From Candidatus Saccharimonadales bacterium (lineage in GTDB: Bacteria > Patescibacteriota > Saccharimonadia > Saccharimonadales > UBA4665), in contig DASVOI010000014.1 of the NCBI GenBank assembly GCA_036383395.1, forward strand, positions 329 to 64,328: DNA of 64,000 nt, given 5' to 3'. Under the pieces are notes generated by a model. The model saw only the letters and a program-made list of their open reading frames with translations, made no database searches and was not told the origin of the DNA. Below, piece after piece: positions 1 to 64,000 of the stretch. The position numbers were made by a program, and so were the translations under genes. The number at the start of each line of letters is the position of its first letter. Positions within the stretch are counted from its first letter, which is position 1.

Positions 1-86
1 GTGTTTTTTACGGCGGTTCCTACCTGATGGTAATCGCCGATTGGTTTGCCCGGCATTTGTTTGGGCGCAGCGCCCTGCCCGACTAG

Positions 87-659
87 TTATTGATTATTGC
101 TTTGCCAGCGGCCGCTCGCCTCTTGGTATGGCTGGCAGTTTCTCCACAGGCCCTTGTTGGCCGCCTTGGCCTGCTCTTGGTACTGCACAAATTCGGCCGA
201 TTTGGTAAACGGGAATTGCGTGTAGGCAAAGGCGTAGCCGTTTTTGACCAGCTCGGCGTCTAGCAGCCGGCCATCTGGCAGATACACATAGCGCAGCAAG
301 CGGTTATAGCGGTCGCGGTTGGTGCTGTCGGGGTCGGCTTGCAACCGGACCCTGCCCGTGCCGATCAGACTTTTGGTGTAGGCTGCGGCGGCCGGGCCGT
401 AACATTGCACTGGCGTGTTGGGTTTGTGCGTTTCGGGCGTGTCGATACCGATGAAGCGCACGGTTTCGGTTTTGCCGTCCATGTTGACAGCTATGGTGTC
501 GCCGTCAACAAAGTGATTGATGCTATAGAGGCCAGGATTGTTCGTCGCTACGGCCTGTTTGGGCGCATCCAGCCAGCCTTGTTGCTGCGCGGCGTAACCT
601 GCCATCAAGAGCAGTAAGCCAAGTGCAGAACTGATGAGTTTGAGCTTTTTCCGGGTCAC
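87..659 (-). CDS. Thermonuclease (staphylococcal nuclease/SNase family), N-terminally membrane-anchored or secreted
   Basis: Motifs VDGDTI, VRFIGIDTPE, DRYNRLLRYVY and GYA; hydrophobic N-terminus. GTG start at 659 chosen because TATACT lies 6 nt upstream (ORF track starts at 674). Confidence 0.9.
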   Translation of the reverse strand: MTRKKLKLISSALGLLLLMAGYAAQQQGWLDAPKQAVATNNPGLYSINHFVDGDTIAVNMDGKTETVRFIGIDTPETHKPNTPVQCYGPAAAAYTKSLIGTGRVRLQADPDSTNRDRYNRLLRYVYLPDGRLLDAELVKNGYAFAYTQFPFTKSAEFVQYQEQAKAANKGLWRNCQPYQEASGRWQSNNQ

Positions 660-676
660 GCGCCCAGTATACACGC

Positions 677-1201
677 TTATGCTTCGATTGCCGCCAGCGC
701 TTTTTCGACGTCTTCGCGCGTCAGGTTGGTGCCATCCAGTTTTATGGCGTGCTCGCCTGGCTCTGGCTCCTGCAAATTGTCGGCAATACGCTCAAAACGG
801 TCTGGGGGCATGTTGCCCCATATGCGGGTGTCTTGGCCGTGGGCATGTATGGTGGCTCGCTCGCGCGACAGATCCCTAGGCGTCGTTACCCATACCACAA
901 CAGTGCGCGCGCCTTCGGTGGCGGCCAGGTGGCGCAGCCGTTTGCGGTCGCGGTAAAAGTTGAAGTTGGTGTCAAAGATGACGCTTTTGCCGTCTTGCAG
1001 CAATTGCTTGGTGCGCTGATTCAGGCGCTTGTACAGCTCAATGTTTTCTTGATGGTCATGTGTAGGGTTTGCGAACAGTTTGTTGCGTTCATGGTCGGCC
1101 CATAAATGCTCCGCCCCGGTTAGCTCGTGGATGTATTTTGCTATCGTGGTCTTGCCGGAGCCCGGATAGCCGACCATTAAAAACAACGTGCGCTCGTGCA
1201 T
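677..1201 (-). CDS. Small P-loop kinase / AAA_33-type ATP-binding protein
   Basis: N-terminal Walker A GYPGSGKTT; SVIFDTNFN segment typical of nucleotide/gluconate-kinase-like proteins. Confidence 0.8.
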   Translation of the reverse strand: MHERTLFLMVGYPGSGKTTIAKYIHELTGAEHLWADHERNKLFANPTHDHQENIELYKRLNQRTKQLLQDGKSVIFDTNFNFYRDRKRLRHLAATEGARTVVVWVTTPRDLSRERATIHAHGQDTRIWGNMPPDRFERIADNLQEPEPGEHAIKLDGTNLTREDVEKALAAIEA

Positions 1202-1210
1202 GCTTCAAGC

Positions 1211-1600
1211 CTACGCTGAAAGGGCACCGCCGGCAAGACCACCGGGCCGCACCTCGCCTGGCGGCAGGTGTTTGAATTGCGCCGCGGCGTAGCCCATGGC
1301 TTCGGCTACCACGGCGAGCTGAGCGTTATGCAGAATGCCTTCGGCTTCAGCCTGGGTAATGAGGCCCTTGGCGGCAAGCTCCCCAAGTGTCAGCGGCATG
1401 AGTAGCACCTCGCCCATCAACCGCGGGCCGTCGGCCGGCTCGCCAAAAGCTTCGGGTAGCAGGCGCTGGGCCACCGGCGTGAATTCATCCGTCGGATCGC
1501 TCGGTTCGTCGCCAAAGTCGCCAGACGGCATGCACTGGGATAGATCGTCCACCACCCATCGCCGAAACGTGTACGTATCCTGAGATCGCAAACCAAGCAT
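1211..1600 (-). CDS. Hypothetical protein (orphan, acidic N-half)
   Basis: 129-aa ORF fills the gap between genes on the same strand; TACAAT 14 nt upstream; no recognisable motif. Confidence 0.5.
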   Translation of the reverse strand: MLGLRSQDTYTFRRWVVDDLSQCMPSGDFGDEPSDPTDEFTPVAQRLLPEAFGEPADGPRLMGEVLLMPLTLGELAAKGLITQAEAEGILHNAQLAVVAEAMGYAAAQFKHLPPGEVRPGGLAGGALSA

Positions 1601-1641
1601 AGCGTGTTAAGCGTATTGTAGTATTTTTTTGCTTAAAGTAC

Positions 1642-1677
1642 AAAAAACGTCTGCGACGTATTTATCACAGACGTTTT
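1642..1677 (-). terminator. Intrinsic terminator of hsp20
   Basis: Minus-strand stem AAAACGUCUGUGA / UCGCAGACGUUUU with 8-nt loop and a U6 tract, about 20 nt after the hsp20 stop. Confidence 0.8.
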
Positions 1678-1696
1678 GGTGCGTATTTGGTATAAT

Positions 1697-2167
1697 TTAT
1701 TTCTTCTTGGCAGTTTTTTCAGCAACCTTGCCGCCGTCCGAAATCGTCACTCGCTTGGGCGCCGGCAACTCCCTAAACGGTACCGTCACCTTGAGCATGC
1801 CGTTGTCGAAGTGAGCGCTGACGCGATCGCCGTCGGCCACTTTGGGCAGGCGCAGGCTGCGGTAGAAACTCTCGTGGCTTTCGCGCAGCATGTAGCTGCG
1901 TTTGCCCTGCCCGCCGGTTTCTTCTTTGGCTTGCTTTTCGCCCTTAATCTCTAGCACGTCGTCGTGGACGTTCACCTCGATCTCATCCTTGGTGAAGCCG
2001 GGTACTTCGACCTCGGCTACCAGCGACTTGTCGTCCTCGGTGTAGACATTCATCGCCGGGCCGCCCATGTGCGAGCTGGCGCTGCCGCCCCACACGCCGT
2101 TGAAGAGGTCGTCGAACGGAGTATGCATCATGCCCGAAAAGGGATCGTTCCATCTTACCAGTGCCAT
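1697..2167 (-). CDS. Hsp20/alpha-crystallin small heat-shock protein
   Basis: EVEVPGFTKDEIEV, VLEIKGEK, ESFYRSLRLP and AHFDNGMLKVTVP; start MALVRWNDPF at 2167 follows SD TAAGGAGG. Confidence 0.93.
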   Translation of the reverse strand: MALVRWNDPFSGMMHTPFDDLFNGVWGGSASSHMGGPAMNVYTEDDKSLVAEVEVPGFTKDEIEVNVHDDVLEIKGEKQAKEETGGQGKRSYMLRESHESFYRSLRLPKVADGDRVSAHFDNGMLKVTVPFRELPAPKRVTISDGGKVAEKTAKKK

Positions 2168-2198
2168 AAAACCCTCCTTAAAGTGCATTAACAACCCC

Positions 2199-2227
2199 AA
2201 TGTAGTAATGCTTGGGCCGGCCGTCAA
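2199..2227 (-). promoter_or_regulatory. sigma70-type promoter of hsp20
   Basis: TTGACG-17 nt-TACATT on the minus strand. Confidence 0.65.
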
Positions 2228-2241
2228 GCGACTTGCTTACA

Positions 2242-2811
2242 CTAAAAGTCGATCCCTTTGTTGGCCAGATATTTGTCGTCGAAGTGGTGCTTGATTTTGT
2301 GCATGTCGGTGGCAATATCGGCCAAGGGCAAAAATTCGGGCGGGAAATCGCGGCCGGTCAGGCACAGGCTGGTGTTGGGCGCCCGAGCAGTGATGAGCTT
2401 TTTGAGCTGGGCCTTGGTGAGCAAACCGTCGTGCACGGCGTTGTTGATCTCGTCGCAGATAACCAGGCCAAAGCGGCCGCTTTGAGCGCATTTGAGCGCT
2501 TCAGCATAGGTTTCTTTGGCGGCAGCGCGGTGCTGGGCGGGCGTTACAAACTCAGCGCTCAGTTCGCCGGCGTTGTAAAAGCCCTTGCCGCCCTTAAAAA
2601 AGTGCAGCTGGTCTTTGTAGAGCGGCATAATGTCGCGGATAAACACGTGCTCGCCCACGCCCCAATGTTTAATGAACTGGACAAACGCTACCTGCCAGCG
2701 GTTGCCAAGTGCGCGCGTCAAAAGCCCCAGGCCCGCACTGGTTTTGCCCTTGCCTTCGCCGGTATAGACCACCACCAGGCTGTCTTTGGTTTTGTAATCC
2801 TCAAAGGCCAT
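2242..2811 (-). CDS. cobO: Cob(I)alamin/cob(I)yrinic acid a,c-diamide adenosyltransferase (CobO/BtuR family)
   Basis: VVVYTGEGKGKTSAGLG P-loop, VAFVQFIK, LVICDEINNAV, LCLTGR and C-terminal KHHF...KGIDF. Confidence 0.92.
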   Translation of the reverse strand: MAFEDYKTKDSLVVVYTGEGKGKTSAGLGLLTRALGNRWQVAFVQFIKHWGVGEHVFIRDIMPLYKDQLHFFKGGKGFYNAGELSAEFVTPAQHRAAAKETYAEALKCAQSGRFGLVICDEINNAVHDGLLTKAQLKKLITARAPNTSLCLTGRDFPPEFLPLADIATDMHKIKHHFDDKYLANKGIDF

Positions 2812-2822
2812 GGCGTTGCAGC

Positions 2823-3080
2823 TTAGGAGGCGACGAGATTCTTTTCTTTGAGCACCATGTCGATTTTGGGCCGGTCAAAGCCGATAACGATCTCGCCGTC
2901 CATGTCGAGCACCGGAATGCCGGTCTGGCCCGACTTCTGTACTGACGCCTTGGCGTCCTCCACGTTCAAATCAACATTCTTGTAGACGTACTTGACGTTT
3001 TTGCTGTCGAAGTAGCGCATGGCCTCGTGGCAGAATGCGCACCACTCAGCACCGTAAACAATAATTTTTGCCTCATCCAT
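2823..3080 (-). CDS. Glutaredoxin / NrdH-redoxin-like protein
   Basis: WCAFC redox motif, SGQTGIPV cis-Pro loop and IIGFDRPKI. Confidence 0.9.
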   Translation of the reverse strand: MDEAKIIVYGAEWCAFCHEAMRYFDSKNVKYVYKNVDLNVEDAKASVQKSGQTGIPVLDMDGEIVIGFDRPKIDMVLKEKNLVAS

Positions 3081-3111
3081 AGTAGTTCTATTGTAGCACC
3101 TTTAGCGTTGC

Positions 3112-3768
3112 TTAGGGGCGGACTATGAGTGTGGCCTGCTGTAGTATGCGCGTGCCGGCGCCCAAGCCGCCGGCATGGACGTCGAGGCTGAAGCGCAAGA
3201 TATCGCCCTGTTGGAACAGTACGGGTTCCAGTTGGCCGCCAACGGCAACGAGCCCTTGGTTTATGAGGTCGCCGCGGTTTACTCCTCCTCCGTTGACGTC
3301 AGAGCGGCTGACTTCGCCAATGGTGCCGCGCGTCGGCGCGGCACCTACGACGCGAACGTAGCGCACGGACTCCTCCGCATGGTCGTCGGAGTGCCAGGGT
3401 TCGCTGTGTTCGGAGCGGAAGGTGCCGGCGAGCGTGCGGCTGTTGCCCTGGGTCGGCAGCCCGCACTCCCGGGCATCGGCGGCCACGGCCTTCAGAAAGG
3501 CCTCCCGCGAACGCGTCAGGCCGGCGAACTCGGGCAGCTCCGTGTCTATCTGCCCGTAGATAGTGGCGCGCAGCGCGTGGCTGCCAAGCAGCTGCAGCTC
3601 GTCAGACGTCGGCGGCAGGTTGCCAATCACCTGCACCTCGGAACGAATGCTGCCACCCCGCCGCCAAGCCGTATACTTGCCGACAACCGCATCAAAGGTA
3701 AGCGGCGGTGTGTCTATGAGGGTACCGCCCAATGAGTCGAAACCTGTCCGTAACATGTCGCCGCACAT
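3112..3768 (-). CDS. Hypothetical protein, possible Fe(II)/2OG-oxygenase-like (DUF1826-like) fold
   Basis: WHSD (HxD) followed by GDILRF..VH (distal His); the true start may be 3756. Confidence 0.45.
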   Translation of the reverse strand: MCGDMLRTGFDSLGGTLIDTPPLTFDAVVGKYTAWRRGGSIRSEVQVIGNLPPTSDELQLLGSHALRATIYGQIDTELPEFAGLTRSREAFLKAVAADARECGLPTQGNSRTLAGTFRSEHSEPWHSDDHAEESVRYVRVVGAAPTRGTIGEVSRSDVNGGGVNRGDLINQGLVAVGGQLEPVLFQQGDILRFSLDVHAGGLGAGTRILQQATLIVRP

Positions 3769-3788
3769 AATACACCTTTAAACTTCTG

Positions 3789-3818
3789 TTGCATACCCCC
3801 GGTGCCATCTGGTATAGT
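3789..3818 (+). promoter_or_regulatory. Promoter of the atp operon (near-leaderless)
   Basis: TTGCAT-18 nt-TATAGT with an extended TG, 9 nt before the ATG at 3828. Confidence 0.65.
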
Positions 3819-3827
3819 ACATAAGAA

Positions 3828-4100
3828 ATGAAGCATGCCGCCGATTCCCCGACGACAAAACATCGAGGTGCCGACGCCGATTTGGGCGTTGCCGGTGTTC
3901 TCGCACTCACTTTCCTCGACACCACTTGGCGCATTGCAACACCTGTCATCTTGTTTACGGTACTCGGGATCATTGCCGACCGGCGGTTTGGCACCAAACC
4001 CTGGATTACGCTTCTCTGCGTCGTCATTGGTTTTGCCTTCGCCGTGTTGCTGGTAAAGCGCCAGTTGGATGCCGTACAAAAATCGGAGGATAAGAAATAA
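3828..4100 (+). CDS. atpI: AtpZ/AtpI-family small membrane protein
   Basis: Two TM helices, IADRRFGTKPW loop, first gene of the atp operon; stop overlaps atpB start (TAATG). Confidence 0.8.
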   Translation: MKHAADSPTTKHRGADADLGVAGVLALTFLDTTWRIATPVILFTVLGIIADRRFGTKPWITLLCVVIGFAFAVLLVKRQLDAVQKSEDKK

Positions 4101-4888
4101 TGTTCATGTTCGCGTCAGAATCACCAAAAGTAAGCGTCGCGCCCGAGACCCTGTTTCACCTTGGGCCGTTTGCCGTCACCAACTCGCAAATGCTTGGTGT
4201 TGTTGGCGTCACCCTTATTTTGGTGCTGCTGTTCTGGACCAAGCGGGCGCTCTTAAAGGGCTCCCGTTCTCGTTTAATGCACATGGTGATGTGGGCGTTT
4301 GAGAGCCTGTACGACACCACCATCGAAGTCATTGGCGACAAGGCCGTGGCCCGCAAGATTTTGCCCCTGGCCGTTACGCTGCTCTTTTTCTTCCTGGTGA
4401 ACAACTGGCTGGGCATCTTCCCGTTTGTGGGTTCGGTGACGTATAACGGCACGCCGCTGTTCCGCGGTGCCGCCGCCGACATGAACACCACCTTTGCGCT
4501 GGCGATTATTTCTATGGTGACGGCGCAGGCTTGGGCCATCAAGAAGCATGGCTTCTTGGGCAACGTCCGCCGCTATCTCATCAGCCCGTTTAAGGACCCG
4601 CTGCACAGCTTCGAGGGCATCCTCGAAATCGTCGCCGAGTTCTCGCGCCTGCTTGCCCTCTCCCTTCGTATTTTTGGTAACGTGTTCGGCGGCGAAGTGC
4701 TGCTGAGCGTTATCGCCTACCTGAGCAGCTACGCGGCTGCCATCTCGCTGCCCCTTTTCTATGTCCTCGAGCTTTTTGTTGGCGCCGTACAGGCGTATGT
4801 GTTCTTCATGTTGACGGTTGCATTCATTAGTTTGGGTCTGCCGAACGGTGAAGATGCGCATGCAGACGCGGCCGAGGATAGTCATTAA
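4100..4888 (+). CDS. atpB: ATP synthase Fo subunit a
   Basis: LSLRIFGN with the essential Arg, ADMNTTFALA, and AVQAYVFFMLT. Confidence 0.97.
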   Translation: MFMFASESPKVSVAPETLFHLGPFAVTNSQMLGVVGVTLILVLLFWTKRALLKGSRSRLMHMVMWAFESLYDTTIEVIGDKAVARKILPLAVTLLFFFLVNNWLGIFPFVGSVTYNGTPLFRGAAADMNTTFALAIISMVTAQAWAIKKHGFLGNVRRYLISPFKDPLHSFEGILEIVAEFSRLLALSLRIFGNVFGGEVLLSVIAYLSSYAAAISLPLFYVLELFVGAVQAYVFFMLTVAFISLGLPNGEDAHADAAEDSH

Positions 4889-4919
4889 AAATAGTAGTAA
4901 ATAAGGAGTTATAAATAAC

Positions 4920-5141
4920 ATGGACATTACCCCACTCGCATTTGGTCTGACCTACGCGATTGCTGCCGCAGGTTGTGGCATTGGCTTGGGCTTGGTTGGT
5001 CTTGGCGCCGTACAGGCTGCTGGTCGCAACCCGGAAGCTTTGGGCAAAATCCGTACGCTGATGATTTTGGCCATGTCCTTCGTGGACGCCTTGGCTATCA
5101 TCGGTTTGGTGGTTGCCTTGATCGTGAAGTTCTTGAAGTAA
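4920..5141 (+). CDS. atpE: ATP synthase Fo subunit c (H+-type, Asp carboxylate)
   Basis: GxGxG helix, GRNPE loop and FVDALAII; no Q/E/S Na+ signature. Confidence 0.97.
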   Translation: MDITPLAFGLTYAIAAAGCGIGLGLVGLGAVQAAGRNPEALGKIRTLMILAMSFVDALAIIGLVVALIVKFLK

Positions 5142-5163
5142 GGTTTGTAGGAAAGCACATACA

Positions 5164-5700
5164 ATGTTGACTGTTTTAGCAACAACCGAAGGAGCCTCGA
5201 GCCCGAGCCTATTCCAGGCTCTGGGCTTGAACGCGCAGCTCTTTATCGAGCAAGGTGTCGCCTTCCTTATTCTGGTGTTTGTGCTGGGCAAGTTTGTGTA
5301 TCCGGCGCTTGTGAAGGCTATTGACGACCGCCGGGCCGCTATCGAAGCCGGCTTGCAGGAAGCCAAAGACTCGCAAGAGGCGTTGGAAAAGGCCGAAGCC
5401 AAAGTGTCTGAGATGCTTGAAGAAGCTCGCAAGGAAGCCGACGAAATGCTCGCCCGCACCCATCAGGAGGCGGCTAGCGTCGTTGCCGACGCCGAGAGCA
5501 AGGCCAAGCAGCGCGCCGAGCAAATTGTGGCTGACGCCCGCCAACAGCTGGCAGTAGACGTCAGCAAAGCCCGCGAAGCCCTCAAGAAGGATACAGTGGA
5601 GCTGGTGGCGCTGGCCACCGAACGCGTCATTGGCGAGAAGCTTGACGACCGTAAGGATGCCGACCTGGTTAAGAAGGCACTTGCCGAGGAGAAGGCGTAA
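5164..5700 (+). CDS. atpF: ATP synthase Fo subunit b
   Basis: N-terminal TM, KFVYPALVKAIDDRR and a long coiled coil. Confidence 0.96.
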   Translation: MLTVLATTEGASSPSLFQALGLNAQLFIEQGVAFLILVFVLGKFVYPALVKAIDDRRAAIEAGLQEAKDSQEALEKAEAKVSEMLEEARKEADEMLARTHQEAASVVADAESKAKQRAEQIVADARQQLAVDVSKAREALKKDTVELVALATERVIGEKLDDRKDADLVKKALAEEKA

Positions 5701-5701
5701 G

Positions 5702-6097
5702 GTGAACAATAAGGTGTCGCGACGAGTACTAGCCCGTACGGTAGCAGCCAAACTGCTGCAGGAGCCGTCCAATCAGAAACACTGGCTCAAGGCAGCCGCT
5801 GCCTACCTCATGGAACAGAAGATGGTAGATGACCTGGACTTGTTTATCAACGACCTGGCCCACGAACTGTATATGCAGTCCGGCCACCTGTTGGTGGACG
5901 TGACGAGTGCCCGTAAACTGTCCGACTCTGTCCGCGGTGAACTCAAGCACACCCTTGGCGACGCCACGAGCGCTAAGCACGTAGAACTAGTTGAGCATGT
6001 TGATACTTCCCTGTTGGGCGGCCTTATCGCCCGGACCCCGGATGCCCAGCTCGACGCCAGCGTGCGCACCAAACTCAAGCAATTAGCGAGCCTATAA
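5702..6097 (+). CDS. atpH: ATP synthase F1 subunit delta (short form)
   Basis: GTG start 1 nt after atpF; C-terminal VTSA...VDTSLLGGLIAR...DASVRTKL OSCP domain; N-terminal domain reduced. Confidence 0.9.
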   Translation: MNNKVSRRVLARTVAAKLLQEPSNQKHWLKAAAAYLMEQKMVDDLDLFINDLAHELYMQSGHLLVDVTSARKLSDSVRGELKHTLGDATSAKHVELVEHVDTSLLGGLIARTPDAQLDASVRTKLKQLASL

Positions 6098-6118
6098 CCA
6101 GGAGATAAGAGAATAATT

Positions 6119-7675
6119 ATGAGTGAACTTGCAATTCAAGAACTATCGGCTGAGCTGCGCAACGCCATCCAGTCTTTGCGCACCAACAAAGGCCTGGAAG
6201 AAGCCGGCATCGTTACCCGCGTGGGTGACGGCACGGCTTGGATTTACGGCCTGCGTAGCGCCGGTTATAACGAAGTAATCGAGATCGAGACTCGCAAGGG
6301 CGGCAAAGTAACCGCTTTTGCGCTGAACCTTTTGGAAGACGAAATCGGCGCCGTGATTTTGGGCGATGACGCCGAAGTTGTTGCCGGCGCTAAAGTAACG
6401 ATGACTGGGCACGTTTTGGACGTGCCGGTTGGCCCCGAACTGGTTGGCCGGGTGGTGAACCCGCTGGGCGAACCGCTGGACGGCAAAGGTCCGATCAAGG
6501 CCAAGCAGCGCGGCCTGCTGGAGCGCGCCGCCCCTGGTGTTATGGCCCGCAAGAGCGTGCACGAGCCGCTGATGACCGGCCTTGTTGCCATCGACGCCCT
6601 GACGCCGATCGGCCGCGGCCAGCGCGAACTTATTATTGGCGACCGTCAAACCGGCAAGACTGCCATCGCTGTCGATACCATGATTAACCAGGCCAAGCAA
6701 AAGACCGGCGTTATCAACGTGTACGTTGCCGTCGGCCAGAAGTTGTCTAAGGTTGCCGCTTTGGTAGAGCGCCTGAAGCGCGAAGGCGTGATGGACCAGA
6801 CCATTGTGGTGGCCACCAGCCCGTCCGACCCGGCTCCGCTGCTGTACTTGGCGCCGTACGCCGGTACTGCCATGGGCGAATACTTCCGCGACAACGGCGA
6901 GCACGCTCTGATCATCCACGATGACCTGACCAAGCACGCCGTGGCCTACCGCCAAATGTCGCTGCTGCTGCGCCGCCCACCGGGCCGCGAAGCCTACCCT
7001 GGTGATGTTTTCTACCTGCACTCCCGTTTACTGGAGCGCGCCGCCAAACTGAACGACGAACTCGGCGCCGGCAGTCTGACTGCCCTGCCGATCATCGAAA
7101 CGCAGGCCGGCGACATCTCTGCCTACATTCCGACGAACGTTATTTCCATCACCGACGGCCAGATCTTCCTGGAAACCAGCCTGTTCTACCAGGGTATCCG
7201 TCCGGCTATCTCCGTCGGTCTCTCGGTGTCGCGTGTGGGTGGCGCCGCTCAGACCAAGGCCGTCAAGAGCGTGTCCGGCGGCCTCAAGCTGAGCCTTGCC
7301 CAGTTCCGCGAACTAGCCAGCTTTGCTCAGTTTAGTTCCGACCTCGACCCCGAAACCAAGCAGTCCATTGAACGCGGCCAGCGCCTGACCGAATTGCTGA
7401 AACAGAAGCAGTACCAGCCGCTGTCTATCGCCGAGCAGGTCATCAGCCTGATGGCCGCCACGAAGGGCGCCTTCGATGGCGTGCCGGTCGAGAAGATTAA
7501 GGACGCTCAAGCCGAACTCATCTCCTTCATGGAAGACAAGCATGGCGCCGTGGTAAAAACCCTGAACAAGGGCGACAAGCCGACCGAAGACATCGAGAAA
7601 ACCGTGCTGGAGTCAGCCGAAAAGGTAGCCAAGAGCTACGCGGCTGCCGCTAAGCCGAAGAAGGCCAAGGAGTAG
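6119..7675 (+). CDS. atpA: ATP synthase F1 subunit alpha
   Basis: GDRQTGKT Walker [25 protein letters not shown] and [11 protein letters not shown]. Confidence 0.99.
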
Positions 7676-7681
7676 CCGAGC

Positions 7682-8547
7682 ATGGCGTCACGGCAGCAAA
7701 TTAAACGGCGTATCGGCTCTGTGCGCAACACGCGCCAGATTACCAAGGCTATGCAGCTGGTTGCCGCCAGCAAGCTGCGCCACGCCCAAGAAGCGGTGGT
7801 GCGCCCGCGCGACTACGCGCAGCTGGCCCGCGAGATTTTGACTCGTCTGCGTCAACTCGGCGCCGGCGAAAGCGAATTCAAGCTGTTTGCCGAACGGCCG
7901 GTGAAGCGCCGGCTTATTATCGCCATGACGAGTGACCTGGGACTGGCCGGCGCTTATGACGCCAACGTTGTCCGACAGCTGATCACCGAAGCCCAAGCCG
8001 ACCACGGCAAGGGTGTAAAGACCGCTGTAGTAGCCATTGGCCGCAAGGCCGCGCAGGCTGCCAGCCACATCGCCGGCCTCGAAGTGGAAGCCGTCTACAC
8101 CAAGATGCCCGACAAGCCCACTGCCGACGATCTGCGTCCGATTTTGAGCAGCATCGTGGCCAAGTTCGCCGACGGCGACGTCGACCAAGTCGACATCATC
8201 TTCACCAAGTTTGTTTCGAGCATTAGCCAGCAAGTCCAGCTGCAGCGTTTGCTGCCGGCCGGCTTTGAAGAGGCCGAGCTAAACGACGAGCTGGCGCACG
8301 CCGACGTCGAACCCGACGTGGGCAGCCTGCTGCGCGCCGCCGCGTTGCGCCTGCTGGAAGCCCAGATCTACCAGGCCTTTTTAGAGGCCGTGGCCTCTGA
8401 GCAGTCCATGCGTATGCTGGCCATGAAGAACGCCACTGACAACGCCAGCGACCTCATCGAGGACCTGACGCTGGAGTACAACAACGCCCGCCAGGCCGCG
8501 ATTACCCAAGAGCTGGCCGAAATTACCGGTGGTGCGGAGGCGTTGAA

Positions 8548-8551
<4 letters not shown>
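7682..8551 (+). CDS. atpG: ATP synthase F1 subunit gamma
   Basis: ITKAMQLVAASK and MKNATDNA...YNNARQAAITQELAEI. Confidence 0.99.
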
Positions 8552-10245
<1,694 letters not shown>

Positions 10246-10246
<1 letters not shown>

Positions 10247-10488
10247 TGGATCCGCTCGGTAACCCTTATGAAGTGCCTGGTGCCGCCGAAGGTGGTGCCG
10301 TTATGGAGGCTATGCTGGTAACCCGCATTGCCCAAGGCGTAGGCCATGTAGCCCGTGAGGCCTGGCGCCGTCTGACCGCACCGCGTACTCCCGATCAGCG
10401 ATTTAGCGAGGACATGGCCGGTGGTGCCGGCGAGATGGGCGCATTACTGCTCGCCCAATATGGCCGGCGACCTCCGGAGGGACAGTAA
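10246..10488 (+). CDS. Orphan ORF inserted after atpD
   Basis: 80-aa ORF; TAATG overlap with the atpD stop. Confidence 0.65.
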
Positions 10489-10490
10489 CT

Positions 10491-11192
10491 ATGAACGAGG
10501 GCGTACCCGGACCGGCCAACCCCAACCAGCCGCAAGATCCATTGGCGGCACAAATTGAAGGTATCTTTACGCCGGAAGATCACGCCGCGCTCGGTGCGAA
10601 TGACGCAAACGCTCTGCGCAATGAGGTCGAAAGCGCCTTCCCCCCCGACGCTGAGCGGGCGATGGAGTTGAATGACTCGCTGAACGAGCTGCCGAAGCCC
10701 CGCGCCGAGAATGCCGGCATCTTTGCCGACGAAATCATGCGCAGCAAGCCGGACATCTTGAACGACGACATTAATAGCGCCGTGCAGCGCATACTGAACG
10801 GCGAGACGCCTACGCCGCCGGAAGAGCCCGCTGCGCTTACCCAAGAGCAGCTCGATGCCGCCGCAGCCGAAAACCAGCGGGCGGAAAATGAGCGTCGGCT
10901 CGGTGAAGCCGCAGATGAGGCGACCGGCATGTCCGCCTTGGGCGCTGCCGTTGACGAAGCGACCAGCCTCACGCCGGCACCCACCCTCGTGCCCAGCAGA
11001 AGCGCGGCGCGCCGCGACCTGAGCGGCCTGGGCTTTGCGCAGGTACGCGATGAATACCGTCGGCAGTCCGAGCAACGGCGTAACGAGCGCGGTCAGGGCC
11101 TCACCCCCGACCAAGCCGCCGAAGCGTTGAGAGACCAACAGCCGCCCCAAGACGAAGGACCAGACCAAGGACCGCAAGGAGAACAGCAATGA
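10491..11192 (+). CDS. Orphan acidic, Pro/Gln/Ala-rich protein with probable coiled-coil segments, inserted before atpC
   Basis: 233 aa; starts 2 nt after the previous stop; ATGA overlap with atpC; carries the atpC SD (AAGGAG). Confidence 0.75.
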   Translation: MNEGVPGPANPNQPQDPLAAQIEGIFTPEDHAALGANDANALRNEVESAFPPDAERAMELNDSLNELPKPRAENAGIFADEIMRSKPDILNDDINSAVQRILNGETPTPPEEPAALTQEQLDAAAAENQRAENERRLGEAADEATGMSALGAAVDEATSLTPAPTLVPSRSAARRDLSGLGFAQVRDEYRRQSEQRRNERGQGLTPDQAAEALRDQQPPQDEGPDQGPQGEQQ

Positions 11193-11617
11193 ATTTGGAA
11201 CTAGTCACGTTAGATGGTGCGAAGTTTAAGGCTGAGGCCTACTCGGTCATCTTGCCAACGGCTGATGGCGAAATCACCGTATTGCCTGGCCATGAGCCAC
11301 TGCTCGCGCAGCTGGTGCCCGGTGTCATTACTATTCGACGCAGCCGCGGCGAGGCTGACTACCACCTGGAGCATTTTGCTACCTACGGGGGTGTGCTCGA
11401 AATCAGCAGCAAGGGCGTGCGTATTTTGGTAGACGAAGCCACTCACGGTGACGAAATCAACGAAGCCGAAGCCAAGAAAGCCCACGAAGCCGCCGTTGCC
11501 CTGCGCAAAGACGCGAAGACGCAAGTGGAGCTGGACAAGGCCCAGGGTTTGGTGGACCGCCACGCGGTACGCCTGCAAGTCGCCGACCTGCGCCGCCGCC
11601 ACGCCCGCCGCAGCTAG
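11189..11617 (+). CDS. atpC: ATP synthase F1 subunit epsilon
   Basis: LPTADGEITVLPGHEPL, GGVLEI and a C-terminal helical hairpin. Confidence 0.96.
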   Translation: MNLELVTLDGAKFKAEAYSVILPTADGEITVLPGHEPLLAQLVPGVITIRRSRGEADYHLEHFATYGGVLEISSKGVRILVDEATHGDEINEAEAKKAHEAAVALRKDAKTQVELDKAQGLVDRHAVRLQVADLRRRHARRS

Positions 11618-11971
11618 TTAGCTGTCGGAGGCGTGCGGCTCGGGCAGCTCGGCTGCCCCGTTTTGCTGCGGTTTCATTTGCTGGACGGTATCGGCCAGCA
11701 GCTCGGAGGCGCCTTGGGCCGCTAGCAACTCCTGCAAGTGCTCGATATCTTCAAAGTGGGCCACTGCCAGCAGCGCTAAGGTAAAACCGTCGAAGGCCGC
11801 CTCTTGGTCCTGTTCCTCTGGAAAATGCGTTTGCAAGAACGGCCGCGCCGCGCGCGCAATGCCGTGGAATCGCTTGTTAATTGCAATCCATCCTTGCTCA
11901 TGCAGTTGTTCGCGGCTCATATGTTTGAGCCACAAGGCTACCGTTGCTGCTGAGGGGTCTGGTTGTTTCAT
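11618..11971 (-). CDS. Hypothetical protein
   Basis: 117-aa ORF with SD GAGGA; its stop abuts the atpC stop. Confidence 0.6.
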   Translation of the reverse strand: MKQPDPSAATVALWLKHMSREQLHEQGWIAINKRFHGIARAARPFLQTHFPEEQDQEAAFDGFTLALLAVAHFEDIEHLQELLAAQGASELLADTVQQMKPQQNGAAELPEPHASDS

Positions 11972-12020
11972 AACGCGTTTCCTCCTACTTTTAGTTTAAC
12001 AACACCACAGATGGTGTTGA

Positions 12021-12036
12021 TGTGTTTTTTGTCACA
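12021..12036. promoter_or_regulatory. Crp/CAP-type box TGTGT-N6-TCACA
   Basis: 9/10 match to TGTGA-N6-TCACA in an AT-rich divergent intergenic region. Confidence 0.65.
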
Positions 12037-12053
12037 CGATATTTGAACCTTAT

Positions 12054-12082
12054 TTGCGAAAGCACCCCTGCGGGCGTATAGT
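12054..12082 (+). promoter_or_regulatory. sigma70 promoter of the carbonic-anhydrase-like gene
   Basis: TTGCGA-17 nt-TATAGT; SD AGGAGG precedes the ATG at 12125. Confidence 0.6.
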
Positions 12083-12124
12083 CGAAAACACAGAAGTAAT
12101 CTCTTATAAGAGGAGGCTTGGTGT

Positions 12125-13081
12125 ATGCAAAAACACCTTGATGACCAGTCGCAAGCCGATTTGGACGAAGTGGTAACCCGGAGCGGCCTTGTGGCGCACC
12201 GTTTGACCGACGACATGTCGTGGGGCGTGGGCGATATCCGCCCTCAGCCGGACCGCGCCAGCCCGGAGGACCAACGGGAGCTGGTGCACGCCGTGATGGA
12301 GCACCTCAAGCCAGTTACGCAGGGCGAAGCCGCTTACTGTACCTGCACCGACGGCCGTCTGCCGATTCGCCTCGTCAGCGGCGAGAGACCCCCGGTGCGC
12401 GAGCAGTTGGTGGGCGCCGACATTGTGAGCGCCTTTTATGTGGCCGAGGCCCTGGGCAAACGCTTTTATGCTGACGCGACAGCGCCGGCAGCTGTGCGCG
12501 TGCTCGATGTCGCCCATTTTTTGCACGAAAACGGCTGGCTGCCCAGCACGCACATGAACTGCGGTGCGGCCAGCGGCTTTTTGGAGATTGTACAGAACAG
12601 CATTCGCTTTAGCCGCAGCCCTAAATACCGCACCCGCCTCAGGATGTTGCTGCCGGAAGGCGTGTACGATCCCGAACTGCAAGAGGACATCATCGCCGAT
12701 ATTCAGGAGCGACTGGACGGCGGCGCGTACAAGGACCTGACCGCCGACACCTTTGTTAGCGCCGTGCGCCAAGTGAGCGGCGACCACGCCATCGTCGAGA
12801 TAAAAGACGATGGCCGCGGCGTAAATGGCCACGTCGAGGAAATGGTGATGCGCATCTTGGTGGATGGCAAGGCGCTATCCACTGTTGATCTGGCCAAAGC
12901 CACCCACGGCCGCCAGGTGTTTGGTGTGAATGACCTCCGTATGGCGCGGCTCGCCCGCTTGTTCGCCCGCGGCAACGACCAGGACTACCGCACCGCGCGT
13001 ATCGCCCTCGAAGATTTTGCCAGCGCCGGCCACGGCACCTTAGCCAAGAACCTGCCCACATACGTCATCACCAACTCGTAA
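12125..13081 (+). CDS. Carbonic anhydrase-like metalloprotein (beta/zeta, CDCA-like)
   Basis: CTDGR (Cys-x-Asp-x-Arg) and HMNCGA (His-x-x-Cys) metal-ligand motifs. Confidence 0.7.
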   Translation: MQKHLDDQSQADLDEVVTRSGLVAHRLTDDMSWGVGDIRPQPDRASPEDQRELVHAVMEHLKPVTQGEAAYCTCTDGRLPIRLVSGERPPVREQLVGADIVSAFYVAEALGKRFYADATAPAAVRVLDVAHFLHENGWLPSTHMNCGAASGFLEIVQNSIRFSRSPKYRTRLRMLLPEGVYDPELQEDIIADIQERLDGGAYKDLTADTFVSAVRQVSGDHAIVEIKDDGRGVNGHVEEMVMRILVDGKALSTVDLAKATHGRQVFGVNDLRMARLARLFARGNDQDYRTARIALEDFASAGHGTLAKNLPTYVITNS

Positions 13082-13144
13082 TGTTTACAAACCCTCCGCT
13101 TTGGTGTTACGCTTGAGGTAATAAGGTAATCTTACGGAGGGAAC

Positions 13145-13810
13145 ATGCTATCAAGAAATAAAATCGCCATGCTCGTGGCTGAGTTTTTGGGTGCCGGTGT
13201 TTTGACCGCTGTGTTTTTGGCAGTCAGCAAGTCCAACATTGGCATTCCGTACTTTGTGGCATTGGGCGTGGGCCTGACCCTCGCGGCCCTGGTCACCATG
13301 TTGGGGCCAGTCTCTGGCGCGCACCTCAACCCGGCAATTACGCTTGGTCTGTGGAGCGCTCGCCGCATTAAGACGTTGCCGGCGCTGACGTACATCGTGG
13401 CCCAGCTGCTCGGCGCCATCTGCGCTTACCTGCTCTACACCTACTTCGTAAACAGCCACTGGCAAAACAGCGGCAAATTCGAAAGCCGCGTGCTGGTCGC
13501 CGAGGCAACTGGCGCCTTTGTGTTCGCCTTGGGTTGGGCGGCAACTGTCTACCAACGGCTAGAAGGCGCCCGTGCGGCCTTTACGATTGGTGCTGCGCTG
13601 ACAATCGGTGCGCTGGTCGCGTCGGTTGGCTCTGGCGGCATTCTGAACCCGGCGGTCGCCCTGGGCGCTCGCAGCTGGGTCTGGGGAACCTACGTGCTTG
13701 GCCCGGTCCTTGGTGCCATTATCGGTTTCAATCTGTATGCGTTACTGTTTGCGCCGGCTGACGCGCTCGTGTCGCCGCTCGACAAGCCAAAGGCTGCCAA
13801 GAAGAAGTAA
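13145..13810 (+). CDS. Aquaporin / MIP family channel
   Basis: SGAHLNPAITL and ILNPAVAL NPA boxes, AEFLG and AEATG; six TM helices. Confidence 0.95.
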   Translation: MLSRNKIAMLVAEFLGAGVLTAVFLAVSKSNIGIPYFVALGVGLTLAALVTMLGPVSGAHLNPAITLGLWSARRIKTLPALTYIVAQLLGAICAYLLYTYFVNSHWQNSGKFESRVLVAEATGAFVFALGWAATVYQRLEGARAAFTIGAALTIGALVASVGSGGILNPAVALGARSWVWGTYVLGPVLGAIIGFNLYALLFAPADALVSPLDKPKAAKKK

Positions 13811-13832
13811 GGCGTTCCTTACGGCGAATTTG

Positions 13833-13862
13833 CACCGGCTCCACCAGCGAGCCGGTGTTTTT
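13833..13862 (+). terminator. Intrinsic terminator after the aquaporin gene
   Basis: CACCGGCTC-7 nt-GAGCCGGTG followed by T5. Confidence 0.85.
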
Positions 13863-13981
13863 CCACAAGATCAGCTAGAAAGTGATACAAAAAGCGAAAT
13901 TGTTTACGTTTTTTGCTTGCAATCTGTTTGTTAACGCGGTATCTTGCTTCTAGAACTTATTTTTCGTGGGGTGATTCGACC

Positions 13982-15271
13982 GTGTTTCTGTTCCTGTTGT
14001 CAGTTGTATTGCTTGTGATGGTACTCGCGAGGGTTGGGATTTTCATCACGTTTTCGCTATTGCATCATCATCGGCACCGCCGCCATCACCCCAAGGAGCT
14101 CTCGAATAATCCGCTCGTCTCTATTTTGATACCGGCTTACAACGAAGGTCTGACGTTGGAAAACTGCGTGGTCAGCCTGTTCCAGCAGGATTATACAAAC
14201 TACGAGATTATTATCATTAACGACGGCAGCACCGACGATACCGAGAAGATCGCCTGGAAGTTACATGACCGCTACGAGCATTACAAAATCCGGGTGTATT
14301 CCCAGCCTAACGGCGGCAAGGCCTCGGCGCTGAACTTGGGCATCGCGAAGGCCAAAGGGCAGATTATTATCAGTATGGACGCCGACTCCATGTTTTTGCC
14401 GGATGCTATTCGCCAGCTGGTGCTCTCTTTTCATGACCCGGAAGTGGCGGCAGTGGGCGGCAACGTGCGCGTGGCAAACGGCGGCAAGCTGCTGCCGATG
14501 CACCAGGCCATCGAGTACATCACCGGACTGGCTATCCAGCGCTGCGCATTTGCCTACATGGGTTGCATGCAGGTGATTTCTGGCGCTATCGGCGCGTTCC
14601 GCACCGACGCCCTGCGCGAAGTCGGCGGCTACTCCAAAGATACCATCGTAGAAGACATGGATATCACCGTAACCTTGGCTCGCAAGGGCTACCGCGTAAT
14701 CTATAACCGCCACGCTATCGCCTACACCGAAGCGCCGGAGTCGCTGCGGGCATTCATGAAGCAGCGCTACCGTTGGGTATATGGCGGTTTTCAGGTGGCA
14801 GCCAAACACCGCGATCTCTTTATGAAGCGCCATTATCGCCGCATGGGCACGGTTGGCATCCCGTACTTTATGATTTTCCCATGGGTGGATGTGGTGGTCT
14901 CGGCCATTTTGCTGTATGGGTACGGCGCGGTGATTGCCGGCGGCAATCCGCAGGGGCTTATTGAGTTTTACTTGGCGCTCACCACCCTTCAGATCTCGCT
15001 GATGCTCTATGCGCTAGTCATCGACAAGCAGAGCAAGTGGCTGTCGTTGCTAGCCTTTATTTACGGGTTGTTCTACAGCTTTGTGATCAGTTATGTCACG
15101 GTGAAAGCGGGCGTAAATTACCTGCGCGGCCGCGGCCCGAGCTGGAACAAACTGCAGCGCTATGGCAAGAATTCGCTGCCGCAACCTTTCATGCAGCCGA
15201 CCGCTGCCGCCGCTCAACCGGCCGAAGAAGTGCCAGAAGGCGCGCTGCCCGAGGCTGCCAATGCCGAATAA
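13982..15271 (+). CDS. Processive GT2 glycosyltransferase (cellulose synthase/PgaC/IcaA-like)
   Basis: PAYNE, NDGSTD, DADS, VEDMD and KQRYRW (D,D,D,QxxRW) with flanking TM helices. GTG start at 13982 follows GGGGTG and a TTGCAA-17-TATCTT promoter; ORF track starts at 13913. Confidence 0.9.
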   Translation: MFLFLLSVVLLVMVLARVGIFITFSLLHHHRHRRHHPKELSNNPLVSILIPAYNEGLTLENCVVSLFQQDYTNYEIIIINDGSTDDTEKIAWKLHDRYEHYKIRVYSQPNGGKASALNLGIAKAKGQIIISMDADSMFLPDAIRQLVLSFHDPEVAAVGGNVRVANGGKLLPMHQAIEYITGLAIQRCAFAYMGCMQVISGAIGAFRTDALREVGGYSKDTIVEDMDITVTLARKGYRVIYNRHAIAYTEAPESLRAFMKQRYRWVYGGFQVAAKHRDLFMKRHYRRMGTVGIPYFMIFPWVDVVVSAILLYGYGAVIAGGNPQGLIEFYLALTTLQISLMLYALVIDKQSKWLSLLAFIYGLFYSFVISYVTVKAGVNYLRGRGPSWNKLQRYGKNSLPQPFMQPTAAAAQPAEEVPEGALPEAANAE

Positions 15272-16511
15272 CACCCAAGCCCGCAGTCCATTTGGTAAAC
15301 TAATAGATATGATGCAGTATAAAGTGGGGCGCCGGGTTAAACAGCGCAAGTGGCAGCTCGTTCTGACTGGCGTTTCTATTGGACTGGTGTTTACGTTTGG
15401 GGCACTCCTGAGCATACACTTGGTTTTCCAAAGCAAGCCCACACCAACGACTGGCGTCAACGGCGCTAAAACAATTGCCTTGCCCCTCAAGAAACAGCCT
15501 ATGCATGACGGATTAGAACTCAGTGTCGACCCCTCCCTGCGCAAGCTCGCCGAGTACGAAAAAGCGTACGGCGGTGCGGTTGCTTCGCGGGTGATGGTGT
15601 TTGCCAGCCTGCCGGCAAACAGCCAGGACGCCGCCGGCGATGCCATGGATATGTCGACCAAGTTGCAGGAATTCGCCAAGTACCGCATCCAGCCGTTGGT
15701 TATCATGGAGCCAACCGTTAATGGCAGTTCTATTAACGTCAGCGATTTTGCCGCCGGCAAGTACGACGCGTCGCTCACCGAGTACTTTACTGCCCTGAAG
15801 AACCACGGCATCACCGACGCCATGATGGGTGTCTGGGTGCATTTCCCCGAAGACAACATCCCCGAGTGGGGCAACACCGACGCTGGCATGTTCCAGACCA
15901 ACGTGGTCAAAGCGGCGCGCATCCAAAAAAGCGTTTTCCCGAACAGCCAGATTTCTATTCTGCTGAACAGCGAGAGCTTCCGAAGCGACGACGTGGAGCG
16001 CAACTACGGTACGTTCTCTAGCCTGCTGCCGTATGTGCGCGGCTTGCCGAAAGGGCTGTTTAGCAGCTTCGGTCTGCAGGGTTTCCCCTGGATCAGCGCC
16101 GCCGACGACAAAGAGCAGAATAAGCTGCTAAGCCCGGCACAATATCTCAACGCCAACTTGGCGCGCGAGGCGGCCAAGTCGCTTGGCGTAAAGGACATTT
16201 GGCTCAACACGGGTACGTTTTATCAAATGTACACGCAAACGGCGTCGCGCACGGTAACGTTTACTCCGGCGCAGCGCCAGACATTATTAAACGGCGTGCT
16301 GGCGCAGATGAAGGTGGCCCAGGGCGGCGGCTACCACGTATCTATTAACCTCTTTAGCTTTAATGGTTCGGCTACGGGCGAAGAGACCGACTGGTCGTAC
16401 TGGCACACCGGCCAAACGCCGGCCCAGGCGCCGGCTACAGCGGTATTTAAGTCGTTCGCCGAGCAGGTATATGAAAACGGCGGGCAGCTGTGGCTGTTCG
16501 ACTCGGACTAG
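15261..16511 (+). CDS. Membrane-anchored glycoside-hydrolase-like (GH26/clan GH-A TIM barrel) protein
   Basis: N-terminal TM; PLVIMEP, AGKYD, FPEDNIPEW and FGLQGF resemble GH26 segments; overlaps the GT2 stop. Confidence 0.55.
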   Translation: MPNNTQARSPFGKLIDMMQYKVGRRVKQRKWQLVLTGVSIGLVFTFGALLSIHLVFQSKPTPTTGVNGAKTIALPLKKQPMHDGLELSVDPSLRKLAEYEKAYGGAVASRVMVFASLPANSQDAAGDAMDMSTKLQEFAKYRIQPLVIMEPTVNGSSINVSDFAAGKYDASLTEYFTALKNHGITDAMMGVWVHFPEDNIPEWGNTDAGMFQTNVVKAARIQKSVFPNSQISILLNSESFRSDDVERNYGTFSSLLPYVRGLPKGLFSSFGLQGFPWISAADDKEQNKLLSPAQYLNANLAREAAKSLGVKDIWLNTGTFYQMYTQTASRTVTFTPAQRQTLLNGVLAQMKVAQGGGYHVSINLFSFNGSATGEETDWSYWHTGQTPAQAPATAVFKSFAEQVYENGGQLWLFDSD

Positions 16512-16522
16512 GAGGTTCGCCT

Positions 16523-16735
16523 ATGCATCTTTTGCTCTTGTTGCTGCCCTTGCCGGCCCTCGCTTTTTATCTGTGGATGTTTTGGGACATGGCCAATAAT
16601 CCGGACATCCCAGCCGATGCTCGTGGGACCCTGGGCTGGCCGCCGGCTTCACGCATGCATTGGGCGGTGCTGTTTGTGGTGCTGAATATTGTGGCGGCGG
16701 TTATCTACTTCACCACAGTCTACAAAGATGAGTAG
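16523..16735 (+). CDS. Small two-TM membrane protein (PLDc_N-like)
   Basis: SD AGGAGG; FYLWMFWDM...W..LFVVLNIVAAVIYF pattern. Confidence 0.65.
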   Translation: MHLLLLLLPLPALAFYLWMFWDMANNPDIPADARGTLGWPPASRMHWAVLFVVLNIVAAVIYFTTVYKDE

Positions 16736-16753
16736 CCCCAGGAGGTCTACCAC

Positions 16754-16782
16754 TTGATTATTTATTATTCTTGTGTTATAAT
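16754..16782 (+). promoter_or_regulatory. Strong sigma70 promoter of the GT2-GT4/flippase operon
   Basis: TTGATT-17 nt-TATAAT with an extended TG. Confidence 0.75.
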
Positions 16783-16798
16783 TTGATTGAACAAAAGC

Positions 16799-16825
16799 AA
16801 GCGGGGGTTATGCCCTGCTTTTTGT
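16799..16825 (+). terminator. Terminator-like hairpin downstream of the promoter
   Basis: AAGCGGGG-6 nt-CCCTGCTT (one G-U pair) running into a TTTTT tract. Confidence 0.6.
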
Positions 16826-16853
16826 ATAGAGGCGCCGACTGGACGGGGCGGAT

Positions 16854-18734
16854 ATGAAAAAAATCACCGTAGTCATTCCCTGCTATAACGAAGAAAACGG
16901 CATCGCTGCCGTTATTCGGTCTTTCCCGCGCACCAACCTGCGCCGCCACGGCTATACACTCGAAGTTTTAGTAGTAGATAACAATTCAAAAGACCGCACG
17001 GCCGAAGTTGCCCGCAAGGCTGGCGCCCGCGTCATCCACGAACCTCGCCAAGGCAAAGGCAATGCCATCCGCACTGGCTTTTACAGCATTAGCGACGACA
17101 CCGACTATGTGGTGATGTGCGACGGCGACGACACCTACAAGGCGCACGAGATTCTGCGCCTGGTCGAGCCGCTGGATAGCGGCTTCTGCGATGTCGTTAT
17201 TGGCTCGCGTTTGAGCGGCAAGATTGCCAAAGGCTCGATGAAGGGTTTCAACCGCATTGGCAACTGGGGCTTTTCGTTTTTGGTGCGCTATGTATACGGC
17301 GTGAACGTGACCGACACGCTGACCGGCTACTTTGCCTGGAAGCGCGAAGTGGTGCAGCAGCTGCGCCAGCACCTTGAGTCCGGCGGCTTCTCTATCGAAA
17401 TGGAGATGATCACGCGCATGGCACGCATGGGCTTCGAGATGTACTCGGTGCCGATTACGTACGAGCCGCGCCTTGGCGAATCCAGCTTGCGCCCAGTGCA
17501 CGACGGCGTGCGTATCCTGCGCGAATTTGTGCGGCAGCTGCGCTGGCGCCCGCCCATGGAACGCGTGGCGTTTGTGAGCGATGCCGTCTGGCCCTACAAC
17601 AAGGGCGGCAAAGAGAAGCGTCTGCACGAAATCACCCGCCGGCTGGTCAAAGAAGGCCGCCAGGTAGATATTTACACCATGAAATGGTGGGATCAGCCGC
17701 AAAACACCGTAATTACCGAAGATGGCGTCTACCTGCACGCCGTGAGCCACTACCGACCGCTGTATAAGGGCGAGCGCCGCTCGATCACCCAGGCGTTGCT
17801 GTTTAGTGCCGGTTGCCTGCGGCTGGTATTCCGCAACTTCGACGTGATCGACGTCGACAGCATGCCGTTCTTCCCGCTGTTTGCCGTGCGCTTGGCCTGC
17901 TGGTTGCGCTTCAAGAAGATGCACGCTACTTGGCACGAAGTGTGGGGCACCGATTATTGGCGCCACTACCTCGGTGGTTTGGGCGGCCGGATTGGCGCCT
18001 TCACCGAATGGCTGGCCATGAAGACGCCGGACGTGGTTATTTCTAATTCGAACCACACCACCAAACGCCTGCTGCAAGCCGGCATGAAGAAGCAGATTGT
18101 AACCGTGCCGCTGGGCGTGGACGTTGAAACGCTTTTTGCCGTGGCACCGCACGAGCACCAGAGCGACATTATCTTCGCTGGCCGCCTGCTGCCCAACAAG
18201 AACGTTGAGCTGCTGGTGCGCGCCGTAAAGCTGGTCAGGCGCACCAAGCCGGATATCCGCTGCCTGATTGTTGGCAACGGCCCGGAGCGCGAGCGCCTGG
18301 AGGCGCTTACGGCCGAGCTCAAGCTCGAGAACAACATCACGTTTTTCAACTTCCTTGAAGACCACAACGAACTGTATGCGCTAATGAAGTCATCGAAGAT
18401 GTTCGTGCTGCCGTCGGTCCGCGAAGGGTTTAGCCTGGTATCGATCGAGGCCAATGCTTGCGGCCTGCCGGTAATTACTACCAGCCACGAGCACAACGCC
18501 GCGCGCGAGTTGATTATTGAAGGCCGCAACGGCTATTTAACCGACCTCGAAGTGAAGCACTTGGCAGCTCAGATTCGTATGGTCCTGCGCGCGAATGGCT
18601 TAGCCCCGCTTGAGGCGGTGGAACAGGACTTTGGCACCTACCGCTGGAGCCACGCCGCCGCTGCGGTTGAGCAGCTGATGGCCGGCAAGCAGCAGCAGCG
18701 CCCGGCGCATGCTGGCGCTGGCAAGGAGGCCTAA
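16854..18734 (+). CDS. GT2 (DPM1-like polyprenol-phosphate glycosyltransferase) - GT4 fusion
   Basis: VIPCYNEE, VDNNSKDRT and MCDGDDTY, then GGKEKR, FAGRLLPNKN and EGFSLVSIEANACG. Confidence 0.9.
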   Translation: MKKITVVIPCYNEENGIAAVIRSFPRTNLRRHGYTLEVLVVDNNSKDRTAEVARKAGARVIHEPRQGKGNAIRTGFYSISDDTDYVVMCDGDDTYKAHEILRLVEPLDSGFCDVVIGSRLSGKIAKGSMKGFNRIGNWGFSFLVRYVYGVNVTDTLTGYFAWKREVVQQLRQHLESGGFSIEMEMITRMARMGFEMYSVPITYEPRLGESSLRPVHDGVRILREFVRQLRWRPPMERVAFVSDAVWPYNKGGKEKRLHEITRRLVKEGRQVDIYTMKWWDQPQNTVITEDGVYLHAVSHYRPLYKGERRSITQALLFSAGCLRLVFRNFDVIDVDSMPFFPLFAVRLACWLRFKKMHATWHEVWGTDYWRHYLGGLGGRIGAFTEWLAMKTPDVVISNSNHTTKRLLQAGMKKQIVTVPLGVDVETLFAVAPHEHQSDIIFAGRLLPNKNVELLVRAVKLVRRTKPDIRCLIVGNGPERERLEALTAELKLENNITFFNFLEDHNELYALMKSSKMFVLPSVREGFSLVSIEANACGLPVITTSHEHNAARELIIEGRNGYLTDLEVKHLAAQIRMVLRANGLAPLEAVEQDFGTYRWSHAAAAVEQLMAGKQQQRPAHAGAGKEA

Positions 18735-20015
18735 ATGGGCTTGCTGCAGCGGTTGAAGCAGCATGTGCTGCATGACGATTTGCGCCGCAGCTCCACATTG
18801 TTGGTATTGAGCCAAGCGGTGAATGCGGCCGGTGCCTTTCTATTTTGGATGTTATGCGCGCGGCTTTTCCCGGCATCTCAGATCGGGTTAGCCACGGCTT
18901 TCATAAGCTATGGCGCGCTTGTTGCGGCGTTCACCCACCTAGGGCTGCCGGTGACCGTTTTGCGCTTTCTGCCCATGAGCAAGCGCCGCGGCGGATTGTT
19001 CAGTGCTGCTATGCTGCTGGTGACTGTTTGCTCGTTACTGGGCGGCGTGATAGCCTTAGCGGCCATCCGATTGCTGGCGCCCCGCCTTGTATTTGCCCAG
19101 CACGACGCGGGTCTGGCCCTGCTGTTGGTGCTTCTCGTGGCTGTTGGGGCGCTCGCCGGCCTCATGGATAGTGTGCTGACCGCCCTTAAGAAAAGCGGCT
19201 ATGTACTCGGCAAAACAGCGATAGTTACACTGCCGCGTCTGCTGTCAGTATTCACGGTAGCCGGTTTGGGTTTGGGCGGCCTTGTCGGCCTCTATACATT
19301 ATCGTTGCTGGGCGGCGTCGTATTCGCCGCGGTGTTAATTGCGCGCCGGCTGAAGCATTCCGGCTTGCTGTCGCCCGCATTTGGCGAGCTTTATCCTCAC
19401 CGGGCGTTTGCCGCCGCCAACTACTTCGGTAGCATGTTTGGCATTTTGCCCGGAACGCTGGTGCCGCTTATCGTGCTTGCCAAGTTGGGTCCAACACAAG
19501 CAGCGTTTTTTTATATGCCCATGCAGCTGGCGGTATTTTTGGGGATTATCGCAAGTTCCACCTGCCAAGCGCTGCTAGCGGCAGTGGCGCACGACGACAA
19601 TCCGGCCATGTACCGCGCGTATGTGGTGAAGGCGGCCCGGCACTTATACCGTCTGCTGATCCCGGCCGCGCTTTGCATGGTGCTGCTGGGTTGGGTTGTC
19701 TTGCATCTATATGGCGCCGCGTACGCAGCTCATGGCTACGCGCCGCTGCTCATCCTGTGCGCGGCCAGCTTGCTTGTCGGTCTGAACTGGTTGGGCGACG
19801 CCTGGCTGAACATACAGAAGCGCGGCCGCGCGTATTTTCTCATGAATGCTGTCAATGCTTTGGCTGTGGTTGCCGGAGTGTATGCTTTGGCTGGCCGCGG
19901 GCTAGTCGGCGTGGCCGCGGGCTGGCTGTTGGGCCAGACTGTGTCCGCCGCAATATATGTGGCACTCTTTGCGCGTTCTCAGCTGGCGATACTACTGGGC
20001 GTTAAGATTTCCTGA
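18735..20015 (+). CDS. Wzx/MOP-family oligosaccharide flippase
   Basis: About 12 hydrophobic segments; FLFWMLCARLF...IGLA...LG....LRFLP signature; located among GT genes. Confidence 0.85.
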   Translation: MGLLQRLKQHVLHDDLRRSSTLLVLSQAVNAAGAFLFWMLCARLFPASQIGLATAFISYGALVAAFTHLGLPVTVLRFLPMSKRRGGLFSAAMLLVTVCSLLGGVIALAAIRLLAPRLVFAQHDAGLALLLVLLVAVGALAGLMDSVLTALKKSGYVLGKTAIVTLPRLLSVFTVAGLGLGGLVGLYTLSLLGGVVFAAVLIARRLKHSGLLSPAFGELYPHRAFAAANYFGSMFGILPGTLVPLIVLAKLGPTQAAFFYMPMQLAVFLGIIASSTCQALLAAVAHDDNPAMYRAYVVKAARHLYRLLIPAALCMVLLGWVVLHLYGAAYAAHGYAPLLILCAASLLVGLNWLGDAWLNIQKRGRAYFLMNAVNALAVVAGVYALAGRGLVGVAAGWLLGQTVSAAIYVALFARSQLAILLGVKIS

Positions 20016-21067
20016 TAGAGCGCGTACGTTTTGGCGGCGATATCGTCCCATGACAGCGTGTCAGCATAGTGGCGGGCGGTATGGCCCATAGATTTAAGGT
20101 TGCCGGCTAGTGCTTGCTCGAGCGCGTGCTGTAGGGTGTGGCTGTCGGAGCCTGGTTGATAAAATATGCCGGCCCCGGCGGGTATTTCTTTTATGGCGCC
20201 CAATCGCGGCGCGACAAGCGGCTTGCCAAAGGTGGCTGCCAAGATGGCCGATCCGCTGGTAGTGATGGTCTGGAATGGCATGCAAACAATGTCGGCGGCG
20301 GCAAAGTAGTCGGCCACCTCTTCCTCGGGGACTGACTGATGAATAAAGGTGATGTTGCGGTACTCCGTTGCCGCGGCGGTAAGGCTACGGGCAAGGTCGG
20401 GAGGCTGGCATTCACCAGCGATCAGCAAGTGGTCGCCGGACTTGAGTTGCTTGAACGCCTCCAGCAACTTTTCTACGCCTTTGTAGGGGCGTATAAGCCC
20501 GAAAAATAATATAACCCGGGCATTTGGCGCGACGCCGAAGTGCTTGCGTGCCGCCACCCGGCCGAGGCGTGTCGGGTATACCCCGTCGTAGTTCCCATGC
20601 GGAATAACAACAGTGCGGCTGGTATCGGCACCGGCCTCGCTCAGCTGTCGCGTTGTTTGTGGCGAGTGCACAATAATGCGGTCAGCCATCGCTGACAGGG
20701 TGCGGGTTATGCGGATGCCATAACCGTCGCGGCCTTCGTGCCCCACGACGTTATGCGCTGTCCAGACCAGCCGCATGCCCAGCAGATGTATGATGTGCAG
20801 CAATGCTACCGTTTGCAAAAATGACACCCGGCGAAAAAAGCGACCGCGCAGTGGCAGCTCCAGGAAGTACAGCCAATGTATATGGACCAGGCGCGTTCCG
20901 ACCAGTCGGGCGGCTAGCAACCGAGCGACCGTATACGGCCAAGCCAGGGGCGCAAGGTAACGCGTCGGTGGCTGCACATAAGAGACCTCGGCTTTTGTGA
21001 AGGCCGTGTTTGTGTAAAGCAGACGCTGGTAAGGGTTGCTCGCTCGAGGAAGGACTAAAATTTTCAT
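19979..21067 (-). CDS. GT4 glycosyltransferase
   Basis: NPYQRLLY, HIHWL, WTAHN, IPHG, FFGLIRPYKG and TSGSAILA. Confidence 0.9.
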   Translation of the reverse strand: MKILVLPRASNPYQRLLYTNTAFTKAEVSYVQPPTRYLAPLAWPYTVARLLAARLVGTRLVHIHWLYFLELPLRGRFFRRVSFLQTVALLHIIHLLGMRLVWTAHNVVGHEGRDGYGIRITRTLSAMADRIIVHSPQTTRQLSEAGADTSRTVVIPHGNYDGVYPTRLGRVAARKHFGVAPNARVILFFGLIRPYKGVEKLLEAFKQLKSGDHLLIAGECQPPDLARSLTAAATEYRNITFIHQSVPEEEVADYFAAADIVCMPFQTITTSGSAILAATFGKPLVAPRLGAIKEIPAGAGIFYQPGSDSHTLQHALEQALAGNLKSMGHTARHYADTLSWDDIAAKTYALYQEILTPSSIAS

Positions 21068-24000
21068 TATTTATAGATAACAGTACCGCCACCGCTATAG
21101 ATGGTACTCTTGTAATTATCTAGGAAGCCGGCTGGATATGCAAAGCCAGCGGCCGTGTCGTTGTACTTGTTATAGGCGGTGCCAGTTTCGGTGTTAACGC
21201 TGGAACGGAAGGCGTAGCCGCCTGGCGTGACACGGCCAGGCAGTATGCTTGGAATGGCTTTGTCGGTGCTCATTGTGCTGTATGCGTAGGCGTTCAGTCG
21301 GGTATAGCGGTCGTAGTTTACGACAGCGTTCGGGTTTTTATGACTCTGTAGCCAGTTAACGGCCGATATATCGGCGTCGTTCGTGTAATAGCGGTTGTAT
21401 GTCTCGTTGTTGTTGGAAAGATTGATGTCGCCAGCCCCAAAGCCAAGTTGGTTGACCAGTCCGGTCGTCGAGGCACCATATGCCAAGACTAGCGCAACTA
21501 TAGCCGGCCACGCCCACGAGGATTTTTTTCGCAACAGTGCCTGGGTGCCCAGTACAGGAGCGACAGCTAACACGACCAATAACTGTTGGTAGAGGCGGTC
21601 GAGATTATATTTGTCCGAAAGGAATGGCACGGCAGTGAGTGTCAGCAGCATTACCGCTCCTGCTGCGGCTAGCGCACCCAATTCTATAGATAGGTCGCCC
21701 CGCCAGGCCCGCAGCACCAGTACGCCCACGCCGACGAGGAAGACCAGCTTCACTAGCAGCGGTACTGCCAGGCGCGAAGCGGCTAGCAAGCCCTTGCCTG
21801 CCGTGGAGGTGGCAGTCGCACCCCTTTCTTTTACGGGTATGGTCGGGTACTGTTGATAAATATGCTGACTGTAAGCGTCAGGGGCAAGGTTTTGCTGCTG
21901 TAGCGTTGCTATCGAGAAATCGCCGCTGCCCTTGTGCGTGAACGAGAAGGTGTTGGTGACAAATGTGCTGCGCTCGCTGCTGTGCAGCAGTTCGCTGGCC
22001 CGACTAAGGTGATGTAGTGCCGTACTGGCCTTATACGCGAGCACGGTCGGAGCGTTTGTGAGGGGGGCGTACCAGATGACTCCAAAAAGCAGTAGACTGC
22101 CAATGACCGCCGGCCGCAATACAATGCCAAGCGTGCCTTGACCGGCTCGGCCGCGTAGTCGCGGCCACACTTTAGGCGCAGCATAGACGGTAAGTGCGGC
22201 GGCGGCAAGCATGCTCAGCCCGACAATAGAGGTTGAGTAGTGCGACACGACCATGCCCATGCCAAAGGCGACGATGAGCAGTTTGCGCGTACGCACGGGC
22301 AGCGCATCTATTGCCGCGACAGCGAAGATCAGGCAGAAGAATACAAAGGCTATCTCCTGGCGGATAAGCGCCGGGAACTGCAACACGAATTGGAATTGTA
22401 GTGCGAAGAATAGTGCGGCGACAAATGCGGCTTTTGGGGAAGCCGCCTTGAAGCCGCGCGTCACTTTATATACCAACAACGGCACAACCGCCGCAAAGAG
22501 CTGCATCGCCAACTTGAACACGTACTCGGCGGGCACATGCAGCAAATGCGCTAAAACCGTCGGCAATACTGTGATACTCAAGCAGGCGTTGTAGGTGTTG
22601 TGTATGGCGTTGGCCTGCCAAATGCCCTGCTGCAGCGTTGCGGTGAATACCTGGAACTCCTGGTGGATGTCGTAGCCAATGAGGTGGTTGCTGCGCAGGC
22701 TGACACTTAACAGCAGACCGGCGCTGATACCCCATAGGCTAGCGGCGATTTCGCCGCCGGTGGGCCGACGCCGCAACGCCACTAAATAGATCTGCCAAAC
22801 AAGCATGATAATCAGGGTGCCAATCGCTAAAGCGCCACCGGCATGATTGTTAAGGCGCTCAGCGCCAAAAGCGGCGAGCGGCGGGAACGCTAGTGGCACG
22901 GCGATGCGCCAGTGACGGCTCAGCGTGGGGACGATTACTCGCGGCAGTACTGCCCCCCTGGCCCAGGCTCGGGCCAGCAGCACAATTTCTGCGGCATAGA
23001 ATACGACTACCACCGGGCCGGCGCTGAGGGTGTGCCAGCCCGCTATGATGCCAACGGTGTTGAGTGCCCATCCCAGCCCAAGCAATCCTAGTAAACTAAG
23101 GCCGACCGAAAGTCCCAGCCACTCCATGAGCCGGAATCCGCGGCTGCGTTTTAGCTGCGCGGCCACCAGCGTGCCGAATAGCAGGCCAAAGTTAAGCAAG
23201 TGCAGGCCCACGGCTAAAGGCGTACTTTGCAATACAAACTGCGTCAGCAGTGAGCCGCCGAGTAGTGCCAGCACCCAACCCGGTAGGTTTGTGCTGCGCT
23301 TGTGGCTGCGTACGGCCGTAAATTTATCCAGTTGCCCGTTAATGCTGGCCGCTACAGATTGCCAGGTGTGCCCGGCGCGGATGTAGGCCAGCCCGGCTGC
23401 GCCCAACTCGTCGCGGCGCGTTTTGTTGTTTAGCAGAGCGATCAGCTTTTTGGCCAGGTCGGCACTGTTTTCTGGCTTGGCCGCTACCACGACACCTTTG
23501 AAATGATCGCTTAGACCGGCGATGTCGCTGACCACTACCGCCCGACCGCACGCCAAATACTCGTACACCTTAAACGGCGAGTTAAGCCCCGCGCGTTCCT
23601 TCGTGTAGTAGGCCAGGCATACATCGCAGGAGTTGAGGAAGGCCGGCACTTGCGAGTGGTCGATGCTGCCCAGGAACTCTACATTGCGTTCCAGGCCCAG
23701 GCTCGCGGCCATTTTTTGGAGTTCCGGTAATTGCTCGCCGTCACCCGCTATTATCATTTTGGCGTTCGGCAACTGCCGAACGATCTGCTTCATGGCGGTA
23801 ACGGCGTAGGCCATGCCTTCCCAAGATGTCAGGTGGCCCACGAAACCGATGCGTAGTTCATCGGTGGAGCGGTTGATCTGCATCGGCCGTAACGTGCTGG
23901 TGTTTACGCCGTTTTCGACCACCGTAATTTTGTTGCGGGGCAGCCTGTATTTGCGCATGAGGTGCCGCTTCAGGCCATCGGTTACCGTGAAGATATGCTG

Positions 24001-25584
24001 CGCCTGGTTGTACGCCGCGCCCTCAATGATGCGGAAAATACGGACGCGCTTCCATAGCCCACGCAGCGGCAGACGAGCGTCGGCGAGCGTCTCTTCTTCG
24101 ATTACGCCATTTGTTTCAACAAACAGCGGCAGCCGGCGCAGTTTGCTAATAAGAGTGGGGGCGATCATGAATGGTTCTTGGCGAACGTAGAGGATGCCAT
24201 TGCGCCGTGCGCGGCTAAAGGCATAGAGCGCAGCGAACAGTTTTGCCTGATAAATGATCGGAGCGATAGACTTTAGCATAGTTGACATGCGCACGCGGCG
24301 GAACCCGAAGGCGGTGTCCGCCTGCTGAGCAAGCAAGGGTGCGAACAATGTAACGTCCCGGCCTTGGGCCTGGAGATTTTGACAGACTTCATAGACATGA
24401 ATAGAGGGCGCCAAGCTGTTGTCGATGGCAAAATTAGCAGCGTACGCCACTGGCCGCGCCATCGCTTGTGCAAATAGGGCGTCGGTTTTGCGGGCGCTTG
24501 TTTCCCAAGTCAGGGTTTCCTGCACCCGTTCGTAGCCGGCTTCGCCCAGCTTGGACAAGCTGCTGCTTCGTAGCGCCTTGGTTATGGCTTTAGCCAGCGT
24601 GCGGGGTTTGCCCGGTGCCGTTAACAGCCCGTCCACACCGTCGCGTATCAGGGTGCCGAGCGCACCAATGTTGGCGCCCAACACAGGAGTTTTACAGGCC
24701 CACGCCTCTGGGAGTACTGTGGGAAAGGCGTCGTTGGCCGTCGTGGGGTATGCAACCAGAAGCGCGGCTGACTGGATGAGCTTGTATTTCGCCCCGCCCT
24801 CTACGAAGCCATGGAATGTCACGTTTTTCTCGAGTCCCAGCTCCGCGACACGGGCTTCGTAGCGTGTCCGTGCGTTGCCGTCTCCCAAAACGTGGAGTTC
24901 TACTTTTGGTTCGCCCCTTTTGGATAGACGCACCGCTTCCAGCAGCTCATCGAGACCTTTCCAGGAATGGCTACGGTCCAGGCTGCCCACGAAGACAAGC
25001 CGTTTGCTGTGGCGTTTAGGCTTGTCGGCCGGTATGTCTGCCGGATCAATGGCGTTATAAACAACGGCCGCTTTGGCCTGCGCAATTTTGGGCAATTGTT
25101 CCTTCACGTATTCGGAAACGGCAATTACCTTGGTCGCGCGGCGGAATGTGCGCTTTTGTACCGCTTCGGTTGCGCGCGTCAGCAGGCCCATGGCGGTCGA
25201 GCCTTTTTTGCGCAGCGTGGCGGCATGATATGTCACCACCGTAGGGATTTTCCCGGCGGCACGAACAGCAACGTCCGCCAGGCCGGGGACCGGAGCGTGA
25301 GCATTAATAAGGTCGGGTTGTTCGGCGCGGATCAATCGTTTTAGTTGGAAATACCACATGGGGTGGAACGGTGTGTTGGAGATCCGGCCCAGAATTGGCA
25401 GGCGGACGACCCGGAGGCCTTCTACCGTTTCGTGCTTTGTGCCTTTGCTGTCGTGGTTGGTGGTGACGACAACCACATCATCGCCATTAGCCTGAAGCTG
25501 CTTGGCCAGCTGTAGCGCGTAGTTTTCCAGGCCGCCGATTTTCGGGGCGAAGTACGGCGTTACAAACATGACTTTGCGGCTCAT
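21067..25584 (-). CDS. GT4-GT4-DUF2206-like multi-TM fusion protein (1505 aa)
   Basis: Two GT-B units (YFAPKIGGLE...WKGL...AFPTVLPEAW; FVGHL...SPFKVYEYLACG) followed by about 13 TM helices with LIGYDIHQEF, RQEIA and VVSHYST. Confidence 0.8.
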   Translation of the reverse strand: MSRKVMFVTPYFAPKIGGLENYALQLAKQLQANGDDVVVVTTNHDSKGTKHETVEGLRVVRLPILGRISNTPFHPMWYFQLKRLIRAEQPDLINAHAPVPGLADVAVRAAGKIPTVVTYHAATLRKKGSTAMGLLTRATEAVQKRTFRRATKVIAVSEYVKEQLPKIAQAKAAVVYNAIDPADIPADKPKRHSKRLVFVGSLDRSHSWKGLDELLEAVRLSKRGEPKVELHVLGDGNARTRYEARVAELGLEKNVTFHGFVEGGAKYKLIQSAALLVAYPTTANDAFPTVLPEAWACKTPVLGANIGALGTLIRDGVDGLLTAPGKPRTLAKAITKALRSSSLSKLGEAGYERVQETLTWETSARKTDALFAQAMARPVAYAANFAIDNSLAPSIHVYEVCQNLQAQGRDVTLFAPLLAQQADTAFGFRRVRMSTMLKSIAPIIYQAKLFAALYAFSRARRNGILYVRQEPFMIAPTLISKLRRLPLFVETNGVIEEETLADARLPLRGLWKRVRIFRIIEGAAYNQAQHIFTVTDGLKRHLMRKYRLPRNKITVVENGVNTSTLRPMQINRSTDELRIGFVGHLTSWEGMAYAVTAMKQIVRQLPNAKMIIAGDGEQLPELQKMAASLGLERNVEFLGSIDHSQVPAFLNSCDVCLAYYTKERAGLNSPFKVYEYLACGRAVVVSDIAGLSDHFKGVVVAAKPENSADLAKKLIALLNNKTRRDELGAAGLAYIRAGHTWQSVAASINGQLDKFTAVRSHKRSTNLPGWVLALLGGSLLTQFVLQSTPLAVGLHLLNFGLLFGTLVAAQLKRSRGFRLMEWLGLSVGLSLLGLLGLGWALNTVGIIAGWHTLSAGPVVVVFYAAEIVLLARAWARGAVLPRVIVPTLSRHWRIAVPLAFPPLAAFGAERLNNHAGGALAIGTLIIMLVWQIYLVALRRRPTGGEIAASLWGISAGLLLSVSLRSNHLIGYDIHQEFQVFTATLQQGIWQANAIHNTYNACLSITVLPTVLAHLLHVPAEYVFKLAMQLFAAVVPLLVYKVTRGFKAASPKAAFVAALFFALQFQFVLQFPALIRQEIAFVFFCLIFAVAAIDALPVRTRKLLIVAFGMGMVVSHYSTSIVGLSMLAAAALTVYAAPKVWPRLRGRAGQGTLGIVLRPAVIGSLLLFGVIWYAPLTNAPTVLAYKASTALHHLSRASELLHSSERSTFVTNTFSFTHKGSGDFSIATLQQQNLAPDAYSQHIYQQYPTIPVKERGATATSTAGKGLLAASRLAVPLLVKLVFLVGVGVLVLRAWRGDLSIELGALAAAGAVMLLTLTAVPFLSDKYNLDRLYQQLLVVLAVAPVLGTQALLRKKSSWAWPAIVALVLAYGASTTGLVNQLGFGAGDINLSNNNETYNRYYTNDADISAVNWLQSHKNPNAVVNYDRYTRLNAYAYSTMSTDKAIPSILPGRVTPGGYAFRSSVNTETGTAYNKYNDTAAGFAYPAGFLDNYKSTIYSGGGTVIYK

Positions 25585-26072
25585 TCTGCGCTCCGATTAG
25601 CCCAGTAAGATAAGCTCAAATGTTCACCACCAGAGGTGATGCTGAGAGCCATCTTGCTGCGGCTGCCGCCATCTATTGGGTAAAAAGGAATAATCACACT
25701 TTTATGCTCGGCGGCACGTAAGGACACCGTGCCGTCGGCTAGGGTCACTAGCGGACTGTTTTGGACGTCAAACTGTGTCACTGTGTAGCGGTAGGCGGTG
25801 GAGATGCCCTCGTGGTTCTCGAGCGTCACCGTCATGTATTGACGTTTACTGGGCGTGTAGTGCTTGGGCAGGTTTGAGGGCTGTGTAAAGTACGCTGTGC
25901 TGAAGGTCTGCCCTTGGGGCAGCACATGCCAGTGACGCAGCGCACCTGATAGATCAGACGAGCCAACGCTCAAAAAAAAGAGGATCACAATTGTTGCGGC
26001 AAGGACGGCAGCGCGGCTCGGGCGCGATGCACGGCGCAGAATGACTCGGAGTGTGGGGCGGACTTGAGACAT
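25581..26072 (-). CDS. DUF1616-like membrane-anchored Ig-fold protein
   Basis: N-terminal TM then FSTAYF...VTLENHEG...YRYTV pattern; overlaps the start of the DUF2206-like fusion. Confidence 0.55.
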   Translation of the reverse strand: MSQVRPTLRVILRRASRPSRAAVLAATIVILFFLSVGSSDLSGALRHWHVLPQGQTFSTAYFTQPSNLPKHYTPSKRQYMTVTLENHEGISTAYRYTVTQFDVQNSPLVTLADGTVSLRAAEHKSVIIPFYPIDGGSRSKMALSITSGGEHLSLSYWANRSAE

Positions 26073-26159
26073 ACATTTGACCTATCGTTTATTTGATTGC
26101 ATTATCGCATAAATTACAGAGAAAGTCTAGCATTTTTACAATTTTATTATATGGCTGCT

Positions 26160-28457
26160 TTACTGCATTTGAACGAATAGGTTGGTGCCGGCGGTACCAT
26201 TTGCCGCGTTGCCGCCCGTGCCGCAGCCTGCTGCGCCAAGGCCTCCGGCCAGATTTAGCACGCCGCTATTGATTACCGGATTAACGCTGTAAACAAGTAC
26301 GGCACCCCCTCCACCTCCTCCGCCTCCGCCGCAGTTCCCGACAGTTGGTGCAAAGCCGTTGCCGCCCCTGGCGGTTAGTACGCCAGTGTTTATAAAGGTC
26401 CGGGCGAAGATAATGATAAGTGCTCCGCCTGAGCCGCCTGCCCCGCCTTTGTTGGTGCCGTCACCACCTCCGCCCGAGCCGCCCGAGCCGCCGCTGACCA
26501 CAAATGTTGCTGCGGCAAATCCGACCGCACCTGAGAGGCATGCTTGTGCATTGCGCAGCATCCAGTTCACGCTGGATCGCGGCGATTGTTGCGCGCCTCC
26601 GGCCCCTGCCGCGCCGTTGCCGCCAGCACCACCCCGACCTACGCCAAACCCACCGATATTACCTTGGCTGCCTGCCGCCGTATTACCTGCTCCGCCCAAT
26701 TGACCGCCGCCCAGCGCGCTTTGCGTGGTTGCCGGTGTGGCGACTGAGCCGGTAGCATCGTTACCATTAGCGTCGATGGTGCCACTATTGGTGATGGTGC
26801 CTGTAGAATAGAGGCGGAAGCTGCTGCACCGTAGCGTAATACCCGACGATATGGTGAGCGATGTAACGAGTGCGTCACGGGTCATCGTATACGTGGAGCC
26901 TGCTAGCGACGCCCACTGCACTGTAGTGGTGCCGTCCAGGGCGGCTGCGCCGTCGCTGCCGTCGCCGAAGGTGCCAAGGGCGAAGGTGCCATGGGGCGCG
27001 TTAGTGTTTATCCACATGCCACTGCTAGCATTGTAGGCAATCGTCTGCCCGTCACTAAGCGTGCCGAGCTGCATGTCGCTCAGGTTGGCCAGCGTATTAC
27101 CCGGATTGCGCTGGATGCCGTTAGCGTGTATGCCGTTGGCAAGCAGCACGGAGTCCGCCGAAATGTCGCCGAGCATGGTGTACCCTGTTTGGGCAGAAGT
27201 AGTGAAGCGGATATCGTTGCCATCTGATCCTCCGGCTAGGCGCAAGCCGTAACCCTGATTGCCTATCAGATTGCCCGATTGATACCCTTGCAGCGCCGTA
27301 AAGTCTATAACACAGTGCGATGCGTTCCAAAGTTCAACGGCGGCGTATTGTCCGGCAGCATTCCCTTGCCCGTGATTATTGCTGTCGGCCACGCAGCTCT
27401 GCAGGATACTGCCGTTTGTGTTGTGTAGGTAAAACCCCTGGGCAAAGTTATTCTGAGCGGTACAGCTACTAAGTAATGCGTAAGCGAATGAATTCTCAAT
27501 GCGAAAGCCGGCCCCGCGCGAAGCGTCTACTTTCCCGCTGTCCCAGGCCTTGCAGTTGCTGAGCATAATGTCGCCGTTATCAAGGTAAAAACCCTCCAGT
27601 CCGGCATTCTCCGAACTGCAGTTAACTATGAAAGTGTCGTAGGTGGTATTAAAACTGTTGCCCCAGCACCCCGAAACATACACATTTTCGAAGCGCATTT
27701 CGCTGCGGCCGGAAGCATTGATGCCATCGTCATGGCAGTAACGAACGCGGACGTTTTTAACATGCTGATGCGTATCGAACCAGGCATCATTGGCGGCGCC
27801 CGTATTGGTTGGATTGGTGTTAAATTTAATGCCGTGTGAGGTTGCGCTTTGCCCGCTGCGGTTTCCGTCGATAGTCAGGTCCCATACACCCACGAATTCG
27901 CCGTTCGCCCCGATGCCGTCGCTGCTTACATGATTGGTGACGACACTTTTATTGGCGTTGCTATTCATCGTAATGACAGTGGCATACATGCCCGCTCCTT
28001 GCAGCACTACCCCGTCGTAGAGCACCAGGCCGGTTACGCGCGTCAGGCCGCGTGGCACATACACAATACCCCCGCTGCCGCCGGCTACAGCGGTGCTGTT
28101 ATATGCGGCATTAATGGCGGCTTGGATTGCCGTGGTGTCATCGCTGGAGCCGTCGATTTTGGCGCCATAGTCGCGTACATCATACACGATCTGTCGTGTT
28201 GACCACTGTTCCCATTGTGCCGAAACGGCGCCGCCGCTGAAGGCAGAACTGGAAACGTGCGCTGCCTTGCAGCGCCAACTGGCACCATCATATGAGACGA
28301 TGTCGTTGACGCTATAGACAGTATCGACAGACCAAACACCGCGTGCGGTAATGCCAGACCGCAAACTGCCGTCTTCATTGTGTGCTACTCTGAGAAACTC
28401 ATTTAAAATGCTTCCCCAGTTATTGTTGTCGCCGCCAGGCGTCGGAAGACGAGACAT
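26160..28457 (-). CDS. Tailspike-like surface protein: CBM5/12-like module, pectate-lyase-3 cap, right-handed beta-helix and Gly-rich C-terminal domain
   Basis: MSRLPTPGGDNNNWGSILNEFL N-terminus; WSVDTVYSVNDIVSYDGASWRC; YDVRDYGAKIDGSSDDTTAIQAAINAA; beta-helix repeats; GGGGGGGG tail. Start 28457 follows GAGGAGG. Confidence 0.8.
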   Translation of the reverse strand: MSRLPTPGGDNNNWGSILNEFLRVAHNEDGSLRSGITARGVWSVDTVYSVNDIVSYDGASWRCKAAHVSSSAFSGGAVSAQWEQWSTRQIVYDVRDYGAKIDGSSDDTTAIQAAINAAYNSTAVAGGSGGIVYVPRGLTRVTGLVLYDGVVLQGAGMYATVITMNSNANKSVVTNHVSSDGIGANGEFVGVWDLTIDGNRSGQSATSHGIKFNTNPTNTGAANDAWFDTHQHVKNVRVRYCHDDGINASGRSEMRFENVYVSGCWGNSFNTTYDTFIVNCSSENAGLEGFYLDNGDIMLSNCKAWDSGKVDASRGAGFRIENSFAYALLSSCTAQNNFAQGFYLHNTNGSILQSCVADSNNHGQGNAAGQYAAVELWNASHCVIDFTALQGYQSGNLIGNQGYGLRLAGGSDGNDIRFTTSAQTGYTMLGDISADSVLLANGIHANGIQRNPGNTLANLSDMQLGTLSDGQTIAYNASSGMWINTNAPHGTFALGTFGDGSDGAAALDGTTTVQWASLAGSTYTMTRDALVTSLTISSGITLRCSSFRLYSTGTITNSGTIDANGNDATGSVATPATTQSALGGGQLGGAGNTAAGSQGNIGGFGVGRGGAGGNGAAGAGGAQQSPRSSVNWMLRNAQACLSGAVGFAAATFVVSGGSGGSGGGGDGTNKGGAGGSGGALIIIFARTFINTGVLTARGGNGFAPTVGNCGGGGGGGGGAVLVYSVNPVINSGVLNLAGGLGAAGCGTGGNAANGTAGTNLFVQMQ

Positions 28458-28718
28458 ACGTTTAATAGACCCCTCCTCGAGGGTTCGTCTGTTTTTTACC
28501 GGCCCGACAGAGCATACGCGCAAGTCGTTCGAGCTTCAAGGCAAAACAAACAACACCCATCCCTATCAGTGGTTGTAATATTTACTTTGAATCAGTGGAT
28601 TGTATATTTTATATATTTTTGCCGGGACCACCCCAATAACTTGCACGCCGCTAACGTGAGCAATTATTCCCCTTTTCTCTTATGCTTATGACTAAGCATT
28701 ATAGCAATTTTAGGATCA

Positions 28719-28734
28719 TGTGAGAAATATCACA
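28719..28734. promoter_or_regulatory. Perfect Crp/CAP box TGTGA-GAAATA-TCACA
   Basis: 10/10 consensus with ATTT flank, between divergent extended -10 promoters (TGC-TATAAT minus 28698-28706; TGG-TATACT plus 28758-28766). Confidence 0.75.
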
Positions 28735-28773
28735 TTTACAATCGCGCGCCGCCAGGCTGGTATACTGGTGAGT

Positions 28774-29733
28774 ATGAAAATTGTTGTAACCGGCGGCGCC
28801 GGCTATATTGGTAGTGTTGTTACCGCCCATCTTCTCGAAGCCGGGCATGAGGTTGTGGTAATCGACAATTTGTCGCAAGGCCACCGCGATGCCGTGCCTG
28901 AAGGCGCGACGCTTATTGAGGCGGATATTCGCGATTTTGCGCGTGTCATTAAGCCGGAAGACGGCGTAGACGTTATGCATTTTGCTTCGTATATTGCGGC
29001 CGGGGAATCAATGCGCGAGCCGGGCAAGTACTGGCAAAACAACACCGCCGCATCACTGGAACTGTTGGAGGCCGTGCGCGCCTTAGGTGTGCCGCGGTTT
29101 ATTTTTTCATCGACGGCGGCCGTGTATGGCAATCCCAAGGCGGTGCCTATTACTGAGGACGCTTCTGTGCAGCCAACCAGCACCTACGGCATGACCAAGC
29201 TGGCGCTTGATATGGCGATAACCAGCTATTCGCAGGCGCACGGCCTGGCGGCAACCAGCCTCCGCTATTTCAACGTGGCCGGAGCATATGGCAAATATGG
29301 TGAGCGCCATCCCGAGGAAACGCACATCATTCCCTTGGCGCTAGCGGTCGCCGCCGGCAAACGGCCGGCCTTCCTGCTCTATGGTGACGACTACGACACG
29401 CCGGATGGGACTTGCATCCGGGATTATATTCATGTGGCCGACTTGGCGCGGGCCCACCTTTTGGCGTTGGATCATGTAGAATCGGGCAGGCACGATATCT
29501 ACAACTTGGGTAATGGTAGAGGTTTTTCGAACAAGGAGGTCATCGCCGCCGTGGAGCGCGTGACTGGTGCGGGGTTGACGATAGAGATGCGCCCGCGGCG
29601 TGAGGGCGACCCTGCCATGCTCATTGCCTCGAGCCAACGAGCTCAAGACGTGCTTGGCTGGCGGCCGCAGAAGGCGTCACTAGATGATATGGTCGGCGAT
29701 GCCTGGGCATTTTTCCAGGCCCAATCGCGATAA
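28774..29733 (+). CDS. galE: UDP-glucose 4-epimerase
   Basis: GGAGYIGS, FSSTAAVYG, YGMTK, LRYFNVAGA and DGTCIRDYIHV. Confidence 0.96.
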   Translation: MKIVVTGGAGYIGSVVTAHLLEAGHEVVVIDNLSQGHRDAVPEGATLIEADIRDFARVIKPEDGVDVMHFASYIAAGESMREPGKYWQNNTAASLELLEAVRALGVPRFIFSSTAAVYGNPKAVPITEDASVQPTSTYGMTKLALDMAITSYSQAHGLAATSLRYFNVAGAYGKYGERHPEETHIIPLALAVAAGKRPAFLLYGDDYDTPDGTCIRDYIHVADLARAHLLALDHVESGRHDIYNLGNGRGFSNKEVIAAVERVTGAGLTIEMRPRREGDPAMLIASSQRAQDVLGWRPQKASLDDMVGDAWAFFQAQSR

Positions 29734-29734
29734 G

Positions 29735-32700
29735 TTACTCGAGCAAGTCGTTTTCAAACTTTTGGGTGCCGGCCAAGTCTGGCGTGTAACCGGTGACGTC
29801 GGGCAGGTCTAGCTGCATTATCCGCTGCCACACAGCCTCGGCCAGCCGTTTGGTGCGGGCGTACTCGGCCTCATCGAACTCCAGGCGCAGCTCATGGATG
29901 CGGCCCTCGTCGTCCGGCTCAACGAATTCCAAACTGGCGCTCACTACGCGGTAGCCGGCGTAGGTATGCGACCCTTCGACCAGTGCGCGGTACAAGTAGA
30001 GCTGATGGCGGTACTTGTGCAGTTTGATGTCGTGTGCCCAGCGGCTGAAGCTTTTGCCGGTTTTGTAGTCGACAATAGCGATCGTTTTGGCTTCGCGGTC
30101 TAGAATGAGTTTGTCGATCTTACCGCTCAAGTGCGCTTTGCCTATCAGTACGCCTTCGCTGCGGAAGTTGTGCTCAGCCACCGTATTAGGCGTGATGTCT
30201 GCGCCGCGTTGTTGCAAATATGCCGCTAAGGCCGCCGTGCCCCGCTCCAAGAACAGTTTGGTGTCGTGAGCGTTTAAGCGCTGGGCAATCAGGCGTTGTT
30301 CGTAGGCGGCGGCCAGCTCTGGTTCGAGCGGCAATGTGCCGGTTTGTTTTACGGTGTTATGCAACCATTCGAGGGTTTCGTGCATGGCGTTGCCGTATTG
30401 CATTTCGGGCCGCGGGGCCTGCGGGAAGCGCAAGATCGTGCGCAAAAAGAATGATTGCGGGCCGCTGTACGTAAGGTCGATAAAGTCGTTGACATGCGTC
30501 GGGCTGAGCTGGAAGTTGCGCAAGCGGTCGTCGAGCAGCGCACGCATGTCGGGGTGTTGCAGCGCTTCTTGGTGCCGGCTGCTCCAGTACGCGGCGAGCT
30601 CGGTGGTGGGCGCCGGCTGGTCGTCTTCGGCTGGACGCACTGCTTGCTTGCCCGCTGGCAGCAATGGCGAGTGTACTACGCCTTGCTCGTCCACGGTCTC
30701 GTCTAAGAATTTCAGGCGGGTCATGGTTTTGCCCGCAAAGTTACTGGTGTAGTTGATCATATAGAGTTGCGATTTGGCGCGGGTCATGGCCACGTAAAAC
30801 AGGCGCAGCCGTTCGTCGTTGGTGGCGCCAGCGTAGCGAATATGCTGCAAGTTTGGCGGCAGGCTGATGCGCGAGCCGGCGCTGTGGCTTTTGCCGCCCC
30901 AGGCGTCATCGTTTACGGCCAGCACGAACACGGCGCTCCACTCCATGCCTTTGGCCTTGAAGGCGGTCATCAGCTGCACTGCTTCTTCGGCCGAGGCGTA
31001 CGGGCTGGTGTTGAGGATTTTGAGGTCGGCGTCCTGCATGGCAATAATAAATTGAATGAAATCTTTTAGCGACAGCCGGTCGCTGCCCTCCCCGCGGCGG
31101 TACTCGCGCAAACGGGCGCGCAGCACCACTAAATTGGTGAGCAGGTTGTAAAAATCGGCGCTGCTCTCTGGCGTGGCCTCGCCAAAATAATGCTGGTAGT
31201 ACGGCGAGGTGAATGGCGCCTGCTCTGGCTCTTGCAGGTCGAGCGGCTGCGAGCCGATCAGGTAGTCGAACATCGTTTCCAGCGTTTCGGTGCCAGCCAG
31301 ATGGCTCAGGCGTATGAAAAAGAGCGCGATGGGCCGCAGCTGCTCATCGGCTAAAATTTCCTCTGTCCAGCTTTGGTCGTCTTCGCGGCTTTGCCAGCTC
31401 AGTTTCCAGATGCTGCTGGTCGGCAGCTGCCAAAAGTCAAAGCTGAGGACGTGCGCCCACATGGCGTTGGCGACGGCGTGTGCGCCCGCGGCCAGGGCGA
31501 GCACCAGCTCGCTCATGCGCACCAGCTGGGTGATGGCCGGGTCATCCAGGACGTTTTCGCGTTTTTCGTAGCGCACCGGCACGCCCGCCTGCTGCAAGAA
31601 CGGCACCAGCGGCTCAAGATACTTATGCTGCGGCGCGAGCACGGCAATTTCGCTGGCCGGCACGCCGCTGTCCAGAAGCGATTGGATCTGCCGGGCGACC
31701 CAGGCGAACTGCATGACATCGCTTTGGGCTTCACGGCGCTCCACCACGGCACGACTGGGCAGTTTGGTGTTTTTGGCTTCAAGCGTTTTTTCGATTTGCG
31801 GGAAGTGGTGGTGCAGCCGCTCTTCTATTTGTTCGGCGATGCCGCGGGCGGTGTGCAGAATGTCGGCGTGGGAGCGGTAGTTTTCGGTGAGCGGCACGGG
31901 CAGCACACCCTTGTACAGCTCGTTAAAGCGCAGCATGTGCGAGTAGTTGGCGCCTTGGAAGGCGTAGATGGCCTGGTCGTCGTCGCCCACGGCCAGGACG
32001 TTGGGGCGGCCCTCGCTCACCGGATTGTCGGTGAGCAGCTCCACCAAGCGCAGCTGGGCGCCGTTGGTGTCCTGGAACTCGTCGAGCAAGAGGTACTGGT
32101 ATTGTTCTTGCAGGGTGAAGCGCAGGTCGGCGTGTTGCTCCAGGGCGCGAACGGCGCGGAGGATCATGTCGTCGTAGTCGAACAGGCCTTGGTCGGCGAG
32201 CGCCTTGAGATATTGCTCGTATATATCGGTGGCTGCCAGAATTTTTTGGTTGGCGCGCAGGCCGTCGACGATGAACTGGCCATCGGTATTTTTGGCCAGC
32301 CAGGCGTTTTTCCAGGCGGTAAGGGTGTTGGTTTTGCCGGATTCCTCGGCGGCCGCAACGGCTGCTTCGAGTTCTTTTTGGAACTGCGCAGCCAGGTCGC
32401 CGCCCTCGCCCTTCACCTGTTCGAGCAACTGCCGAAAGAGCGGCAGTGCCTTTTTGTCGATGCGGATTACGCCGCCGAGCGTTTTGCTTGCAATGGGGCT
32501 TGTTTTTGCAATGAAACGTAGGTTATTGTTGGCGACGGCCCGCAGGTCGTCCGGGCTCAGCAGCGCGCGCTTGGCGTCGCTGACCAGTGTTTTTATATCC
32601 GGTAAGTAGTTATCGGAGTATTTGAGCGGGTTGCTGTACGGCAGCCCGGCAATGATGCTCCGAAAGACGCGGTCGATGCCAAGGTCGTCGATAGGCTCTT

Positions 32701-33034
32701 GCACGGCATCGGTCGTAAAGTAGTCGGGATAGCGGCGGATAATATCAGAACCAAAAGCGTGATAGGTGCTGATAGTAACGTCGTAGGCGGCCTTGCTGCC
32801 GATCATGTTGGTAAGCCGCTCGCGCATAGTCTGGGCGGCCGAATCGGTAAATGTCAGACACAAAATATTCTGCGGCAATGTATCGGTAGTGGCCAGAATA
32901 TGGGCGATGCGCGTCGTGAGCAGCTGTGTCTTGCCGGTGCCCGGCCCGGCGATGACCAACACTGGTCCGTCGGTGGTGGTGACGGCCAGACGCTGCGCGT
33001 CGTTGAGTTGGGCCAATGCCTGCCTATAGTCCAT
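29735..33034 (-). CDS. UvrD/REP superfamily-1 helicase with C-terminal PD-(D/E)xK nuclease domain
   Basis: AGPGTGKT, LLDEFQD, GDDDQAIYAFQGA, NYRS and RLFYVAMTRAK, then GKIDKL...IVDYKTG. Confidence 0.93.
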   Translation of the reverse strand: MDYRQALAQLNDAQRLAVTTTDGPVLVIAGPGTGKTQLLTTRIAHILATTDTLPQNILCLTFTDSAAQTMRERLTNMIGSKAAYDVTISTYHAFGSDIIRRYPDYFTTDAVQEPIDDLGIDRVFRSIIAGLPYSNPLKYSDNYLPDIKTLVSDAKRALLSPDDLRAVANNNLRFIAKTSPIASKTLGGVIRIDKKALPLFRQLLEQVKGEGGDLAAQFQKELEAAVAAAEESGKTNTLTAWKNAWLAKNTDGQFIVDGLRANQKILAATDIYEQYLKALADQGLFDYDDMILRAVRALEQHADLRFTLQEQYQYLLLDEFQDTNGAQLRLVELLTDNPVSEGRPNVLAVGDDDQAIYAFQGANYSHMLRFNELYKGVLPVPLTENYRSHADILHTARGIAEQIEERLHHHFPQIEKTLEAKNTKLPSRAVVERREAQSDVMQFAWVARQIQSLLDSGVPASEIAVLAPQHKYLEPLVPFLQQAGVPVRYEKRENVLDDPAITQLVRMSELVLALAAGAHAVANAMWAHVLSFDFWQLPTSSIWKLSWQSREDDQSWTEEILADEQLRPIALFFIRLSHLAGTETLETMFDYLIGSQPLDLQEPEQAPFTSPYYQHYFGEATPESSADFYNLLTNLVVLRARLREYRRGEGSDRLSLKDFIQFIIAMQDADLKILNTSPYASAEEAVQLMTAFKAKGMEWSAVFVLAVNDDAWGGKSHSAGSRISLPPNLQHIRYAGATNDERLRLFYVAMTRAKSQLYMINYTSNFAGKTMTRLKFLDETVDEQGVVHSPLLPAGKQAVRPAEDDQPAPTTELAAYWSSRHQEALQHPDMRALLDDRLRNFQLSPTHVNDFIDLTYSGPQSFFLRTILRFPQAPRPEMQYGNAMHETLEWLHNTVKQTGTLPLEPELAAAYEQRLIAQRLNAHDTKLFLERGTAALAAYLQQRGADITPNTVAEHNFRSEGVLIGKAHLSGKIDKLILDREAKTIAIVDYKTGKSFSRWAHDIKLHKYRHQLYLYRALVEGSHTYAGYRVVSASLEFVEPDDEGRIHELRLEFDEAEYARTKRLAEAVWQRIMQLDLPDVTGYTPDLAGTQKFENDLLE

Positions 33035-33578
33035 TGATGGCCTCCGTTCCGTCGGGATAATAGATGACATTTGCCGGGTAGCCAAGCACGGTGCTGTGGA
33101 TAGTTATGTAACCGCCTAACTCAGACAGCCGCGACGGCGATGGGTTGACCGCGCCCATTTGCAGGCTGCCCCACTCCGCCAACGCCTCCGGGTCCTCCAG
33201 CTCGAGCCGAGTCGCCTCCTGGTCGTCTTCGGTGCCAGCGGCGATAATGATGGGGGCGTCCGGGTAGTTTGCCGGTATTTCCGCGACAAACGGCTCGCCG
33301 TGATGCTGTACGCCCGTGAAGTGGTAGCGGGTCATTCCGGGGTCGGATGCCACGACGGGCAACGCCTTGAACAGTAGCGGTTCGCTGCTGTCGGTAGGAT
33401 CGTTCGAGGCGCTGAATGCCGTGATGGTATAGTCGGTGCGCGCCAGGCCAGGCGTGCCTCCAACAATTGCTACGAAAGAATTTGGCGCTCCAGCGTACGC
33501 GATCAGCTGCGTACGCACCGGGTCAAATAGCTCCCGCCGCCGTTGTATAAGCTGTTGCTCAAACCCTAATTTGTCCAT
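33024..33578 (-). CDS. Hypothetical protein
   Basis: ORF overlaps the helicase start by 11 nt; TATAGT 6 nt before the ATG at 33578. Confidence 0.6.
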   Translation of the reverse strand: MDKLGFEQQLIQRRRELFDPVRTQLIAYAGAPNSFVAIVGGTPGLARTDYTITAFSASNDPTDSSEPLLFKALPVVASDPGMTRYHFTGVQHHGEPFVAEIPANYPDAPIIIAAGTEDDQEATRLELEDPEALAEWGSLQMGAVNPSPSRLSELGGYITIHSTVLGYPANVIYYPDGTEAINGL

Positions 33579-33635
33579 GGTCTCACTATAGTGCACGCAT
33601 TTGGCGGCACTTGCAAATACCCTGATCGAGCGGAG

Positions 33636-34832
33636 TTATTTTTTGGCGCAGGTCGGGCAGATTTCGGCGTCGGATTCGCCCTTGCTGCGAATCCACTGGG
33701 CGCCGGCGGCCGGCCAGTTCTGCAGATCGTGGAAGCCAATGAGATCGACAAATACATGGATGAATCCGCCGAGCATGCCAGCGAAGGTTGCCTTGCCCCA
33801 CTCTACTGCGGCCCAGCGCGGCCCGACCGGAATAACGGAAATAGGCTTCTTGGGTGTGTAACTCTTGGGCGTCTTGCCGTCCAGCTTGCGGCAGATGTTT
33901 TGGGCCACGAATTCGGCATCGTACAGTGCAGTTTGGGCCATGCCGCTAAACGGTGTGTTGGCGTTGTCGCCCACGATGAAAATGTCTTGCTCGGTTTGCA
34001 GGTATTCATCGACTTCGACTTTGCCGCGGTCGGTCAGGCGGAAGTTATTCTCTTTAAAAAACGGGTTATTGGTTACGCCGGCCGTCCAGACAACGGTGCG
34101 GGTCTTGAGCGGCTTGTCGCCAGCCATGAGCATGTCGCCGGTTTGGCCGCCAACGGCGGTGCCAGTCATAACTTGGACGCCCAGATGGGTTAAGCGGCGC
34201 ATCACCGCTTGCTGGATGCTTTGCGGCGAGCGCGGCAGTAGCACCGGCGCCGCTTCTACGAGCATGATGTTCAGCTTGGTCTTGGGTACCCCGTGGCGTT
34301 TCATTACGCCGTTCAGATAACCTGGCAGCGCGCCGGCTAGTTCGATGCCGGTCGGGCCGCCGCCCACAATGACGTAGTTGAGATCGGGCGCGCCCTCTTT
34401 GGCGAATTGCTCGTGCACGTGCTTTTTGAAGCGCTCAACTTCCTCGGTCGACTTTATGCCGAAGGAGTACTCGGCCAGGCCCTTGATGCCGAAGTAGTTG
34501 GTGACATTACCCAGCCCCAAAATGAGCGTGTCGTACGGCAAGTGCTTGCCGTCTTCGGTGACAATTTCTTTTTTCTGACGGTCCACTTTGGTGACGGTGG
34601 CCCGTTCAAAGTGCACCTTGCGCCCTTCGAGAATAGTGCTCAACCGGATGCGCGAGCCGGCGCGCCGGCCGCCGGTAGCGGCGTGGTACAGCCCCGGATA
34701 GTACCGGAAATGGCCATGATCGCTCACCAGCGTGACGTCGCAGCTGTCGCAGCGGCTTAGCTCTAGCGCAGCTTTTACGCCGCCAAAGCCACCGCCCACG
34801 ATCAATATTTTTGTTTTTTGGGTTGTGCTCAT
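33636..34832 (-). CDS. ndh: Type II NADH:quinone oxidoreductase (NDH-2)-family flavoprotein
   Basis: VGGGFGG, IVGGGPTGIELAG, VWTAGV, VGD and MAQTA; ends with a CPTC motif. Confidence 0.85.
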   Translation of the reverse strand: MSTTQKTKILIVGGGFGGVKAALELSRCDSCDVTLVSDHGHFRYYPGLYHAATGGRRAGSRIRLSTILEGRKVHFERATVTKVDRQKKEIVTEDGKHLPYDTLILGLGNVTNYFGIKGLAEYSFGIKSTEEVERFKKHVHEQFAKEGAPDLNYVIVGGGPTGIELAGALPGYLNGVMKRHGVPKTKLNIMLVEAAPVLLPRSPQSIQQAVMRRLTHLGVQVMTGTAVGGQTGDMLMAGDKPLKTRTVVWTAGVTNNPFFKENNFRLTDRGKVEVDEYLQTEQDIFIVGDNANTPFSGMAQTALYDAEFVAQNICRKLDGKTPKSYTPKKPISVIPVGPRWAAVEWGKATFAGMLGGFIHVFVDLIGFHDLQNWPAAGAQWIRSKGESDAEICPTCAKK

Positions 34833-34871
34833 GGTTCGCATTATACAGCAAGCTTTCGGTGGAGCTAGTGC

Positions 34872-35822
34872 TTACTTGCTGAAGCGCACGCCGATGTGCT
34901 CTTTCTCTACATATTTTTCGCGCTGGGCGTAGAGTTTGTAGGCCTGGCGGTCGGCCTCGGTGCGCAAATTGCCACTGAAGGTGCGCGGCCATAGATGGAA
35001 ATGCCGCACGGTGTCGATCTCGGCGGCGTACATAATGACCTGCGCCAACAGATACATCCAAAACAGCAGGCCCAGTACCACGGCGAACGTACCGTATACC
35101 GAGTCTAGGTGCTGCAATTGGTGCGATAAAATAACGCTGCCGAAACTCAGCAATAGCTGCATAATGAACGCCGCAATCGCCGCGCCAAGCAGCATGTAGC
35201 GATAGCGGATGCGTCCGCTGGTGGCGATACGGAACGCGTAGCCGAGCATGAAGGTCAAAATGAGGAAACCGAGCACATTGGCCAGCGCCTTTACCCACAC
35301 GGCATGGCCGAGCGCCGCCGTAAAGCCGGACACCGCGCCCGTGGCCGCAAAGCCAGCCAGCCCAGCGCACATAATGGCCAGCGAGTGCAGCATGCTTTTC
35401 GGGAATCCGGCGCGCTTGTCGCGCGGAATCTGCCACATATTGTCGAGTGCATAGCGGAAGGCGTCAGCTGCGCCGCGGGCGCCGTACAGTGTAATAAGCA
35501 GGCCGATAATTAGCCCCAGCCCGGCGTTGCGCAGGCCGTGGATTTCGCGCGACAGCTGCGTACCCAGTAGCGGGAAGAAGTGCCCGACGCTGACACTGAT
35601 TTCATTTCTGAGGGCCGGGTCGTTGTGAAACCACAGCTGCAGCACCGTCACCAGTACCAAAAGCAGCGGAAACAGCGACAAAAAGCCATAGTACGTCAGC
35701 AGCGCGGCCTGGTAGCCGCCGTTGTCTTCGCTGTATTTTTTGATCACCGCATGCACAAAAGCGACGGCCACGTGGCGTTGCTGCCATGAGTCGATGCGCT
35801 TGGTGATCCGGCTAATGTTCAT
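34872..35822 (-). CDS. YihY/virulence factor BrkB family membrane protein
   Basis: AALLTYYGFLSLFPLLL and YGTFAVVLGLLFWMYL. Confidence 0.92.
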   Translation of the reverse strand: MNISRITKRIDSWQQRHVAVAFVHAVIKKYSEDNGGYQAALLTYYGFLSLFPLLLVLVTVLQLWFHNDPALRNEISVSVGHFFPLLGTQLSREIHGLRNAGLGLIIGLLITLYGARGAADAFRYALDNMWQIPRDKRAGFPKSMLHSLAIMCAGLAGFAATGAVSGFTAALGHAVWVKALANVLGFLILTFMLGYAFRIATSGRIRYRYMLLGAAIAAFIMQLLLSFGSVILSHQLQHLDSVYGTFAVVLGLLFWMYLLAQVIMYAAEIDTVRHFHLWPRTFSGNLRTEADRQAYKLYAQREKYVEKEHIGVRFSK

Positions 35823-35887
35823 TACTCCGATTAAACTCCATTCTGCATACGCTCGCAATCCCTACAGCGTATGCTACCATTATCCAT

Positions 35888-36874
35888 ATGAGTGTGCGCG
35901 TCGCCACATATAACCTCTTTGAAGGGGCTGGAGGGTCTTATAACCGCCTCGTCGAGTTCGTGCGGACATCCCAGCTGGATGTGATTTGTTTGCAAGAAAT
36001 TAACGGCTGGGAGGACAACGATTTCGCCCGCCTCAAAGATTTTACCGACAAGGTCTTGTTCGTGGGCTTTGCCTACGGCAACAGCAATACCGAATATAAA
36101 CTGGCGACCGTCAGCAAGCACGCCATTATCGACCGCAAGCTGCACGCCGAGGCCTTTTGGCACGCTGCCCTCGAAATTAAGGTGCGGCTGGGCGATCGCG
36201 ATGTAACCATCGTGAACGCCCATCTCGACCCGTGGAAAGAGGAATCGCGCGACCGCGAGATTGCTCGCCTGCTGTCCGGTTTGCAGCCTGGCCAGCCTAC
36301 GATCATCACCGGCGACTTCAACAGCCTGAGCCGCCAAGATAATTACCCGCCGGAGCTGCTCGCCCAGCTGCAAGCCAAAGGCATCAGCAAATTTGGCACG
36401 CAATCGCTGGAGCTCAGGGTGATCGATCGCCTGCTGGCTGCCGGCTATGTTGACGTGTTTGCGGCCGCCGGCCAATTCCAGCCCACGGTGCCGAGCGCCT
36501 TCAATCAGGACAAGGATCACGAGGTGCCAGTGCGCGTTGACTACATGTTTGTGTCGCCTGATTTGGCGCCGCTGGTGAGCAAGGTTGAACTCGCCAAGAC
36601 CGACTTGACCGACGCCATCTCCGATCATTACCCGCTGATCGTTACGTTTAACTTGGGCGAACCCGAGACCGGCACGAGTCCGACTAGTGCGGCGCCCGCC
36701 CCGGTGATGCCGCCGGCGCCCGTCCCTGCTCCTGTCGCGCCCAGCATTCCGGCCGCGCCCCCTACGCCGTGGGTGCCGCCAGAAGACCCGAAGCCGCAAG
36801 AACGGCCGCCAAAAAATGACGACAAACCCGATGATGGCGAAGTTGTTATGTGGTCTCACGACGACAAAAAATAA
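35888..36874 (+). CDS. Endonuclease/exonuclease/phosphatase (EEP) family protein with Pro-rich tail
   Basis: TYNL, CLQE, AHL, TGDFN, RVDYMF and SDHYP. Confidence 0.9.
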   Translation: MSVRVATYNLFEGAGGSYNRLVEFVRTSQLDVICLQEINGWEDNDFARLKDFTDKVLFVGFAYGNSNTEYKLATVSKHAIIDRKLHAEAFWHAALEIKVRLGDRDVTIVNAHLDPWKEESRDREIARLLSGLQPGQPTIITGDFNSLSRQDNYPPELLAQLQAKGISKFGTQSLELRVIDRLLAAGYVDVFAAAGQFQPTVPSAFNQDKDHEVPVRVDYMFVSPDLAPLVSKVELAKTDLTDAISDHYPLIVTFNLGEPETGTSPTSAAPAPVMPPAPVPAPVAPSIPAAPPTPWVPPEDPKPQERPPKNDDKPDDGEVVMWSHDDKK

Positions 36875-36938
36875 AAATCTTAAAAAATGGTAATGAAATC
36901 TATATTTACTTCGGCCAGGTAGTGGTAGAATATACCGC

Positions 36939-38144
36939 ATGGCTAAAGATCTGACCCAGTTGCAGATTCGTTCTCTGCCTGAGGTCTTTAACTTTACCGA
37001 TGGTCATGTTCATAGGTCTCTTGATGAAAACGAGCGTAAGGTGGCGGAACGACTCAGTGACATCTTCCTCAGTGTAGAGCGTGAACGCCAATCGGAAGTA
37101 GAGCGTGCATACGTGGACGCTTTTTATGGCATGTACCGCCAAACTATCAATGCTGACAAGACCAAGTACTTATTCCTATCGAGCGCTTCGCTCAGCCTCG
37201 AGGTAACCGCCAACTATGTCCGTATGGCTGGCCTGGATCTGGCGCTGATTGAGCCGTGCTTTGACAATCTCGCCAATATGTTTAAGCGCCACAAAGTGCC
37301 GTTGGAATCCTTGCCTGACCACTACCTTGAGGCCGAAAATATCGACGAGCTGTTGCCGACTATCAAGAGCAAGGCCATATGTATTGTGTCGCCCAACAAT
37401 CCTACCGGCATTACTTACACGCCAGAAATTTTTAAAAAGTTGGTTGACTTCTGCAAGCGTGAGCACCGCCTGCTGATCATCGACTCGTCGTTCCGCGCCT
37501 ACAAAGACCCCGACTTCATCTTCGACGAATATGGGCTGTTGCAAGAAAGCGGCATCGATTATATCCTCATCGAAGACACCGGTAAGACCTGGCCGACGAA
37601 AGAGCTAAAAGTATCGTTGCTGGCCGTTTCCAGCAACATTTACAAGGATGTGTTCGACATCTACACCGATTTTTTGTATCACCACTCCACCGTCGTAGTG
37701 CGGTTTTTAACAGAATTTATTAAAGTGTCGGCCGCCGACAACCTGAAGACCGCGAAAGGCGTAGTCGCCACCAACCGGCGTGCGCTGTACCAGGCACTCG
37801 AGGGCAGCTTCCTGACGCCGCGCGAAAAAGGCTTTACGAGTGTTGCCTGGCTCAAGATCACGAACGGCATGAGGGCCGATGCCCTTTGCGCACTTCTAAA
37901 AGCAAACGGTATTTTTGTGCTGCCCGGCCAGCATTTTTACTGGAATGGCGGCACCGACCAAGACGGTAATGGCGGCGATTGTTACATTCGCGTCGCCCTG
38001 GCCCGCGACACCGACAAATTCAACCGCGCTCTGGTGCGGCTTAAAGAGGTCTTTGCCCAGGTGGCCGAGCCCGAGCCGGCCGAGTTAGGGAGTGCGCGCC
38101 AGTTCCCAGTAGTGGGTGAACATTTGGCGGAAGGTCTGAGCTAG
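36939..38144 (+). CDS. Fold-type I PLP enzyme, MppP/RohP/Ind4-like arginine oxidase homolog
   Basis: LTQ..., N.TDGH, PCFDNLA, PNNPTG, DSSFR, IEDTGKTWPTKELK (PLP Lys), LPGQHFYW and IRVALAR align with the remembered MppP sequence. Confidence 0.78.
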   Translation: MAKDLTQLQIRSLPEVFNFTDGHVHRSLDENERKVAERLSDIFLSVERERQSEVERAYVDAFYGMYRQTINADKTKYLFLSSASLSLEVTANYVRMAGLDLALIEPCFDNLANMFKRHKVPLESLPDHYLEAENIDELLPTIKSKAICIVSPNNPTGITYTPEIFKKLVDFCKREHRLLIIDSSFRAYKDPDFIFDEYGLLQESGIDYILIEDTGKTWPTKELKVSLLAVSSNIYKDVFDIYTDFLYHHSTVVVRFLTEFIKVSAADNLKTAKGVVATNRRALYQALEGSFLTPREKGFTSVAWLKITNGMRADALCALLKANGIFVLPGQHFYWNGGTDQDGNGGDCYIRVALARDTDKFNRALVRLKEVFAQVAEPEPAELGSARQFPVVGEHLAEGLS

Positions 38145-38858
38145 CGTTTCGTTCACGATTTCGACGCCGACCTTTTGCTGGTGGCGCCAATGGTAGATGG
38201 CAACGGTATCGTTATAGGTGGTGATCTGATTTTCGAGCAGCAGCTCGTCCGGCGTGAGCACGCGGAACTGATAGTTTGTGGCAAACGTGAAGATTTTGCT
38301 GTCCTCGCCGGGGTTTACCAGTACGCGCACCGATTGGTCGTTGTAGTTGGCTTGCGCCATGCGTTCTTGGTGTTGGCTAATCCAGCGCTGGCTGGTAATG
38401 AGGTCGCGCAAACTGGCGCGGCCAAACATCAGGATTTCGCCGCGAGTTTTTAGCTCGTGCCACAGCATTTGCTTGAACCCTTCTTCGCCTTCGTAGGTAT
38501 GCACAATAAAACTGCTGGCGTCATTGTCTTTTAGTAGATTTAACACCGGCAGCAGGCTTTCAAAGGCCTGGCGCTTTTGTTTGACGTTCTCTTCTTCGGT
38601 CACTAGCTCTACCTCAAGCGTGGCCGGATCGGAGGCGATCAGAAATGTACCGCGGTCGTCAGTGCGAGTACTCACCAGGCTGCGTTTTTCCAGCTGGTCG
38701 GCCAATCGGTACACTTTACTGCGATTAATGCCGGTGGAACGCGCCAGTTTTAGGTGCGTTGCCGGGCCTTTTAGTAGCTCGAGATAGATATGCGCTTCGT
38801 CGGCGCTTAAATTCAAGGCCTTCAGTCGCTGCAAGATCATGTCCTTGTTGTTCGTCAT
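38085..38858 (-). CDS. TrmB-family HTH transcriptional regulator with C-terminal effector-binding (PLD-like) domain
   Basis: EAHIYLELL...LARSTGINRSKVYRLADQLEKRSLV, YEGEEG and ITTYNDTVAI. Confidence 0.85.
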   Translation of the reverse strand: MTNNKDMILQRLKALNLSADEAHIYLELLKGPATHLKLARSTGINRSKVYRLADQLEKRSLVSTRTDDRGTFLIASDPATLEVELVTEEENVKQKRQAFESLLPVLNLLKDNDASSFIVHTYEGEEGFKQMLWHELKTRGEILMFGRASLRDLITSQRWISQHQERMAQANYNDQSVRVLVNPGEDSKIFTFATNYQFRVLTPDELLLENQITTYNDTVAIYHWRHQQKVGVEIVNETLAQTFRQMFTHYWELARTP

Positions 38859-38954
38859 GGTGAACAATTTAGCACATTATGTTCCGTTCATAAATACTGA
38901 ACATGTAAACACATTAAAAGCTAAGTCATTAAATAACGGTCTCGGGAGGCCCTT

Positions 38955-39230
38955 ATGAGGAACGTAGAAGTCATGGAAGTGCGAGCGATGCTCAAGGAAA
39001 TTTTGGCAACTACGGGTGGGACGCCCGAAGATGTGAGCGCCGTTATGACCATCGGGACGCCGGCAATGGGATTGCAGCGTTTGAGCGGCCCGAAGGAGCT
39101 TGCGCCGGTGCTGAAGGCGGTTGAACACGCCTCGCCGGCCAGCGAAGGTACCATTCGTATTGAAGAGGGTACCTGGCGCCAACTGGAGTCGGCCTACAGC
39201 CGCAGCGTGGTGGAGCCGCTGTTCGCCTAA
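38955..39230 (+). CDS. Hypothetical protein
   Basis: 91 aa; SD GGGAGG; followed by a terminator. Confidence 0.55.
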   Translation: MRNVEVMEVRAMLKEILATTGGTPEDVSAVMTIGTPAMGLQRLSGPKELAPVLKAVEHASPASEGTIRIEEGTWRQLESAYSRSVVEPLFA

Positions 39231-39253
39231 AAAGCACGACAAGAGAAAGATAC

Positions 39254-39290
39254 AAATCACGGGCCCATGACTGGCCCGTGATTTTGTTTT
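39254..39290 (+). terminator. Intrinsic terminator
   Basis: AAATCACGGGCC-7 nt-GGCCCGTGATTT followed by TGTTTT. Confidence 0.8.
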
Positions 39291-39320
39291 GATGCTATAT
39301 TTGACTGATAAGGAGCATGC

Positions 39321-40328
39321 ATGAAAGTTTCGTTTTCTGAAGTTGTCCGTAAATACAAAGAAGTACTGGCCACATCCGGTGCGAGCCAGGAAGACATTGA
39401 CGCCGTGGCGACGCTGAATTTAGAGCAAGATCTGCACCACAATTTTTTTTCTGGGCTGGACGAAGTAAATTTGGCACTGGACACGCTGCGCGAATCGAAA
39501 GGCAAGAAACACAAGGTCGAGGTAGACAAGCCGGCTCTGAAACTAGTGAATTGTAACGGCCGCGATGAGGGCCTGGTGAGCTTGGAGCTTATCCCCCTGC
39601 TCTGCGATATGGCGCGCGGGCAAGGTATTGCTATTATTGGCCTCTACAACGGTGGCTATCAGAGTATGCCCGAGGTATTTGCCCGGCTAATTGCCGCCGA
39701 GGACTTGGTTGGACTGGTCTCTGGCACGGGCGGCCCACAAAGCGTGGTGCCCTACGGCGGCAAAAAAGATATTATGGGCACGAACCCATTTGCCTACGGC
39801 ATCCCCACTAACGACATGCCTATTGTCTTCGACGCAGCGACCGCCAAGTACCCCTGGGGCAGTATCCGCATCGCCGGTGAACGCGGTGACACGTTGCCGG
39901 AACGTTCATATCTGGACAAAGAGGGCAACTGGACCACCGACCCGTCCGTGGCTGTGGCGATCGTTCCTTTTGGCGAACATCGTGGCTACGCCATAAATCT
40001 GTTGCTGGAAGTGATGGCCGGCGCGCTCGTGCGTGCTAAGTCCGGTTTGCTGCAAAAAGAAGAGGCCGACATGGGCGGCTTCCTCATTGCGATTGACCCG
40101 GCCGCCTTTGGGCCGCTCGACGACTTTAAAGCGCAAACCACCAAACTGGCCCAAGACATTGAGGCCGTGGAGCCGGCCGAGGGCTTCAGCGAAGTGCGCG
40201 TGCCCGGCTACAAGGGCCAGCGCTACAAGCAGCATGTGCTCGAAACGGACGAAATCGAAATCGAAGACCGCGTCTGGCAAAAGTTTGAAGCGGTATATAA
40301 AGAATTAGTTAAAAAGGATGGTAACTAA
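39321..40328 (+). CDS. Ldh_2 (type 2 malate/L-lactate dehydrogenase; AllD/DpkA/ComC-like) oxidoreductase, divergent
   Basis: PYGG....GTNPFAYGIP, FDAAT, GYAINLLLEVMAG, IAIDP and VRVPG; SD AAGGAG. Confidence 0.85.
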   Translation: MKVSFSEVVRKYKEVLATSGASQEDIDAVATLNLEQDLHHNFFSGLDEVNLALDTLRESKGKKHKVEVDKPALKLVNCNGRDEGLVSLELIPLLCDMARGQGIAIIGLYNGGYQSMPEVFARLIAAEDLVGLVSGTGGPQSVVPYGGKKDIMGTNPFAYGIPTNDMPIVFDAATAKYPWGSIRIAGERGDTLPERSYLDKEGNWTTDPSVAVAIVPFGEHRGYAINLLLEVMAGALVRAKSGLLQKEEADMGGFLIAIDPAAFGPLDDFKAQTTKLAQDIEAVEPAEGFSEVRVPGYKGQRYKQHVLETDEIEIEDRVWQKFEAVYKELVKKDGN

Positions 40329-40801
40329 TGGGCACTTTCGATAAACACCTACTGGCCGACACTATCGCCCGCACCGAATTTGTTATAGACGACGGTCCGT
40401 ACGTGCTGGCTAGCTTGCCGCTCGACGAGTACGCCAAGGCCGCCCGGCTCATAGCCGAAGCGAGCGACCCGTATATGCAAATTATCCGCGACAGTTCTGA
40501 GGTGTCGGTCATCGTGACCCAGGCAACCTGGGAAGCGGTGTTTGTGCCGGCGTTTGGCGAGCGGCCTATGTTGGCCCCTCTTTCTGAGGTTTTTTGCAAG
40601 GTTGACGAAACCTGCACCGGCTACTTGCTGACCATTCTGGACCGGCTGTCGCCGAATAATGTTGGGGTGTATGTGCAGGGCGCCTATGTCACCGACCACA
40701 TATTCATCCACAGCGAGGATACCGAAAAAGCCAAGCAGCTGCTAGCCGATCTTCAGGCCGATATGCGCGATGCTCTTGCACACACACCAGAGAATGCTTA
40801 A
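40328..40801 (+). CDS. Tandem-ACT domain protein (CASTOR/ACT_7-like)
   Basis: QIIRDSSEVSVI and GYLLTILDRL..NNVGVYVQGAYVTDHIFI...D.EKA match the ACT_7 pattern; TAATG coupling to the Ldh_2 gene. Confidence 0.65.
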   Translation: MGTFDKHLLADTIARTEFVIDDGPYVLASLPLDEYAKAARLIAEASDPYMQIIRDSSEVSVIVTQATWEAVFVPAFGERPMLAPLSEVFCKVDETCTGYLLTILDRLSPNNVGVYVQGAYVTDHIFIHSEDTEKAKQLLADLQADMRDALAHTPENA

Positions 40802-40810
40802 GCTTAAAGC

Positions 40811-42475
40811 ATGGATGATTTTAAGCAGCAGTTAGCCGCTGCCGGGTTTAGCGGCGAGATCGATGACAGCGCCGAAACGACCCAGTTTTACAGCCACGAC
40901 GCTTCCCTGTTCGAGGTGGTGCCGCAGCTGGTGGTGATGCCCAAAACCAGCGCCGACGTGCAAAAGCTCATTAAGCTAGTGGCCGACCACAAAAAGCACA
41001 TGCCCGGGTTGTCGGTTACGGCGCGCTCAGCCGGCACCGACATGTCCGGCGGCGCGGTTAACGATAGCGTCATTGTTGATTTCAACAAGCACTTCACCAA
41101 AATTGAAAACGTGACTTCTACCGAAGCCCACGCCCAGCCCGGTGTGTTTTACCGCGACTTTGAAGCAGAAACGCTAAAGCACGACGCGCTGATGCCGAGC
41201 TATCCGGCGTCGCGCGATCTCTGTACCATCGGCGGCATGGTCAACAACAACTCCGGCGGCGAGAAATCGTTAGAATACGGCAAGACCGAAAATTTTGTGA
41301 AGGAACTAAAGGTCGTGTTCGCCGATGGCAACGAATATACCGTTAAGCCCTTAAACCGCCGCGAGCTGGTGGCCAAAATGGGGCAAAAGACGTTTGAGGG
41401 CCAGCTGTACAAGCGACTGTTTGAGCTGTGCGAAAAACATTATGACAAGATTAAGGCCGCCAAGCCGAACGTGTCCAAAAACTCTATGGGCTACAATCTG
41501 TGGGACGTCTGGGACCGCGACAGCGGCGTGTTTAACATGGAGAAATTGATTGTGGGCAGCCAGGGCACGCTGGGCTTTACTACCGACATCAAGTTTAAGC
41601 TGGTGCCGCACCGTCCGCACTCCGGCTTGCTGGTGCTGTTTTTGCGCGATATCGACGCGTTGGGCCAGATTATCCCCAGGGTGCTCGAGTACAAGCCGGC
41701 GACCATGGAATGCTTCGACGACGCTACGCTGTTGCTGACGATCAGGTTTATGCCGTACTTCCTCAAAATGCTTGGGCTCAAAAAGTTCATTCACCTGCTG
41801 TTTAGCTTGATACCTGACGGCTTCCAGCTGCTGCGCGGTATCCCCAAAATGATTCTGATGGTAGAGTTCAACGGCCAAACCGAAGACGAAGTGCGCGAGC
41901 AGATTAAAGCGCTGCACCGCGACCTAAAGCAGTACCACGCCCGCTACGAAATTAACGGATTCGAAGAAGACGCCACTGAAGGTAAAAGCGAGAAGTTTTG
42001 GATTATGCGCCGCCACGCCTTCAACTTGCTGCGCAAAAAAGTCAAAGACAAGCACACCGCGCCGTTCATCGACGATCTGGTGGTGAACCCCGAGTATCTG
42101 ACCGAATTTCTGCCCCGCTTGCGCAAGATCGTGAAGAAGTACAAGCTGCTGGCCACCATTCAGGGCCACATGGGCGACGGCAACTTCCACATCATTCCAC
42201 TCATGAAGATCGAGGAGAAAAAGGAGCGCGCCAAGCTGCTGCCGGCTATGAAAGAGGTGGATACGCTGGTTTTGAAGTACAAAGGTTCGCTGAGCGGCGA
42301 GCACAACGACGGTCTGGTCCGCGGGCCATGGCTAGAGGAGCAGTTCGGCCGCGAAGTGCTTGGCTATTTCAAAGAGGTGAAGCACATTTTTGACCCGGAA
42401 AATATCTTTAACCCGCACAAAAAGTCTGACGCCGACTGGGACTACAGCTTTTCGCACATTCGCGAGCACTTTTAG
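40811..42475 (+). CDS. FAD-linked oxidoreductase (D-lactate dehydrogenase/GlcD, VAO/PCMH family)
   Basis: RSAGTDMSG, TIGGMVNNNSGG, GSQGTLG, GHMGDGNFH, SGEHNDG and DPENIFNP; own promoter TTGCAC-17-TAAGCT (40776-40804). Confidence 0.9.
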   Translation: MDDFKQQLAAAGFSGEIDDSAETTQFYSHDASLFEVVPQLVVMPKTSADVQKLIKLVADHKKHMPGLSVTARSAGTDMSGGAVNDSVIVDFNKHFTKIENVTSTEAHAQPGVFYRDFEAETLKHDALMPSYPASRDLCTIGGMVNNNSGGEKSLEYGKTENFVKELKVVFADGNEYTVKPLNRRELVAKMGQKTFEGQLYKRLFELCEKHYDKIKAAKPNVSKNSMGYNLWDVWDRDSGVFNMEKLIVGSQGTLGFTTDIKFKLVPHRPHSGLLVLFLRDIDALGQIIPRVLEYKPATMECFDDATLLLTIRFMPYFLKMLGLKKFIHLLFSLIPDGFQLLRGIPKMILMVEFNGQTEDEVREQIKALHRDLKQYHARYEINGFEEDATEGKSEKFWIMRRHAFNLLRKKVKDKHTAPFIDDLVVNPEYLTEFLPRLRKIVKKYKLLATIQGHMGDGNFHIIPLMKIEEKKERAKLLPAMKEVDTLVLKYKGSLSGEHNDGLVRGPWLEEQFGREVLGYFKEVKHIFDPENIFNPHKKSDADWDYSFSHIREHF

Positions 42476-42562
42476 CTCGCGGCCAATAGCGGCCAGCCAC
42501 GGCTTGCATCGTCCGGAACTCAGGGCTATGCTTAGCTCATAAGACTAAGTGGGGGATTTCCT

Positions 42563-43120
42563 ATGGGTTCTCTGGACAAACTTGAAGCACAACTCGACGA
42601 GTGGCTGCATAAAAAAGCGCCGGTGCAGCTGCCGGCCGATCTAAAAAAGAGTCTGGCGGGCGCGCTGTGGTGGATTGCGCTGGTTGTGGGCGTGGCGCAG
42701 CTGTGGGCGGTGTGGATACTGTGGCACCTCGGACACTTGGTGGCCACGGTCGACCAAGCCTACAACACCTATCTTTCGAATGTCTACGGAGCTGCGGCGC
42801 CGGCGACGCATCTGGGCTTGTTCTATTGGCTGGCATTCTTGGCTTCGGCTGCCGCGGCCGTGCTGCTGCTGTTGGCCACGCCGAGGCTCAAGCAAATGGA
42901 TAAGAGCGGCTGGAATTTGTTGTACTACGCGGCTCTTATTAACGCGGCGTATGCCATCGTGCGCTTATTGTCTGGCGTGGATGTGCTGAGCGGCTTTATC
43001 GGCGCCGCGATTGGCTCGGTGATCGGCGCTTACTTTTTGTTCCAGGTGCGCCAATTTTTTGCCGCAAAAAAGCCGGCGCATGACGCACCGGCTCATGCCG
43101 CTCATCACGACAAAGACTAG
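42563..43120 (+). CDS. Conserved CPR-type four-TM membrane protein
   Basis: LEAQLDEWLHKKAPVQLP N-terminus, GWNLLYY and YFLFQVR; SD GGGGG. Confidence 0.7.
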   Translation: MGSLDKLEAQLDEWLHKKAPVQLPADLKKSLAGALWWIALVVGVAQLWAVWILWHLGHLVATVDQAYNTYLSNVYGAAAPATHLGLFYWLAFLASAAAAVLLLLATPRLKQMDKSGWNLLYYAALINAAYAIVRLLSGVDVLSGFIGAAIGSVIGAYFLFQVRQFFAAKKPAHDAPAHAAHHDKD

Positions 43121-43617
43121 TTCGTTTGGATCTGGTAGTTCCCGGCGCCGCCGCTGAAACTGGCGGGCATGAGGGTGATGCGCAGCGCGTTGTCTTCGTT
43201 GGCGCTGTCGGGTGTGACTATAGCCGTGGCACCAACGGTGATGTCGGTGTAGGCACCAATCGTGCCGTCCTTCTCAATCTGCGTTGAGCTGGTAATGGCG
43301 TATGTTTTGGTGGTGCCGTCGCGGTCGTTTTTTATTGTTATGCTGGACGCTGAAATGGCCGTGACGCTGCCCAGGCCGCCGCTGCTGCGGAAAGTGCCGC
43401 CCCCGCCGCCGGGGCCGTTGCCAAAGCGGCGCGTCAGCGGGCCGTTGCCGTCGGCGCCCAGTGTATTAGCAGTGCCACTGGCTGTGGCGTGCTGCTTGCC
43501 GTAATGTACACCGTCTAAGAAGCCGCCGATGCCGGCCGCCAGCACCAGGACTACGGCAGCGATGCCCAGGTAAAAACCTTTATTGTTTGACCCTGACTTG
43601 GTGTGGGATGGTTCCAT
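43117..43617 (-). CDS. Membrane-anchored extracytoplasmic protein (DUF5666-like OB domain)
   Basis: TM helix, Gly-rich linker and GSVTAISASSITI..D...TYAIT..T.I pattern; co-transcribed with the ABC genes. Confidence 0.6.
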   Translation of the reverse strand: MEPSHTKSGSNNKGFYLGIAAVVLVLAAGIGGFLDGVHYGKQHATASGTANTLGADGNGPLTRRFGNGPGGGGGTFRSSGGLGSVTAISASSITIKNDRDGTTKTYAITSSTQIEKDGTIGAYTDITVGATAIVTPDSANEDNALRITLMPASFSGGAGNYQIQTN

Positions 43618-43618
43618 G

Positions 43619-44290
43619 CTATACCTCCGTGAGCTTTCCATCGGACAAGCGGAACGTTTTATCAGTTTTGCCCGCGATTGACAGGTCGTGGGTGACCACG
43701 ATGATAGTGGTGTTTTCGGAGCGGCTCAGCTTATGCAGCAGTTCAAAGATCATCTTGCCGGTCTGCTCGTCGAGGTTGCCGGTGGGCTCGTCGGCCAAGA
43801 TGACCTTGGGCTTATTGGCCAGCGCCCGGGCAATAGCCACGCGCTGTTGCTGACCGCCGCTGAGCCGTCCGGGTTTGCGGGCTTGCTGGTTGGCGTCGAT
43901 TTCCACCTGGTTGAGCAGCGATTTGGCCCGCGCCAGACGCTGGGCTTTGGGCACTTTGGCGAATTCCATGGGTAGCATGACGTTTTCGAGCGCGCTCAAG
44001 TTCGGCACCAGATTGTAGCTCTGAAAGATAAAGCCGATTTTTTGGCAGCGGTAAGCGATAAGCTGGTGATCGTGCAGCTTGGTGATGTCTTTTTTGTCGA
44101 CTTCGATGCTGCCGCCGGTGGGCTTGTCGAGTGCGCCCAGCAGGCTGAGCAGCGTGCTCTTGCCGCTACCGCTCTTGCCGATAACTGAGGCGAATTGCCC
44201 CTCGGGTAGGGTGAAGTTGACGTGATCCACGGCGGTCACGATGGCGTCGCCGGATTTAAAGGTGCGGGTCAGATCTTTTACTTGCAACAT
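43619..44290 (-). CDS. ABC transporter ATP-binding protein (LolD/MacB type)
   Basis: GKSGSGKST, LSGGQQQRVAIARAL and LADEPTGNLD. Confidence 0.96.
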   Translation of the reverse strand: MLQVKDLTRTFKSGDAIVTAVDHVNFTLPEGQFASVIGKSGSGKSTLLSLLGALDKPTGGSIEVDKKDITKLHDHQLIAYRCQKIGFIFQSYNLVPNLSALENVMLPMEFAKVPKAQRLARAKSLLNQVEIDANQQARKPGRLSGGQQQRVAIARALANKPKVILADEPTGNLDEQTGKMIFELLHKLSRSENTTIIVVTHDLSIAGKTDKTFRLSDGKLTEV

Positions 44291-44302
44291 ATATGTTCCT
44301 TT

Positions 44303-45652
44303 CTACTCGGCACGCATTACTTCCGACGGGCGGATTTTGGCAATAAAGAACGAGGCCAGCGCGCTGCCCACGACAGCGATAATTATGGCCGCGCCCAGGC
44401 CGTAGAGAATGATATCCCAGCCCACCGTGGCGCTGATGTTATGAATGCCGCCGCCCACGCCCCGAAAGACGGTGCGAACGCCCGGCCCCGGCCCGGCTCC
44501 AAACGACGGGCCGCCATTGTCGGTGCTGTTATTGACCAGCAGCCTAGTTAGCGGATTGCCGGCCACTACGCCCAGGCCGATGCCGATGATTGCGGCCATA
44601 ACGGTGAGTGTAATCGCTTCGACCATAAATTGCGTCATGACGTTGAGGTTAGAGGCGCCGATGGCCTTAATGACGCCGATCTCGCGGCGGCGTTCGCGCA
44701 CAATCATGACCATGGTCAGCAAGATGATGACCGCGCCGGCCGTAACCGCACCGATGAGACTGTAGAGCGAAATAGTCTGGATGTTCTTCAGCGGTGCGAT
44801 TGCCTGCTTGGCCGACTCGGCCTCGTTCACTACGTCGGCTTTGTCGCCCAGCTGCTTTTGCACGGCAGTAGTGACGCTGTCGATGTTAGTCACTGAGTCA
44901 ACTTTGACGCTGGCCGCGGTGATGGCGCCGGCTTGGTCGGACAATTTTTGCACGGTCGCCAGCGGCATGATGACCTGATTGTCGGCAAAGCTATTGCCGG
45001 CGTCAAAAATACCAGACACCGTAATGGTGGCGCCATATGCGGTAAATATGGAGCCGACCTTTAGATTGTTTTTGGCGGCCAGGGTCTTGCCGACCAGTGC
45101 GGTATTGTCGGTGCTGGTGCCGCTAAAGATCTTACCGCCGATGAGCTTAAAGCTGCCACCGCCGCCTTCGCCGATCGACAGGTTCGAGGGGTCAGTGGTG
45201 CCGTTTACGGTAACCGGCGGTGTGAAGCTGACGTTTGGCGCGCCGTCGCCACTGCCAAAGGTGCGTATCTCAAAGCGCTGCCCGTTGTTGGCGGCGAAGC
45301 GTTTGCCTAAGCTACCAGCGTCGATGGCCGACACCAGATTAGTATTGTCGGTAGTTAGCCGGTCATTCAGGCTTTCGGTCACTGACGTGACGTGCGCGAT
45401 GTTCTTCACGTTTTTTAGTTCGTCGGCGGTCAGGGCGTCACCACCGCCTTCAAAGCCGCGCACGCCGGCTGGCGATACGCTTACGGTGTTGCCGACCGAC
45501 CCCTGCACGGAGGTGATCTTTTGGCTCACCGCCTTGTTGGCGATGAGCATGGCTAGCGCCAACCCCACGCTCAGCCCCAGTATAACCACTATAGAAAGAG
45601 TGCGGATGACATTGCGGAAAGCATTCCGGATGCCGCGGGTGAGTACGTTCAT
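44303..45652 (-). CDS. ABC transporter permease (MacB/FtsX family)
   Basis: One TM, large extracellular domain, then ERRREIGVIKAIGAS and three TM helices. Confidence 0.93.
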   Translation of the reverse strand: MNVLTRGIRNAFRNVIRTLSIVVILGLSVGLALAMLIANKAVSQKITSVQGSVGNTVSVSPAGVRGFEGGGDALTADELKNVKNIAHVTSVTESLNDRLTTDNTNLVSAIDAGSLGKRFAANNGQRFEIRTFGSGDGAPNVSFTPPVTVNGTTDPSNLSIGEGGGGSFKLIGGKIFSGTSTDNTALVGKTLAAKNNLKVGSIFTAYGATITVSGIFDAGNSFADNQVIMPLATVQKLSDQAGAITAASVKVDSVTNIDSVTTAVQKQLGDKADVVNEAESAKQAIAPLKNIQTISLYSLIGAVTAGAVIILLTMVMIVRERRREIGVIKAIGASNLNVMTQFMVEAITLTVMAAIIGIGLGVVAGNPLTRLLVNNSTDNGGPSFGAGPGPGVRTVFRGVGGGIHNISATVGWDIILYGLGAAIIIAVVGSALASFFIAKIRPSEVMRAE

Positions 45653-45721
45653 AACGTCCTTTCTCAGTTACTATTTGAGCTGATTGTCGCAACTGATGCT
45701 GGACGTTTGCTGGGCGCAATA

Positions 45722-45751
45722 TAAAAGACGCCCCCCGGAGGGAGCGTCTTT
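45722..45751 (-). terminator. Intrinsic terminator of the RRM gene
   Basis: Minus-strand AAAGACGCUCCC-UCCG-GGGGGCGUCUUUU; UNCG-type tetraloop. Confidence 0.85.
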
Positions 45752-45767
45752 CAGGCAATATGCAGCT

Positions 45768-46076
45768 TTAGTAACGGTTGCCGCCGTTGTCGCCGCGGTC
45801 GCCGCCGAAGGAACGGCGTTCACGCTTTTCCTGCGGGCGAGCTTCGCTCACGGCTACGGCGCGGCCGCCGATTTCCTTGCCGTCCACACCCTTGATAGCG
45901 GCCTGGGCCTCTTCGTCGGTGCTCATTTCTACAAAGCCAAAGCCTTTGCTGCGGCCAGTGTCGCGGTCCATGATGACCTTAGCAGACACAACTGTACCAA
46001 ACGGGGCAAAAGCCTCGGACAGTTGGTCGTCGTTCACGCTGTAGCTCAACGAGCCGACAAATAATTTGTTTGCCAT
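45768..46076 (-). CDS. RRM (RNP-1) RNA-binding protein
   Basis: KLFVGSL (RNP2), RSKGFGFVEM (RNP1) and a Gly/Arg tail. Confidence 0.96.
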   Translation of the reverse strand: MANKLFVGSLSYSVNDDQLSEAFAPFGTVVSAKVIMDRDTGRSKGFGFVEMSTDEEAQAAIKGVDGKEIGGRAVAVSEARPQEKRERRSFGGDRGDNGGNRY

Positions 46077-46206
46077 TAGTGGCTTATCCTCTTTCTTGCT
46101 TAGAGGTAAGCTGGCGGTTGTTGGCGTCCAGTTAGCTGCTCCTCAAGCGACTTCTTTTAATACTGATCTAGAACTGTTAATTCAGCAGCGCGTTTCTAGC
46201 ACCCGT

Positions 46207-46257
46207 ATTATACCACATTGCTTGTCGTACAATAAGCGACCGCCGTCATGGTATACT
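46207..46257. promoter_or_regulatory. Back-to-back divergent extended -10 promoters
   Basis: TGG-TATAAT on minus (46207-46215) and TGG-TATACT on plus (46249-46257). Confidence 0.7.
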
Positions 46258-46281
46258 GCAAGGTGTTAGTAAGAGGGTAAC

Positions 46282-47265
46282 ATGCAGGAGCAAACGGACG
46301 GCCCGAAAGCGCCGCGGCAGGTTGGAGGCGCACTCGCGGTGTGCGTTGTGGCTGGCTTTTGTGCACTGGGCGGCTTTGCGACTGGCTGGCTGTGGCGCCC
46401 GCTGCCGCCGAAACCGGCGGTCGTGTTGGCGCACGCCGCGCACAAACGGTTGCCTCCGCCTCCTCCGCCCTACACTTTTCCGGCTGGCGGCCGGGTGTTG
46501 GCCGGCGCTTACCGGTTTGTAGCGTTGTACGGATCACCGGACGAACCGGCGCTTGGCGCGTTGGGCCAACAAGGCATAGCCGATGCCGTGAGCCGGGCCA
46601 AACAAGTTGCCGATCCCTATCGGCCGCTGTCGTCGCAACCCATCCTGCCGGCATTCGAGATTATTGCCACGGTTGCTTCTGGCACCCCCACCGAAAACGG
46701 CGACTACTCGCGTGAAGTTGACCCGGCCAAAATTATGGACTGGGTGCACGCCGCGCGCGATGCCGGCATGTATGTGGTGATCGATCTCCAGCCCGGCCGC
46801 AGCGACTTTCTGAGTCAGGCCAAGCAGTACGAGACCGTGCTGCGCGAGCCGAATGTCGGCCTGGCGCTCGACCCGGAGTGGCGACTCACCCAGTCGCAGC
46901 GGCCGCTGGAACAGATTGGTTCAGTTGGCATCGACGAAGTCAACGGCGTGGCTAGCTGGCTGTCTAGCCTGGTGGCCACCGAGCATCTGCCGCAAAAACT
47001 GTTCGTGCTGCATCAGTTCCGCCTCGACATGCTGCCCAGCCGCGAACTTTTAAACACCGCGCATCCGGAGCTGGCTTTTGTCATTCAGATGGACGGCCAG
47101 GGCGACCAACCGGCCAAGCAAAACACCTGGCAGGCCATCACCGCCTCTCCGCCGCCAAACGTCGAATTCGGCTGGAAGAATTTCTACATGAAGGATTCGC
47201 CGATGCTCGATCCGGCGGCAACGATGCAGATTGCACCGCAGCCGTGGTATGTTTCGTACCAGTAA
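46282..47265 (+). CDS. Conserved membrane-anchored hypothetical protein (actinobacterial lipoprotein-like, probable TIM barrel)
   Basis: VALYGSP, IDLQPGR, LALDPEW, LPQKLFVLHQF and GWKNFY match a remembered conserved family; N-terminal TM. Confidence 0.7.
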   Translation: MQEQTDGPKAPRQVGGALAVCVVAGFCALGGFATGWLWRPLPPKPAVVLAHAAHKRLPPPPPPYTFPAGGRVLAGAYRFVALYGSPDEPALGALGQQGIADAVSRAKQVADPYRPLSSQPILPAFEIIATVASGTPTENGDYSREVDPAKIMDWVHAARDAGMYVVIDLQPGRSDFLSQAKQYETVLREPNVGLALDPEWRLTQSQRPLEQIGSVGIDEVNGVASWLSSLVATEHLPQKLFVLHQFRLDMLPSRELLNTAHPELAFVIQMDGQGDQPAKQNTWQAITASPPPNVEFGWKNFYMKDSPMLDPAATMQIAPQPWYVSYQ

Positions 47266-47377
47266 CGGCCCGGGAGCGTTTCAGATTCATTTAACATCGC
47301 TGCATTAGGGTAGGATTGTCCGCCGGGACAGTTAAGCGGTGTACAATAAAGAGGGTCACTTTCCTTTTGGTAGCGTT

Positions 47378-48046
47378 ATGCGCGATATTATTACCTACCT
47401 GACACCACATTCGACCAAACGCGTTTTTAAACGACATGCTATTTTGCTATATCAAGGCGAGGTGCCGCGTACGGCGTACGTTGTACTAAAAGGCGTGGTC
47501 AAAGTGTATAGCATCAACGCGGCCGGCGAGGAGCAGATTGCCACTTTCGAAACGCCGGGTGATATATTTCCGGTGCCGTGGATTTTCCATAAAGCCACTC
47601 ATACGCTGTACTACTGCGAGGCGCTCAGCGATTGCGAGGTGCTTGCACTGTCGCGCGAGGAGCTGCTGTTGCAGCTCAATACCACTCCCGAATTGCAGCA
47701 ATCGGTTTTGAATTATTTTGTAAATCGCTACACCGGCCTGCTGATGCGCATCACCGCGCTGGAGCAGTCGCGGGCACGAGAGAAAATCATGTTCACGCTC
47801 TACTATCTGTTGTTCCGCTATGGACGCGAAGTCAAACCCGGCATGTATGTGGTCAGTATTAAGCTCACGCACAGCGTTATTGCCGGCTTGGTGGGGCTAA
47901 CGCGCGAAACCACCACCAACGAGCTCACCAAACTCAAGGCCGAAAAAGTGTTGCGCTACAGCACGCACCAATACGCCATCGACAAGAGCAAACTCGAGCG
48001 GCTGCTGGGCGAAGACAGCTTCGACAATATCGAACTGGCGCGGTAA
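47378..48046 (+). CDS. Crp/Fnr-family transcriptional regulator
   Basis: cNMP-binding beta-roll (LKGVVKVY..NAAGEEQI...PGDIFP) and HTH LTHSVIAGLVGLTRETTT. Confidence 0.93.
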   Translation: MRDIITYLTPHSTKRVFKRHAILLYQGEVPRTAYVVLKGVVKVYSINAAGEEQIATFETPGDIFPVPWIFHKATHTLYYCEALSDCEVLALSREELLLQLNTTPELQQSVLNYFVNRYTGLLMRITALEQSRAREKIMFTLYYLLFRYGREVKPGMYVVSIKLTHSVIAGLVGLTRETTTNELTKLKAEKVLRYSTHQYAIDKSKLERLLGEDSFDNIELAR

Positions 48047-48142
48047 ATCGCGGCCCCGCGCCCAATCGTTAGAATTCACACAGTTTTCACTTTTTGCGAT
48101 GCGCTACTGTTTACATGTGTATGTGAAAAGGAGCAAAAACCT

Positions 48143-48634
48143 ATGATTATAATTAGCGGCCTGGAGCCGAAGCGGTATAGCATTACGCCGCAGGGTGTCA
48201 CTGAGTTGCGGCGGCAGCTTGACGCTCTCAAACGCAAGCGCATGGAGGTGGCAGGCGAAATGCGCGACATTACCTCCCAGAGTACTGACATCGGCGCCCT
48301 GGAAGATTCAACACTGACCATTAATCAAAACCAGGCGGCGGAGCTGGACGGACAGATCGACCTGCTGGAGCGCATCATCGGCATGGCCAGTATTATCCCC
48401 CGGCCGCGGCGCAGCGACGCGGTGTCGCTGGGTTCGCGGGTGCGGCTGCGCCTGGGCAACAGCGAGCAAACCTACACTATTGTAGGCGCAGTAGAGGCTG
48501 ACCCGATGGGCGGCAAAATTTCCGACGAAAGCCCGCTCGGACAATGTTTGATCGGCAAACGCGTCAGCGACCTCTGCGAAATAGTGTCGCCGAGCCGCCA
48601 GCGAATCGCGGCAGTTATTACCCATATTGAATAA
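48143..48634 (+). CDS. GreA/GreB-family elongation factor-like protein (divergent tip)
   Basis: ITPQG..ELRRQL, VSLGSRV, YTIVGAVEADP..GKISDESPLG..LIGK. Confidence 0.85.
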   Translation: MIIISGLEPKRYSITPQGVTELRRQLDALKRKRMEVAGEMRDITSQSTDIGALEDSTLTINQNQAAELDGQIDLLERIIGMASIIPRPRRSDAVSLGSRVRLRLGNSEQTYTIVGAVEADPMGGKISDESPLGQCLIGKRVSDLCEIVSPSRQRIAAVITHIE

Positions 48635-48729
48635 AGGCGTTGCATAACGCGCTATAATGCAGCTATGACCGCTATTGCTGTAATATCTTTGACTGTTTCG
48701 CGGGAATGCTGAGGCCATACTTGTCGCAA

Positions 48730-50946
48730 ATGGGAGACACGCGAGGCACTGCACACAAACGTTCTTTTGTTATTGTATCTAATCGCCTGCCGGTTAACGT
48801 GACCAAGGAGAATGGTAAGCTGAGCTTTAACCCGAGCAGCGGCGGTTTGGCTACGGCTATGTCTTCGGCGGCTATGGGACGTGAGCACATCTGGCTGGGC
48901 TGGCCGGGTATAGCGTCGGATGACCTGACGGCGGCCGACAAGCGGCTCATTACCCGCGAGCTGCGCAAATACGACTGCGCGCCGGTGTTTTTGAGCAAGA
49001 AGCAAATCGCGGGCTACTACGACGGCTACGCCAACGCCACCATTTGGCCGCTGTTCCACTATTTTCAGAATCACGCCGTGTACCAGTCGACCTACTGGGA
49101 GCCGTACAAAGAAGTAAGCCGGGTGTTTGCGCGCGCCGTGCAGCGGCATGCCGCGCCGGACGCCACCATTTGGGTGCACGACTATCACTTTATGCTGTTG
49201 CCGCGCATGCTGCGCAAGGAGCTGCCAGAAAGCAGTATTGGTTTTTTCTTGCATATCCCCTTCCCGTCGTACGAAATTTTCCGGGTGCTGCCGCAGCGCG
49301 CCGAGATTTTGCGCGGCCTGCTGGGCGCCGACCTGGTCGGCTTCCATACCTACGATTACACTCGTCATTTTATGAGCAGCGTGCTGCACGTGCTGGGGTA
49401 CGAGACCAAGTTGGGGCTGGTACAGACCAACACGCGCGAGATTATGGCCGACGCCTTCCCAATAGGCATCGACTACGACAAATTCGTGCGTGCGCTGAGT
49501 GACCCGGCCGTGCAAGAAGAGACCGAACGGCTGCGCGAACACTACGAGGGCAAGAAGCTGATTATATCGGTGGACCGGCTGGATTACTCCAAGGGGATTG
49601 TCGGCCGGCTGGAAGCGTTCGACCAGTTTTTGGAGCGCCGGCCGAAATACCACGGCAAGGTGTCGCTGGTGGTTGTGGCCGTGCCGTCGCGCATCGATGT
49701 CGACGCTTACAAGCAACTGCGCGATACCATCGAACTCACTGTGAGCCGCATTAACGGCAAGTATGCGACCATGGCGTGGTCGCCTATATCGTATCAATTT
49801 AAGAATTTGCCGTTTGAACAGATTGTGGCTTTGTATGTTGCCGCTGATGTGGCGCTGGTAACGCCCTTGCGCGACGGCATGAATCTGGTTTCTAAAGAGT
49901 ATGTTGCCAGCAAGCAGAAACGGCCGGGCGTGCTCATTTTGAGCGAAATGGCAGGCGCGGCCAACGAACTGCCAGAGGCAATCCGGGTGAATCCGTATGA
50001 TGGCGCTGACATCGGGCGGGCACTCGAAACGGCGCTCAAGATGCCGGTTGCGCAGCAGCGGCGGGCCATGCAGGCGATGCAGGCGCGGATCTCACGCTAT
50101 TCGGTGACGCGCTGGGCGCAAGACTTTATCGAGCAACTCGGCCGTGCCAAGGCGGCAACCGCCAGCATGAATGCCCAGCCGCTTAGCGGCGACGCCCAGC
50201 GCGAGCTTATGAACGCATATAAGTCCACCAAAAAACGGCTGTTTTTGCTTGACTACGACGGCACCCTGCGCGACTATGTGTCTCCCGTCTCCAAAGACCA
50301 GGCGCGCCCTGGCCGGCGGTTACTGGGAAAATTGGCGGCGCTGTCGGCCGACCCTAAAAACCATATCTGCATCATTAGCGGCCGCACCCGCAGCACCTTG
50401 CAGAGTTGGTTTGGCTCGTTGCCGGTAACTCTGGTGGCCGAGCACGGCGCCTGGGTACGCAAAAAGGGCGAATGGCACCACGCCCAAGTCGACTTCCAAA
50501 AAGTAAAAGACATCTTGCTGCCAATCCTCACCGGCTACGCCGAGCGCACGCCCGGGACCACGGTAGAAGAAAAAGACTTTGCCCTGGTGTGGCACTACCG
50601 CGGTGTGACGCCCGAGCTGGCCTACGTGCGCAAGGTGGGCTTAAAACACGACATCACCGTGGCATTATCAGGCAAAGATGCCGATGTTGGCGTATTTGAG
50701 GGCAACAAGATTTTGGAAATAAAGCCGCGCTCTATTAGCAAGGGCGGCATCGCTAAGGAATTACTCGACCAGACGGACGCTGATTTTGTGCTATCCGCCG
50801 GCGACGATTATACCGACGAAGATATGTTTACCGCCCTGCCCTCTACGGCGTGGACTCTCAAGGTTGGGCCGGGCAACACAAGCGCACGCAATCATATCGG
50901 CTCGGTAGAGGAGATGATTGCGCTGCTTGGCCGCTTGTATTCGTAG
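48730..50946 (+). CDS. Bifunctional trehalose-6-phosphate synthase/phosphatase (OtsA-OtsB fusion)
   Basis: VSNRLP, WVHDYH, FLHIPFP, DRLDYSKG and LRDGMNLV; HAD motifs DYDGTL and GDDYTDEDMF; exact start uncertain (48706-48730). Confidence 0.95.
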   Translation: MGDTRGTAHKRSFVIVSNRLPVNVTKENGKLSFNPSSGGLATAMSSAAMGREHIWLGWPGIASDDLTAADKRLITRELRKYDCAPVFLSKKQIAGYYDGYANATIWPLFHYFQNHAVYQSTYWEPYKEVSRVFARAVQRHAAPDATIWVHDYHFMLLPRMLRKELPESSIGFFLHIPFPSYEIFRVLPQRAEILRGLLGADLVGFHTYDYTRHFMSSVLHVLGYETKLGLVQTNTREIMADAFPIGIDYDKFVRALSDPAVQEETERLREHYEGKKLIISVDRLDYSKGIVGRLEAFDQFLERRPKYHGKVSLVVVAVPSRIDVDAYKQLRDTIELTVSRINGKYATMAWSPISYQFKNLPFEQIVALYVAADVALVTPLRDGMNLVSKEYVASKQKRPGVLILSEMAGAANELPEAIRVNPYDGADIGRALETALKMPVAQQRRAMQAMQARISRYSVTRWAQDFIEQLGRAKAATASMNAQPLSGDAQRELMNAYKSTKKRLFLLDYDGTLRDYVSPVSKDQARPGRRLLGKLAALSADPKNHICIISGRTRSTLQSWFGSLPVTLVAEHGAWVRKKGEWHHAQVDFQKVKDILLPILTGYAERTPGTTVEEKDFALVWHYRGVTPELAYVRKVGLKHDITVALSGKDADVGVFEGNKILEIKPRSISKGGIAKELLDQTDADFVLSAGDDYTDEDMFTALPSTAWTLKVGPGNTSARNHIGSVEEMIALLGRLYS

Positions 50947-50986
50947 GCGCTATTGGCGTGGGCTGCTGATTGCCAGCGGCGAGCTA

Positions 50987-51370
50987 CTACTGTTCTAAAA
51001 CCGCAAGAATGTTGCCGGCCGGGTCTTTGAACCAGGCAATGTCCGGCCCCATGTCTTTGTCTTTGCCGCGGGCAATACCCTTGTCGTCTTGGCCCATGCC
51101 GTCGTACTTTTCAAAAGTAATGCCTTGCTCGACCAGACTGTCGACGGCTTTCTCGACGTCATCTACCACAAAGTTGAGCATGGTATAGGTTGCTGGCTGA
51201 TGGTCTTTTTTGTCGTACACGAATACCTCGCCGCCGTTCGGCAGGTGCAGTTGTACGCCCATACCGCCCATGTCTTCTACGGTTAGGCCTAGTGTGTCGC
51301 TGTAAAAAGCTTTGGCCTTGGCAAGGTCGTCTACCGAAAATCCGCTGAATGCCGCTTTCATCTGTAACAT
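50987..51370 (-). CDS. VOC/glyoxalase-family protein
   Basis: VDDLAKAKAFYSDTLGL, LNFVVDDVEKAV and AWFKDPAGNIL. Confidence 0.92.
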   Translation of the reverse strand: MLQMKAAFSGFSVDDLAKAKAFYSDTLGLTVEDMGGMGVQLHLPNGGEVFVYDKKDHQPATYTMLNFVVDDVEKAVDSLVEQGITFEKYDGMGQDDKGIARGKDKDMGPDIAWFKDPAGNILAVLEQ

Positions 51371-51466
51371 GCTAATCCCCCGTTTAAGTAATGCTTTTAC
51401 CATAACAGGTGCGGTGCGGTAAGGCTATGAAAAAGCTCGGTATTGCTGCCGTGCTAGAATAGGGGC

Positions 51467-52195
51467 ATGAATGAACCAGCCCTTCCTCCGCTTTTACCAA
51501 AAGTAGTGTTGGGCGTGGCCGCTCATCCCGACGATCTGGACTATTACGCCGGCGGCGCTATGGCCGCATTCGCTCGGCAGGGCGCGGAGGTGTATTATCT
51601 GGTGCTGACCGACGGCGGCAAAGGCAGTGACGACCGCACGATGACCACCGAGAAGTTGCGCGACCTGCGCCGCGATGAACAACGCAAGGCCGCGACCCTG
51701 CTTGGCGTAAAAGAAGTCTTTTTTTGTGATTTCCCCGACGGCGAGCTCGAAAACACGCTGGACGTCAAGCGCGAGGTAGTCAAAGCCATCCGCCGCGTGA
51801 AGCCAGACGTCGTAATTGCGCTGGATCCGGCCGTGCTCTATGACCCGCGTCAGGGCTTTGTGAATCACCCAGACCACCGCGCGGCCGGCCAAGCGGCCGT
51901 AGATGCCGTGTACCCGCTGGCACGCGACCATATGACTTTCCCCGAGCTGCTCGCCGACGGCTATGAGCCGCACAATACGGCGACCCTGCTGCTGATTGGT
52001 ATGGGTGTTACGGAACCGACATATGCGGTGGACATTAGCAACACGCTGGAGTTGAAGTACCAAGCCCTCGCCGCCCACGGCAGCCAGTTCAGCATCCAGA
52101 ATATGAAGGAAGGCATCGACCGCGAGTCCGCAAAGTTTGGAGCGCCGTACGGTTACCGCCACGCCGAGCCGTTCACGCGGATTGATATTGCCTAA
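51467..52195 (+). CDS. PIG-L/LmbE-family deacetylase
   Basis: AAHPDD, LTDGGKG, RRDEQ..A..LLGV and HPDH. Confidence 0.93.
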   Translation: MNEPALPPLLPKVVLGVAAHPDDLDYYAGGAMAAFARQGAEVYYLVLTDGGKGSDDRTMTTEKLRDLRRDEQRKAATLLGVKEVFFCDFPDGELENTLDVKREVVKAIRRVKPDVVIALDPAVLYDPRQGFVNHPDHRAAGQAAVDAVYPLARDHMTFPELLADGYEPHNTATLLLIGMGVTEPTYAVDISNTLELKYQALAAHGSQFSIQNMKEGIDRESAKFGAPYGYRHAEPFTRIDIA

Positions 52196-52198
52196 GTC

Positions 52199-53266
52199 CT
52201 AGCCGTTGACGATTTTGGCGTTGACCGGGTTGTCTGCCTCGTTGCGGGTGAAGCGGTTGTAATACTTCTTGCGCCAGTCATTTTTATCTTCGATGCCGCT
52301 GACGGCGTCGCGCAGGCGCACGCTCGCATCGGCGGCGGCTTTGAGTTCTTGCAGAAACTGCGTGGGTTTAAATTCCATGCCAGCGTACTGTGGTTCGAAG
52401 CCGAGCACCTCAATATCCACACCGGTGCGCAGGTGGATTTCGCGCATGGCGTCAAAATATTGGGCGTAGCGGTAAATGGCGGCCGTGGTAAACAAGATGT
52501 TTTTAGTGGGATTAAAGGCTTCTTGCTCGAGGCGGCGCATAAAGTCGTAGGTGTCGGCGGTATTGGCGCGGCGGCCGCCCAAGAACGGCGGCGAGCTTAG
52601 CAAAATAATCGGTAGACCGTCGCTGCGTTGCAGGCGGGTGATATGCCACTCCGAAGTCACAAACTCGTACTCGCCCTCATCATCTAGCTGTTTGCCAAGC
52701 AGCGATGTAATGGCGCCCTTGCCCAGGTCGAACTCGGTTTGGGCACCGGCGGCGTATTTTTTGACGGCCTCTTTCTCGGCTGACGGCAGTTCGCGCTCCG
52801 AGCCGAGGTAGGCTAGCATATCGTAGGCGATGTCTTGCTCCAGGCCGTACTTCAGACGGTTGTACGGCCCCATGTTGGCGCCGCCCAGCACGGCCATGAT
52901 GCTGTAGTGTTTGAGCGTGGCGCGCGAGCTGGTGCCCATCTCGGCCATAGCTGCGCCCTCGAAGATGCGCTTGCCTTGCTCGCTTCCAGGCTCATCCAGC
53001 TCGTAGGTTTCGGTGATTTCGTAGCGTTCGCGGCCTTTGCGGTAATCCCAGTGTTCGCCAGCTAGTTTTTTCAGATAGTCTAGGCGCTGGTCCGGGTCTT
53101 TGATGTGCTGGAAATGCGAATCGTACTCGGCCGCCACCTTCTCGACGCCGGGATTGAAGGCAAAACGGTGCAAGTAATCTGTGGCGTGGTCGCGGGCGTT
53201 TTGCAGCCACTCAGGAACGGTCTCTTTTTTGTGCCGGAAATTTTTGGGCGCTGGCATAGTATGCAT
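52199..53266 (-). CDS. Hypothetical protein, possibly DUF218/YdcF-like Rossmannoid core
   Basis: VLGG, LGSER, RRANTADT and FTTAAIY..Q; start uncertain (53257 or 53266). Confidence 0.5.
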   Translation of the reverse strand: MHTMPAPKNFRHKKETVPEWLQNARDHATDYLHRFAFNPGVEKVAAEYDSHFQHIKDPDQRLDYLKKLAGEHWDYRKGRERYEITETYELDEPGSEQGKRIFEGAAMAEMGTSSRATLKHYSIMAVLGGANMGPYNRLKYGLEQDIAYDMLAYLGSERELPSAEKEAVKKYAAGAQTEFDLGKGAITSLLGKQLDDEGEYEFVTSEWHITRLQRSDGLPIILLSSPPFLGGRRANTADTYDFMRRLEQEAFNPTKNILFTTAAIYRYAQYFDAMREIHLRTGVDIEVLGFEPQYAGMEFKPTQFLQELKAAADASVRLRDAVSGIEDKNDWRKKYYNRFTRNEADNPVNAKIVNG

Positions 53267-53294
53267 AAACCGTAGCAAGTTTCTGCCGGAATTA

Positions 53295-53948
53295 CTACCT
53301 CGAGTTGAGCGCGGCCGACACGATAACGCGCGCATCGTAGCTGCTCGTGGCCCGGCTGAAACTGCCGCCACAGGTAATGAGGTTAAGTTGGCTCTTGATC
53401 GTCGGATCTTGTGAGAATAGCGCCGCCACAGCGTGGGCGTTATCGGTGGTGGTAACGGTGCGCACGCTGTAACTGAGCAGTGTGCCGTTGCCGAGTGCAA
53501 CGCTGAACGTGTCTTGGGGTTTGAGTTTGTTCAAATGCAGGAAAATGCCGGGGCTGGTGCGCCCATCCAGATGCCCGACAATAATGCTCAATCCTGGCTG
53601 GCCGGGCGGCACGCTGTTGACGTACCAGCCGGCAAAATTGACGTTGGTCGGCGTAGCGATCTCGCCGCGCTGGTCGATGCCCATCTTTTGCACAAAGCCT
53701 TCGGCGCTGATGGTCGGCAGGCTGATGTAGCTCGGTTCAAGCGGACCGGCCGTAGAAACGTAGCTGGCTTTGGTGATGGGCAGTTCGCTCGGCGGCGCCG
53801 ACTCGGTGACGACGTGCTTTATGCGCGGCGGCTGTGTCTGGACGTGCGGGCTATGCCGCAAGAACGCGGCGCCGCCAGCGACCGCCCCGGCCAGCGCTAC
53901 GGCCAGGCAGATGATCCCCGCGCCACGTTTCGATATCCGCATCTTCAT
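53295..53948 (-). CDS. Class F sortase
   Basis: N-terminal TM; AGWY, PGQPG.SIIVGHLD, IFLHLNKL.P.D, LNLITCGG (catalytic Cys) and DARVIV (Arg). Confidence 0.92.
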   Translation of the reverse strand: MKMRISKRGAGIICLAVALAGAVAGGAAFLRHSPHVQTQPPRIKHVVTESAPPSELPITKASYVSTAGPLEPSYISLPTISAEGFVQKMGIDQRGEIATPTNVNFAGWYVNSVPPGQPGLSIIVGHLDGRTSPGIFLHLNKLKPQDTFSVALGNGTLLSYSVRTVTTTDNAHAVAALFSQDPTIKSQLNLITCGGSFSRATSSYDARVIVSAALNSR

Positions 53949-54022
53949 AGTGATAGTCTACAACGTACGCACGAAGCGATAAACCGCAGCGCAAAACCGT
54001 TGCCGCTTGCTACACTGAAAAG

Positions 54023-55750
54023 ATGGAACGATTGAGGGAACTCGCGCACGACCGTGCCCGGCTGTATATGTACGGTTGTTGCTTGGTTTTGTTCGGCTCG
54101 ACAGCGGCCTGGGCCTTGGCCGGCGCACATTTGCAGCAAAACAACGCCGATCAATTTGCTGATGGCTTTTTGTTTGAGGATGGGCGCACCTTCCGCGGTG
54201 CCATCTTTCCGCAGGCCCATGCGCAGTTTCTAAAATGGCCGCTATTTTGGCTGCTGGGCCGGCTGCATAATTCGCCGGGGAGTTATCTGGTTTTGAGCAC
54301 AGCGGTGGCCCTGGCCTGCGTGGCCGTTTTTGCCTGGATGTTGTATCGCATTGAGCGGCGGCCGCTTGTGTTCGGAACGATGTGCCTGGCCCTGGCCAGT
54401 GTGCTTGCTATGGTACCGGCATTCGTGCAAGGGCATACGTCGGCGCCGCTGAATATGTCGCTGCTGACCGGCCGCAACCTGGAGTATGTGGTGTATGTTG
54501 CGGCACTGGCGCTGCTGGTGCGCGCCCGCGGCTGGAAAACGTGGCAGTGGGCGGCTGCTGGCACGTTGCTGTGCATCCTCTTTGCCGGCGACCAATTGTT
54601 TATTGCGCTGGGTCTGGCGAGTGCAGCGTTGCTTTACGCCGCGGACCGCTGGGGCGGGCACATGCCTAGCGCTCGCAATTGTCTACAAGGGGTAGTGGCG
54701 GCAGCGGTGCTCTCTCTGCTGGTGCTGCCTGTGCTGAGAGCTCTCGGCATAGATTTTGCCGGCGGCGGTTCTGGCCCGGAAGGCCTTATGAATAGTTGGC
54801 ACGGCGTTTGGCCGGCGTTGGGATACACCGGCAAGGCCCTGTTGCTGAACGGCGGCATCACCGGCGGCATGGGCGGCTGGTCGTGGTTGGCAGCCGCAGT
54901 GAATGGCCTCGTCATGGTTATTTTGGCGATTGCCGTTGGCGCTTTGCTGCGGCGCGGCAGCGGCGGCCGCGGGCCAGCTGATCGGCCGACGCAGCTGAGC
55001 CTGTTGCTCCTGGGCAGCGCGGCCACGGCAACCGTACTCTATGTTGCTACGCAGCACAACTACCAGGCCGATGCCCGCTACCTTGCCATTTGGCTGTTTG
55101 CCGCGTTTGTGGCGCTCGCGGCGGCCGCGCGGCGCTATCGGGCGCAGCAGAAGGTGGCGGCTATTGCCGCCAGCATCCTCGTGCTTTCTATTCTCGTAGG
55201 CAGCTGGAGTGTGTGGCATTTTACGGACCGCTCCCTGGCAGCTAGTCAGCTTGCCCGCCGTAACGCTGCGGTAGCCGCTGCCCTGCAAGCTCGGCCTGTC
55301 TCGGTGCTGGCCGGCAGTTACTGGCGGGTGTTGCCCATTAAAGCGCTGAGCCCGCGCGCCGCACAGGCTGTAATTCCGTTGCAGGGCTGCCTGCAACCTG
55401 TGGACGTGCTGCGCAGTACTGCTTGGCAGACAGATGTATTTCAGCACAGTTTTGCTTACCTGTTGTCTGTGCGGTCAGACGGCACGCCCTTCCCGCCCTG
55501 CAACTTACGCATCGTCGAATATGTGTACGGCCGGCCAAGCTCCATGCAAGTCATTGCCGGCACGCGGCGTAACCCGGCCGAACTCTTATTATTCTACAAG
55601 GATGGTGCGAGCAACCACCGCGGTAATGCCGCGTTGCTGCTGCCGCCTAGGCCCGTGTTTGGCGCTCCTACGGCCGGTAATGCGGCGCCCACCGGGTCCA
55701 CGATGACGCCGTTAGCCAAGCCGTCTTGGTCGAGCGGTCCGCCGTCCTGA
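54023..55750 (+). CDS. Multi-TM membrane protein, possible GT-C-type glycosyltransferase
   Basis: About 12 TM helices, early acidic NADQ..D loop, ARY motif and a soluble C-terminal domain with GSYW. Confidence 0.5.
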   Translation: MERLRELAHDRARLYMYGCCLVLFGSTAAWALAGAHLQQNNADQFADGFLFEDGRTFRGAIFPQAHAQFLKWPLFWLLGRLHNSPGSYLVLSTAVALACVAVFAWMLYRIERRPLVFGTMCLALASVLAMVPAFVQGHTSAPLNMSLLTGRNLEYVVYVAALALLVRARGWKTWQWAAAGTLLCILFAGDQLFIALGLASAALLYAADRWGGHMPSARNCLQGVVAAAVLSLLVLPVLRALGIDFAGGGSGPEGLMNSWHGVWPALGYTGKALLLNGGITGGMGGWSWLAAAVNGLVMVILAIAVGALLRRGSGGRGPADRPTQLSLLLLGSAATATVLYVATQHNYQADARYLAIWLFAAFVALAAAARRYRAQQKVAAIAASILVLSILVGSWSVWHFTDRSLAASQLARRNAAVAAALQARPVSVLAGSYWRVLPIKALSPRAAQAVIPLQGCLQPVDVLRSTAWQTDVFQHSFAYLLSVRSDGTPFPPCNLRIVEYVYGRPSSMQVIAGTRRNPAELLLFYKDGASNHRGNAALLLPPRPVFGAPTAGNAAPTGSTMTPLAKPSWSSGPPS

Positions 55751-57129
55751 ATTTGGTACGTCACCTTGGTGACGGCCTGTCCGCCAATGGTCGCTGACGA
55801 GAAAACCGCGCCCGACACCGTCTGGTAGCTGTGGTTGCTGCTGTTGTTGTATTTGCGCAGCACCAAGGTGCTTGAGTAGTCCAGCCCATAGTAATACAGC
55901 GTAATGGTGGCCGTGGCGCCATGCGTACAGGTCGCATTAAAGCCGACGATGCCCGCCGGATAGCTGAACGCCGCGTCTTTAAAGCTGGCGGGCGCCGCCG
56001 CAGCCGATACGCCCCAGTTCGAGGCGCAATTGGATTGCAAAACCGTGTACTTGCCGGTCACCGGATTGACATAACCGGTCACGTTGATTTGGTCTTGGTC
56101 GGGCGTACCGTCATTGTTGGCATCGCCGTTGTTTGGCGCGTTGCTCTCTGTAGTGTCGCTGGCGCCATCGCCATCGCTATCGGTGAGTACGGCCGACCAT
56201 GACGGATCGTAGGCGCTGTCGCCGTCAGGAGTTACGCCCGTCTCGCCGCTGCCGTCGGCGTTGATGTAGAAAACGCGTTGCGTACCGCCGGTGCCGCCCT
56301 GGTTGTCGTACGCTAGCTTTGTGCCATCGGGCGACCAGCTCACGTTTTCGTTTTCAGTGTCGCTGGTTGCGATGGTATGCTCGCCAGAGGTGTCGGCATT
56401 CATGATCTTGATTGCTTGGCTGTAGGGGTTGATGTTTTTGGTGAAGGCGATGCGCGTGCCATCCGGCGAGTAGGTCGGACCGTCGTGGTAGTTACTGTCG
56501 CTAGTGATTTGGGTGCGGCCGCTGCCATCGGCGTTGATGGTGCAAAGCTGGTCGCGCGTGCCGTCGTTGCATACAAAAATCAGCTTGGTACCGCTGGGGT
56601 GCCACGAGGGGGACGTGTCGAAATGCGTGTCTTGCACGACAAGGTTCAGGCCGCTGCCATCGGCGTTAATCGTATAGATTGCCGCGGGCTGCGAAAAATC
56701 GCTCGGCGAGCGCATGAGCGCCAGCTTGCTGCCATCGGGCGACCAGGCCAGCTTATCTATAACAAAGTTGTCGTCATTGGTGATTTGCGTGACATTCGTG
56801 CCGTCGGCGTTCATGATGAACAGCTGTGTGCTGCCGTCGCTAAAGATATCGGCGACGTAGGCAATCTTGCGACCATCCGGCGACACGGCCGGGTCGAAGT
56901 TTTCGTGAGTGTCGTGCGTGAGCTGTTGTTTGCCGCTGCCATCTGGGTTGATGACGAAAATTTGGGCGTCGTTATTTGAGTCCCCGGCAAAATAGACGAT
57001 GCGGCCATTCGGCGCCCCCGAGACTTGGGCATGCATGCGGTAGCTCAGCGCGGCCAGCGCCAAGACTGCCACCGCGGCCAGCAGTCCAGTGGTTTTTAGC
57101 GGCCGGCGAATGGCAAATGCAACGCTCAT
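55594..57129 (-). CDS. Secreted TolB-like (PD40/WD40) beta-propeller with choice-of-anchor U domain and APNTG sorting motif
   Basis: Signal peptide; repeated SPDG..IA/INADGSG units; APNNGDANNDG.PD; QDGGPLDQDG.ANGVIVDPVG; GAPNTG. Confidence 0.85.
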   Translation of the reverse strand: MSVAFAIRRPLKTTGLLAAVAVLALAALSYRMHAQVSGAPNGRIVYFAGDSNNDAQIFVINPDGSGKQQLTHDTHENFDPAVSPDGRKIAYVADIFSDGSTQLFIMNADGTNVTQITNDDNFVIDKLAWSPDGSKLALMRSPSDFSQPAAIYTINADGSGLNLVVQDTHFDTSPSWHPSGTKLIFVCNDGTRDQLCTINADGSGRTQITSDSNYHDGPTYSPDGTRIAFTKNINPYSQAIKIMNADTSGEHTIATSDTENENVSWSPDGTKLAYDNQGGTGGTQRVFYINADGSGETGVTPDGDSAYDPSWSAVLTDSDGDGASDTTESNAPNNGDANNDGTPDQDQINVTGYVNPVTGKYTVLQSNCASNWGVSAAAAPASFKDAAFSYPAGIVGFNATCTHGATATITLYYYGLDYSSTLVLRKYNNSSNHSYQTVSGAVFSSATIGGQAVTKVTYQIQDGGPLDQDGLANGVIVDPVGAALPAVGAPNTGLGGSSNAALPRWLLAPSL

Positions 57130-57281
57130 GCTTATGAGTATACACTGGCTGCGGCGAGGAGTGCACGCGTTGTATACGAACGAGCATATTATCTAAAAAT
57201 CAATGGTAATTCTCACAGGCGGGCCACGGCTACATGCGGGAAAATTGCTTTGTCACAAAGGCTTATATATAGGGGGACTAC

Positions 57282-58322
57282 ATGAAAAAGCCATTTACTA
57301 CACTAGCAAGTACATTATTATTTGGAGTAATCCTGGCCACGCCGAGTTTAGCGTCGGGGGTATCTCCAGACTCGCCGCCAATGCCGCATGCTGGCGTTTG
57401 CGTGCCGGTTCATATGCCTGTCGCGCTGGCGCCTAAGGCTGCCAAGACGCAGTACGTTGCCGGAACGTTTTGCAGCCCGTTTAAGTTTGACCGCAGCCGT
57501 TCTATCGATGTGCTAGTGCACGGATTTGGCTACGACCGCACTTACTGGGATTCGGCCTTCAACTATCCGCAATATTCGTATGTCAACCGCACGCTGCAGG
57601 CTGGCCGGGCAGTCTTTTATTATGACCGGCTCGGTGTCGGCAAGAGCGGCCAGCTGCCGAGCACCAGTGTGACGATGAATGCCGATGCCTACGTCGTGCA
57701 CCAGATCATCCAGCGTTACGAGCATGCATTCCATCAGGTAAACCTCGTTGGCCATTCGTACGGATCTCGCATTTCGGCGCTCGAAACGTCGCAATATAAT
57801 GACGCGACCAGGCTTATCCTGACCGACAATTTGCACGCGGTCGGCCCGGCTCTCGTGAGCGGCCAACTGACGAATCATCCGGCCAATCAGGATGCGCTGT
57901 TTGCCGGCCGGCATCTGGACGACGGCTGGATAACTACCGACACGCTGACTGCCCGTGAGGGTTTCTACGACCTTGCGACTGCTGATCCGGCCGAGATCGC
58001 CTACGACTTTGCGCACAAAGCTATCGGCTCTATGACCGAATTTACGCAGGGCCAGACCATCGGTGCCGTGCCGGCCGGTTCTAACGTCACGAACAGTATT
58101 ACCCGCCCGGTCCTGCTCATCGTGGGCGAACAAGACCGCCTGTACTGCGGCCTGGCACTAGACTGCACCAACGCCGCGAACGTCAAGAGCAACGAAGCGC
58201 CCTACTACACTGCCGCCGCTAGCCTAACCGTCAAAACGGTACCAGACACTGGCCACGATTTGACGCTGCACCCAAGCGCTGGCGTGTCGTTCGACGCTAT
58301 TAGCGATTGGATCGAGCAGTAG
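57282..58322 (+). CDS. Secreted alpha/beta hydrolase
   Basis: Signal peptide, LVHG.GYDRTYWD, DRLGVGKS, GHSYG nucleophile, GEQD and GHDL; SD GGGGGA. Confidence 0.88.
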   Translation: MKKPFTTLASTLLFGVILATPSLASGVSPDSPPMPHAGVCVPVHMPVALAPKAAKTQYVAGTFCSPFKFDRSRSIDVLVHGFGYDRTYWDSAFNYPQYSYVNRTLQAGRAVFYYDRLGVGKSGQLPSTSVTMNADAYVVHQIIQRYEHAFHQVNLVGHSYGSRISALETSQYNDATRLILTDNLHAVGPALVSGQLTNHPANQDALFAGRHLDDGWITTDTLTAREGFYDLATADPAEIAYDFAHKAIGSMTEFTQGQTIGAVPAGSNVTNSITRPVLLIVGEQDRLYCGLALDCTNAANVKSNEAPYYTAAASLTVKTVPDTGHDLTLHPSAGVSFDAISDWIEQ

Positions 58323-58342
58323 CGTCCAAGCACGCATCCATT

Positions 58343-58373
58343 AAAATAGGCCGGTGTTGTACCGGCCTATTTT
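58343..58373. terminator. Bidirectional intrinsic terminator
   Basis: Perfect 13-bp inverted repeat AAAATAGGCCGGT-GTTGT-ACCGGCCTATTTT between convergent genes. Confidence 0.9.
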
Positions 58374-58385
58374 TTACGCCAATCG

Positions 58386-59039
58386 TTATTCGGACGCTGG
58401 CTGGCCCCGAAGTTTTAACAGCAGTTCGACGCCGTACCAAGCCATGCCAATCATATAGGCGAGCACGCCAAATGTCCCCGTCGTTGCCCACCACCAGGAC
58501 ATATGGATTCCGCCGCCGCCAGGCAGGCTCAAGAAGCCAAGGATGGCGCTGGCCACAGAAAGCACAATAAAGCCGATGCCAAGTTGCCGCGAGAAAACCT
58601 TGGCACGAATCGTTGCGACTCCGAAGACGACTCCTCCTGCCGAAACGAGTCCGCTGGAAATCGCGAAGAAAAAGTTGAAGATCATAGGGCCAGTATTTAA
58701 CGTATGACTCGTGATGGCGAGATTGGCTAACCAGGGGTATATAAGCAGCAAAATTGCAGGAAAGCCGACAGTTAGGGCCATGCCGAATAGTGAAACCATC
58801 GCAAACCCGACGAATCCCGCGCGCCCGCTTTCTTTTCGCTGATATAAGTAAACGACCGGCCAGGCAGCCATAAGGACGAGGCCGCCGACAAAATTAACGA
58901 GAGCCACGGGGTAATAGCCTGCGCTCGCGACTGCTTCTCTGACGCCGCCTTGAGGCGCTAGTAGGTTGGCAACCGCCACCAAAAAAGCTCCGAGAACGAG
59001 CGATAGTGCTCCGATACGCCATAGTGTGTTTTTGTCCAT
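58386..59039 (-). CDS. Integral membrane protein (about 6 TM), unknown function
   Basis: Hydrophobic ORF; start 59039 preceded by TGT-TACTAT at 7 nt. Confidence 0.7.
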   Translation of the reverse strand: MDKNTLWRIGALSLVLGAFLVAVANLLAPQGGVREAVASAGYYPVALVNFVGGLVLMAAWPVVYLYQRKESGRAGFVGFAMVSLFGMALTVGFPAILLLIYPWLANLAITSHTLNTGPMIFNFFFAISSGLVSAGGVVFGVATIRAKVFSRQLGIGFIVLSVASAILGFLSLPGGGGIHMSWWWATTGTFGVLAYMIGMAWYGVELLLKLRGQPASE

Positions 59040-59100
59040 CACAGTCATAGTAACAGCAAATTTCTATTTAGGACTAGGAAATTATGGATACGAAAATATC

Positions 59101-59175
59101 TGGCTGGGGCTGAGGGATTCGAACCCCCGAATGACGGGACCAAAACCCGTTGCCTTACCACTTGGCCAAGCCCCA
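59101..59175 (-). tRNA. tRNA-Gln (anticodon UUG)
   Basis: TGGGGCT/AGCCCCA acceptor stem, TGGTAAGGC D-loop, ACGGG-TTTTGGT-CCCGT anticodon arm, GGTTCGAATCC T-arm and encoded CCA. Confidence 0.97.
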
Positions 59176-59295
59176 ATGCTTGTTGCGAATACCCCGTTAT
59201 TCTAGCGCAAAAGGGGCATTTCTTCAACGATCGTTTGCATTCCTCGCGAAAAGGTATTGTCGCAACATGCGGCGGTGTCGTACAGTGTTAGGGAC

Positions 59296-60234
59296 ATGGC
59301 AAAACCAACACCGAACGCCAAAGACTATATTCGTCCGTTGAATATGAACGGTTTGCAGGGGCGCATGATGTCCCTGCCGGCCAGCGGCAAAAACAAACGC
59401 GAGATTCTGGTGCTCTATGGCCACCACGCTTTGCTGGAGCGCTGGTGGGGGCTTATCCAAAATTTTAGTACCTACGGCACGGTAACGATGCCTGACCTGC
59501 CCGGTTTTGGCGGCATGGACAGCTTTTACAAAATCGGCCAGAAGCCGACTATCGACAATTTTGCTGATTACGTGGCGTCGTTTATTAAGCTGCGCTATAA
59601 GCGCCGCCGCATAAGTATTGTGGGTATTTCGTTTGGCTTTGTGGTAGCGACGCGCATGTTGCAGCGCTACCCTGACCTGGCCAAGAAGGTTGACCTGGTG
59701 GTGAGCGCCGCTGGCTTTGCGCACTACGACGATTTCACCTTTACCCGCCGGCGGATGTTCCTGTACCGTGGCATTGCCATGGTATTGTCTTGGCGGCTGC
59801 CGGCCTTCTTGTGGCGGCACGTGGCACTGTCGCCCTGGGTGCTTCGCAAGGCCTACGCCCGCACGCACAATGCCAAGCACAAATTTGCCGAAGTTGCCGC
59901 CCTGCCCGAAAAGTTTGAGGCCATGATGAACGTTGAAATCGACCTGTGGCACATGAACGATGTGCGCACGCATTTTGCCACCACCTCGCAGTTTCTGCAC
60001 CTCGATAACTGCAAAATCCAAATTCATGTCCCAGTCTGGCACGTCTACACCAAAAAAGATCAGTATTTCGACAGTTCGGTGGTCGAGCAACACCTGCGCG
60101 TGGTGTACGACAGCTATGAGAGCGCGGTGGCCAATCTGGAAAACCACGTGGTGAGCGTACTGGCCGACAAAAAAGAAACAGCGCCGTTTATCCCGCACAA
60201 GTTGCGGCGGTTTTTGTCGCAAAAGGAGTCGTAA
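59296..60234 (+). CDS. Alpha/beta fold hydrolase
   Basis: LYGHH, PDLPGFG, GISFG nucleophile elbow and late Asp/His (KDQY, ENH). Confidence 0.82.
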   Translation: MAKPTPNAKDYIRPLNMNGLQGRMMSLPASGKNKREILVLYGHHALLERWWGLIQNFSTYGTVTMPDLPGFGGMDSFYKIGQKPTIDNFADYVASFIKLRYKRRRISIVGISFGFVVATRMLQRYPDLAKKVDLVVSAAGFAHYDDFTFTRRRMFLYRGIAMVLSWRLPAFLWRHVALSPWVLRKAYARTHNAKHKFAEVAALPEKFEAMMNVEIDLWHMNDVRTHFATTSQFLHLDNCKIQIHVPVWHVYTKKDQYFDSSVVEQHLRVVYDSYESAVANLENHVVSVLADKKETAPFIPHKLRRFLSQKES

Positions 60235-60261
60235 GGCCCGCATGTTACAATGGGTGCATCT

Positions 60262-61392
60262 ATGAAAATTGGTCTGATTTGCCCCTATAACGTTGCCAAA
60301 GGCGGCGGAGTCCAAGAGATCGTCTATGCCATGCAGTCCGAGTTGATGAGCCGCGGTCACGATTGCTACATCATTACGCCGCGGCCGCAGGATCACGATA
60401 GCGACCCCAGCGACCACACGATTTTCATTGGCGGCGCCGCCGACTTTAATGCGCCCACGCACACCACCATTCAGGTATCGGCCAGTGTCAGTGACACCAT
60501 CGACCGCATGCTAGAAGAAGAGCAATTCGACATCCTGCACTTCCACGAGCCGTGGATCCCGATGCTCAGCTACCAGATTTTGAGTCGCTCCAACACCGTT
60601 AACGTGGCCACGTTCCATGCCAAGTTGCCCGAGACCATGATGGGCCGCACGACCGCCCGCGTCATTACGCCCTACACCAAATCGGTGCTGAAGTACATTG
60701 ACGCTTTCACCGCCGTGTCCGATGCCGCTGCCGAGTACGTTTGCAAGCTCACGAATGCGCCAGTAGCGATTATTCCTAACGCCATCGACCCAGATGTTTA
60801 CGCTCCACCCAAAGTATTTAAAGACAAGCGCAAGCACAAGACCATTCTGTTTGTGGGCCGGCCTGAGGGCCGCAAGGGTGTGAAGTATCTGTTGCATGCC
60901 TTTAAGCTGTTGCAGGCCAAGGATCCGACCCTGTCGCTGGTTATCGCCGGCGACGGCGCCGAGCGCGCCAAAATGGAAGAGCTGGCCATGGATCTGGAAC
61001 TAGACAACGTGCAGTTCTTGGGCTACGTGTCTCAGGCCGAAAAAGTACGCCTGCTGCAAACGAGCGACCTGTTTTGCTCGCCGGCGCTCTACGGCGAGAG
61101 TTTTGGCGTGGTTTTGCTGGAGGCTATGGCGACCGGCCTGGTGACGGTGGCCGGCGCGAACTCCGGCTACGCCTCGGTGATGCAGGGCCTGGGCGCTATT
61201 TCGCTGGTAGATCCCAAGCACACCGTCGAACTTGCCCGCCGCATCGACCTGCTGCTGCACGAAACTGACCTGCGCAAGTTGTGGCGCGAATGGGCCGAGA
61301 GCGAAATGCCCAAGTATACCTACAAGCGCATCGTTGACCAGTACGTGGAAGTCTACGAAACGGCGCTGGCCGCTCACCACGGCAATGCGTAA
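60262..61392 (+). CDS. GT4 glycosyltransferase, PimA-like
   Basis: MKIGLICPY...GGVQ, FDILHFHEP, VATFH, FVGR...RKG and GESFGVVLLEAMA. Confidence 0.9.
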   Translation: MKIGLICPYNVAKGGGVQEIVYAMQSELMSRGHDCYIITPRPQDHDSDPSDHTIFIGGAADFNAPTHTTIQVSASVSDTIDRMLEEEQFDILHFHEPWIPMLSYQILSRSNTVNVATFHAKLPETMMGRTTARVITPYTKSVLKYIDAFTAVSDAAAEYVCKLTNAPVAIIPNAIDPDVYAPPKVFKDKRKHKTILFVGRPEGRKGVKYLLHAFKLLQAKDPTLSLVIAGDGAERAKMEELAMDLELDNVQFLGYVSQAEKVRLLQTSDLFCSPALYGESFGVVLLEAMATGLVTVAGANSGYASVMQGLGAISLVDPKHTVELARRIDLLLHETDLRKLWREWAESEMPKYTYKRIVDQYVEVYETALAAHHGNA

Positions 61393-62524
61393 GCTCAAAA
61401 TCGGCTTCGTTTTTGATGACTCGCTCGACAAACCCGACGGCGTGCAGCAATACGTGCTGACGCTAAGCCGTTGGCTCGCCGGCATGGGCCACGATGTGCA
61501 CTACTTGGTTGGCGAAACCAAGCGTACTGACCTGCCGAACTTATATTCTCTCAGCCGCAATATCAAGGTGCGCTTCAACCAAAACCGGATGGCCATGCCG
61601 TTGCCGGCGCGCATGGGGCCGATTCGCACGGTTTTGCGGCGCGAGCAGTTTGATGTGCTGCATGTGCAGGTGCCATATAGTCCGGCGCTGGCGGCGCGGA
61701 TTATCCAGGCGGCCGACGAACGGACGGCAGTGGTTGGTACTTTCCACGTGGCGCCCCATTCGGCGCTCGTGACGCACGGCAACCGGCTGCTGGCCTTGGC
61801 CGTACGGCGAACGCTGCGGCGCTTTGATGCCATGATCGCCGGTACCGACTCGGCCGCAGCATTTGCCAGAAAAACTTTCCAGGTTGAGAGCGAGGTGGTG
61901 CCGCACCCTATCGAGCTGTCGCAGTTTTTGCATGCCAAGCCGTTTGAGCGTTACGCCAGCAGCACTAACGTCGTATTTTTGGGCCGCCTGGTGGAGCGCA
62001 AGGGCTGCCAACATTTGCTGCGGGCCGTGGCGTACGCCCGCAAACTTGGCGAGTGGCCCGGGCACGCCCGTGTGATTATTTGCGGCGGCGGTCCGCTGGA
62101 GGCGCAGCTCAAAGCATATGCCCGCGAGCACCAGTTGCACGACATTATCGAGTTCACTGGCTACATCACCGAAGAAGACAAGCCGCGCTACCTGGCTGGT
62201 GCCGACGTGGCCGTTTACCCCAGCACTGGCGGCGAGAGTTTTGGCATCGTGCTGCCAGAGGCCATGGCTGCCGCCCGCGGCGAGGTGCTGGCCGGCAATA
62301 ACCCCGGCTACGCCAGTGTTATGGTAAAACGACCGCAGGCGTTGTTTGATCCGAAAGACACCGCCGCTTTTGCCAGCCGCTTGGTGGCGGCTCTAAAAAG
62401 CAAGCAGGTCCGCGCCGATGCCCGTGCCTGGCAACAAGAGTATGTCCGTCGTTTTGATGTGAACGAGGCCGGTAAGCGCGTCCTCCAGATATATACCGAG
62501 GCGTTGCAGAAACGGCCGAGCTGA
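61385..62524 (+). CDS. GT4 glycosyltransferase, PimA-like paralog
   Basis: DGVQQY, FDVLHVQ.P, VGTFH, FLGRLVERKG and GESFGIVLPEAMA; overlaps the previous gene. Confidence 0.9.
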   Translation: MRKLKIGFVFDDSLDKPDGVQQYVLTLSRWLAGMGHDVHYLVGETKRTDLPNLYSLSRNIKVRFNQNRMAMPLPARMGPIRTVLRREQFDVLHVQVPYSPALAARIIQAADERTAVVGTFHVAPHSALVTHGNRLLALAVRRTLRRFDAMIAGTDSAAAFARKTFQVESEVVPHPIELSQFLHAKPFERYASSTNVVFLGRLVERKGCQHLLRAVAYARKLGEWPGHARVIICGGGPLEAQLKAYAREHQLHDIIEFTGYITEEDKPRYLAGADVAVYPSTGGESFGIVLPEAMAAARGEVLAGNNPGYASVMVKRPQALFDPKDTAAFASRLVAALKSKQVRADARAWQQEYVRRFDVNEAGKRVLQIYTEALQKRPS

Positions 62525-62541
62525 GCCATAATGAAGCCGAG

Positions 62542-63693
62542 ATGATGTTTTCCTTGAAGTCCAAAAAACACGAAGAAACGATAAATTTCAACATCACGAA
62601 CCCTACGATTATGCGTGTTTTGGGGCTGGTTATCGTGTCTATTTTGGCGCTGGCCGCGCTGCGGCAAGCCAAGCACGCGCTAGTGCTCATCTTTACCGGA
62701 TTCTTCTTGGCGCTGGCGCTGAACGGCCCGGTGCACTGGCTGGCCAGCCGTTTGCCCGGCAAACGCAAAGGCAGCCGCGCGGCGGCAACGGCGCTCTCGT
62801 TTTTCGTGGTCATCGCCTTTTTGATCGGTTTTTTGGCCCTGATTGTACCGCCGCTGGTGCGCCAAAGCAGCACCTTTATTAGCGCCGCGCCGTCGCTGGT
62901 GCAGGACTTGCAGGCCCAAGACAGCCCGGCTGGCCGGTTTATTCAGAAGTACCATTTGCAAGACCAGGTTGATAAGTTCTCGCATCAGTTGTCAGGGCGG
63001 CTGGGCAACATCGGCGGTACGGCGGTCAGCGGTGTCATGAAGCTGGGCAGCAGCGTCTTCTCGGTGCTGACCATTTTAGTGCTGACTTTCATGATGCTTA
63101 TTGAGGGCCCGCGCTGGCTGCGCTTCTTCCGCGATCTGATCCCTGACGAGCACCACTCCCGGGCCGATCGCCTGGCGCTAGACATGTACAAGGTTATAAA
63201 AGGCTACGTCAACGGCCAGGTCGTGCTGGCGTTTATCGCCTCTTGTATGTTGCTGCCAGCGCTGCTCATTTTGCATGTCAGCTATCCGGCGGCGCTTGTG
63301 GTCGTGGTATTTATTTGCGGCCTTATTCCGCTCATTGGGCACAGCATTGGCGCGGTGATCGTGACGGCGGTGGCGCTGTTCCACTCGCCGGTGACGGCTA
63401 TTATTGTGCTGGCGTACTACATTTTGTATCAGCAAATCGAGAACTACATTATTCAGCCGCGCATCCAGGCCAACTCTACGAATATGTCACCGCTGCTGGT
63501 CTTTTCGGCAGTGATTATTGGCGTGAACTTTGGCGGTCTGTTTGGCGGTCTGGTGGCCATCCCGGTGATGGGTTGCATCCGTATTGCCCTGCTGGACTAC
63601 CTGCGTACTCGCCACATTATTGAAGACGACACGTACAAAGAAATCGCCCAGTCGCGCTCGGTGCGACCGGACGACGCCAAAGCACCTAGCTAG
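62542..63693 (+). CDS. AI-2E (PerM/YhhT) family transporter
   Basis: IPLIG..IG, YQQIENYIIQPRI and GLFGGLVAIP. Confidence 0.92.
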   Translation: MMFSLKSKKHEETINFNITNPTIMRVLGLVIVSILALAALRQAKHALVLIFTGFFLALALNGPVHWLASRLPGKRKGSRAAATALSFFVVIAFLIGFLALIVPPLVRQSSTFISAAPSLVQDLQAQDSPAGRFIQKYHLQDQVDKFSHQLSGRLGNIGGTAVSGVMKLGSSVFSVLTILVLTFMMLIEGPRWLRFFRDLIPDEHHSRADRLALDMYKVIKGYVNGQVVLAFIASCMLLPALLILHVSYPAALVVVVFICGLIPLIGHSIGAVIVTAVALFHSPVTAIIVLAYYILYQQIENYIIQPRIQANSTNMSPLLVFSAVIIGVNFGGLFGGLVAIPVMGCIRIALLDYLRTRHIIEDDTYKEIAQSRSVRPDDAKAPS

Positions 63694-63694
63694 T

Positions 63695-64000
63695 TTAGAT
63701 TCGGTACCACACCGGGCCGCTTGCGGTGTCGCGGACGCCCAGACCGGCTGCCTTGAGCTTGTCGCGCAGCTCGTCGGACTTTGTCCAATCTTTGGTGCTG
63801 CGGGCTTGTTCGCGTTCGGCGATCAGATCTTTTTGGGCGTGAGTAATGTCTGGCCGCTCGGCGAGTTGCAGGCCAAACAAGCGGTCGATAACATTTAACA
63901 GCGGTTGGATTTTCTCCTGGTCGACGCCGTCGGTTTCGGCCTTGTTGGCCAGCTCAACGAGTGCGCGCAGCGCCTTCGGCATATTTAGGTCGTCACCGGC
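63695..64000 (-). CDS. cysS: Cysteine--tRNA ligase, C-terminal part (truncated by the window edge)
   Basis: DDLNMPKAL (DALR domain), IAEREQAR..KDW..SDELRD.L...G..VRD...G..W. Confidence 0.93.
   Translation of the reverse strand, partial: AGDDLNMPKALRALVELANKAETDGVDQEKIQPLLNVIDRLFGLQLAERPDITHAQKDLIAEREQARSTKDWTKSDELRDKLKAAGLGVRDTASGPVWYRI

Follow-up and report, generated by a model that had tools for sequence, protein, structure and literature searches.

Anatomy of the locus

The window, a 64-kb stretch from the genome of a soil Saccharimonadales (CPR) bacterium, holds within 5.5 kb (positions 36939-42475) six open reading frames together with candidate control elements (Table 1). The ORFs, the TAATG overlap joining two of them and the hairpin at 39254 are all found where an earlier note on this DNA had placed them, and the protein families that it named hold up in Pfam, NCBIfam and PDB comparisons. 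The stretch lies in a variable interval bounded by two core respiratory-type genes, for NDH-2 (33636-34841) and the FAD dehydrogenase. The promoters and terminators referred to here are consensus-level predictions.

Table 1. Genes and candidate control elements of the 5.5-kb stretch
Feature	Position	Strand	Basis or remark
Extended -10 element TGgTAGAAT, oxidase gene	36923-36931	+	7 nt 5' of ATG
Predicted PLP- and O2-dependent L-arginine oxidase, RohP/MppP family, 401 aa	36939-38144	+	Profile and PDB matches
TrmB-family winged-helix regulator, 260 aa	38085-38867	-	Pfam TrmB HTH, 37 bits
Inverted repeat ATGTTC-N14-GAACAT, candidate TrmB operator	38879-38904		Divergent TrmB/orf91 promoter region
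Conserved 91-aa protein (orf91)	38955-39230	+	13 loci, dN/dS
Intrinsic-terminator-like hairpin, end of orf91 transcript	39254-39284	+	12-bp stem, then T-rich tail
Ldh_2-family dehydrogenase, "type A", 335 aa	39321-40328	+	Ldh_2, 212 bits, full length
Stand-alone tandem-ACT protein, 157 aa	40328-40801	+	ACT_7, 26.0 bits (just below the 27-bit cut-off); fold model
FAD gene promoter TTGCAC-N17-TAAGCT	40776-40804	+	Inside 3' end of ACT ORF; 6 nt to ATG
Core FAD-linked (VAO/PCMH-type) 2-hydroxyacid dehydrogenase, 554 aa	40811-42475	+	FAD_binding_4 and FAD-oxidase_C

The oxidase, TrmB and the 91-residue protein

The first gene product belongs to Pfam Aminotran_1_2, and its top NCBIfam match is MppP (142 bits, far below the 450-bit equivalog cut-off). 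The top PDB matches are 6c3a (232 bits over residues 4-371, and 352 bits with a profile made from 25 homologues), 7n79 and MppP 5dj1; the highest scores belong, by a wide margin, to four characterised arginine oxidases, with ordinary aminotransferases at 39 bits or less. The MppP and 6c3a matches support the placement of this PLP enzyme in the MppP/RohP family that had been proposed.

RohP of the azomycin pathway (PDB 6c3a-d) is the closest known system. With RohP, MilM, MppP (5dj1) and Plu4 (7n79) the protein shares a fold-type I scaffold that aligns over its full length, the family-specific EDTGKTWP motif with the Schiff-base lysine (Lys216), the catalytic histidine (His23), an N-terminal lid helix carrying Thr6, the Arg351 carboxylate clamp and, indeed, every PLP- and carboxylate-binding residue; Lys224, Asp21, Ser84, Phe108, Asn110, Asn154 and Asp182 are likewise kept (residue roles: bioRxiv 10.64898/2026.02.25.707955). 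Identity to these enzymes is, however, about 45% or less, and Gln9 occupies the position of MppP Glu15, as it does in the six closest homologues. Loss of this glutamate abolishes hydroxylation in MppP and MilM: MilM E17A yields the oxo product alone, 1.9-fold faster, while the effects of MppP E15A are reported to be similar (bioRxiv 10.64898/2026.02.25.707955). Because Gln9 replaces the Glu that hydroxylation needs, 2-ketoarginine is the predicted product of what its sequence predicts to be a genuine RohP/MppP-family PLP/O2 arginine oxidase. Its setting is unlike that of the known arginine oxidases: the function, itself a prediction, would be exercised in a reduced CPR genome of roughly 1 Mb, next to a TrmB regulator and outside any biosynthetic cluster, the window containing no mpp or roh partner genes (no equivalents of MppQ/R, RohQ/R/S or Ind5/6) and no arginine-catabolic genes. 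The same GTGGTAGAATA-N5-6-ATG layout precedes the oxidase gene at 10 related loci, and the transcript is probably leaderless.

The TrmB and oxidase genes converge, with 60 bp in common. Orthologues of TrmB (62-83% identical; 99.6% in L082, a near-identical strain) are found at the corresponding position in all oxidase-bearing relatives whose contig extends over that side, and TrmB and the 91-aa gene accompany the oxidase in 14 of 14 related lineages. Two oxidase lineages with a mutual identity of only 27-30% hold the same position beside TrmB; this suggests that an oxidase is retained here by selection, and it counts against the mosaic reading given below. The intergenic region between TrmB and the 91-aa gene is conserved across loci and contains the only conserved operator-like repeat of the stretch, present once in the 64-kb window where 0.04 copies would be expected by chance. 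It has no copy 5' of the oxidase, Ldh_2 or FAD genes, and this speaks against a single module.

The 91-aa gene had been set down as an orphan. Across 13 related loci its length is exactly 91 amino acids and its dN/dS 0.06-0.24; as judged from these sequences it is under purifying selection, and hence no orphan. Both of its termini resemble Ldh_2 (BLAST: E 7e-6 to Ldh_2 residues 3-32 and E 1e-3 to Ldh_2 residues 266-330; hhalign for the N-terminus: E 4e-5, probability 70%). T-tailed hairpins also stand 3' of orf91 in five loci (L094, L003, L087, L004 and L096) in which no other gene separates it from the FAD gene; in L003 and L087 the hairpin is similar in sequence to that of the window.

The Ldh_2-ACT pair and the FAD dehydrogenase

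The Ldh_2 gene, with AAGGAG as its ribosome-binding site, ends in the TAATG (40325-40329) that also starts the ACT gene. Its product shares a full-length Pfam match with ComC, AllD, the type-2 MDH/LDH enzymes, DpkA and YiaK, and retains the family's GTNP motif along with its cofactor-binding Asp and Lys/Arg; 1vbi, ComC (2x06) and AllD are closest, and it scores lower against the imine reductase DpkA (78 bits) than against 2-hydroxyacid dehydrogenases (97-111 bits). It departs from the family in an SHG..R motif that cannot be aligned and in having an ACT partner. His116, reported to be invariant and catalytic in Ldh_2 enzymes (PMC3527362), is replaced by Tyr113, and since it is missing from all three types of Ldh_2 encountered at these loci, their reaction class is uncertain.

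The ACT protein was proposed to be a CASTOR-like arginine sensor. Its model (pLDDT 82.6) has the tandem-ACT fold that is also found in aspartokinase β subunits, and its top fold matches are 1zvp (VC0802), 1zhv (Atu0741) and aspartokinase regulatory domains (Foldseek E 1e-6 to 1e-4); CASTOR1, whose roughly 330 aa comprise four ACT domains, ranks only 42. On this model the protein is a tandem ACT of the aspartokinase-regulatory type and not specifically CASTOR-like, with no sign that its ligand is arginine. Like the aspartokinase β subunits it is a small separate polypeptide whose gene adjoins, and is translationally coupled to, that of an enzyme, although the partner is a dehydrogenase rather than a kinase. 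Homologues are scarce (only 7 clusters among 5.8 billion), and the gene always lies directly 3' of a type A Ldh_2; the ACT protein is probably a regulatory subunit of Ldh_2.

The pairing itself, which the earlier note had pointed out, is conserved in five of five contexts. It is membership of a larger module that finds no support: three of these contexts lack the oxidase, TrmB and FAD genes, and in most relatives the slot separating orf91 from the FAD gene is either empty (L003, L004, L087, L094, L096) or otherwise filled, by a methyltransferase (L095), a type B Ldh_2 (L097), an inverted type A Ldh_2 (L002), a permease and an Ldh_2 fragment (L086) or ORFs of no assigned family (L005, L088). 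Strain L082 matches the window at 93-100% identity in the flanks and at just 81.5% in Ldh_2. Read from these comparisons, Ldh_2-ACT is a mobile cassette inserted between the orf91 terminator and the FAD-gene promoter.

The FAD dehydrogenase has the domains of GlcD, D-lactate dehydrogenase and the N-terminal half of YdiJ; its top NCBIfam match, at 274 bits, is that half of the D-2-hydroxyglutarate dehydrogenase YdiJ, but it falls under every equivalog cut-off and is longer than the GlcD-type enzymes. It is also set apart from these kin by unusual conservation across Saccharimonadales: over 120 protein clusters reach at least 75% identity, and almost all are exactly 554 aa long. The ACT stop codon supplies the first three bases of its -10 hexamer, and CTTGC[GA]-N17-TAAGCT-N6-ATG is kept in most of 17 loci compared, some of them devoid of oxidase, TrmB and Ldh_2. 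Three oxidase-free loci (L098, L099, L100) have the gene at 76-82% identity, the last two without any of the others. It is a core gene; the note's own caveats (separate promoters, a terminator after orf91, a core FAD oxidase) are borne out.

One arginine pathway or four units?

Are these genes a single arginine-sensing and arginine-oxidizing module? TrmB-orthologue, Ldh_2, ACT and FAD-oxidase neighbours within 8 kb were found at 0 of 76 oxidase loci outside the Saccharimonadia. The synteny set represents one lineage, reached through oxidase, TrmB and ACT queries, and this sampling biases what was found. We lean, with some confidence, toward a mosaic of four units that are transcribed separately, in place of a single arginine pathway: 1) the arginine oxidase; 2) TrmB and the 91-aa gene; 3) the inserted Ldh_2-ACT pair; 4) the core FAD dehydrogenase. 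Family membership and coupling survive from the original interpretation, and the single module is for the most part unsupported.

Some coupling of oxidase and reductase is possible, if unlikely: 2-ketoarginine would be reduced to 2-hydroxy-5-guanidinovalerate by whichever Ldh_2 is at the locus (in the window, one regulated by ACT), detoxifying the keto acid or regenerating NAD+, with TrmB and the FAD dehydrogenase not necessarily in the route. Ldh_2 paralogues of three types recur in three positions at the oxidase locus in six of 14 lineages (in L088 and L089 one immediately precedes the oxidase in the same orientation), and the oxidase's constant companion, the 91-aa gene, has the Ldh_2-like termini noted above. 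E. coli GhrA, a generic reductase, uses 2-ketoarginine efficiently (bioRxiv 10.1101/2022.04.02.486822). That oxidase-reductase pairing exists in nature follows from 16 non-CPR loci (mostly Paenibacillus; also Cohnella, Alicyclobacillus and actinomycetes) in which a 2-Hacid_dh gene directly follows an oxidase homologue. These pairs embody the biochemical logic first proposed for the window, though with a co-oriented reductase of another family (D-isomer 2-hydroxyacid dehydrogenase) and probably in secondary metabolism. Against such coupling, Ldh_2 is absent from the locus in eight of the 14 oxidase lineages; type A Ldh_2 exists with ACT in the three oxidase-free contexts, and an A-like copy sits in L098, likewise without the oxidase; 124-169 bp of intergenic DNA or a terminator sets Ldh_2 apart from the oxidase; and the missing His116 leaves the reaction class uncertain.

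It is distinctly improbable that the PLP protein is no arginine oxidase in vivo and acts on another amino acid (e.g., a neutral arginine analogue) or as an ordinary aminotransferase; its low equivalog score, the fixation of Gln9 in a subclade and the missing pathway partners would suit this, but the retained motif, helix and ligand-binding residues, the margin over ordinary aminotransferases and the continued oxidation of arginine by E-to-A variants of MilM (faster in E17A) and, reportedly, MppP argue otherwise.

The full module (arginine converted by the oxidase to keto- or imino-arginine, by Ldh_2 to a hydroxy or amino product and re-oxidized by the FAD enzyme, with ACT and TrmB sensing arginine-related ligands) is the least probable reading of all: it has in its favour the confinement of every gene to 5.5 kb, the common strand and the 0- and 9-bp gaps of Ldh_2, ACT and FAD gene, and an orthologous TrmB in L098 divergent from an apparent operon ending in Ldh_2 and FAD gene 12 bp apart, so that a link among these three may be old, but that arrangement lacks the oxidase, and the FAD gene's own promoter, the independent occurrence of the cassette, the confined operator, the ACT fold and the 76 outside loci all count against it.

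On the mosaic reading, a stand-alone RohP/MppP-family enzyme would oxidize L-arginine with PLP and O2 and, because its γ-hydroxylation Glu is Gln, most likely stop at the two-electron stage, yielding 2-ketoarginine, NH3 and H2O2. A TrmB-type repressor or activator, whose target we infer to be the inverted repeat, would control its own gene and the short monocistronic orf91 transcript, the pair traveling with the oxidase. The inserted cassette would provide a divergent, NAD(P)H-dependent 2-oxoacid/2-hydroxyacid dehydrogenase together with stoichiometric amounts, through translational coupling, of a tandem-ACT small subunit that may render it responsive to a small metabolite in the manner of aspartokinase β subunits, while the FAD-linked 2-hydroxyacid dehydrogenase would serve as a housekeeping gene under its own promoter.

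A stretch of four units

Five genes of this stretch, encoding an oxidase, TrmB, the dehydrogenase Ldh_2, a "CASTOR-like" ACT protein and a FAD oxidase, were taken in the earlier note for one arginine-sensing and oxidation module. All six of the open reading frames that it listed are found where it placed them, and its family names for the oxidase, TrmB, Ldh_2 and the FAD enzyme are borne out by Pfam, NCBIfam and PDB matches. The module as a unit is not supported: gene-neighbourhood comparison shows units that occur independently of one another. The stretch is made up of four of these: 1) the oxidase with its constant companions, TrmB and a gene for a 91-aa protein; 2) the TrmB/91-aa pair as a putative short regulon; 3) an Ldh_2-ACT cassette; 4) a core FAD dehydrogenase.

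Positions of genes and sequence elements in the window and in comparison loci
Feature	Sequence source	Position	Strand	Remark
Oxidase gene	window	36939-38144	+	401 aa
TrmB gene	window	38085-38867	-	260 aa
91-aa gene	window	38955-39230	+	91 aa
Ldh_2 gene (type A)	window	39321-40328	+	335 aa
ACT gene	window	40328-40801	+	157 aa
FAD gene	window	40811-42475	+	554 aa
EEP-family nuclease/phosphatase	window	35888-36874
Extended -10 element of oxidase	window	36923-36931		TGgTAGAAT
Oxidase/TrmB overlap	window	38085-38144		60 bp
Inverted repeat	window	38879-38904		ATGTTC-N14-GAACAT
Hairpin	window	39254-39284
Ldh_2/ACT overlap	window	40325-40329		TAATG
FAD gene promoter	window	40776-40804		TTGCAC-N17-TAAGCT, then N6-ATG
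Trehalose-6-phosphate synthase/phosphatase	window	48706-50946
Ldh_2	L082	6918-7925
Ldh_2 (type B)	L097	10325-11317
Ldh_2	L084	10507-11499
Second MppP-family lineage	L088	7602-8723
Second MppP-family lineage	L091	8759-9883
Oxidase-reductase pair	L019	8001-10081
CPR oxidase cluster	L033	7947-10509
CPR oxidase cluster	L032	7983-9933
CPR oxidase cluster	L016	361-2169
CPR oxidase cluster	L021	7329-9137

The same interval was compared in relatives taken from a TrmB-based metagenome scan (L086-L093) and from contigs with a homologue of the oxidase, ACT or the FAD enzyme (L082-L085, L094-L100); queries with oxidase, TrmB and ACT supplied the loci, which biases counts of distribution. The backbone runs from a UvrD-like helicase and NDH-2, through either YihY and an EEP nuclease or a CofD/NTP-transferase fusion, to the oxidase (+), TrmB (-), the 91-aa gene (+), a variable slot and the FAD gene (+). 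The slot is empty in L003, L004, L087, L094 and L096; elsewhere it holds a methyltransferase (L095), a type B Ldh_2 (L097), a type A Ldh_2 on the opposite strand (L002), an amino-acid permease with a fragment of a type C Ldh_2 (L086), or unknown ORFs (L005 and L088; the 157-aa ORF of L005 was checked and is not an ACT homologue). Type A Ldh_2 together with ACT fills it only in the window and in a near-identical strain, L082.

Across 14 oxidase-bearing lineages, TrmB adjoins the oxidase in all loci that cover this side, and the 91-aa gene accompanies it on all contigs that extend that far. TrmB also occurs without the oxidase (L098, L090, L092). On one short contig (L090:984-1961) the gene that converges on TrmB (50% identical) encodes a FAD_binding_2 flavoprotein in place of the PLP oxidase. 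Beside TrmB in L088 and L091 the oxidase position is held by a second MppP-family lineage, 27-30% identical to the window oxidase, closest to MppP, and keeping T12, E15, H29 and the Lys; this is a replacement in situ.

The FAD gene stands without any of the others in L099 and L100 (76-82% identity) and is represented by more than 120 protein clusters at identities of at least 75%, nearly all of exactly 554 aa (the corresponding counts are about 35 for the oxidase, at 48% or more, and 7 for ACT); it is therefore a core gene. Its product matches FAD_binding_4 (98 bits) and FAD-oxidase_C (148.5 bits) and, in the PDB, LctD, glycolate oxidase, D-LDH and D2HGDH, and lies below all NCBIfam equivalog cut-offs.

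Homologues of the oxidase outside the lineage keep other company. Scanning a genome collection with the oxidase returned 80 loci, only 4 of which (L002-L005, Saccharimonadia-type) have the gene order of the window, with identities of 50-57% for the oxidase, 64-72% for TrmB and 72-88% for the FAD enzyme; the flanks are more conserved than the oxidase. Around the other 76 (Dehalococcoidia, Streptomyces, Paenibacillus, cyanobacteria, other CPR and more) no Ldh_2, ACT, FAD-oxidase or clear TrmB homologue was found within 8 kb (tblastn 1e-5, phmmer 1e-3), the single tblastn exception being a TrmB-like match at 27% identity in L013. An uncharacterised oxidase-reductase pair, with a D-isomer 2-hydroxyacid dehydrogenase directly 3' of the oxidase homologue, occurs in 16 loci of Paenibacillus, Cohnella, Alicyclobacillus, Paractinoplanes and one Streptomyces (L019, L022, L024, L029-L031, L039, L041, L042, L045, L050, L055, L058, L064, L078, L080). 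Other CPR (Patescibacteria, Andersenbacteria, Peribacteria) carry the oxidase homologue together with a haem-oxygenase-like oxidase, a DUF6190 gene or both (L033, L032, L016, L021); in L033 all three form one apparent operon. The two accompanying families also flank the oxidase in many actinomycete loci. Because RohS of the azomycin pathway is described as haem-oxygenase-like (PMC13133933), the CPR loci may be azomycin-like clusters.

The oxidase and its probable product

The oxidase combines the fold-type I aminotransferase scaffold (Pfam Aminotran_1_2) with full-length similarity to characterised MppP/RohP members. Its top solved relatives are 6c3a (232 bits, residues 4-371), 7n79 (175 bits) and MppP 5dj1 (152 bits), as against 39 bits or less for ordinary aminotransferases; 6c3a we take to be one of the RohP entries, and 7n79 to be Plu4. 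MppP is also the top curated-family match, at 142 bits; this is below the 450-bit equivalog cut-off of TIGR04462, and an orthologue of the enduracididine-pathway MppP was rejected for that reason. At 401 aa the protein has a C-terminal extension (most relatives have 370-392 aa). Its gene and that of TrmB converge and overlap by 60 bp; overlaps of 4-94 bp are seen in relatives.

The oxidase and 24 homologues were aligned to RohP, Plu4 and MppP. The Schiff-base Lys is Lys216, within EDTGKTWP (MppP K221, RohP K235), and the second Lys is Lys224 (MilM K240), both invariant among the 25; the catalytic His is His23, in DGH (MppP H29, RohP H34, MilM H31). Thr6 (MppP T12), Asp21, Ser84, Phe108, Asn110, Asn154, Asp182 and Arg351 (MppP R352) are likewise retained. 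A single residue among those compared departs: where MppP has Glu15 and MilM Glu17, the window oxidase has Gln9. Gln is found in the window and its 6 closest homologues, Glu in 18 of the 18 other aligned sequences. A 2026 preprint that also describes the role of the N-terminal catalytic His finds the Thr and Glu of the N-terminal lid helix (MppP T12/E15) to be required for 4-hydroxylation: MilM T14A, E17A and N118A yield the oxo product only, E17A about 1.9-fold faster, and MppP T12A and E15A behave likewise (10.64898/2026.02.25.707955). Because the lid-helix Glu is Gln9 here, and Glu-to-Ala variants give 2-ketoarginine alone, the protein is filed as an oxidase of the family and not as a proven hydroxylase. 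The original assignment thus stands in refined form, as a RohP-like enzyme that probably forms only 2-ketoarginine; judged from the alignment, the Gln9 subclade would be a two-electron arginine oxidase releasing 2-ketoarginine, NH3 and H2O2.

The natural-product setting of such enzymes (MppQ/R; RohQ/R/S; Ind5/6) is not found in the window, where tblastn with genes that neighbour oxidase homologues elsewhere detected no HMGL-like aldolase, haem-oxygenase-like oxidase/HDO, DUF6190, 2-Hacid_dh, FAA hydrolase or TauD. Pfam annotation of 20 further large window ORFs yielded no arginine-catabolic gene. A conserved extended -10 element of its own precedes the oxidase, 7 nt ahead of the ATG. Upstream of the oxidase lies an EEP-family nuclease/phosphatase with a long Pro/Ala-rich C-terminal tail, present in YihY-type loci with the oxidase and absent from the oxidase-less L100. 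Database labels on relatives of the oxidase and FAD enzyme read Candidatus Saccharimonadales or Patescibacteria, and the window sequence is found, as DNA only, in soil and groundwater metagenomes.

TrmB, the 91-aa gene and the Ldh_2-ACT cassette

TrmB has a winged helix (PF01978, 37 bits against a cut-off of 25.6, residues 15-70), followed by a segment (residues ~90-260) that is highly conserved among orthologues and in which a search of Pfam and the PDB for a sugar-binding effector domain gave no match. Trehalose and maltose are sensed by archaeal TrmB proteins; some 10 kb from the window's TrmB lies a gene for a fused trehalose-6-phosphate synthase/phosphatase (Glyco_transf_20 + Trehalose_PPase). 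The region between TrmB and the 91-aa gene is strongly conserved and contains the inverted repeat, a putative operator. The window has a single copy of it (chance expectation 0.04); none was found ahead of the oxidase, Ldh_2 or FAD genes when these regions were searched. TrmB and the 91-aa gene are predicted to be a short regulon of their own.

The 91-aa gene, an "orphan" in the earlier note, is no spurious ORF: it is 91 aa long in all of 13 loci, and a dN/dS of 0.06-0.24, with synonymous sites near saturation, indicates purifying selection. It looks like type A Ldh_2 at both ends, over the first ~30 residues and over a C-terminal stretch that is clearest in the final ~25 (BLAST E 7e-6 and 1e-3; hhalign E 4e-5 and 70% probability, for the N-terminus only), as though it were an Ldh_2 minus its middle, with ~230 residues deleted. 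This is a lead, not a demonstration: since a single-sequence model (pLDDT 71.5) has no significant PDB fold match, it is the sequence that speaks for the terminal-domain idea, and phmmer against 1.84 billion representatives retrieved ~13 small homologues and no full-length Ldh_2. In L098, which has no oxidase, a TrmB orthologue (56% identity) is divergent from an apparent operon whose last two genes, separated by 12 bp, are an A-like Ldh_2 and the FAD gene; because that arrangement exists without the oxidase, TrmB may have been linked to Ldh_2 and the FAD gene before the oxidase arrived.

The Ldh_2-ACT pair is an inserted, self-contained cassette. On one side of it, the hairpin proposed as a terminator is real: a hairpin with a T-tail follows the 91-aa gene in every empty-slot locus, and that of the window resembles in sequence those of L003 and L087. 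On the other side, CTTGC[GA]-N17-TAAGCT-N6-ATG marks the FAD start in most of 17 loci compared, including L099 and L100 (L098 differs), and the window's copy is intact within the last ACT codons, the ACT stop being the first triplet of the -10 hexamer; the FAD transcript is probably leaderless. The promoter within its 3' end explains the few extra residues that the window ACT has over its homologues. (A technical note: a generic scan for sigma-70 promoters and terminators gave no excess of sites over shuffled sequence; the promoters given here rest instead on conservation across loci.) Window and L082 are 99.6% identical in TrmB, 100% in the 91-aa protein, 97% in the oxidase and 93% in the FAD enzyme (flanks 93-100%), and only 81.5% in Ldh_2, which suggests recombinational replacement within the cassette.

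The coupling of Ldh_2 and ACT noted earlier is seen in their TAATG overlap, and in 5 of 5 contexts ACT comes directly after a type A Ldh_2, the two genes overlapping by 1 nt or lying 2-3 nt apart. L082 is arranged like the window; the others, with no oxidase, TrmB or FAD gene in view, read Ldh_2-ACT-Ldh_2-HAD (L083), CofD/NTP-transferase and then Ldh_2-ACT-Ldh_2 (L084; the gene after the second Ldh_2 was checked and is not an oxidase) and Ldh_2-ACT (L085).

Few ACT homologues exist: 7 clusters among 5.8 billion proteins. The protein scores 26.0 bits against ACT_7, under the 27-bit cut-off, and is modelled (pLDDT 82.6) as a tandem ACT, two ACT-like units in 157 aa, with VC0802 (1zvp) and Atu0741 (1zhv) as best fold matches, followed by >40 aspartokinase regulatory chains at E <1e-3. 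CASTOR1 has four ACT domains (two tandem pairs, ~330 aa) and an arginine pocket at the ACT2/ACT4 interface. A "CASTOR-like arginine sensor" was rejected on size, number of units and the rank of CASTOR1 (5gv2), only 42 at E 7e-4. With beta-type small subunits of aspartokinase, ACT shares both the tandem beta-alpha-beta-beta-alpha-beta fold and a gene beside that of the regulated enzyme, and on its model it may be read as a dedicated regulatory small subunit of Ldh_2.

Ldh_2 itself is a full-length Pfam match (212 bits, residues 3-321), nearest to type-2 MDH/LDH, ComC and AllD rather than DpkA; a DpkA-like imine reductase was rejected, that match being weaker than the one to 2-hydroxyacid dehydrogenases. 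Cofactor residues are kept: GTNP (153-156), Asp171 and Arg221 (AllD Thr156, Pro158, Asp174, Lys224). In the family, His44 and His116 (AllD numbering) are reported as invariant, one of them being the catalytic acid/base (PMC3527362). In the window, Tyr113 takes the place of His116 (a Thr does so in types B and C) and a Phe aligns with His44, His39 and His40 sitting 3-4 residues upstream. Because of Tyr113, and because the SHG..R motif is not recognisable, the reaction class is less certain than the family name. The three Saccharimonadia types are ~30% identical to one another, and all have the GTNP and Asp motifs without His116 (examples in the window, L097 and L084).

Possible coupling, and a possible use of host arginine

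Is anything left of a joint pathway? Coupling of the oxidase to a reductase, through Ldh_2, is partly alive. Ldh_2 of three types accompanies 6 of the 14 oxidase lineages; in L088 and L089 a type B gene immediately precedes the oxidase on the same strand. The refilling of the oxidase position by a different family member (L088, L091) points the same way, as do the 16 loci of Paenibacillus, Cohnella, Alicyclobacillus and actinomycetes with a D-2-hydroxyacid dehydrogenase right after the oxidase homologue. According to one preprint, a generic reductase works efficiently on 2-ketoarginine (bioRxiv 10.1101/2022.04.02.486822). The interval nevertheless holds Ldh_2 genes in the oxidase-less L084 and L098 as well, most oxidase lineages have no Ldh_2 at the locus, and the counts carry the bias of the oxidase, TrmB and ACT queries.

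A more ambitious scheme, which we think improbable, would have an enzyme type of antibiotic pathways, the PLP/O2 arginine oxidase, recruited into the core physiology of some soil Saccharimonadales: host-derived arginine would be turned into 2-ketoarginine, NH3 and H2O2, the His116-less Ldh_2 paralogues of the locus (one with an ACT sensor subunit) and the FAD dehydrogenase would cycle keto and hydroxy acid as a redox shuttle, and oxidase, TrmB and 91-aa gene would be an exchangeable control unit.

With the stretch read as four units, the parts worth following are the Ldh_2-ACT pair and the CPR arginine oxidase with its Glu-to-Gln change; the five-gene module, as a unit, is not. With the pair of Ldh_2 and tandem ACT, an allosteric small subunit would be proposed for this family of dehydrogenases for the first time. 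PLP/O2 arginine oxidases have, to our knowledge, been characterised so far only within natural-product pathways (enduracididine, azomycin, indolmycin, mildiomycin), and a literature search found no link of these enzymes to Saccharibacteria or Patescibacteria. The copy described here stands alone and is conserved within a lineage of episymbionts with reduced genomes. The natural Glu-to-Gln change should convert a hydroxylase into a plain arginine oxidase that releases H2O2 and NH3, and the CPR enzyme would be a ready-made natural test of the residue that sets the product outcome. If so, these bacteria would have an O2-dependent route by which to use, or weaponise, the arginine of their hosts.
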